From IMG/VR virus record IMGVR_UViG_3300022223_000285: a stretch of 25,797 bases of DNA. One strand, given 5' to 3'. Positions 1 to 25,797 of the stretch are shown piece by piece; the first letter of the stretch is position 1; every line of letters starts with the position of its first letter. The notes beneath the pieces are model-generated. The model saw only the letters and a program-made list of their open reading frames with translations. It had not been told where the DNA came from and searched no databases. The stretch comes from a virus (Duplodnaviria; Caudoviricetes). The position numbers and the translations under genes were made by a program.

Positions 1-339
1 CATCACCGCTGCCTGGTTCACCAGATGCGGGCGGTGCATCTTGCCGGCGGGCGCGGCCCGGGCCAGCAATGCATCGCGGCGCTCGTCCAGGGTGCCCGGT
101 GCATCGCCACAACTGTCCGGCAAACCATAAAACTGTTCCCAGGCATCGATCGTATTCGTAACAGTGAGCGGATCCATCTCGTCCAGCAGCGCCTCGGCAT
201 CGGTATCGATGCGTGCAAACTCCTGGACAATACCCTCCAGCAAATCGGAAAACGTCGAGCCAATGCGCGCCAGCGATTGCCACAACTTGCCGCGTGGCAG
301 CAGCGCTTTGGCCTGGCTCAGATACTGTGCGGCGCTCAT
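1..339 (-). CDS. Baseplate/tail protein, Mu gp48 / YmfQ (DUF2313) family; 3' end runs off the window
   Basis: Not in the ORF track. My translation from the ATG at 339 (ATGA overlap with the gp47 stop) is MSAAQYLSQAKALLPRGKLWQS...EMDPLTVTNTIDAWEQFYGLPDSC. The LLPxG.W and WE..GLP motifs and the position after gp47 fit this family. Confidence 0.85.
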   Translation of the reverse strand, partial: MSAAQYLSQAKALLPRGKLWQSLARIGSTFSDLLEGIVQEFARIDTDAEALLDEMDPLTVTNTIDAWEQFYGLPDSCGDAPGTLDERRDALLARAAPAGKMHRPHLVNQAAVM

Positions 340-1388
340 GACCATGTGATAACTCCGAGCACGCCGATCTGGCTGACTGTGTGAGTCAAGTCCGCGGCCG
401 GCACGGTAAGCGTGTGATCGGTCTCACCGGCGGCGAGCGATATCGCCTCATCAATATGCGACAGCAGTATGGTGCCGCCGGGCTCGGCTTCGCGGCGGAA
501 CAAATCCGCCAACTCGGCTTGCACGGCAGCCTGCACGGCCACAGTGTTCGGCGTGACACTGATGGTCATGTTGCGTACTACCGCAACCGGTGCCGCTGCT
601 GTTGGTGTAATGCCGGCCGGTGCTTCGGCATCGAGCTTGGCCTGCACGGCGGTCACGTCCGCTGCAAGCGGGATGCCGTTGGCGTAGGTGTCATCCATCA
701 TAAACCGCATTTTGACTTTGCCATCGCCGTCCTCAAGCGGATAACTCCATGCGCGCGTGACCCCAGCCACCTCCAGCGCCCAGGACACATAGTCATCTTT
801 CTTTCCGCCGGCCGGTGCGGCGGCGACGTATTGCCGCAAGCGTTCAAGCAGCTGCGCATTGGTCTCCTGGTCGGTGCCGCCGGTTAGTCCGCCCGCGGCC
901 ACGGTGGCTTGGCTGTTCACGCCCGCAATCGGGCTGGTCAGGGTCAATGTCACACCGGCCGCTTGATCGTTGATGCCGCCCTCGACGGCGGTGACAACAA
1001 TATCCACGGTACCGGCGGCCAGAGTGCCATCGGCGTTGGTCGTATAGGCCGTGCCATCGGCTGCATGCACTTCGGTACCAGCCAGGATGGTGGCAGATGC
1101 GCCACCGGTGAATGTCACCGTGCCGGTGCTCTTGGCTGCAGACTTCTTAACCATGCCACCGCCTTTCCAGTAGGCATGGCGTTCGAGCATGGCGCTGTCG
1201 GCCGTGTCGGGCAGGATCTGCTTTGCCGTGTGCGCAATGTAGCCATACAGGCCATGCGCCACGCCGGCCACGGCGCGGCCAATGGCAGTGAGCAGCGCAC
1301 GGGTCAGCAGCTTGGTGCCGCCGGTGACCTTGGTGCTGATATCGTTGCCGATGCGGTCTATGAGTGCGGTTAGGGTTGGTCGTGCCAC
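336..1388 (-). CDS. Baseplate J-like wedge protein (Mu gp47 family)
   Basis: 350 aa with N-terminal RPTL, PDTAD..L.RH, GGTDQETNAQL..RL and DYVSWALEVAGVTRAW motifs; synteny. Confidence 0.93.
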   Translation of the reverse strand: MARPTLTALIDRIGNDISTKVTGGTKLLTRALLTAIGRAVAGVAHGLYGYIAHTAKQILPDTADSAMLERHAYWKGGGMVKKSAAKSTGTVTFTGGASATILAGTEVHAADGTAYTTNADGTLAAGTVDIVVTAVEGGINDQAAGVTLTLTSPIAGVNSQATVAAGGLTGGTDQETNAQLLERLRQYVAAAPAGGKKDDYVSWALEVAGVTRAWSYPLEDGDGKVKMRFMMDDTYANGIPLAADVTAVQAKLDAEAPAGITPTAAAPVAVVRNMTISVTPNTVAVQAAVQAELADLFRREAEPGGTILLSHIDEAISLAAGETDHTLTVPAADLTHTVSQIGVLGVITWS

Positions 1389-1389
1389 A

Positions 1390-3165
1390 TCACACCTCGT
1401 ATGTGTTCGAGTAATAAATAGAATCGTCCGGCAGCGTGATGGCCACCGTCACGCCGATGCCATCGCTGCGGATCCGCGCGGTGCTGCAGTCGACCGCTTT
1501 GGCCAGCCCGGCAGGCACCATCCAGCGCAGCGCCTCGATCGCATACTCGCGCGCCTTGCGCAGGGTCTCGTCTGTGATCTTGCTGCGGTCAAGCAGCCAC
1601 AGCTTGCTGCCGATGGGTTCATCGAGATACGTGTCGGCCCAGTGGCCGCGCTTGTCGTGCGGGTCATCGAGCAGGCTTTCGTCATCAACACGCGCATCGG
1701 TAAACAGTGAGATCAAGATCGCTTCGTCCAGGCCATCGCTTGTCGCCAGGTCATCGCTCTCGCTCGGCAGCTCAGTCTCGCCGGTGATGACCCATTCCGG
1801 TGATCCAACAAAGGTGCCCACATGACCGTTGCCGGATGTGTCGGCCGTGGTCGTGCCGTAACCCTCCTCAATCGGCATGTGCAATACCAGCCCGGTCTCA
1901 TCCAAGTACTGGCCGGCGTAGCGCTCGGCCACTTCCTCGGGTGTGAGTAGGCGGTTGTATAAGCGCGCCGCATGCACAACATTATCGCCTGCCACATAGG
2001 CTTGCCCGATGCGCAGATCAGATGCTGAATTGATTGAGCCGGATTTTGCGGATATATCAAAGGATCCGGTTTCGACGCCGTTGATGTAACCGCGCACCAG
2101 ACCATCGCGATCGAATGTTGCGACCAGGTGCAATCGCTCATGAAGCTCGATTGCGCCGTTCGGTGATATGTTGCCCTCAACGAATGCGACCGTATCGCCA
2201 ATCAGTGCCCTCAATGCTCTCGAGCTGTTCACGCCAAAACGGAAACCAGACAGGCCGGCGCTGGCACCTTTATTTATAATGGCCTTGCTGTCGACAACAT
2301 CATAAACAGTCAGGATGGTTTCAATACTGAAATCACCGATATCAAAGTCCAGCGTCGGATGGGTTGCGACTGAAAGATAGTGATAGTTTGCCGTTCTGCT
2401 AACACGCAAACCAAACTCCGGCTTGGTCAGTCGGCGCTTCTCGGTGCCGGTGTAAATCCAAGAAGGCGCGCCAACAAAACTGCCGATATGACCATTGCCG
2501 GATTGGTCGTAGGTCTTTGTACCTTGGCCCTCGCGAAATGGCAGCCAGAGTTCCAGCCCGGCGTTGTTGCTGTATACGCCTGCTGCGTGTTCGGCGGCTT
2601 CGGTGGCATCGATGACACGGCTGTACATTCGGACGCCGAAGTAATCACCGTTATATGCAGCACTTTGGTGAGTGCCAATTCTCAGTTCATTGGTGTTGCC
2701 GATATCGCCAATCAGGCTGATATCAGTATCGAGCGTGTGCTGCCCGTCCACGTATTGGCTCAAGATACCTGCAGCGCGATCAATAACCCATAGAATTTTA
2801 TACCGCACACCACGTTTGAGAAGGTGCGACCTGTTCAATCGGGTTGTGCCATCATGCAAATAGAACCCGGTTGGCACATCAAGATTCGGATCCAGTTGAT
2901 AGCACGCGATACCATACCCACTAACTAGCCAGGCATCCCCCTTGCCAAGCATCCACATGGGGTTCACGCCATGCGGGTGCATGATATCGATCTCAACAGA
3001 AAAATCGGTGAGACCATGCCTGAGATTCGGGTGGTCAGGAATGTTGACATAATCCAAGCCATCCAAGCCCGTGAACCGGAGACCATACGTCGGCACTTCC
3101 ACCTCGCGGCGCAGTACGTCGATATCAAATTCCCCGTGGCTGTCTTGTTTGATTGCAATGTCCAT
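1390..3165 (-). CDS. Mu gp46-like baseplate protein with two inserted LamG/ConA-like beta-sandwich domains
   Basis: The N-terminal MDIAI..GEFDI and the C-terminal ~120 aa (DL..DGL..AILISLFTDAR...RGHWAD...IGSKLWLL.RSK...AREYA.EALRW) are typical of gp46. The middle holds two LamG-like repeats (HLVATFD...YING, LRIG, RLYNR.L...E, D.SGNGH.G). Confidence 0.85.
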   Translation of the reverse strand: MDIAIKQDSHGEFDIDVLRREVEVPTYGLRFTGLDGLDYVNIPDHPNLRHGLTDFSVEIDIMHPHGVNPMWMLGKGDAWLVSGYGIACYQLDPNLDVPTGFYLHDGTTRLNRSHLLKRGVRYKILWVIDRAAGILSQYVDGQHTLDTDISLIGDIGNTNELRIGTHQSAAYNGDYFGVRMYSRVIDATEAAEHAAGVYSNNAGLELWLPFREGQGTKTYDQSGNGHIGSFVGAPSWIYTGTEKRRLTKPEFGLRVSRTANYHYLSVATHPTLDFDIGDFSIETILTVYDVVDSKAIINKGASAGLSGFRFGVNSSRALRALIGDTVAFVEGNISPNGAIELHERLHLVATFDRDGLVRGYINGVETGSFDISAKSGSINSASDLRIGQAYVAGDNVVHAARLYNRLLTPEEVAERYAGQYLDETGLVLHMPIEEGYGTTTADTSGNGHVGTFVGSPEWVITGETELPSESDDLATSDGLDEAILISLFTDARVDDESLLDDPHDKRGHWADTYLDEPIGSKLWLLDRSKITDETLRKAREYAIEALRWMVPAGLAKAVDCSTARIRSDGIGVTVAITLPDDSIYYSNTYEV

Positions 3166-3413
3166 TAGGTAATCGTTCCTGTGCCTGTGCCCGGCCCGGA
3201 TACGCCCGCGCCAACAGTGACGCCGCTCACGCTGGTCACGGACACGGCAACTTCAGCGTTGGTGTTGATCTCATCGATGATGCCCTGGCACATCGCCTCC
3301 ATGAGCTGCGTGCGATAGGCGGCCAGCTCGGCCGGGTTGCTGCTCTGGATATGCGCCAGCGCATCGACGTTGGCGATGATCTTGGCGGCCATGCTTTGTT
3401 TTGTCATCGCCAT
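3165..3413 (-). CDS. Small baseplate-region protein (82 aa) with a Gly/Thr/Val-rich C-terminus
   Basis: The likely start is the ATG at 3413 (TGATG overlap with the gp45 stop) rather than 3479. The stop overlaps the gp46 start. Confidence 0.7.
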   Translation of the reverse strand: MAMTKQSMAAKIIANVDALAHIQSSNPAELAAYRTQLMEAMCQGIIDEINTNAEVAVSVTSVSGVTVGAGVSGPGTGTGTIT

Positions 3414-3976
3414 CAGACTGTCGCCTTTACGTTGCTTGACACTTGCGGATGTGGTGCGCCGGTATAGGCGCACATGCATTGCCCCTGGACAATGCCTTGC
3501 AGCGCATCGCTGCTATCGCCGTCTAGGTTGATCATGCCGGTGGCGTTAATGTCCACAGTGCCGCCGGCGTTGACCGTTGCATCGCCCTCGCTGTTCACCG
3601 TGACCTTCTTCGCGTTGACCTCAATGCCATCGCGCTTGATATGGATGTTTTGCCCCTGGTCGTCGTATAGCGCGACTTCGCCCTTCTCCAGCGACTTCAG
3701 GCGGTAGGGTTTGCCATCAACCAGGATCACCACGGTATGGCTGCGCTCGCCACCTAAAGATAAAAACACCGCCTCACTGCCATCCGGTGCATTGGCAGTG
3801 AAGCCATAGGGCTCAAAATGCTCAACATCATCAATGGTCGATTCCGGCCCCACTTGCACCTGCATGGTCTGGCGCTTGGTGTCGCTATTGGTCAGCAGCA
3901 CCATGCCGCGGCCGGCCAGCAGGCGAATCCGCCGACTCAGCGGCTGCAGCAGTTTTTGCAAGGCGCGCAAGTTCAT
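3413..3976 (-). CDS. Baseplate central spike / assembly protein V (Mu gp45 family)
   Basis: EHFEPYGFTA, GGERSH.VV and L..GEVALYDDQG motifs; follows the hub gene. Confidence 0.9.
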   Translation of the reverse strand: MNLRALQKLLQPLSRRIRLLAGRGMVLLTNSDTKRQTMQVQVGPESTIDDVEHFEPYGFTANAPDGSEAVFLSLGGERSHTVVILVDGKPYRLKSLEKGEVALYDDQGQNIHIKRDGIEVNAKKVTVNSEGDATVNAGGTVDINATGMINLDGDSSDALQGIVQGQCMCAYTGAPHPQVSSNVKATV

Positions 3977-5019
3977 AGCAGTGATTCCCCGGTGGGTTCC
4001 GGTATCGGCACCACGTCAAATACTTCCGGCCGTGCCAGGCTCAGCTGCGTCGTTGTGCCACCCTCATCCTGGCTGCGGGTGGCGCTGGCAATCAGCAGCT
4101 CGGCATCAATGCCCAGCCATCGATCACGCACCACCACCCGCTTGTTGGGCATCCACAGTGCGCCGCCACTATGGCGCGCACCCTGCACGGTAATGTTGGC
4201 GCGCTGACTTTTTCCCAGGCGCATGTTGCGCTCATGCTTTGCACGGTCGGCGCAATCGCCGCCATCGGCCTGGTCTTCGGCCAATACCACCAGCGTGCGG
4301 TGCCGGCCCACTTGTTCATCCGTCACCTGGTACTTGCGGCTCACGCTGTCGCTCGCCGTGGTGTTATCGGTGCCGGCATGCTGGCCTTGCACCAGGTAGG
4401 TTTTGTATCGATCACGCATGCTGCGGGTGAGCTCACCGGCCAGGATGTTCTTCCCCAGCACCAGCGCCTCCGGCACCACTTCCGTGCCGGCACGGGTAAA
4501 AACAATGCCGCCGGCGTTATCACTCATCACAAACACGCCGCGCATGCGCGCCATGCGACTGATGGCTTCAAACACGGTTTCCGAATCATTCAGCTGAAAA
4601 TGGGCAAATGCCTTGAGTGAGCCCACCGCGCTGGCAACAGTCACGCCATACGGTTTGCAGATATCGGCAGCAATTTGCATCGGCGCCTTGTTTTTCCAGC
4701 CACCGGTTTTGTGTATGGCGCTGCAATCCACCAGGTCACCGGATCTATCCCGGCCGGTGATGCGCACCTCGTGGCTGCGTGCATCATGGCTAGGGATCAC
4801 ATCATCGACATAGCCAGTCAGTGCCAGCTCTTCATCAATGTATACGCTGCACTCATCACCCGGGTTGATCGGCCGGGTGACCGGCTGCTCCGGCCAGCGC
4901 TCGGTCAGGGTCAGATCAAAGCTGCCGGCCAGTTGCTCGATGCCGGCAGTTACGCTGGCGCGCTTCCAGCCGCTGTACTGCTTGCCGCCTACCTCCAGCA
5001 CAAACGCATTGCTAGGCAT
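3973..5019 (-). CDS. Baseplate hub protein (Mu gp44/P family)
   Basis: GW..SV...IEQLAGSF, TGYVD, GRD..GDLVDCS, G.NIL and W.PN..V motifs; 348 aa. Confidence 0.92.
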   Translation of the reverse strand: MPSNAFVLEVGGKQYSGWKRASVTAGIEQLAGSFDLTLTERWPEQPVTRPINPGDECSVYIDEELALTGYVDDVIPSHDARSHEVRITGRDRSGDLVDCSAIHKTGGWKNKAPMQIAADICKPYGVTVASAVGSLKAFAHFQLNDSETVFEAISRMARMRGVFVMSDNAGGIVFTRAGTEVVPEALVLGKNILAGELTRSMRDRYKTYLVQGQHAGTDNTTASDSVSRKYQVTDEQVGRHRTLVVLAEDQADGGDCADRAKHERNMRLGKSQRANITVQGARHSGGALWMPNKRVVVRDRWLGIDAELLIASATRSQDEGGTTTQLSLARPEVFDVVPIPEPTGESLL

Positions 5020-6220
5020 TCAGCACCTCCAGCGGTTCGCCGGCAGGCAAAAAGCCCGGCCGCGCCACATGGTTGCGCGCCACAATCTCATCGCCACGCT
5101 CGGCATCACCGTAGAGATCCCAGGCCAGCACCACGGCAGGCACATAGTGGTTGAGCGTATGGCTTACGATCTGCGGCAGCTTGGCCGCACGGGTGTTGAG
5201 ATCTTCCACCACCGCATGGCGCAGCGCGCTCAGCGCGTCATACTCGCCATCATCGGCTGGCAGCCCGGTCACCGGGTCGGTGTAGTTCGCCAGGCTATCC
5301 ATGGCAGCCAGCAGCCAATCACGCGCAGCCAGTGCCTCCGCGCTGCTATCAAACGGGATTTGTGAGCTCACACGCGCGGCGCCGGCCACGGCTGCCACCT
5401 TGACCAGGTGCACCAGCTGCTGCTGGCTGCGCACCAGGGTCTGCGCCGCGGCCGTATTCGCCGCCGGTGCAGCAACAGAAAAATCAAATAGCGTTTCATA
5501 TACCTGCAGGCTATTTGCTACGTTGCCCGGCAGGCTCTCTAATGCCGCCACCAGGCTGGTGATATTGGTGGCCAGTGCGGCCGGTGTTTGCAGCAGCCCG
5601 GTCAGCTCGTTTTCAAATCGAGTGATGGCGCCGGTAAAATCGGCAACAGCATTGCCCGGCCCGGCAATCATGCCTTGCACCTGGTTGAGCTGGCTGGTGA
5701 AGCTGTTGAGCGTGTCGGTCACGCCCAGGCTCACCCATCCCGGTTGGCCATCTATATCAAAGTTATCGGCCAGCTCGTTTTCTGCGGCAGTGGCCAAACC
5801 GCCGGCGGCCGATTGTGTTTGCTTGTCCGTGGCCGTGGTCGCGCTGGGCTCGCTACGGTTGCCGGCCTCGGTGAACGTAATCGAAAACACCGCCATGCGG
5901 CCCTGCCGGGTGGTCTCGCGCACCCGGGCAGCAGTCACAGACACATTGCGCGCACCATAGCGTGGATGAATCAGCTCGCCCGGGCCCTCGGCATCCAGCG
6001 CCGCCTCCAGGGCATCGCGCTGCGCCATGTAATCGTCACCAATCACATAGGCTTCAATGCTGAAGGTTTTGGCCTTGCGGCCGAGATCTTCCACATAGGG
6101 CAGATCCCGGTCAGGATACTCGTGCAGGTGGTTGCGGCGGCCGAGCTCGGTGTCTGTTTCCTCGTACCGAAACGCCACGCCCCGAAACGAGGCCGGCCGT
6201 AATTGATCGCGCCAGCTCAT
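5012..6220 (-). CDS. DNA circularization / tail tube initiator protein (Mu gp43/N family)
   Basis: MSWRDQLRPASFRGV.F, HEYP.RD...EDLG and G.L.HP.YG motifs, plus a C-terminal LysM-like LA..LYGD..R..EI..RN segment. Confidence 0.93.
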   Translation of the reverse strand: MSWRDQLRPASFRGVAFRYEETDTELGRRNHLHEYPDRDLPYVEDLGRKAKTFSIEAYVIGDDYMAQRDALEAALDAEGPGELIHPRYGARNVSVTAARVRETTRQGRMAVFSITFTEAGNRSEPSATTATDKQTQSAAGGLATAAENELADNFDIDGQPGWVSLGVTDTLNSFTSQLNQVQGMIAGPGNAVADFTGAITRFENELTGLLQTPAALATNITSLVAALESLPGNVANSLQVYETLFDFSVAAPAANTAAAQTLVRSQQQLVHLVKVAAVAGAARVSSQIPFDSSAEALAARDWLLAAMDSLANYTDPVTGLPADDGEYDALSALRHAVVEDLNTRAAKLPQIVSHTLNHYVPAVVLAWDLYGDAERGDEIVARNHVARPGFLPAGEPLEVLNA

Positions 6221-7716
6221 AGCGCCGCCCCGATCAGGCCGGTGTCAACGTCCAGCGCCACATCACGGTTGTTGCTTTGCACGTCTTTCACCCGGGCGCG
6301 GCCTTCGCTGTCCACCTGGATCTTGATGGTGCCGTTTACATTGTTATTGCCCGCGCGGTTGATGGTGGGCGCTGGCTGCATGGCCTTGGCCGCCATGTTG
6401 ATGGCCATGCCTGCGCCGGTAAACTTCATCCAGGTTGGCATGGCGCCGCTGATCTTGCCGATGGTGTCTTTAATACCTATCCACAGATCAGAGAAAAAGG
6501 TTTTAACCGCGCCCCAGTTTTTGATAATCAAATACGCGCCACCCACCAGCGCGGCCACTGCGGCGCCGATGGGGTTGACCATAATCGCGGCGCCGATGAG
6601 CTTGATGCCGGCGACCACGCCCGGGATGGCCGCGCCCAGTCCCCACAATGACTTACCCAGCATTACCACCGACAGCACCAGCTTGCCGCCCAGGATTGCC
6701 GCCACCGCAAAGCCTAGATTTTCCCAGCCACCCAGCAGGTTTGCCACCCAGCCAATCACCGTGCCCAGGCCCTTCATCACGCCCCACAATCCCTGGCCAA
6801 TGCTCCACATGGCTTTTAGCCCGTTGATCAACTTGCCGCCAATAACATCGGCCAGCTTCTGCAGTTCGCCGTTTTCGCCCATCTTGTCCAGCGTGCTCAG
6901 CAATCCGCCCAGCTTACTCTTGAGAAAATCAAACACGCCCGACTGCATCACCAGGATCTTGAAGCGATACCACTGATCGCCCAGGTTGCTCATCATGCCG
7001 TTCCAGCTCTTCATCTGTTTCAGCGAGGCGCCGGCGGCATCACGGCCCATCTCATCCATCAGCAGCTTGATCGCCTTGCGGCCCAGCTGGCCCTTGGCGC
7101 TCATTTTGTTCAGTTCCTGGGAGGTTTTGCCGGTGACCTTGCTGAGCAGATCCCACACCGGCACACCGCGCTCGACCAGCTGCAATATCTCTTCGCCTTG
7201 CAGTTTTTCTTTGGCCCAGGCCTGCCCCAGCGCCATAGTGATGCCGGTGAGCTTTTCCTGGCCGCCGCCGAGTTTGTTGCTCATATCAAACACCGCCTGC
7301 ATGCCACCGTTCACCGGATCCAGGCCAAAGGATTTAAATTTGGAATACACATCAATAACCTCGCCGATCTGGCTGGGCACCTTGGTGGCAAAATTATTGA
7401 TCCAGCCAAGCGCCTGCTTACCCTTCTCGCTGGAGCCTTCCAGCGCCTCCAGCTGAATGCTGAATTTTTCAAACTCGGCGGCGGTATCAATGAGCTCACG
7501 TTTAAATAACCAGGTGGCGCCGGCGCCGGTAATACCCAGCGCGCCCAGGCGCCGGGTGAGGATCCCGGCCTGGCTGTTCATGGCCATCCATCGGTGGCTC
7601 ACTTCTTTCCCGGCAGCGCCAACAGGCAGCAGGCTCTTGTGCACCTTGCGCGATACAGCCGTCATCCTGTCGATGCCCTGGAAAATGATGCCGATTTTAT
7701 TATTAAGCATTGCCAT
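6217..7716 (-). CDS. Tape measure protein (499 aa)
   Basis: Tape-measure motif LGQ..AK.KLQGEE..QL.ERG.P, an Ala/Gly-rich hydrophobic segment with NPIG...IIKNW, and position after the chaperone gene. Confidence 0.9.
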   Translation of the reverse strand: MAMLNNKIGIIFQGIDRMTAVSRKVHKSLLPVGAAGKEVSHRWMAMNSQAGILTRRLGALGITGAGATWLFKRELIDTAAEFEKFSIQLEALEGSSEKGKQALGWINNFATKVPSQIGEVIDVYSKFKSFGLDPVNGGMQAVFDMSNKLGGGQEKLTGITMALGQAWAKEKLQGEEILQLVERGVPVWDLLSKVTGKTSQELNKMSAKGQLGRKAIKLLMDEMGRDAAGASLKQMKSWNGMMSNLGDQWYRFKILVMQSGVFDFLKSKLGGLLSTLDKMGENGELQKLADVIGGKLINGLKAMWSIGQGLWGVMKGLGTVIGWVANLLGGWENLGFAVAAILGGKLVLSVVMLGKSLWGLGAAIPGVVAGIKLIGAAIMVNPIGAAVAALVGGAYLIIKNWGAVKTFFSDLWIGIKDTIGKISGAMPTWMKFTGAGMAINMAAKAMQPAPTINRAGNNNVNGTIKIQVDSEGRARVKDVQSNNRDVALDVDTGLIGAAL

Positions 7717-7861
7717 CCTCGGGCGGGTTAGGGTTCAGTCTCATTGCCTGTGCATGCCATCGCAAAAACCGGCGGACCGTCATGGCTTGCCACTCTGCAT
7801 GGGTGAAGCTAAAGGTTGCCGCTGCGTCCGCCAGCTGCTCAAACCAGTTGCTGCCTAACCC
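7703..7861 (-). CDS. -1 frame extension of the tail assembly chaperone (GT / P2 gpE'-like)
   Basis: Open -1 frame GLGSNWFEQLADAAATFSFTHAEWQAMTVRRFLRWHAQAMRLNPNPPEDGNA* bridging the chaperone stop and the tape measure start, with no start codon at its 5' end. Confidence 0.7.
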   Translation of the reverse strand, partial: GLGSNWFEQLADAAATFSFTHAEWQAMTVRRFLRWHAQAMRLNPNPPEDGNA

Positions 7862-8148
7862 ATTACATACTCCCCCACTGCGCCCACCATTCTCATCACG
7901 TCCTTCACGTGCGCCTTTTTCAGGTCTGATGGTGCCCAGCCCAGCAGGTGCGCGATGAGCGCCTTGATGATCACAATCCGGTTGGAGGATTCGATATCAC
8001 CCATCACGTCCAGATCATCAACAGTCGGCTCACGAATAATAATGTGCGTGATCTCTTTGCCGGCCACGGTCACTGGCTTGCGCAGATCCATATCCAGCAG
8101 GATCTCTCGATCATTTTCGACGGCTTTGTCATCCACCTTTTTGCTCAT
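7855..8148 (-). CDS. Tail assembly chaperone (Mu gp41 / FluMu gp41-like)
   Basis: L.KPV...G.EI....IREPTV.DL motif; lies between tube and tape measure. Confidence 0.85.
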   Translation of the reverse strand: MSKKVDDKAVENDREILLDMDLRKPVTVAGKEITHIIIREPTVDDLDVMGDIESSNRIVIIKALIAHLLGWAPSDLKKAHVKDVMRMVGAVGEYVMG

Positions 8149-8151
8149 GGC

Positions 8152-8511
8152 TTAATTCTCCTCAAATCGTGAGCCTACCCACTTGGTTTCCAGTTCACCG
8201 CTGTCCGATGACAGGTCACCACCAAGCGCCTGGTGAGCTTCATGCAGCACCAGGGTCTTGCCGTTGTCACCTTCAAACGTGATCACCGCATCCTTGGCCG
8301 CCAGCAGTTCCATGATATTGAGATCCGCGGTCACCAGCACCGTGGTCTCCACAAATGGCGCCAGCAGCTCCTCGCTGTGATCAATGCCGGCATCACCGAT
8401 CACTTCATTTCTCTGCATGCCGGCAATATTGCCGGCTTTACTGCTGCCCTTCTTGGTACGCAACAGCATGCCGTTCCAGTGTATAAAGGCGCGCCCCAGT
8501 ATTTGTGCCAT
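8152..8511 (-). CDS. Tail tube protein (Mu gp40/M family)
   Basis: 119 aa, G.AFI..NG..L and R.EVIG motifs; directly downstream of the sheath gene; GGAGG RBS. Confidence 0.85.
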   Translation of the reverse strand: MAQILGRAFIHWNGMLLRTKKGSSKAGNIAGMQRNEVIGDAGIDHSEELLAPFVETTVLVTADLNIMELLAAKDAVITFEGDNGKTLVLHEAHQALGGDLSSDSGELETKWVGSRFEEN

Positions 8512-8536
8512 GATGGTTTCCTCCTGGCGTAATTAA

Positions 8537-9997
8537 CTATTTAATAAACTGAATCTGTGCGGCGAATATACGGAAGCCGTTGACCAGGTCAGGCGGGATC
8601 AGCGCATTGACCCGGTCCGGATTCGCACCATCGCGCTCAATCACCAGATCCTTTTTGAATTGGTCAATATTTTCGACAAGACCCTTCTTCTCCCAGTCGC
8701 TGCGCGCCAGGGCGACAATAACCTCCTTGATGCGTGTCGGGGTGGTGATCGCCTGGCCCGGTGCAATGCGCGCACCATCGTCCGCCAGCTTGAAGCGCGG
8801 AAACTTGAGCGCCACGGTTGCGCGCAGGCTATAGCGCAGATACATGATGTTGCGCATGTCGGTGACATTGAGATAGCTGGTATCCGGCACGCCGGCCTTG
8901 GTCTGGGATGTGGTAATCAATCGCTGAATGCGACATACGCCGCCATCATCCACCACAAACGTGCTGATGCCATCGCGCAGGTGCAGATCCTGCTCGGGGT
9001 AGGTGTATCGGTCTGCCTCGGCCGGTGCCATTACACCAGGCAGTGCCAGCGATTGCCGCGGGCGGTTTGGATCCGCCTCGGTCGCAGTTGCATCCACCGC
9101 AGCCACTACGGCGGCCAACACATAGGGCGGCGTTGGCGAATCCTGGCCACCCAGAATGGTCACGTGCGGCGAGTTGCGGCTGTCGCCAAGCGTGGTGATA
9201 TCAGAATGCGTACCACCGGCAGCGGCAAACGCATGGCCCTCTATCATCTTCATCGGCCCCCAGCGGCTGCTCAGCTCGGTTTCCAGCACGGTCAGGTTGG
9301 CGGCGTCGGTGTACGGCATCACAATGGTGTGATATTGCGTGTCACCAATGGCGGCCAGTGCGGCAGTAATGTCCGGGTTATTGGCCCCGGCCACACCATC
9401 AGCGATCACCGCACCCACGCCGGCGGGCAAGGTTTCGCCATCGTAGTAGTTCAGGCGCACATCAACATCATTGCCCGCCGCGCCCTTGTTGCGCGCGGTG
9501 AGTGTCACCACGCCCAGCGCAGAGGCGGCAGTAAACAGCAAGCTGGTGTCGGCATTCACGGCAGCGGCCACGGCGGTGGCGATTGCGGTCCCCGTGTCAG
9601 TGCTGGCCACGGCGGTTTTCACGCGCTGGCCGCCCACATACAAATTGATCGAGCCGGCGGCCGTGGCCGGGCCGGTGATGGTGATCGTCTTGGTGTGCGC
9701 AACACCGGCGCCATCATCATCCAGTGCCACCATGGTGGTCGGCGTGTAGGGATTGGCCTTTTTAAACGCGGCAATCATCGCCGCCAGCATGGAGCCACGG
9801 CCGGCCTGGGTTTCGCCTTCCGCCGCACTCACGGTGCGGGTCGGCGTATTGGCAGCGACGGTGCCGGCGGCCAGGCGCTGACCAATGATCAGCGCGCGGT
9901 GCGGCATGGCCGGTGAGCCTTTAAGTGCGCGGCTGCTGTCTACCTCGACATACGAGCCCGGCACACGCAGATCAATCGGTATTTCATTAAAGTCCAT
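8537..9997 (-). CDS. Contractile tail sheath protein (Mu gp39/L family)
   Basis: F.EIP.DLRVPG.YVE.D.S.A, GRGSML, I.RLITT and D..NP.RVN...PPDLVN motifs; 486 aa. Confidence 0.95.
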   Translation of the reverse strand: MDFNEIPIDLRVPGSYVEVDSSRALKGSPAMPHRALIIGQRLAAGTVAANTPTRTVSAAEGETQAGRGSMLAAMIAAFKKANPYTPTTMVALDDDGAGVAHTKTITITGPATAAGSINLYVGGQRVKTAVASTDTGTAIATAVAAAVNADTSLLFTAASALGVVTLTARNKGAAGNDVDVRLNYYDGETLPAGVGAVIADGVAGANNPDITAALAAIGDTQYHTIVMPYTDAANLTVLETELSSRWGPMKMIEGHAFAAAGGTHSDITTLGDSRNSPHVTILGGQDSPTPPYVLAAVVAAVDATATEADPNRPRQSLALPGVMAPAEADRYTYPEQDLHLRDGISTFVVDDGGVCRIQRLITTSQTKAGVPDTSYLNVTDMRNIMYLRYSLRATVALKFPRFKLADDGARIAPGQAITTPTRIKEVIVALARSDWEKKGLVENIDQFKKDLVIERDGANPDRVNALIPPDLVNGFRIFAAQIQFIK

Positions 9998-10023
9998 GAT
10001 TGTTTCCTCGGTCTGTTACCTGG

Positions 10024-10248
10024 TTACTTGTTGCCCTTGGGCTCCTGCCTGCTGGCGGGTGCCAGTGTTGGCTTTTCTTCCACGGCCACCATCACCACGT
10101 CACCGGCGCGCAGTCGGCGCTGCCAGTGCGGTGAGTTGGCTACCACCTTGCCCTTGGCAGGCAGCGGTGCCTTGTTTGCGTCATCCGGATCCGGCACACG
10201 CAAATCCTTGCGCGCGGGCTTGATATGCAGGGTCTTGGTCTCGGTCAT
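10024..10248 (-). CDS. Mu gp38-like small protein (DUF2635)
   Basis: IKPA...VPDP....LP..G..V....W.RRL..GDV signature; immediately upstream of the sheath gene. Confidence 0.85.
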   Translation of the reverse strand: MTETKTLHIKPARKDLRVPDPDDANKAPLPAKGKVVANSPHWQRRLRAGDVVMVAVEEKPTLAPASRQEPKGNK

Positions 10249-10249
10249 G

Positions 10250-10768
10250 TTATTGCTCCAGTGTCACCGTATCGGTGGCGTCGTTGTCATCGCCGGTCGG
10301 TGGCAGGTTGTAGTCAGCATTAAAAGTGATAAACGGTGACAGGTTGGCATTGACTGAATCCGCTGACAGGTCAACCGGTGCCAGCTCCAGCACCGCGCCG
10401 CACCAGGCCCAGGGGTGTTCGAGCTGGCGGGAGTTTTTCCACTCCACCAGCTCAATACCTATGCCGGAAACACTGGCAACAAATTGCTGCACCTGGTCAA
10501 TAAATGACAGTTCCAGCTCTTCAATCGCGGATCCACCGCTCGCTTCGCTCACCACACCCTGGAAAGTCAGCATCACGCGGACCGGGTGCAGGTTGTCACT
10601 GATCGCGGCGCGTGGTGCGCTCAATATCATGGTGACAATGCCGGCCTTCTGGTCTGCATCGTTGTATTGATCTATATGCTGGTAGTCGCGCGTCACCTTT
10701 CGGCCGGCAAACACCTGCTGCAGGATAATGAATAGCGGGTTGCCGATGAGTGTGTTGATTGCACTCAT
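10250..10768 (-). CDS. Putative tail completion/terminator protein (Mu gp37 position)
   Basis: Synteny between neck and gp38/sheath; acidic C-terminal D...DTV.L segment; weak motif support. Confidence 0.55.
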   Translation of the reverse strand: MSAINTLIGNPLFIILQQVFAGRKVTRDYQHIDQYNDADQKAGIVTMILSAPRAAISDNLHPVRVMLTFQGVVSEASGGSAIEELELSFIDQVQQFVASVSGIGIELVEWKNSRQLEHPWAWCGAVLELAPVDLSADSVNANLSPFITFNADYNLPPTGDDNDATDTVTLEQ

Positions 10769-11268
10769 GCCAGCCCCAGTTCGCGCAGACCGCGCGCGGC
10801 GGCTTTACGCATGAGCACCGGACCGCGGCGCCGCAAAAATTGGTGGGTGGGATCCACAAACGGCTGCGCCGGCGTGCCCTCCTCCTGGATCTTGCGCTGG
10901 ATCAAAAAGGCCAGCTCATCCTCATCGTCCACGTCCGGCGATTCCGGCGTGATCCCTTTCACTGATATCCAGTCCTTGAGCGTCTGAATACTTGGCACGC
11001 CACCCGGGCCGGTGCCCTCATCCACCATCGGCGCATAGTCCACAGCCGGGCCGATAAAAACAGCAAACTGGCCGCGCGGCTGGGATCGCATGGAGTTCAC
11101 CATGGTGCCTTCCGCCATGGAGCCGCGGGCATTGCGTTTCATCTCGCGCGCACCCTCGGCGCCGACGCGACCGATACCACGTTGCATGTGCTTGGCCATT
11201 ACGCCAGGCGCCAGCTTTAAGGCCTGCTCTACCCGCCGCGATGTGACCTTGATGCTCAGGTTTATCAT
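10765..11268 (-). CDS. Neck/virion morphogenesis protein (HK97 gp10-like)
   Basis: G.M.NS, YA..V.EGT and GT.AQPF..P motifs. Confidence 0.75.
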   Translation of the reverse strand: MINLSIKVTSRRVEQALKLAPGVMAKHMQRGIGRVGAEGAREMKRNARGSMAEGTMVNSMRSQPRGQFAVFIGPAVDYAPMVDEGTGPGGVPSIQTLKDWISVKGITPESPDVDDEDELAFLIQRKIQEEGTPAQPFVDPTHQFLRRRGPVLMRKAAARGLRELGLA

Positions 11269-11906
11269 GCTGCCAACCTCTCAAAGTCTTGCATCATGAC
11301 CTGCCATATTGCCGAGGCCGTGCCGTTGCGGGGTTGGCTCACGCCGTCTTTCAGCTTGTAGGCCTTGGTCACGCCGCGCATGGCCAGCTCACGCATGGCC
11401 TCGGCCTGGGCGCGCAACAACAGCAGTGCGCGCTCGGTATCCGGCACCGTGGTGTTGGCGGCCAGGTCATCAATCACGTGCGCGATGCGATAAGTGAAGG
11501 GGTACGTGCTGCCCAGGAGAGAAATCTGCTGAGCAGTGGGTGCCGGTACCAGGTGCAGCTGCTTGCCGTTGACGCCGCCGGCAATCACGGTGGCATGCGG
11601 CAAGCGCTTCGGGTAGTTGGCTTCCCAGGGCATCATGCGGCGGCGCACATCCTCGCCCCACTCGCACACCTGGAAACCACCAAAGCCCGCCGGCAAATCA
11701 TAATCGGCCACGCCGGCCTGCAGCGTGACTGTGCTGGTAATTATGCGCGGGCGAAGGCGGCCAAGATCAATAGCGGCCAGGTTCAGCAGCCGTGCCATTG
11801 CATTGTCCACTGCTTCCAGCCCAGTGCGATCAAATGCATTGGCCGCATCATGCAGCGACTGCTTGAGATCCGCGACCAGGTCGGCCTTGCTCATGGTGCC
11901 GGGCAT
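11265..11906 (-). CDS. Putative head-tail adaptor/connector protein
   Basis: 213 aa with L..G...Y.LP..F and L.L.PAP motifs reminiscent of head-tail adaptors; position in the operon. Confidence 0.55.
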   Translation of the reverse strand: MPGTMSKADLVADLKQSLHDAANAFDRTGLEAVDNAMARLLNLAAIDLGRLRPRIITSTVTLQAGVADYDLPAGFGGFQVCEWGEDVRRRMMPWEANYPKRLPHATVIAGGVNGKQLHLVPAPTAQQISLLGSTYPFTYRIAHVIDDLAANTTVPDTERALLLLRAQAEAMRELAMRGVTKAYKLKDGVSQPRNGTASAIWQVMMQDFERLAA

Positions 11907-12259
11907 CAGAATTCCCCTCGCCGCTTCACCTGCACCTGCACCTCAATGCCCAGCCGGCGCAAAATAAACCGCGCGCTCAGGTTCATCGAAGCAAGGGAGA
12001 GCGAGCCCAGTGCACCAATCATCATGCTCTTGGCAATCAGCTCATGCACGGTGATGGTGATAAAACCCATCATCGAGCTGGTTGCAAAAAACAGGATGCC
12101 AAACACCACGCCGATGAGTGTATACGCAACCACAAAGCTGGAGCGCGCCGGCTCACCACGCAGAATGTGATGCCCGGCAATCGCGCAACCACCCAGGCCA
12201 CCGCTGATGGCAGCGATGGCATAGATGATCCAGGTGGCGTATTCGGTCAGGCGCTCCAT
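11906..12259 (-). CDS. Holin-like membrane protein
   Basis: 117 aa, about 3 hydrophobic segments, basic C-terminus, adjacent to the spanin genes. Confidence 0.65.
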   Translation of the reverse strand: MERLTEYATWIIYAIAAISGGLGGCAIAGHHILRGEPARSSFVVAYTLIGVVFGILFFATSSMMGFITITVHELIAKSMMIGALGSLSLASMNLSARFILRRLGIEVQVQVKRRGEF

Positions 12260-12263
12260 CGCA

Positions 12264-12737
12264 TCAGCCTATTGGCAGCCGGGTGATGGCGGGTCGCCAC
12301 GCAGTGCCTCGAATTGACAGTTGGCCTGAATAATAGAGGCGTCTTGCCGTATCGAGCGCTCCCACAAGCAGCGATTGGTGTGGCATTGCAACATCGGACG
12401 CGCCACTGATTTTGTCAGCGCCGGGTTGATCTCCCGCTCCTTGTAGGTGGTGCACGCCGCCAAGTTCAACAACGACAGACTCAGGCATAGCCACATCAGC
12501 ACACTTGCCAGGATCGGGTGCCTCACGTATTCGAATAATCTTGGTTGTAGTAGTCTCTGCACGTTTCACCTCCGCAGTGGCCAGCCGATTGGCCGCCATG
12601 GCATCCTCTTCGGCTTGTTTCGCAGCTGCCGCCTGCACAGCTTCGCGCTCAGCATCGGCGCCCATCTCGTACATCTGCCAATGGCTCGCCATCAATGACA
12701 ATGCGATGGCCACAATGGCCCACAGTTTCATGGTCAT
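12264..12737 (-). CDS. Inner-membrane spanin (Rz-like)
   Basis: N-terminal TM helix, Ala-rich coiled coil and a Cys; fully contains a lipoprotein ORF in another frame. Confidence 0.7.
   Translation of the reverse strand: MTMKLWAIVAIALSLMASHWQMYEMGADAEREAVQAAAAKQAEEDAMAANRLATAEVKRAETTTTKIIRIREAPDPGKCADVAMPESVVVELGGVHHLQGAGDQPGADKISGASDVAMPHQSLLVGALDTARRLYYSGQLSIRGTAWRPAITRLPIG
12269..12496 (-). CDS. Outer-membrane spanin lipoprotein (Rz1-like), embedded in Rz
   Basis: From the ATG at 12496: MWLCLSLSLLNLAA-C, a lipobox followed by a Pro/Cys-containing mature part; nested in the 3' half of the Rz-like gene. Confidence 0.75.
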   Translation of the reverse strand: MWLCLSLSLLNLAACTTYKEREINPALTKSVARPMLQCHTNRCLWERSIRQDASIIQANCQFEALRGDPPSPGCQ

Positions 12738-13072
12738 GCTGTTTGCTCCTTTCGTTTACCCTTTAGCACCGCGGCCACACGTGGCCACCGCAATGCAATC
12801 AGATCAAGCGTGTGCGGATGCACCCAGCTGCAGGCCGGGCCCACGATCATCGCCGGGATCCACCAGGGCACCGTGCTGGTACCTGGCCACAAGGCGATCG
12901 CCGCCGCGCAGGAAACAGCAAGCGAAGCAAAGTAAATCCAGCCCGGGTTGTACTCACTGGCAAACAATCGAATGCCGCGCTTGATCGTCTCGGTACCAAA
13001 AAACACCGCCAGCACCAGCCAGGCCAGTGCGATCCATTCAGTTTGCGGCAGTATGTTTTGCAGGTCTGGCAT
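12734..13072 (-). CDS. Holin/antiholin-like membrane protein
   Basis: 112 aa, 3 hydrophobic segments and a basic tail; between endolysin and spanins. Confidence 0.6.
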   Translation of the reverse strand: MPDLQNILPQTEWIALAWLVLAVFFGTETIKRGIRLFASEYNPGWIYFASLAVSCAAAIALWPGTSTVPWWIPAMIVGPACSWVHPHTLDLIALRWPRVAAVLKGKRKEQTA

Positions 13073-13082
13073 GGTGATCTCT

Positions 13083-13634
13083 CTATGAGTAGGCGCGTTT
13101 TAGCCAGCCATTTTTGAATTTGGCGAGCCGCGGTTTAGTTACTACAAGCAATCGATAAAATGCGGCGGCCTCACTACGAATGGCCGGCAATAACTCGTTA
13201 GGGTATGAGCCATTGATTGCCGCCAAGCTGTTCGGGCCCAGCTTGCCATCATCAGGCGTCGGTCGGTGCACGGCATGACAGGCGCGCTGCACAATCTTGT
13301 GCGCCTGGTGTGCACCCATGTTGACCGCCATATCAAAAATCTTTGTTGCCACTTCCTGGTCATTGATTAACTCGTACTCATACCGATTCCACCACTGCAG
13401 CCGATAAAGATTTTCCGCATCGGATTGACTCATGGCGCGGATATCGCTGGCATCCACATCACCATCGTGATCAAGATCACCATCCAGGTAACCATCTCCA
13501 TCCAGGTCACCCAGTGTGCGCAACCATCGCAGGCTCACGCCGTAATTGGTTGCGCCACCAGGATCGGCTGGATCATCCACAAAACCGCCCTCATGCTTGA
13601 GAACGGTCAGGATGGCTGCATCGAAGCTGCTCAT
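13083..13634 (-). CDS. Endolysin, glycoside hydrolase family 108
   Basis: HEGGFVDDPADPGGATNYGV catalytic EGG motif, FDMAVN.G, DG.LGP.S and a C-terminal F.NGW..R peptidoglycan-binding motif. Confidence 0.93.
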   Translation of the reverse strand: MSSFDAAILTVLKHEGGFVDDPADPGGATNYGVSLRWLRTLGDLDGDGYLDGDLDHDGDVDASDIRAMSQSDAENLYRLQWWNRYEYELINDQEVATKIFDMAVNMGAHQAHKIVQRACHAVHRPTPDDGKLGPNSLAAINGSYPNELLPAIRSEAAAFYRLLVVTKPRLAKFKNGWLKRAYS

Positions 13635-13642
13635 ATCAGCAC

Positions 13643-14149
13643 CTAGTTGCGCGCGTCGATCTCAGTGTTGATGGCATCGAGCAGCTGCGGTTCGTCAGCA
13701 TGTGTTTCGCTGAGCTCAATCAGCTCCTCATCAGACTTGTCTTTCAGGGACGCGATAAAAGTCTCCACGTCTGACCCGCCGCCGGTGCCGGCATCTGCCT
13801 CCTCGGTTGCGCGCAGCAACTCTTCGGCTGCAATGGCTTCCATCACACCCTTGCGGGTGTTGCCGTCCTGCTCGGCAGACTTGAGCGCTGCCAGGTCATC
13901 ATCGCTGATCACCGGCTTGCCGTTTTCATCGCGCGCCTGGATGGCGGCCGCAATGTCTTTGATGTTGCCATCAAGCAGCTCCAGCACCGGGCTGGGCGCA
14001 GCGTCTTCGGCGGGTTTCTCAGGGGCTTGATAACCCGGCTGGCCGTGCAGATGGTTTTGCTCTACCTCGCGGGTCTTGCCCGGGAATACAGTGACAGGGC
14101 CAACAGAGATAGGCTTGTCTGTCTTATTGGTAAATGAAACTTTTGGCAT
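13643..14149 (-). CDS. Acidic head-associated hypothetical protein
   Basis: 168 aa, GGAG RBS, follows the capsid gene; the E..G..RKGV..AI motif is common in post-capsid phage proteins. Confidence 0.6.
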   Translation of the reverse strand: MPKVSFTNKTDKPISVGPVTVFPGKTREVEQNHLHGQPGYQAPEKPAEDAAPSPVLELLDGNIKDIAAAIQARDENGKPVISDDDLAALKSAEQDGNTRKGVMEAIAAEELLRATEEADAGTGGGSDVETFIASLKDKSDEELIELSETHADEPQLLDAINTEIDARN

Positions 14150-14168
14150 CGTCTTCTCCTTGCAAGTG

Positions 14169-14196
14169 GGCGCGCTACCGTTTCCAGTAGCGCGCC
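14169..14196. other. Perfect 10-bp GC-rich hairpin just after the capsid stop (mRNA stabiliser or weak terminator)
   Basis: GGCGCGCTAC-N8-GTAGCGCGCC with no U-tract on the minus strand. Confidence 0.6.
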
Positions 14197-14213
14197 GATC
14201 ATTGCGTTATGAC

Positions 14214-16814
14214 TTAAACCGCAGCGCGGGCCGTTACCGAGTAGGCGATCAGCGAAGTCAGGTGGCCGCGGATAGGCGTCGGCACTTTCATGGCGCTGAA
14301 TTCAGTGCCATACGCCTGTTTCTGACCGGTGGCATAACCATTAGCATCGGTTACCTCGAAGGGCTGGCCGGTGACAAATGGCTTGGCCACGGTGTAGGTC
14401 ATCACATTGCGCTGGCCGATAATGGCGCGCTCTTCGCCCAGGTCCACGCTCGGCGCATTGGTAGAAAATGCACCCACACCCTTGACGGTGGCCAGGTCGC
14501 CCTGGCTGGTGGTATCGGTACCGTTGCGCTTGCTGTCGGCCTCAAAGTTGTTGGCGTTGGTCACGCTGTTATTGAGCGTGTAGCTCATCAGCATGAAATC
14601 CGGCACCACAAACCGATCCTGTGCCATCAATGTTTTGCGATCACCAAAGGCGCGCAGCAAACCATTGAGGTGCAAGCCGATATCAGAGCCAGGATCGTCC
14701 ATGTCAAAGAATTCGACATTGGTTGAGTAGCTGTAGCTGATATCATCCACGCCGGCGGCGTTAGGTGGTGTGGCAGGCGTACCAGATTCATCTACAAACT
14801 GCACATAGCCCAGGTTGTAGTTGATGATGCTGTAATACGTGCCCGGTGCCTGGGTGCCGCTGCCGTCATACTCGGCAATCGCCGCACCATTGAGCCGCAC
14901 AACAATCGGATTTTCGAGGGCGCCGACCGCTGTGCCTTTCAGGTCGCGCTGCTGGTGTGGCCGCACGATCGGGAAGTTGGCAGTTTTCACAATGCTCTTG
15001 GCACCGGTCAGCTGCGCATCCAGGCCTTCATTGGCCACCGCGGTGGCGCTGTAGGCATCCGCGCTGCGCTGCAGCTCGTTGCAAATGCGGCGCACAATCA
15101 GCTCGCGCATGAATCGGGCATTGCTGGCCACGTTGCGGCCGTAAGCATCCCAGTTGATCGCGCTGGCACGGGTAAAGTGCATTACCTCTTCCGAGATAAT
15201 AAAGCCGAGCTTCATGGGCACGATGTACGCGGTATCCATGGCCTGCTGTACTGACGCGCGTCGAATCGGCTGGCCTTCATACACGACGCCATTGTTGAGA
15301 ATGGCGGAGCCATCACGTGTTTCATACGGGATCTCGGTGGTGGCTTGTGCGCTTGGGTCAGTCAGCGTCTGCAACAGTTCCAGCACGCGCAGATCGCTGA
15401 GCGCTTCCATGATCACGGTGCGCTGGAAACCGATCGGCAGCTGGGTATCGCCGATGCCGGTACTGCCAGCGGCAAACTGCTTGGCTTCATGCGCCAGGCG
15501 CACCGCATGGATGCGGTCAAACTCGGCCAGCACCATGCCGATCATGGGGTGTTGCTTGCTTGGGTCTTCGGCCAGCACCAGCTTGCGAGCGGCATGCTGG
15601 GAGGTGCCGCGCAGGCCCCTGTTGATCTCTTCCTGCAACTTCATCACCGAGTTGCGCTCATCAACCGTGATGTGCATGGATCCGGCCGGACCGGCATAGC
15701 CCATGCTGCTGAGCTTGGTGGCGGCCACCATCTTGTTGCCCAGGGCAATCTGGTGCTCAGCCAGCTTGGTCACCTGCTCGGCGGTCATGTTGGCGGTGAT
15801 CATGTCAGCGGCTGAGAGCAGCGCCTTGCGATCATCTTCAGACAGCTGCTTGAGGCCTTCGGCCTCTTCGATAGCGTCACTGAATTGCTTGACGTTGGCA
15901 TCCAGGCTCTCGGCCAGCTTCTTGACCTCTGCCTTTGCCTTGGCATCACGCTCATCCAGCAGCTTGTTGAGATCGTCAGCGGTAACACCGGCAGTGGGCG
16001 CTGGAATGTTCAGGCTGGAAAAATCCAGCTTGATGGCATCGTTGCCGGCCTTGCCGGCCTCGGCCAGCTGCTTGGCGGATTCAACAAAGGCATCAATCAC
16101 GGCGCCGATGGCGTCATCGTTTTCGCCCAGTGTTTTGCCCGCCACTTCCAGCTGGGCCACGTAGGCCGCAATTTGCTTTTCAGACAGGCCCTGCTCAGAT
16201 AGCTGCTTACGCAGCCGATCGATATGTTTTTTCATTTCTTGCTCCAGTTCTTCGGCAAGCATGTACGCCACGCGGTCGCTGACCAGCGCGGGCAGTTCAT
16301 CCTTGTCATGGGATAGGGTTACGGGGTCGAGGCCTTTCACGCGCGGGCGAATGGTCAGGCCGGCGCCAAACAGCAGCGGGCCATGCTCTTTTTGCGTTTC
16401 CGGGTGCAAGTAGTTATCCGTGAAGTCTATCGACAGGTAACGAAAGCCGCGCTTTTTCACAGCATCAATACCAAACTCGGTAAACTCCACCTCCGCGCGC
16501 AGTTTCTGCCCATCCATAAACAGCTTGCGGACAGTTGCCGCCGCGCCATCGCTGGGTGAGTGAGCCACATCAATGAAAATCTCCTGGCCATAGGTGTTGG
16601 CCTTGAAATTCTCAATGAAACTCTCAAACATTTTGCGCGTGAGCTTTACGGTTCCATAGAATGGATCCTTAAACTGCATCACCCGGGCCAGGTTCACGGT
16701 GGTGACCGTGTTGCCATTGTCAAAGCGCCGCGCGTCCACGCGATCCGAGTACAGCCGTATCGCGCCATCCAGCGCCGGTGCCTCAAATGTCATCCGCCTT
16801 GGTTTCAGTGCCAT
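14214..16814 (-). CDS. Fused prohead protease (Mu I-like) / scaffold / major capsid protein
   Basis: N-terminal protease motifs (IDVAH...GAA, F.YLS.DF, GAGLT.RP), a central coiled coil and a C-terminal capsid-sized region. The start is probably the ATG at 16814 (GGAG RBS) rather than 16847. No other capsid candidate is present. Confidence 0.85.
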   Translation of the reverse strand: MALKPRRMTFEAPALDGAIRLYSDRVDARRFDNGNTVTTVNLARVMQFKDPFYGTVKLTRKMFESFIENFKANTYGQEIFIDVAHSPSDGAAATVRKLFMDGQKLRAEVEFTEFGIDAVKKRGFRYLSIDFTDNYLHPETQKEHGPLLFGAGLTIRPRVKGLDPVTLSHDKDELPALVSDRVAYMLAEELEQEMKKHIDRLRKQLSEQGLSEKQIAAYVAQLEVAGKTLGENDDAIGAVIDAFVESAKQLAEAGKAGNDAIKLDFSSLNIPAPTAGVTADDLNKLLDERDAKAKAEVKKLAESLDANVKQFSDAIEEAEGLKQLSEDDRKALLSAADMITANMTAEQVTKLAEHQIALGNKMVAATKLSSMGYAGPAGSMHITVDERNSVMKLQEEINRGLRGTSQHAARKLVLAEDPSKQHPMIGMVLAEFDRIHAVRLAHEAKQFAAGSTGIGDTQLPIGFQRTVIMEALSDLRVLELLQTLTDPSAQATTEIPYETRDGSAILNNGVVYEGQPIRRASVQQAMDTAYIVPMKLGFIISEEVMHFTRASAINWDAYGRNVASNARFMRELIVRRICNELQRSADAYSATAVANEGLDAQLTGAKSIVKTANFPIVRPHQQRDLKGTAVGALENPIVVRLNGAAIAEYDGSGTQAPGTYYSIINYNLGYVQFVDESGTPATPPNAAGVDDISYSYSTNVEFFDMDDPGSDIGLHLNGLLRAFGDRKTLMAQDRFVVPDFMLMSYTLNNSVTNANNFEADSKRNGTDTTSQGDLATVKGVGAFSTNAPSVDLGEERAIIGQRNVMTYTVAKPFVTGQPFEVTDANGYATGQKQAYGTEFSAMKVPTPIRGHLTSLIAYSVTARAAV

Positions 16815-16826
16815 CTCAATCTCCAC

Positions 16827-16866
16827 AAAAAAGCCGAGCCACCGCATCCACGGTATTGCTCGGCTT
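16827..16866 (-). terminator. Terminator/attenuator-like hairpin in the capsid operon leader
   Basis: Minus strand reads AAGCCGAGC-N18-GCTCGGCTT-TTTT, ending just before the RBS. Confidence 0.55.
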
Positions 16867-16939
16867 CTCGCTTTCGCGCCTGGTGGCGCGCGTTATGCCC
16901 TGATTTCCGGTTTTTGGCCGGGTTTCCGGCCAGTTATCC

Positions 16940-16986
16940 CGAATCTAGGCAAAAAGATTGGACAAAAAAAGGGGGATCGTGTCACG
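16940..16986 (-). promoter_or_regulatory. Putative activator-dependent late promoter, copy 1 (capsid/tail operon)
   Basis: 33/47 ungapped identity with 24830-24876; CGTGACA box, CCCC-T-tract-GTCCA, and -10-like TAGATT. Confidence 0.75.
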
Positions 16987-17214
16987 GCAAGACAGGGAAA
17001 AATCCAGCCGTGTTTGTGTTTTCTTATAATTATTCTGTAAGGCAATATCGAGCAAAAAGGCAGACGTTTTACAGATAATCGAATCAGAAGGCTGAATGAT
17101 TGAAAAAACGGCAAGGAATCACAACAAATGTTGTCATGGGCTCACCTTGTATCACGCGCGGTACTGGGGTACTGTTCCGCCTACGGAACGCAGATAATAA
17201 TGCGAGTTGAAAGA

Positions 17215-17234
17215 GTACACTCTACTGCTCAGCC
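17215..17234. repeat. 20-bp exact direct repeat, copy 1 (GTACACTCTACTGCTCAGCC)
   Basis: Identical to 17365-17384; both copies are followed closely by TGGGAC. Confidence 0.95.
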
Positions 17235-17250
17235 ACTTGGGACAGAGCAC

Positions 17251-17281
17251 AAAAAAGCCCGGCACTCAGCCGGGCTTTTTT
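17251..17281. terminator. Bidirectional intrinsic terminator
   Basis: AAAAAAGCCCGGC-ACTCA-GCCGGGCTTTTTT; begins 7 nt after the CCA of the tRNA-like gene. Confidence 0.92.
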
Positions 17282-17287
17282 GCTATC

Positions 17288-17416
17288 TGGTGTCGCCGGC
17301 GGGACTTGAACCCGCATGATCCAGGACACTCTCTGAGAGTAGAACCCGGCAATATGCTGGGTTTGTACACTCTACTGCTCAGCCCTGGGACTCTAGCCTG
17401 TTTGAGCTACAGCGAC
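17288..17416 (-). ncRNA. tRNA-like RNA (129 nt) with encoded CCA and a 58-nt structured insert replacing the anticodon loop
   Basis: GTCGCTG-TA-GCTC-AAACAGGCTA-GAGT-C-CCAGG-[58 nt]-CCTGG-ATCAT-GCGGG-TTCAAGT-CCCGC-CGGCGAC-A-CCA: 7-bp acceptor, 4-bp D stem, 5-bp anticodon stem and canonical T arm. Confidence 0.88.
17365..17384. repeat. 20-bp exact direct repeat, copy 2 (5' side of the expanded anticodon arm)
   Basis: Identical to 17215-17234, offset 150 bp. Confidence 0.95.
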
Positions 17417-17427
17417 ATTGTGAACAC

Positions 17428-17433
17428 ATTATA
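17428..17433 (-). promoter_or_regulatory. Sigma70 -10 element for the tRNA-like RNA
   Basis: Perfect TATAAT ending 11 nt upstream of the mature 5' G, implying a ~5-nt leader; no good -35. Confidence 0.6.
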
Positions 17434-17481
17434 TGCAGTGTCCATGCTTGCACCTAGCACTTTATTTACATGCGCTAAAAG

Positions 17482-17511
17482 TTAAAAACCCGCTGCTATC
17501 GTGCCGGGTTT
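17482..17511 (-). terminator. Probable terminator of the terS-MuF operon
   Basis: Minus strand reads AAACCCG-GCACGATAGCAG-CGGGTTT-TTAACTTTT, about 100 nt after the last ORF. Confidence 0.45.
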
Positions 17512-17612
17512 ATTCATTATCGTGCACAAAAACTTTCATGATCCTGAAAGTCTCACTGCACTGGGAGCTATTGTTGTATTTCCTACCGAAAAAACTGCAC
17601 CCAGCGTGTTGA

Positions 17613-17867
17613 TCAGGCCTCAATTTCAATCACAAAAGAGCAGGCTGGGCAGCTATACCGGTCGAGATGGTTACCACTAGGCTCGTTTTTCATCTCTGTT
17701 GGCAGGCCTTTTATCATGAAACATCGCGGACATAATTTGCCATCCTCTAGCCTGTAGGCGTCGTATCGAGACTGCGCAGCTTCCAGATCAACCGGCAAGG
17801 AAGATCCATCCTGGATGGATTCAAGAATATATTCAGCCTCGCTCAATAAATCGTTGTTCATAGCCAT
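17613..17867 (-). CDS. Small zinc-ribbon protein (CPRC...CPAC)
   Basis: 84 aa, GAGG RBS, two CxxC motifs, AT-richer than the structural genes. Confidence 0.7.
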   Translation of the reverse strand: MAMNNDLLSEAEYILESIQDGSSLPVDLEAAQSRYDAYRLEDGKLCPRCFMIKGLPTEMKNEPSGNHLDRYSCPACSFVIEIEA

Positions 17868-17874
17868 TCCTCGG

Positions 17875-18060
17875 TTATCGTTGATAAACCACCGGCACCT
17901 TCACCCATCCCTTGCACTGCCGGCACTTCGCCTCAGCCGTGCCGGCGGGCAGGATCCGCACCACGCGCGACTTGAGCGCCACACCATCAAACACCACGCT
18001 TTTGCATTGTGTGCAGGCAACATGCGGCCGGGTGACCAGGTTGGCGACGGTTGCCGTCAT
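17875..18060 (-). CDS. Com-like zinc-finger protein
   Basis: 61 aa, V.CTQC...F...EAKCRQCK, similar in size and pattern to Mu Com (IRCKNC..LF...EIRCPRCK); ATGA-coupled to the upstream ORF. Confidence 0.6.
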   Translation of the reverse strand: MTATVANLVTRPHVACTQCKSVVFDGVALKSRVVRILPAGTAEAKCRQCKGWVKVPVVYQR

Positions 18061-18266
18061 GCATCGGCCTCATCAGGAACGTCAGCACCCAGCTCATCAT
18101 CAGTTATCTCACCTCGCTCGCCGGCGATGGCTTTGTGCATCTCTGTCACCAGGTACTCCACCTTGTCATCCGGCACGCTCAACGGGCTAAATGTGAGCTC
18201 GCCGAATTTTTGCCTGTACTCCATCTGCAGTACCGGAAAATCCGTATCATGTAGATCAACCATCAA
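18057..18266 (-). CDS. Small acidic protein, candidate immunity protein for the MuF toxin domain
   Basis: 69 aa, overlaps the MuF stop, GGAGG RBS. Confidence 0.55.
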   Translation of the reverse strand: MMVDLHDTDFPVLQMEYRQKFGELTFSPLSVPDDKVEYLVTEMHKAIAGERGEITDDELGADVPDEADA

Positions 18267-20337
18267 TCACCTCCTGCAATATATCCTCAACAAACTTGGA
18301 AAAATTGGGTACAAACGTCCGCATATATTCCCGCTGGTATGTTCCAGCCTTGTAGTCAAGCAGGCAAAACGTATTGGCAAAGGCCTCAGCCTGTCGACCA
18401 AACCCGGAGCGCTGCTTGTAGTAGGCATTAGAATGGCCCCACCCCACCCGGTTGCGGGTGACAGCCCCGGCCAGGTCGGCCATGTGTCCGGCATCGGGAT
18501 GCTTGAACATCGATTCACAGAGTATGGCAGTATCACCATATCGCTTGCCGTTGGCCAGCAGTATAGCCGCATGATCATTGGTTATCTCTATATCCGGGCT
18601 TTTGAGCAATAAATCAAATATGTCATTACCGCCGGGCAGCTGCTTGCGTGCGGCGGCGGCGGCGCTGGCCACATCGCCATGCTCACGAATAAAATCATTC
18701 ACATCCAGAGACCGCGCCTGGTTATAGGCGCCACTTGAAAAGCGCCGTTTTGCCAGTGATGGATGCCTTTTCTTGGCACCCTTGAAATAGTTTTCTTGCA
18801 GCTGCCTGATATGCACATCATCGGCCTCCAGCGCGGCCGTGCCCTTGCGACCGGATGAGATATAATTGCGATAAAATGTGGTTTCGTGCTCTCCCTTGCT
18901 TTCCTTCCAAAGTCCAATCTTATCATCCAGATAGTGGCCATACTCATGGCGCATGGTGCCTTGCCCGGATAATGTATCCGGGTGCTTGCCGGCCATGTGA
19001 ATTTTGCCATTAGAATAATATGCACCGCCGGTAGTCTTGGGTATTTCGCCAGGGGCATGAAAACGCGCCGCTGATTTTTTCAGAGTGTCGCTGTTGAATG
19101 TGCCGGCCTGATCCCATCGATCGAAAAACTCATTGGAGCGGCGATTTGGCGAGCCTGGCTCCAGCGTTGGCAGGTTTGGTTTGATATTAACCGCCACCGG
19201 CTTGGCAATGATTGCGGTAGGCGGCCCAGGCACCGGCATCAATTTGGCTACATCAATGCCGCGCTTCTCAAACCGATTTTTTAATACTCGCCATGGCGTT
19301 GCGATTTCATTCTGTTTGAGGATGCCGGCATTAAATGCTGCCTGCTTTTTCTGGCTCCCCAGCACGCCGGTCTGCACGCTGGCTGATTGGCTCCCCAGCC
19401 AATCCAGTCGATCCTGCTTGCCGGCCCGGTCATCCGCAGTCACTTCATCATCAAACACCATCTCCACAAAGCTCAACGTGTTGGGATGCGCCGGCCAAGG
19501 GCAGGCTGACCGGTTCGGGTACACACCAGGACCAAGGCCATACAGGTTGGCGCTTGCATGCATATCACAGATATCCACGCGCGGGTGGTTGGGTGACAAC
19601 AAAAACCGCCAGCCGACAAACCCCTCCACCTGCTCACCGCCGGCCATGTAGGCCTCGCCATGCGCGCGGTTGATCTCGGTGCGGAATACGCGCCGCGCCT
19701 GCCAATAGGGTGCATCGTCACCTTGCATCAGCGTGCCGGCTGCCACCTTGGCCACGCCGTGCGCATTGGCGATGCCGAGTTTGTCGGCAAGATCCGTCGG
19801 CACGGTGATGCCCTTGGCCAGGTACTCCTGCGCGGCCTTGCTGGCGTTGTGGCCCTGGATAATGGCGCTCTGGATCTGGCGGCCCATGATCTCGCGTGCG
19901 TGGTTACTGTTACGCCACAGGCGATCGCTCAGCTGCAGGCCATCCTCTGCCACAAAGTTGCGCACAAACAGTGCCGCCTCTTCCGCCACCTGGAAACTGG
20001 CCAGGCCGATGCCATCGTAAACACCGGCGCCGTACTTGGCGGCCTGGTCAATGCCATCCCATAGCATCTGATCACGCGCCAGCTCCAGCGAGCGCAGGCG
20101 ACCGTTCACCTGGCCAAGCAGCTGCTGCATCGTATCCAGGCGCAGACTGCCACGATCATCACCATAACTGCGGATGACATTCTCGATCTCGGTGCGGGTT
20201 TGCAGGTACAGCGCCTCCAGGTCGTTGAGTGCATCCCGATCCAGCTTGCGCATCGATACCTGGGCGGCATTGGTGCCACGCTTGATCGCCGCCTTGGTCG
20301 CGGTGCGAGCATTGGTTGCCAGTGCCACGCCTGTCAT
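18256..20337 (-). CDS. MuF / SPP1 gp7-like head protein with a C-terminal zincin metallopeptidase extension
   Basis: MuF motifs (LSDRLW, R..RTEINRA, DICD, PAHPN), a Pro-rich linker, then HEYGH and a downstream EAFA. Confidence 0.85.
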   Translation of the reverse strand: MTGVALATNARTATKAAIKRGTNAAQVSMRKLDRDALNDLEALYLQTRTEIENVIRSYGDDRGSLRLDTMQQLLGQVNGRLRSLELARDQMLWDGIDQAAKYGAGVYDGIGLASFQVAEEAALFVRNFVAEDGLQLSDRLWRNSNHAREIMGRQIQSAIIQGHNASKAAQEYLAKGITVPTDLADKLGIANAHGVAKVAAGTLMQGDDAPYWQARRVFRTEINRAHGEAYMAGGEQVEGFVGWRFLLSPNHPRVDICDMHASANLYGLGPGVYPNRSACPWPAHPNTLSFVEMVFDDEVTADDRAGKQDRLDWLGSQSASVQTGVLGSQKKQAAFNAGILKQNEIATPWRVLKNRFEKRGIDVAKLMPVPGPPTAIIAKPVAVNIKPNLPTLEPGSPNRRSNEFFDRWDQAGTFNSDTLKKSAARFHAPGEIPKTTGGAYYSNGKIHMAGKHPDTLSGQGTMRHEYGHYLDDKIGLWKESKGEHETTFYRNYISSGRKGTAALEADDVHIRQLQENYFKGAKKRHPSLAKRRFSSGAYNQARSLDVNDFIREHGDVASAAAAARKQLPGGNDIFDLLLKSPDIEITNDHAAILLANGKRYGDTAILCESMFKHPDAGHMADLAGAVTRNRVGWGHSNAYYKQRSGFGRQAEAFANTFCLLDYKAGTYQREYMRTFVPNFSKFVEDILQEVIDG

Positions 20338-21749
20338 TTTGCACTTCTCGTGGTGGATACATCGGTTGCACTCTCGCCCTTGCGTCCATTGCCCGGCGTA
20401 ATGCTCACGCGATTGCCGCCGGCAATCTGGTTGGGCGCTGGGTAAGGGTTGCCGGCAGCGGCTTGATCTTCTTTGCGCTCCAGCTCGGTTTCATAATTCA
20501 GGCCGGCAGTCTCAAACACGGTGCGATCACTGGCGCCCATGGCCTGATACTTGATCGCGCGATCGGCGGCCTGGTTCGGTGTTTCAGTCTTGCGCTCAAC
20601 AAATTCAATCTCAAAATCACCAAACACATCCGGATTGATACCCTGCAGCAACAGGTCGAGGTAAAAACCTAACTTGTACACATAGCTGAGCGTATCCTGC
20701 AGCGCGTCAACCTCATCAAAGTAGTCACGCTTGAGATCTTCCAGCACATCACGCGCCAGGTCGCCGGTATAGCCAAACAGGCCTTTAGGTGCCGGGCTGC
20801 CGGCATAGAATGTATCGAGCAGGTGCACCACATCCGCGATCTGGTCCAGGTTGGCATCACCTGCCACGCTGGACACGGCGCCCTTTTTGTTCAGATAAAA
20901 ATCGGCGGTGATATCGTTTTGATCGCCCTCCACCCGGGCGCGATATTTTTCAATGTCGGACTCGCTCGCGCCTTCCAGCACGTGCGCCAGGCGTTGCGGT
21001 GCACGTGTGCGCCGGCGGATCACCAGGTCCTCCTCGGTCATACGCAGTTTCTGCCACGCGGGACGGGTGGCATCAAGGTATGGCCTGCCCAGGCTGCCCA
21101 TATCGTCAAAATTATCCGGCGTCAGGCGCACCAGGGACATTTGCCACAGCGGAAACTGGGCGATCTCTTTGCCCATGGTGTAGTCATACTGGATATAGGC
21201 CACGCGCGGATCCTTGAATGCGCCGTTGGGCGCGACTTGCGGCACAATGGTCTCGGTTGGCATGCGGTAACCGGCCACCACAGACTTGCTGTCAGGTGCC
21301 GGCACCCATTGCATAGGCAGGTTGCCCTCCATCATAAATCCGCGAAAGTCACTCTCCAGCTTTTCGCGCCGGTTCAGATTCAGCCGGCGATAAAAACGAT
21401 CCCAGCTGCGCAGCAGCACCTTGTTGTTGCCTGTGCCCGGTTTAATCATCACACCCTTTTTGGTTGCCATGCGGGCCGTGCGCTTGTGGATCTCCTTCAC
21501 GCGGCCATCAAGCCTGTCCATCTCACGCAGGTCCATGATGGCCTGGCGCAGATCCGTGCTCACATACATCAGCTGGTACAGGTAGCGGATCCGGTCTTGC
21601 TCTCGGGTGCGATAGCCACGCTCACCGGCGCCGGCCGGCAGCACACCGGCGCGATACATTGCCTGCTTGGTGGCATCAGCGCTGAATTGCATGCCGGGTA
21701 TCATGCCTGTCAGGCGTTGCTGTATTTCAAACGGGTTCAGTTTTTTCAT
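20334..21749 (-). CDS. Portal protein
   Basis: 471 aa, between terL and MuF; G..YLD..R..W..L...E..LVI.R..RAP.R portal-like segment. Confidence 0.85.
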   Translation of the reverse strand: MKKLNPFEIQQRLTGMIPGMQFSADATKQAMYRAGVLPAGAGERGYRTREQDRIRYLYQLMYVSTDLRQAIMDLREMDRLDGRVKEIHKRTARMATKKGVMIKPGTGNNKVLLRSWDRFYRRLNLNRREKLESDFRGFMMEGNLPMQWVPAPDSKSVVAGYRMPTETIVPQVAPNGAFKDPRVAYIQYDYTMGKEIAQFPLWQMSLVRLTPDNFDDMGSLGRPYLDATRPAWQKLRMTEEDLVIRRRTRAPQRLAHVLEGASESDIEKYRARVEGDQNDITADFYLNKKGAVSSVAGDANLDQIADVVHLLDTFYAGSPAPKGLFGYTGDLARDVLEDLKRDYFDEVDALQDTLSYVYKLGFYLDLLLQGINPDVFGDFEIEFVERKTETPNQAADRAIKYQAMGASDRTVFETAGLNYETELERKEDQAAAGNPYPAPNQIAGGNRVSITPGNGRKGESATDVSTTRSAK

Positions 21750-21753
21750 GGCG

Positions 21754-23448
21754 TCATCCTGTCGCGCGCAGTTTCTGCCCCAGCAGCTTGGCGCGGTTGG
21801 TGTGATTGATCTGTATGATTGATGGCACGATCAGCGCGCCACGAGTAACCAGCGCCCAGTGCGCTGCCATGTAGGCATCAAAGCAGTCATCACCCAGCTT
21901 GGCGTCCGCCATCTTGTAGGTTGAATAACTGGTTTTGGTTTGCATGGGCACGATGTTGGTGATCTGTCGCTGCAGCAGTCGCATATCCTGCTCAGTCTGC
22001 GTGAGCTTGTCGGCATCGCAATCTTCGACGTATGGCATGGCCGCCTGGTGCGAGTGGAAAGAGCTGCGCACGGCTTGCGCCATGCTGTGCTTGGTCATGC
22101 CCTCAAAGCGCAGCGGCGCAAACGCCCATTCCGACCAGGTGCTGGCCGTGCTTTCGCCCTCGCCGATATTGCGCCGGTTGATGGTGGTCAGGTTGTTGAA
22201 ATACAGCTGATCATTCAGGTTGGTCATCATGCCAATGCCATAGGCGTCACCGATCGCGCAATCCGGATCAAAGTATTGCCAGTACGCCAGCAGATCCGCC
22301 TCAACAATTTTTTCATCCGTGCCCGGTGGCCAGGTGCGGGCATAGCGTGTGCAGGTAAAATTGCCAATCTGCTCCAGCACAACAAAAGCATATCTTGATG
22401 ACTCCTTCCGCTCACCGTGACCGGAATGATCATAGCCAAACGATATCAATCCGGATTTTTTATACTTCTCGCCCGGCATTGGCTCAACAATTTCCAGCCC
22501 TACCTCAAAGCCGATATGCAGCGCCCGGCGCAGCTTCTCCTCCCAGACCAGGTTGCGGCTGGCAATGTTGATGCACAGCAGCTGCCGCACAAACTCATCC
22601 TCACTGAGCTCGTCTTTCATCTGCATGATGAATGATCGCTGCAGCAGGTCCATCTCCATGGCCAGCATCGCATTGGCAATGGGGATCGGGTACTTGTAGG
22701 TCTTAACATCCACCGCATCGGCACTCAGCAAGTCTGCCGCAATCATGCGCTGCAGCAGGTTGCGCGCAGCGTCGCCAAACACGGCGCCGATCACGCGATA
22801 CGTGCCGGAGATCGCCATATCAGCCAGGGTATCCGCGCCCTTGAAAACACCAGTGATGCGGATCTTTGGATCATTGCGGCTCTGCTTGCTCGCGCCCAGG
22901 CGGCGCGAGGATCCCAGCATCAACAAAAAGCGCGAATCCAGGCGCGCCTTCGGCATGTCGTCAACCTCTTCCAGGCTGGCCTTGGTCAGATCACCACCGT
23001 CCACCTGGGCCATGATGCCGTAGGCCTGCGCTTTGCTCCGGTTGGCAAATTCATAGCGGGTGTCACTCATCTGCTTGCGGCCCGACTTGAACGCCAGGTA
23101 ATTGCTCAGGACCGGCGATCGGCGAATGGCATCCAGGTGATAATTGAGGTTTACAATCGCCTGGGCTTCGCGCGGTGCCACAATGCCCAGCTCCTGATCT
23201 GGATTGCAGGCATTATCCTTGAGCTCATACATCTCCTTGCACGCCGTTTTGCCGGTACGGCGGCTGGAAAAGTCGATGGTGTTGTTGTGCTCATCCATCT
23301 CCTGCATTTTCAGCAGCTGCACCTGGTCAAGCTCCACATTGTGCACATGCTTGTGCCAGAGCCCGTGGCTGTCGGCATAGCGCAGCACCTCGCGCTCCGC
23401 CACATTCTGCAGCTGGATACGCTTCCGGGCGCTGATACGCTCAGGCAT
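21754..23448 (-). CDS. terL: Terminase large subunit
   Basis: Walker A SRRTGKT, VAPREAQA, Walker B SLEEVDD, RNase H-like FGYD and terminal DD.FDA. Confidence 0.92.
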   Translation of the reverse strand: MPERISARKRIQLQNVAEREVLRYADSHGLWHKHVHNVELDQVQLLKMQEMDEHNNTIDFSSRRTGKTACKEMYELKDNACNPDQELGIVAPREAQAIVNLNYHLDAIRRSPVLSNYLAFKSGRKQMSDTRYEFANRSKAQAYGIMAQVDGGDLTKASLEEVDDMPKARLDSRFLLMLGSSRRLGASKQSRNDPKIRITGVFKGADTLADMAISGTYRVIGAVFGDAARNLLQRMIAADLLSADAVDVKTYKYPIPIANAMLAMEMDLLQRSFIMQMKDELSEDEFVRQLLCINIASRNLVWEEKLRRALHIGFEVGLEIVEPMPGEKYKKSGLISFGYDHSGHGERKESSRYAFVVLEQIGNFTCTRYARTWPPGTDEKIVEADLLAYWQYFDPDCAIGDAYGIGMMTNLNDQLYFNNLTTINRRNIGEGESTASTWSEWAFAPLRFEGMTKHSMAQAVRSSFHSHQAAMPYVEDCDADKLTQTEQDMRLLQRQITNIVPMQTKTSYSTYKMADAKLGDDCFDAYMAAHWALVTRGALIVPSIIQINHTNRAKLLGQKLRATG

Positions 23449-23893
23449 TGCGCATCTCCCATTTTACTTTTTCTTTTAATGGGTGTTTATCAGACCTCTC
23501 TCTGTTTTCCCTACTCCATGATCCACCACCAGCTGGGCCCATAAATCTCCATCCGGCGGCGCGCAAGCTGGCACCACCCTCCTCTGGCAAGGTGTAGGTT
23601 ATTATGCCGGTAAAACCCAGAGCCTTTGCAGCTCGCCATGCTGCGGCGTATAAAAACGAACATGCATTTTTATACCCGTCCGTACAAAGCCTATTTACCT
23701 CGAGTGTTGCCCCATCATCTGCATGCCGTGAGACAGGCCTGCCAACAATGGCCACACCTCTAATCTTAACGCCATCACTCACTGCAATACTGAATTTATG
23801 ACCGGTGGCGGCCTTGTGGTGCCGGTGATAGTACCGGACAAACTCATTTGCCTGTCTTAAAGATAGCGGCACAAGTCTCATATGCTCACTCAC
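23441..23893 (-). CDS. XF1762-family / Mom-like GNAT-fold putative DNA modification protein
   Basis: AN.FV...HRHH, GVAIVGRPV.R..DDG.TLEV.RLC, NACSFLY.A and ITYTL..E.G.SLRA.GW motifs. Probable start is the GTG at 23893 (GGAGGT 8 nt upstream). Confidence 0.8.
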   Translation of the reverse strand: MSEHMRLVPLSLRQANEFVRYYHRHHKAATGHKFSIAVSDGVKIRGVAIVGRPVSRHADDGATLEVNRLCTDGYKNACSFLYAAAWRAAKALGFTGIITYTLPEEGGASLRAAGWRFMGPAGGGSWSRENRERSDKHPLKEKVKWEMRNA

Positions 23894-24824
23894 GGCGCAC
23901 CACCTCCGCATCGATCACATCGCCCTTGATCGGTGACGTGTTGCGGTTGATGAGCTCAATGAGTTTCTGCTGTCCCTTTGTCTGGTGCTCCAGGAATTGC
24001 TGCATGGTCTCGCGGTCATTCTCGGCATGCTCCAGAAAGCCCTGGGTGATCTCCTGCTCATCCTGCACCTTGGCAGTCATGCCCATGTCGCCCAGCGCCA
24101 GGTTGTTTTTGCCAATGAATTCCATCAGCGGTTTGAGCAACGGATGGGCTCGCAGCTCCGTCAGCACCTCCTTGGCACCGGTGTCCGGATCCGTCACCTC
24201 GCCAATATGCAGGCGGCCCTCTTTATCGAAACCATAAACCGGGGATTCGATCTGCACACCCTTGCTGATAATGCCCAGCAGCATGTCATCGATGATCGCG
24301 CGGAGAGTTGCCTGCAGTTCTGCGTTGTATCGCTGCAGCTTGCTCGGATCCTGCTGCTCAAATGCAGCCAGGTGTTTCATATAGAGCTCGGTTCGAATCA
24401 AACACACCTTTTCATCAAAACACTCCAGGGAGCGCCGATATCGGCAACCGTTGCAGGCGTCATACTTGCCAGGCTTTGCGGGGAAATATCGGGCCACCTT
24501 CGCGTGCAGGCCGGTGGTCATCCGGTTAAACCGGGTAATCAGCGCCTCCTGCGGTGTAGGGTGTCCCTCCAGGTTCGCCGCGCTGGATGCCTTGCCCTCC
24601 GGCGTCTTCGGCCCCGTAGCGCTCGCCCAGCCCTTTAGCAGATTGCGCTGCCAATGCGCCTGCGGCGCCTCATCACCGCACTCAGGACACCGGCCAAAGT
24701 ACTCCCACGGATGCCACGGACGTGACTCATCGGGCTCCACCCTGGTTGGTGCAGCCTCAAACTTCTCGCCGCAGCTGCAGATAAACTTCGCAGCCGGCAG
24801 TTGATCATCGGATTTTTCACCCAT
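23886..24824 (-). CDS. Probable terminase small subunit with Cys-rich Zn-binding segments
   Basis: First gene of the packaging operon; TGPKTPEGK..S..N...G motif common in TerS-like proteins; CxC..CxxC and CxxC..C..C clusters. Confidence 0.7.
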   Translation of the reverse strand: MGEKSDDQLPAAKFICSCGEKFEAAPTRVEPDESRPWHPWEYFGRCPECGDEAPQAHWQRNLLKGWASATGPKTPEGKASSAANLEGHPTPQEALITRFNRMTTGLHAKVARYFPAKPGKYDACNGCRYRRSLECFDEKVCLIRTELYMKHLAAFEQQDPSKLQRYNAELQATLRAIIDDMLLGIISKGVQIESPVYGFDKEGRLHIGEVTDPDTGAKEVLTELRAHPLLKPLMEFIGKNNLALGDMGMTAKVQDEQEITQGFLEHAENDRETMQQFLEHQTKGQQKLIELINRNTSPIKGDVIDAEVVRRE

Positions 24825-24829
24825 TCCCG

Positions 24830-24876
24830 CGAAAATAGGTGTTTAGGATGGACAGAAAAAGGGGATTTATGTCACG
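24830..24876 (-). promoter_or_regulatory. Putative activator-dependent late promoter, copy 2 (packaging operon)
   Basis: 33/47 ungapped identity with 16940-16986; the -10-like TATTTT ends 7 nt before the ATG. Confidence 0.75.
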
Positions 24877-25419
24877 CTGCGGACCGCGATGCCATTATTG
24901 ACGCAGGCATAGCCACTCTGGCCTTTTTAATCGTGGTTCTTATTGCGGCTCGCCCGGGGAGCCATTTCACATCGTGCATGACCATTCAGTCGCACCACAA
25001 TTCTTCCCGGGAACACCTGCCCGGTGGCGCCTTGCCCAGTTAACACACTGAAATGACTTTGGCGCGGCAACTTGCCAGGCGGGACGGGTATAGCGAAATC
25101 GCGGCCTTGCTTATGGCCGGCACAGAGAACTTGCCGAATCTGTTCAATCTCCCGATTCCGGACATATTGCCCGCGCGCCTGTAGGCACGCGAGAACGCTG
25201 ATCGCTGGCAAATATTGCTTCCAAAGAAGTCATTGATCTCCAGGAAACCCGGTAGCAGCAGATTCCGGTACAAAACAAACAGACGCCAATATTGGAATTG
25301 TCCATAAACAGGAGTGGATGGCGCCCCTTGCATGCTTCAGTACATGTCGCAACAAGACCGGACTGTATTTTAATCCCGGGAAATCGGCAGTTGACCGGCT
25401 GGACTTTATGAAGAAGAAA

Positions 25420-25797
25420 TCAGCGCTCGAGTATTACAAAGGCGACAGCGTAGTCTTGTTCATCACTCAGACTGATATTCATGGCGACAATATCATGCTC
25501 ACACGCAAACTTGTCAGCATAGCCGCTTAGCTTTAGCAGCGGTTTACCCAGGTTATCGTTGGTAACAGCAATATCCTTGAGGCGGAGACCATTACGGAAT
25601 CCCAGGCCCATTGCCTTCGCCGTTGCCTCCTTTGCCGCGAATCGTTTTGCCAGAAAATTGGCGCGCTTGCTGATCTTCACATACTCATCAAATTCCTGTT
25701 GCGCAAGAATTCTGCGAGCAAATTCATCGCCAAACCGGTCAATACCGTGTTGCATACGGTTAACCCGGACGATGTCGGTGCCAATACCGAATATCAC
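25420..25797 (-). CDS. acpS: Holo-[acyl-carrier-protein] synthase (host gene)
   Basis: GIGTDIV, AKRFAAKEA..KA.G.G, GKP and SLSDE..YAVA motifs; 125 aa. Confidence 0.97.
   Translation of the reverse strand: MIFGIGTDIVRVNRMQHGIDRFGDEFARRILAQQEFDEYVKISKRANFLAKRFAAKEATAKAMGLGFRNGLRLKDIAVTNDNLGKPLLKLSGYADKFACEHDIVAMNISLSDEQDYAVAFVILER

Follow-up and report, generated by a model that had tools for sequence, protein, structure and literature searches.

A 20-nt direct repeat on either side of a predicted two-way terminator, with one copy in a tRNA look-alike gene of a Mu-like prophage: a candidate antisense pair

In the engineered tRNA scaffold a foreign hairpin is said to replace the anticodon loop of a complete tRNA body and thereby to gain host processing and stability, and in E. 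coli the 3′ external spacer of glyW-cysT-leuZ is reportedly a tRNA-linked RNA that pairs with, and titrates, a small regulatory RNA. The scaffold is described as an engineered device for recombinant RNA expression in E. coli (PMC3753655). The par locus of pAD1 is presented in PMC7472228 as a type I toxin-antitoxin system composed of RNA I, the fst mRNA, and RNA II, in which transcription from convergent promoters towards a two-way terminator crosses the direct repeats DRa and DRb from opposite sides, so that complementary RNAs result. C4 of P1 and P7 and CI of P4 are phage antisense RNAs that are cut by host RNase P, base-pair with adjacently encoded targets and are expressed in lysogens, according to PMC5320573 and PMC5499578.

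The locus described here lies in a 25,797-nt stretch of viral DNA, the window (IMG/VR record IMGVR_UViG_3300022223_000285), which comprises bases 3-25799 of contig C14 in a genome of 2.96 Mb and 18 contigs. It holds a gene for a tRNA look-alike with an enlarged anticodon arm, a 20-nt sequence found both in this arm and outside the gene, and, between the two copies, a predicted two-way terminator (Table 1). We tentatively favour the interpretation that the repeat would constitute an antisense pairing module, formed by the minus-strand look-alike and a predicted plus-strand RNA.

Table 1. Features of the locus and its surroundings, in window coordinates
Feature	Position	Strand	Remarks
Head protease-scaffold-capsid fusion	14214..16847	-	Longest ORF; Pfam Mu-like_Pro, PHROG head maturation protease
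Terminator-like hairpin and U6	16827..16864	-	Directly ahead of the capsid GGAG and ATG 16814
Candidate -10 box TATAAT	17025..17030	+	For a predicted plus RNA of ~245 nt, about 17037-17281
33-aa ORF	17096..17197	+	Inside the predicted plus RNA; GAAGG Shine-Dalgarno-like box
Repeat copy 1	17215..17243		29 nt, exact 20-mer 17215-17234; outside any recognised gene
Two-way intrinsic terminator (predicted)	17251..17281		A6, 7-bp GC stem, 5-nt loop, T6; inverted repeat I1
tRNA look-alike gene	17288..17416	-	129 nt including encoded CCA; Rfam RF00005, 39.9 bits (cut-off 29)
58-nt insert ('cargo')	17326..17383	-	Irregular hairpin: 5′ bulge, 3′ bulge, small apical loop
Repeat copy 2	17365..17391		27 nt, exact 20-mer 17365-17384; inside the tRNA look-alike gene
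Look-alike promoter and terminator of the upstream 84-aa gene	17417..17530	-	TATAAT at 17433-17428
84-aa zinc-ribbon-like ORF	17613..17867	-	Weak zinc-ribbon matches only; last gene before the look-alike module
Head-morphogenesis F-like protein	18256-20337	-	
Portal	20334-21749	-	
Mom-like/XF1762 protein	23441-23911	-	

Genomic setting and structure of the tRNA look-alike

The window corresponds to the late region of a Mu-like prophage. All of its genes lie on the minus strand, and they include those for baseplate, tape measure, tube and sheath. The true start of the capsid fusion gene is likely 16814, and the arrangement of a hairpin directly before the capsid gene is also found in one of its relatives (L014). 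The best minus-strand promoter candidate ahead of this gene has its -35 at 16985 and its -10 at 16962. No recognisable protein gene was found in the spacer of about 800 bp between the 84-aa ORF and the capsid gene, and a decayed pseudogene in this spacer was ruled out, there being no tblastn or family signal.

The Rfam tRNA model matches the minus strand of this spacer at 17291-17416 over its full length (model positions 1-71). The matching gene has a canonical acceptor stem, D arm and T arm and a 5-nt variable loop, and this cloverleaf scores above the RF00005 cut-off, but the 7-nt anticodon loop needed for decoding is absent and 58 nt stand in its place. The predicted fold is a cloverleaf in which the anticodon arm is a long irregular hairpin; at -52.6 kcal/mol (z -4.2) none of 200 shuffled sequences folded as well. 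The insert is interrupted by an 8-nt 5′ bulge, GUGUACAA, and by a 6-nt 3′ bulge, AGAGUG. An exposed bulge AGUGUAC had been proposed in the first-pass annotation, and this holds for G47-A54 (GUGUACAA), which are predicted to be unpaired with p > 0.8, but not for A46, which is mostly paired in the predicted fold.

ARAGORN at default settings did not report a tRNA at this position. With introns allowed it returned a tRNA-Leu(gag) with a 49-nt intron, whose loop CUGAGUG only arises after removal of the 49 nt. A spliced tRNA-Leu was rejected, since the body, whose variable loop has 5 nt, belongs to class I, a U would occupy position 37, one of the splice points falls within a helix and a bacterial splicing signal is not evident. 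A tmRNA was likewise ruled out, as none was found by ARAGORN -m. No host tRNA closely resembles the look-alike, and we treat the gene at 17288-17416, judged by its sequence, as a non-decoding tRNA look-alike. The C4 model (RF01695) gave no match in 16840-17630 at E values up to 10. Sub-threshold Rfam matches in this region (AgrB with 25.6 bits against a cut-off of 40, the Thr leader and others) were discarded because all of them rest on the terminator hairpin.

Upstream of the look-alike a segment of about 110 nt (17417-17530) is 76-79% identical to the host rplI-dnaB spacer, and its perfect TATAAT gives a promoter score of 7.9 bits in a weight matrix. The look-alike, equipped with a host-derived promoter of housekeeping type and a terminator of its own, therefore forms a self-contained 'moron' placed between head-assembly and capsid genes, and it is probably expressed from the prophage by the host housekeeping polymerase.

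The repeat, its terminator and their distribution

The 20-mer GTACACTCTACTGCTCAGCC occurs twice on the plus strand, exactly and at both positions at which it had been noticed, and is consequently a direct repeat. Searching the window with up to three mismatches returned these 2 matches, while 100 dinucleotide-preserving shuffles gave a mean of 0.01 and not one with 2 or more. The entire genome of 2.96 Mb likewise holds only the 2 exact copies; when four mismatches were allowed, one further site appeared (C1:59988, with 4 mismatches), which is about chance level. The repeat noticed in the first-pass annotation is thereby confirmed. A CRISPR-like repeat or an RNA anti-CRISPR was ruled out by the lack of further copies or arrays.

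Gapped local alignment of the two copies extends the similarity to 27 identical positions in 29 columns, with 29 nt in copy 1 and 27 nt in copy 2. It had been proposed that the match continues through TGGGAC after a 2-nt indel; this is right in net length, and the alignment resolves the difference into two single extra bases in copy 1, both in the portion that matches the anticodon-stem strand. Outside the block the residual local score was 16, against 15.4 +/- 2.1 with a maximum of 25 in 300 shuffles with the core masked. The residual score is therefore at shuffle level, and the repeat is a short block with sharp edges rather than a piece of some longer duplication.

In the minus-strand RNA the block of copy 2 spans positions 26-52 and comprises the anticodon stem's 5′ strand together with the 5′ half of the insert; the exact 20-mer covers positions 33-52, which hold the last anticodon-stem pair and the 5′ half of the 58-nt insert. 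Copy 1 starts 36 nt and ends 7 nt ahead of the A-run of the terminator, 14 nt ahead of its stem, and the two blocks bracket a segment of 121 bp. Both copies were also inspected in four DNA runs, all of them sediment metagenomes and examined as contigs. Logan contigs of runs X1, X2 and X3 cover both copies and show no change in either. X1 and X2 are possible sources of this DNA and showed no differences, while X3 is another sample that differs from the window by 4 substitutions in about 1150 nt, none of them in either copy, a number too small to be informative. An assembly artefact was ruled out, since separate contigs agree on both copies.

The hairpin between the copies (17257-17275) lies in a region that starts 7 nt past the CCA of the look-alike. 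A simple terminator scan did not list it. Its A6, GC stem and T6 nevertheless agree with the proposal of a bidirectional terminator at this place, and by its sequence the hairpin at 17251-17281 is a two-way terminator common to the look-alike and any plus-strand transcript.

The plus-strand TATAAT at 17025, suggested earlier as the promoter of the second RNA, is present and scores 6.4 bits, above the 99.9th percentile of the window (5.4) in an approximate weight matrix. It has neither a usable -35 nor the TG of an extended -10, a consensus promoter scan of 16700-18300 lists no plus-strand promoter, and similar candidates are numerous in this AT-rich region. The 33-aa ORF, the sole ORF with a Shine-Dalgarno-like box, has copy 1 on its 3′ side; it is hydrophilic, matches no family and is probably not a gene. 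Among the small ORFs of the spacer (33, 36 and 63 aa on the plus strand, 17 and 37 aa on the minus strand) the best 15-residue hydropathy was at most 1.1 and no family match was found, and a type I toxin ORF was rejected since none of them is hydrophobic. On the plus strand, copy 1 occupies the position where the seed of a terminator-ended small RNA would be expected.

Relatives of the capsid protein share 41-61% identity with it overall: two in IMG/VR (L014, 61%, and L015, 54%), one genome in GTDB (L016, 60%) and relatives in 6 of 399 other genomes of the class, three of which are full-length (L019-L021, 41-45%). No tRNA-like gene was detected by Rfam in the six full-length relatives, the genes upstream of their capsid genes are without homology to those of the window, and the spacer ahead of the capsid gene measures about 50-580 bp in them as compared to 798 bp here. 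The two closer relatives of the F-like protein (L025 and L026, the weak L027 and L028 being left out) also have no tRNA-like gene, and the 84-aa ORF has no relatives in IMG/VR. As a separate observation, L026 carries a C4 RNA (64.7 bits) beside a serine recombinase, in a position that is not syntenic and is uninformative on the slot studied here.

Nucleotide searches gave a similar picture. In a set of 50,697 phage records BLASTN gave nothing at 1e-5; at E values up to 5 it returned 88 phage records, and the 30 listed of these 88 match the terminator stretch only. Exact patterns for the D arm, the 20-mer and the T arm with acceptor each had 0 matches in IMG/VR, and a 21-mer of the D arm searched in JGI metagenomes matched only the window's own contig of 108,912 nt. 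Among 60 related genomes there were terminator-only matches, with similar hairpins in 8, and the look-alike was not found; of the other genomes of the order, 0 of 102 matched it. The module of look-alike and repeat is a singleton among the collections searched. The lack of a second copy in homologous loci is no refutation of pairing, because those loci are without the entire module.

Degenerate patterns of the architecture, by comparison, recovered 11 other phage tRNA look-alikes with inserts (L029-L039). Their inserts are unrelated, and in none of the 11 is there a partner of at least 12 nt within 1.5 kb. Two of them from IMG/VR, L038 and L039, have a T arm identical to that of the window's look-alike together with an enlarged anticodon arm.

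Antisense pairing and competing explanations

Transcripts of direct repeats are identical when read from the same strand and complementary when read from opposite strands, so that pairing requires transcription of both strands. The two copies flank a two-way terminator, and because of this a plus RNA ending there would contain a stretch perfectly complementary to the arm's 5′ half. In the mechanism that we propose, the look-alike would be made in lysogens, cut by RNase P and stabilised by its tRNA body. The predicted plus RNA would end at the shared terminator and offer the 20-nt complement and, after a small loop, a further 6 nt, located immediately ahead of the A-rich linker and terminator hairpin at its 3′ end. 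The open bulge GUGUACAA could seed the pairing with the plus RNA, and the resulting duplex of 20 bp (plus 6 bp) might make the plus RNA accessible to RNase III or remove its protective 3′ hairpin. One may also envisage the opposite direction, in which it is the look-alike that would be unfolded and inactivated by the plus RNA.

The sequence prerequisites of this convergent-antisense reading, namely a direct repeat around a two-way terminator, a well-promoted look-alike, an open bulge and a heteroduplex predicted to be favourable, are all present. Co-folding predicts a net gain, after opening of the arm, of -27.2 kcal/mol for the 245-nt plus RNA and of -22.1 kcal/mol for an 80-nt version, but a favourable pairing energy is no independent evidence because it is an automatic consequence of the repeat. 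The 20 nt that are paired and bulged in the arm are perfect, whereas the differences are confined to the 7-9 nt matching the anticodon stem, a pattern that is not significant alone; in copy 1 that stretch is under no stem constraint. This would fit selection for a full-length duplex, as a weak and post hoc argument. Several observations count against the antisense reading: the locus is a singleton, the plus promoter is without a -35, the plus RNA has no toxin-like product, and none of the 11 other insert-bearing look-alikes has a partner repeat. It ranks first among the explanations considered, with a neutral origin of the repeat close behind.

According to this second and somewhat doubtful explanation, the block of 27-29 nt goes back to a single copying event (slippage, template switching or patch repair) while the arm or the module was built or inserted, and the repeat is a neutral scar of that event. 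The sharp edges of the block with flanks devoid of similarity are in line with a scar, as is the 798-bp spacer, which is an insertion relative to the six capsid relatives. The same singleton status and the same 11 look-alikes without partner repeats that weigh against antisense pairing would be expected here. Local reuse of sequence is further suggested by the apical hairpin of the arm, which is 75% like the terminator hairpin (D6), and by ACACTCT, which is threefold only here against 45 occurrences in the genome. On the other hand, two indels in 7-9 flanking nt while 20 nt are perfect speak weakly against a recent neutral event, the position right beside a two-way terminator would have to be coincidental, and an X-Y-X arrangement with a Y of 121 bp and no other duplication is not produced by any simple single-step mechanism.

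The repeat could alternatively act in one strand only. Copy 1 would then be part of a minus-sense read-through or capsid-leader RNA, where, mimicking the arm's 5′ half, it would compete for the 3′ half or for an arm-binding protein. Its geometry would be like that of seqA-seqB-seqC in P4 immunity, or like that of a protein decoy. The order of elements in the minus RNA (5′ half, complementary 3′ half, terminator, second 5′ half) is suitable for this, and AGAGUGU, which the look-alike displays twice in its bulges, recurs in copy 1; across the genome this motif is rare, with 45 plus 57 sites where about 180 per strand are expected. Small zinc-ribbon ORFs lie directly upstream, and phage RNase P-processed RNAs with targets in their own operon are known. 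However, the 3′ half could pair by only 5 + 6 (and up to 6 more) interrupted base pairs and is already locked in the arm; copy 1 lies past the terminator and so could not influence termination there. Identity of the bulged bases would not be needed for such competition, and the neighbouring ORFs belong to no recognised RNA-binding family. We consider this explanation unlikely, and clearly more so than antisense pairing.

Still less probable is a function or past role of the repeat in recombination, either as an att-type core left behind by an element that integrated at the look-alike or as a pair of repeats permitting a 150-bp deletion. The 150-bp segment at stake in such a deletion consists of the 3′ part of the look-alike and the terminator. 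tRNA genes, and anticodon arms in particular, are classical integration sites, and direct repeats of 27-29 nt around a defined segment of 121 bp would be compatible with an event of this kind. An att site would be expected to share identity with the 3′ end of the tRNA and to be accompanied by a displaced fragment. Here the identity ends after 27-29 nt, no displaced 3′ tRNA fragment (T arm and acceptor) follows copy 1, and there is no similarity past the block. The block is without dyad symmetry, the window is without a recombinase gene, and no contig in the four runs joins across the repeats, though contigs hide rare forms.

Hardly credible is the alternative put forward in the first-pass annotation, that the look-alike is a 20-nt guide to DNA upstream of the capsid promoter; an effector would in that case be directed to double-stranded copy 1. 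An RNA gene that matches neighbouring DNA exactly over 20 nt, and the position of copy 1 about 230-260 bp upstream of the best candidate capsid promoter, would suit it. It gains no support from the window, among whose ORFs neither a nuclease nor an Argonaute, Cas, TnpB or other guide-using family was recognised (several of these ORFs are unassigned), nor from the genome, where neither the 20-mer nor the rest of the arm has a further target. The supposed guide is mostly base-paired within the arm by prediction, and no family of loci with varying guides was found. The broader notion of a natural and programmable 'tRNA-framed guide', in which the 20-nt element would direct a partner to adjacent DNA or RNA and gate the late genes, is only marginally less improbable.

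Comparison with described systems

The antisense reading finds its nearest counterpart in par of pAD1. As in par, there is a two-way intrinsic terminator, which the look-alike would share with the predicted plus RNA; the repeat copies lie to its two sides, and the two RNAs would read them in opposite senses. The two sides of the present locus are unequal: copy 2 lies in a well-supported minus-strand gene with a good promoter, whereas the plus side has a lone TATAAT without -35 and its promoter is only a candidate. The locus further differs from par in having one repeat block instead of two, in the placement of this block at the 3′ side of the predicted plus RNA and not over a ribosome-binding site, and in lacking a small hydrophobic toxin ORF, and the partner RNA is a complete tRNA look-alike.

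With C4 and CI the look-alike would share its nature as a prophage small RNA, RNase P processing and a neighbouring pairing target, all of which are putative here. C4 and CI lack a T loop and serve RNase P as substrates of the hairpin type, in contrast to the full D arm, T arm and CCA of the look-alike. The targets of C4 and CI are on the same strand, whereas perfect pairing in this locus requires the opposite strand, and no match to the C4 covariance model (RF01695) is present.

The grafting design itself is that of the tRNA scaffold, which is made in the laboratory, while the look-alike would be a natural prophage gene with putative processing and stability. The look-alikes L038 and L039 resemble it in being phage-borne, in their canonical acceptor, D and T arms and in the long hairpin that replaces a decodable anticodon loop; their insert sequences are unrelated and no copy of the insert is found nearby. 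In the glyW-cysT-leuZ sponge the pairing element is a spacer released by processing, as opposed to an element within the tRNA body, the partner of which is only predicted in our case.

Even if the repeat is only a scar, the locus still represents a prophage 'moron' in the form of a non-decoding tRNA look-alike under a promoter copied from the host dnaB region. If the proposed antisense pairing is true, one among many unexplained phage tRNA look-alikes with enlarged arms would be given a concrete and testable partner, and the anticodon arm of an otherwise complete tRNA would, in a natural case, serve as the carrier of a regulatory antisense element. Such a design would match the way in which engineers stabilise recombinant RNA and combine it with the repeat and terminator logic of par-type loci. 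It would, moreover, join this par-like logic to that of the phage antisense RNAs processed by RNase P, with the pairing element housed in a complete tRNA body.

Promoter and body of the tRNA look-alike

The region ahead of the minus-strand tRNA look-alike, in which a 58-nt hairpin arm takes the place of the anticodon loop, shares 76-79% identity with the host rplI-dnaB spacer (C16:24007-24091 in the prophage's own genome, G000; L002/L012), and this likeness extends up to and includes the TATAAT. The look-alike module appears to use a housekeeping promoter copied from the host.

With introns allowed, ARAGORN reads 17288-17416 (minus) as a tRNA-Leu(gag) interrupted by a 49-nt intron. Taking the intron out would leave CUGAGUG as the loop, in which U33 is present but position 37 is also U, and the body is of class I. 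The same program found 41 tRNA genes in G000 (completeness 99.9%) and no tmRNA gene; 993 bases lay outside the searched sequence, which may be the reason for the missing gene.

The plus-strand motif ACACTCT occurs at 17217, 17326 and 17367, so that all three sites in the window fall inside one 150-bp locus, and across the genome it is under-represented, with 45 sites where about 180 would be expected per strand. In the look-alike RNA the motif reads AGAGUGU and is exposed in each of the arm's two bulges. In sequencing run X3, from another sample, a variant strain represented by a single contig at depth 4 carries T>G at 17353, the centre of the apical loop of the arm, and further changes at 16761, 16785 and 17051, while neither copy of the exact 20-mer repeat (17215-17234 and 17365-17384) is changed on that contig.

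Features in the window and at related loci
Feature	Position	Strand	Observation
17-codon ORF MTTFVVIPCRFFNHSAF	17084-17137	minus	good AAGGUGA box
Terminator and promoter ahead of tRNA look-alike	17417-17530	minus	identity with host rplI-dnaB spacer
Mom-like DNA-modification protein	23441-23911	minus	PHROG 1384, E 1.5e-37; NCBIfam XF1762 family, E 2e-61
tRNA look-alike, L038 (IMG/VR)	1271-1400	plus	T arm GCGGGTTCAAGTCCCGC identical
tRNA look-alike, L039 (IMG/VR)	1493-1640	plus	T arm GCGGGTTCAAGTCCCGC identical

Neighbouring genes and the capsid start

The 17-codon ORF lies downstream of the first repeat copy on the minus strand, and the predicted plus-strand RNA (~17037-17281) would span it entirely. 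Its length and its hydrophobicity both fall short of those of a known type I toxin. Elsewhere, a 61-aa ORF (17875-18060) with two CxxC pairs resembles small zinc-ribbon regulators, and the Mom-like gene is immediately upstream of what is presumed to encode the terminase.

On the minus strand at 16827-16864, a hairpin and U-run resembling a terminator immediately precede the capsid fusion gene's Shine-Dalgarno box and start codon, and the same hairpin, U-run and start layout is found at 1345-1385 of a 61%-identical relative (L014). Since the longest-ORF start (16847) falls within this hairpin, translation probably begins at ATG 16814 instead.

Enlarged-arm look-alikes and a C4 RNA

The anticodon arms of the L038 and L039 look-alikes are larger by about 60-75 nt. 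In L039 another T arm lies closely upstream, and AAGCC-type repeats are common to the neighbours. L026, an IMG/VR contig whose F-like protein is 42% identical, shows no synteny with the window and encodes, adjoining a large serine recombinase, a C4 antisense RNA at 2946-3032 (plus; Rfam, 64.7 bits). The loop of this C4 RNA matches CAAAGGA, the ribosome-binding site of a small ORF that follows it.

Follow-up and report, generated by a model that had tools for sequence, protein, structure and literature searches.

RNAC and RNAD of phage T4 (the species 1 and species 2 RNAs) are small, stable, tRNA-related RNAs that do not decode, and they are encoded in the tRNA clusters of a lytic phage. Engineered tRNA scaffolds, as designed by Ponchon and Dardel, reportedly carry a cargo RNA on the anticodon stem and are processed and stabilised as a tRNA would be. 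The CI RNA of phage P4 acts together with sequences that are repeated on its own transcript. RNAC and RNAD are known to be expressed and are called 'RNAs of yet unknown functions' (PMC9697503). The tRNA genes of Lak megaphages carry 'enigmatic introns' in the anticodon loop, which were found with tRNA finders on intron settings and which are assigned to no known intron class (Devoto et al. 2019, PMC6784885). Removal of these introns gives a recognisable tRNA type and anticodon, and the introns are conserved across phage genomes (PMC6784885). The small phage RNAs C4 (of P1 and P7) and CI (of P4) owe their maturation to RNase P; they are hairpin-like and without a T loop (PMC5499578).

The stretch of DNA analysed here (the window, 25,797 nucleotides) covers the first 25.8 kb of a contig of 108.9 kb, which belongs to a 2.96-Mb, 99.9%-complete genome. 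The long ORFs of the window all lie on the minus strand and make up the late module of a prophage, a myovirus with Mu-like parts. They include a Mom-like gene, a portal, a MuF-type head protein (18256-20337), an 877-aa protease-scaffold-capsid fusion (14214-16847), a sheath, a tube, a tape measure and a baseplate. A tRNA-shaped RNA gene at 17288-17416 (minus strand), 129 nt long including its encoded CCA, is flanked by a small zinc-ribbon gene on one side and the capsid gene on the other, both on the same strand as itself. It is clear that this feature is real. When the whole window was searched with Rfam cmscan, the sole gathering-level match was to tRNA (RF00005, 17416-17291, 39.9 bits, E 2.4e-05; the cut-off is 29 bits). 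All 71 of the 71 model positions were matched, and 58 nt replaced the 7-nt anticodon loop. ARAGORN with introns allowed (-i) drew the same cloverleaf as cmscan, and on its default settings called no tRNA in the window. By ARAGORN on default settings and cmscan the window holds no other tRNA, and ARAGORN found no tmRNA. When Rfam matches at E up to 10 were admitted for 16800-17900, no family except tRNA appeared, be it an intron, ribozyme, riboswitch, tmRNA or Y RNA.

The 5' end of the gene is at 17416 and its CCA occupies 17290-17288; the base preceding G1 is a U. The body is made up of the acceptor stem GUCGCUG/CGGCGAC, a D arm, the anticodon stem CCAGG/CCUGG, a 5-nt variable loop, the T arm GCGGG-UUCAAGU-CCCGC and the discriminator A73. 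The bases for the tertiary contacts (U8-A14, A15-U48, G18 G19, A21, U54-A58 and G53-C61) could be read off the sequence, as could a T loop, UUCAAGU, that includes U54 U55 C56. The MFE fold of the 129 nt was a cloverleaf with an added rod (-52.6 kcal/mol, z -4.2), and 0 of 200 shuffles equalled it. The preliminary description had claimed a tRNA body with four stems, an encoded CCA and most of these tertiary positions, and was borne out on each; among the programs it had named for a check, cmscan returned the tRNA and ARAGORN the cloverleaf, the latter only with introns allowed. Compared with the 41 host tRNAs, the gene was not close to any of them overall. Over its 3' 28 nt the best match was host tRNA-Leu(GAG), with 24/28 (the next reached 21/28), and the T arm was 16/17 identical to that tRNA.

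The rod that replaces the anticodon loop covers the 58 nt at 17326-17383 (minus strand), as delimited by the cmscan insert and by the fold of the arm. When the 68-nt anticodon arm was folded alone it gave -27.4 kcal/mol (z -3.5, more exactly -3.47), again equalled by 0 of 200 shuffles. From the stem outwards, the arm consists of CCAGG(G)/(U)CCUGG, a 6-nt 3' bulge AGAGUG, the helix CUGAG/CUCAG, a bulged C and the helix AGUAGA/UCUACU. Its distal part has an 8-nt 5' bulge GUGUACAA, that is (A)GUGUACA(A), followed by an apical hairpin with a UAU triloop, ACCC-A-GCA UAU UGC-C-GGGU. In the predicted fold the rod prolongs the anticodon stem and is stacked on it. AGAGUGU is present twice, and the 3' strand of the rod is an imperfect inverted copy of the 5' strand. 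The claim of a 58-nt structured cargo enclosed by CCAGG/CCUGG was upheld by both the cmscan insert and the z-score of the arm, and the helices and bulges agreed with those described earlier, bar a register shift of one base. Readings of the bulges as a K-turn or a loop-E motif were dropped by eye because the required G.A pairs are absent.

A canonical anticodon loop is not restorable from this arm. On the 5-bp stem, all 7-nt combinations of the insert ends have C or G at position 33, and no Y-U-NNN-R-N loop could be built from those ends. The sole solution offered by ARAGORN -i needs a 6-bp anticodon stem and U37. Having no anticodon, the RNA likely cannot decode. Our tentative reading is that this prophage gene stands by itself and encodes a tRNA-scaffold RNA that neither is spliced nor decodes, in which the tRNA body would be the chassis and the rod the working part.

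Such an RNA would resemble T4 RNAC and RNAD in being phage-encoded, tRNA-related and, likely here, non-decoding. Unlike theirs, the gene is not in a tRNA cluster but occurs singly, in a Mu-like prophage of temperate habit, with a promoter-like block and terminators of its own; blastn against 50,697 phage records showed no sequence likeness to RNAC or RNAD. The architecture is the same as that of the engineered tRNA scaffolds, but those are man-made, and for this natural RNA such processing and stability would be expected by analogy. It may be noted that a bacterial Y RNA (YrlA) was considered and rejected: there was no Rfam hit, the RNA ends in an acceptor stem, and the Ro60 gene (TROVE, PF05731) was absent from the genome while the controls were positive, so a Y-RNA-like role is unlikely. 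The preliminary description had further suggested that the family was an undescribed one. In favour of this, tRNA was the only match in Rfam at E up to 10; the kind, however, is known from T4 RNAC/RNAD and the Lak introns, and what is new is its occurrence in a temperate prophage, as a stand-alone cassette with a host-like promoter block.

The cassette is arranged in the order terminator, promoter-like block, gene, terminator. The upstream module (17427-17511, minus strand) starts with T0, a terminator-like hairpin with a T run at 17511-17484, and reaches a TATAAT at 17433-17428, 11 nt upstream of G1. Over the 85 nt from T0 to TATAATG the module shows 76-80% identity with the spacer that separates rplI (ribosomal protein L9) from dnaB in the host, and the likeness ends right after TATAATG. 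Downstream, the terminator T1 (AAAAAAGCCCGGC-TGAGT-GCCGGGCTTTTTT, 17251-17281, minus strand) is a GC hairpin with a T run that begins 6 nt after CCA. It forms in both the MFE and the centroid folds and, being symmetrical, could act in both directions. Further on, a second hairpin with a T run, T2 (17103-17149, minus strand), was recognised from sequence and fold; it encloses a 17-codon ORF (ATG 17137) whose Shine-Dalgarno AAGG pairs with CCUUG.

Neither T0 nor T1 was called by the consensus scanner. Its lone promoter-like site here was TGGACA-16-CACAAT, ending at 17417, no more than shuffles give, and by eye the TATAAT is without a good -35 hexamer. By consensus, then, the promoter appears weak. 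The earlier claim that the gene has a cassette of its own is supported by the TATAAT, the hairpin with a T run after CCA and the upstream hairpin, with the silence of the scanner as a caveat. Since the block resembles the rplI-dnaB spacer up to TATAATG, this would be a phage gene behind a host-type terminator-promoter module, and it could be expressed in the lysogen.

The surroundings of the gene were compared with those in related phages. Two small zinc-ribbon ORFs lie directly upstream of it. The one just upstream is an orphan Cys4 zinc-ribbon ORF of 84 aa (CPRC...CPAC) at 17613-17867 (minus strand); its homology search returned only itself, and the neighbouring small ORFs matched no Pfam, PHROG or PADLOC family. 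The 84-aa ORF is absent from the relatives and is part of the same insertion as the tRNA-shaped gene. On the other side, a terminator-like hairpin just before the capsid RBS (16827-16866, minus strand) is kept in 4 of 4 aligned phages and marks the downstream edge of a variable slot. The capsid start is the ATG at 16814, which corresponds to the invariant M12 in the alignment of capsid proteins.

In phages related through the capsid gene (54-61% identity), other genes lie upstream of it and a tRNA is lacking. Among 400 genomes sampled in the class, three carry prophages that share the MuF gene, a 69-aa ORF, a 61-aa zinc-ribbon ORF and the capsid gene. In these three the space from the zinc ribbon to the capsid is filled differently, with about 120 nt, with an opposite-strand 203-aa ORF, or with about 2 kb that includes an HTH protein. 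A further relative, L015, was found via its MuF protein (42% identity). Downstream of its MuF gene come a lipoprotein-like ORF and, at a distance of about 740 nt, a C4 antisense RNA (RF01695, 64.7 bits), at the place of the slot in the present prophage. In two capsid relatives a DGR RNA lies upstream of the capsid gene. As the content of the slot varies among the relatives, the tRNA-shaped gene and the orphan 84-aa ORF are, on this comparison of loci, cargo of a variable accessory slot.

The occurrence of a C4 RNA at this position bears on an analogy with P4 CI and P1 C4 that had been drawn in the preliminary description. The present RNA would share with them a likely use of RNase P, and it shares the slot position with the C4 RNA of L015. 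Membership of the C4/CI group (RF01695, clan CL00128) was rejected: the model, which does detect the L015 member, gave no hit in the window at gathering level and none locally at E up to 10. The loop of the L015 RNA, UCCUUUG, is complementary to the RBS of the next gene, whereas the unpaired parts of the rod found no complement of at least 7 nt within 40 nt of 29 start codons. The position of the L015 RNA fits the analogy.

A more general search for an antisense target gave a similar result. The best duplex energy of the rod (-53.5) lay within the range of shuffled rods (mean -51.8, range -56.1 to -47.3, n=20), and no target above chance was found in the window or the genome. An antisense role is not supported by these results.

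Homologues of the gene were sought at several levels. Against the 50,697 phage records blastn returned no match with the E cut-off at 1e-5 and, with the cut-off raised to 10, only 28-32-nt matches to the T arm or the acceptor. Weak matches in Pseudomonas phages were set aside as att-type tRNA fragments because they lie beside an integrase. Exact 20-, 25- and 26-mers and a gapped helix pattern found no match in viral contigs, the 20-mer occurred among metagenome contigs only in the window's own contig, and blastn showed no homologue in 6 genomes of the family and 103 of the order. A covariance model, made from this single sequence entered twice, was run over four genomes and 92 loci. In the four genomes it found nothing but ordinary tRNAs and, in 79 capsid-relative loci (530 kb), one chance-level hit of 16.6 bits (E 0.12) inside a capsid ORF. 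No homologue was found in 10 other related loci, ARAGORN placed a tRNA ahead of the capsid gene in none of 80 loci, and Rfam found no tRNA in the loci of 30 relatives. The gene thus appears to be a singleton among about 90 related phage loci, the 103 order genomes and the contig scans; the homologues that the preliminary description had proposed to collect from related prophages were not found in those loci.

The locus itself is present in four sequencing runs, all of them DNA metagenomes from sediment, of which two may be its source; no RNA run was found to contain it. An independent contig from run X3 differs at two letters, and the only change in the rod is at the middle base of the apical triloop (17353). 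A form without the insert was not seen in the contigs of the metagenome runs.

The main rival of the scaffold reading is that the gene is dead: an ordinary tRNA cassette whose anticodon loop was wrecked by a local insertion or duplication, the RNA having no function. We consider this only somewhat less likely than the scaffold reading; the uniqueness of the gene and an exact repeat speak in its favour. Copy 1 of the 20-mer GGCTGAGCAGTAGAGTGTAC lies at 17365-17384 (minus strand) and consists of the last base of the anticodon stem and the first 19 nt of the rod. Copy 2 lies at 17215-17234, exact and in the same orientation, 16 nt past T1. It starts 130 nt downstream of copy 1, and as direct repeats the two are 150 bp apart. 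The 20-mer has 2 exact matches in the window and 0 in 100 shuffles. When the genome was searched with up to 4 mismatches, it occurred only at the two local sites and at one site with 4 mismatches; the remainder of the RNA gave scattered 12- to 15-mers only. As no further copies exist in the genome, a small multi-copy mobile insert of the MITE or REP kind was rejected.

Both copies are preceded by GTCCCA, at 17243-17238 for copy 2 and within the tRNA body for copy 1, where it runs from the last bases of the D stem into the first ones of the anticodon stem. What is duplicated therefore extends across the joint between body and rod. For a dead gene, this partly exact copy of nearby sequence with GTCCCA before both copies would be a microhomology-like junction, and the rod and the repeat would be by-products of template switching or slippage. 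Fold-back copying predicts the inverted-copy strands of the rod and the doubled AGAGUGU. A recent event is suggested by the 20/20 identity and would also account for the undecayed body; an intact-looking tRNA body could thus reflect no more than a recent insertion. The gene is, moreover, unique, being absent from every related phage locus examined, and no target or partner was found for its RNA.

The structure of the insert is harder to reconcile with such an accident. Its flanks do not sum to a normal 7-nt loop on a 5-bp stem, so a simple insertion is insufficient. Random insertion would rarely yield a rod of z -3.5 stacked exactly on the stem, no source was found in the genome for the part of the rod after the 20-mer, and the body is not close overall to any host tRNA. 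The locus resembles tRNA genes split by integrating or small palindromic elements, in that the insert sits exactly at the anticodon loop with a short direct repeat nearby. It differs from them in having no integrase, a single-copy insert of only 58 nt and no displaced tRNA half past the second repeat.

It is improbable, in our view, that the gene is an intron-bearing tRNA, from which the inner 49-51 nt would be removed to give a decoding tRNA-Leu with anticodon GAG. ARAGORN -i does call tRNA-Leu(GAG), with a 49-nt intron at the usual loop position, and the likeness of the T arm and the 3' 28 nt to host tRNA-Leu(GAG) points the same way. A73 and A15-U48 would also fit the tRNA-Leu identity of E. 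coli. Bacterial tRNA-Leu is a class II tRNA with a long variable arm, and the Leu tRNAs of this host measure 85-87 nt. The spliced product, in contrast, would have a class I body lacking that arm, along with the 6-bp anticodon stem and U37 mentioned above.

The means of splicing were also looked for. A bulge-helix-bulge has two 3-nt bulges on opposite strands, with a 4-bp helix between them, at the exon-intron borders. The fold here instead has, in order, a 3' bulge of 6 nt, two helices of 5 and 6 bp with a single bulged nucleotide on the 5' side between them, and a 5' bulge of 8 nt. Neither tRNA-splicing endonuclease (PF01974) nor RtcB (PF01139) had a match in the 99.9%-complete genome, including the other contigs on which the rest of the prophage lies, whereas these searches were positive in control genomes (4 and 10 of 14, respectively). 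Group I introns are about 200 nt or more and have a group I core; the 58 nt fall far short of this, and no ribozyme family was matched at E up to 10. ARAGORN -i, besides, is permissive in this genome. It made 15 other 'intron tRNA' calls, most of which overlap real tRNAs or tRNA pairs, and none of the three stand-alone calls that were tested had Rfam support. The share of CUC plus CUU among Leu codons is 19.5% in the phage and 24.6% in the host; the phage thus has no added need of Leu(GAG). The Lak megaphages offer a precedent for tRNA introns of no known kind (PMC6784885), but here removal leaves a non-canonical tRNA, and no relative was found.

Anticodon-loop regions of tRNAs being classic integrase crossover sites, and exact 20-bp direct repeats lying in the regulatory spacer before the capsid operon with two small zinc-ribbon ORFs directly upstream, the repeats might act at the DNA level as binding or recombination sites for a phage protein, the tRNA shape being incidental or an attachment-site relic; this is very improbable, as the neighbourhood has neither an integrase nor a recombinase, a crossover between the repeats would restore no tRNA, they number only two, and the complete tRNA body, the CCA and the rod would be left unexplained.

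For an unspliced tRNA-scaffold RNA, the reading that we tentatively favour, several features count together: the body is that of a real tRNA, the rod is stable, no loop can be restored and no splicing machinery was found. The rod is not multi-copy in the genome, while its 20-mer occurs twice, exactly and in the same orientation. The cassette is insulated, and in relatives the slot carries other cargo (the C4 and DGR RNAs). The sole natural variant within the rod alters only the apical triloop, and T4 RNAC and RNAD provide a precedent. Against the same reading it must be said that the gene is a singleton, gives no sign of purifying selection and has had no partner or target found for it, that its promoter is weak by consensus, and that copy 2 is not notably structured (z -0.68) and sits behind a strong terminator.

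If the scaffold reading is right, the host-type promoter would drive transcription of the gene, and probably not only outside the lysogen but within it as well. RNase P would then remove the 5' leader, a plausible origin for the 5' end in view of the tRNA body and the U at -1, and the 3' trailer would be trimmed to CCA. The resulting 129-nt RNA would be stable because of its tRNA-like look. Its rod, a helical stalk, would offer AGUGUAC and AGAGUG(U) to a partner in single-stranded form, and the RNA may serve as a guide, regulator or decoy, as had been proposed. The partner that we would guess at first is a protein or an RNA able to recognise the same 20 nt where they recur in the transcript immediately downstream. 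That this transcript repeats the 5' strand of the rod exactly suggests a decoy or competitor for the copy-2 site, and not an antisense RNA. In its most specific form, the RNA would titrate a factor, perhaps the orphan zinc-ribbon protein, away from a site upstream of the capsid operon and so contribute to setting late-gene expression or the behaviour of the lysogen. The basis of this idea is one repeat pair, and we hold it to be a long shot.

Were the locus a broken tRNA gene and no more, the scar would be an ordinary one, though useful as a warning that a tRNA body may look intact without proof of function. The exact downstream repeat gives a concrete hypothesis, and a temperate prophage allows easier genetics, since there is a single cassette with a single promoter and a single rod. 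Provided that the RNA is made and is stable, it would be a natural counterpart of the engineers' tRNA-scaffold trick, and would extend the tRNA-like RNAs of lytic phages to a small temperate prophage.

A terminator-like hairpin on the minus strand, AAGCCG...CGGCTTTTTT (16827-16866), was found directly 5' of the capsid RBS when the window was aligned with three loci of related phages, L024, L025, and L026. The hairpin was present in 4/4 of the aligned phages, and the same alignment showed a conserved GGCATAACGCG upstream of it. This hairpin may serve as an attenuator or as an anti-termination point for the capsid operon. The capsid start region (16812-16847, minus) was examined in an alignment of five homologues. 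The ORF as listed begins at ATG 16847, which falls within the loop of the hairpin. M12 (ATG 16814, MALKPRR...) is the conserved start of the capsid protein and does not vary among the five homologues.

Within 17103-17149 (minus), a 17-codon ORF, MTTFVVIPCRFFNHSAF, starts at ATG 17137. A hairpin with a T run after it sequesters the good Shine-Dalgarno sequence of this ORF. The ORF could encode a leader peptide, or could have arisen by chance.

Two Cys4 zinc-ribbon ORFs, of 61 aa (17875-18060, minus) and 84 aa (17613-17867, minus), were searched against Pfam, PHROG, and PADLOC, and no family match was obtained for either. The 61-aa ORF is kept after MuF in three related prophages, with 45-59% identity. 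A homologue search with the 84-aa ORF returned none, making it an orphan.

Known RNA families were matched in related phages. In L015, a related phage locus, the MuF gene is followed ~740 nt downstream by a C4 antisense RNA (RF01695; 2946-3032, Rfam match of 64.7 bits). The next ORF starts at ATG 3084, and CAAAGGA in its RBS is complementary to the loop UCCUUUG of this RNA. In two capsid relatives, L047 and L079, a Phage_DGR RNA (RF03022; 718-844 in both, 80.5 bits) precedes the capsid gene by ~1.7 kb. Since the coordinates and scores are identical, L047 and L079 are maybe one phage sampled twice.

A Mom-like DNA-modification gene (23441-23911, minus; PHROG 1384, E 1.5e-37) overlaps the presumed large terminase gene, to which it is immediately upstream; the latter matched no family in PHROG or Pfam. 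The contig start (window position 1) truncates the prophage at its baseplate genes, and at the opposite end a host-type 4'-phosphopantetheinyl transferase gene (25420-25797) begins ~1.5 kb past the Mom-like gene. Hence, another contig must carry the early region and the genes for the tail fibres.

When the terminator-plus-promoter block at 17427-17511 was compared with the rplI-dnaB spacer of the host genome G000 (contig C16, 24007-24091, corresponding to 1501-1585 of locus L002), the identity was 76-80%. Such similarity suggests that the phage has likely borrowed a host regulatory module, or that the transfer took place in the reverse direction.
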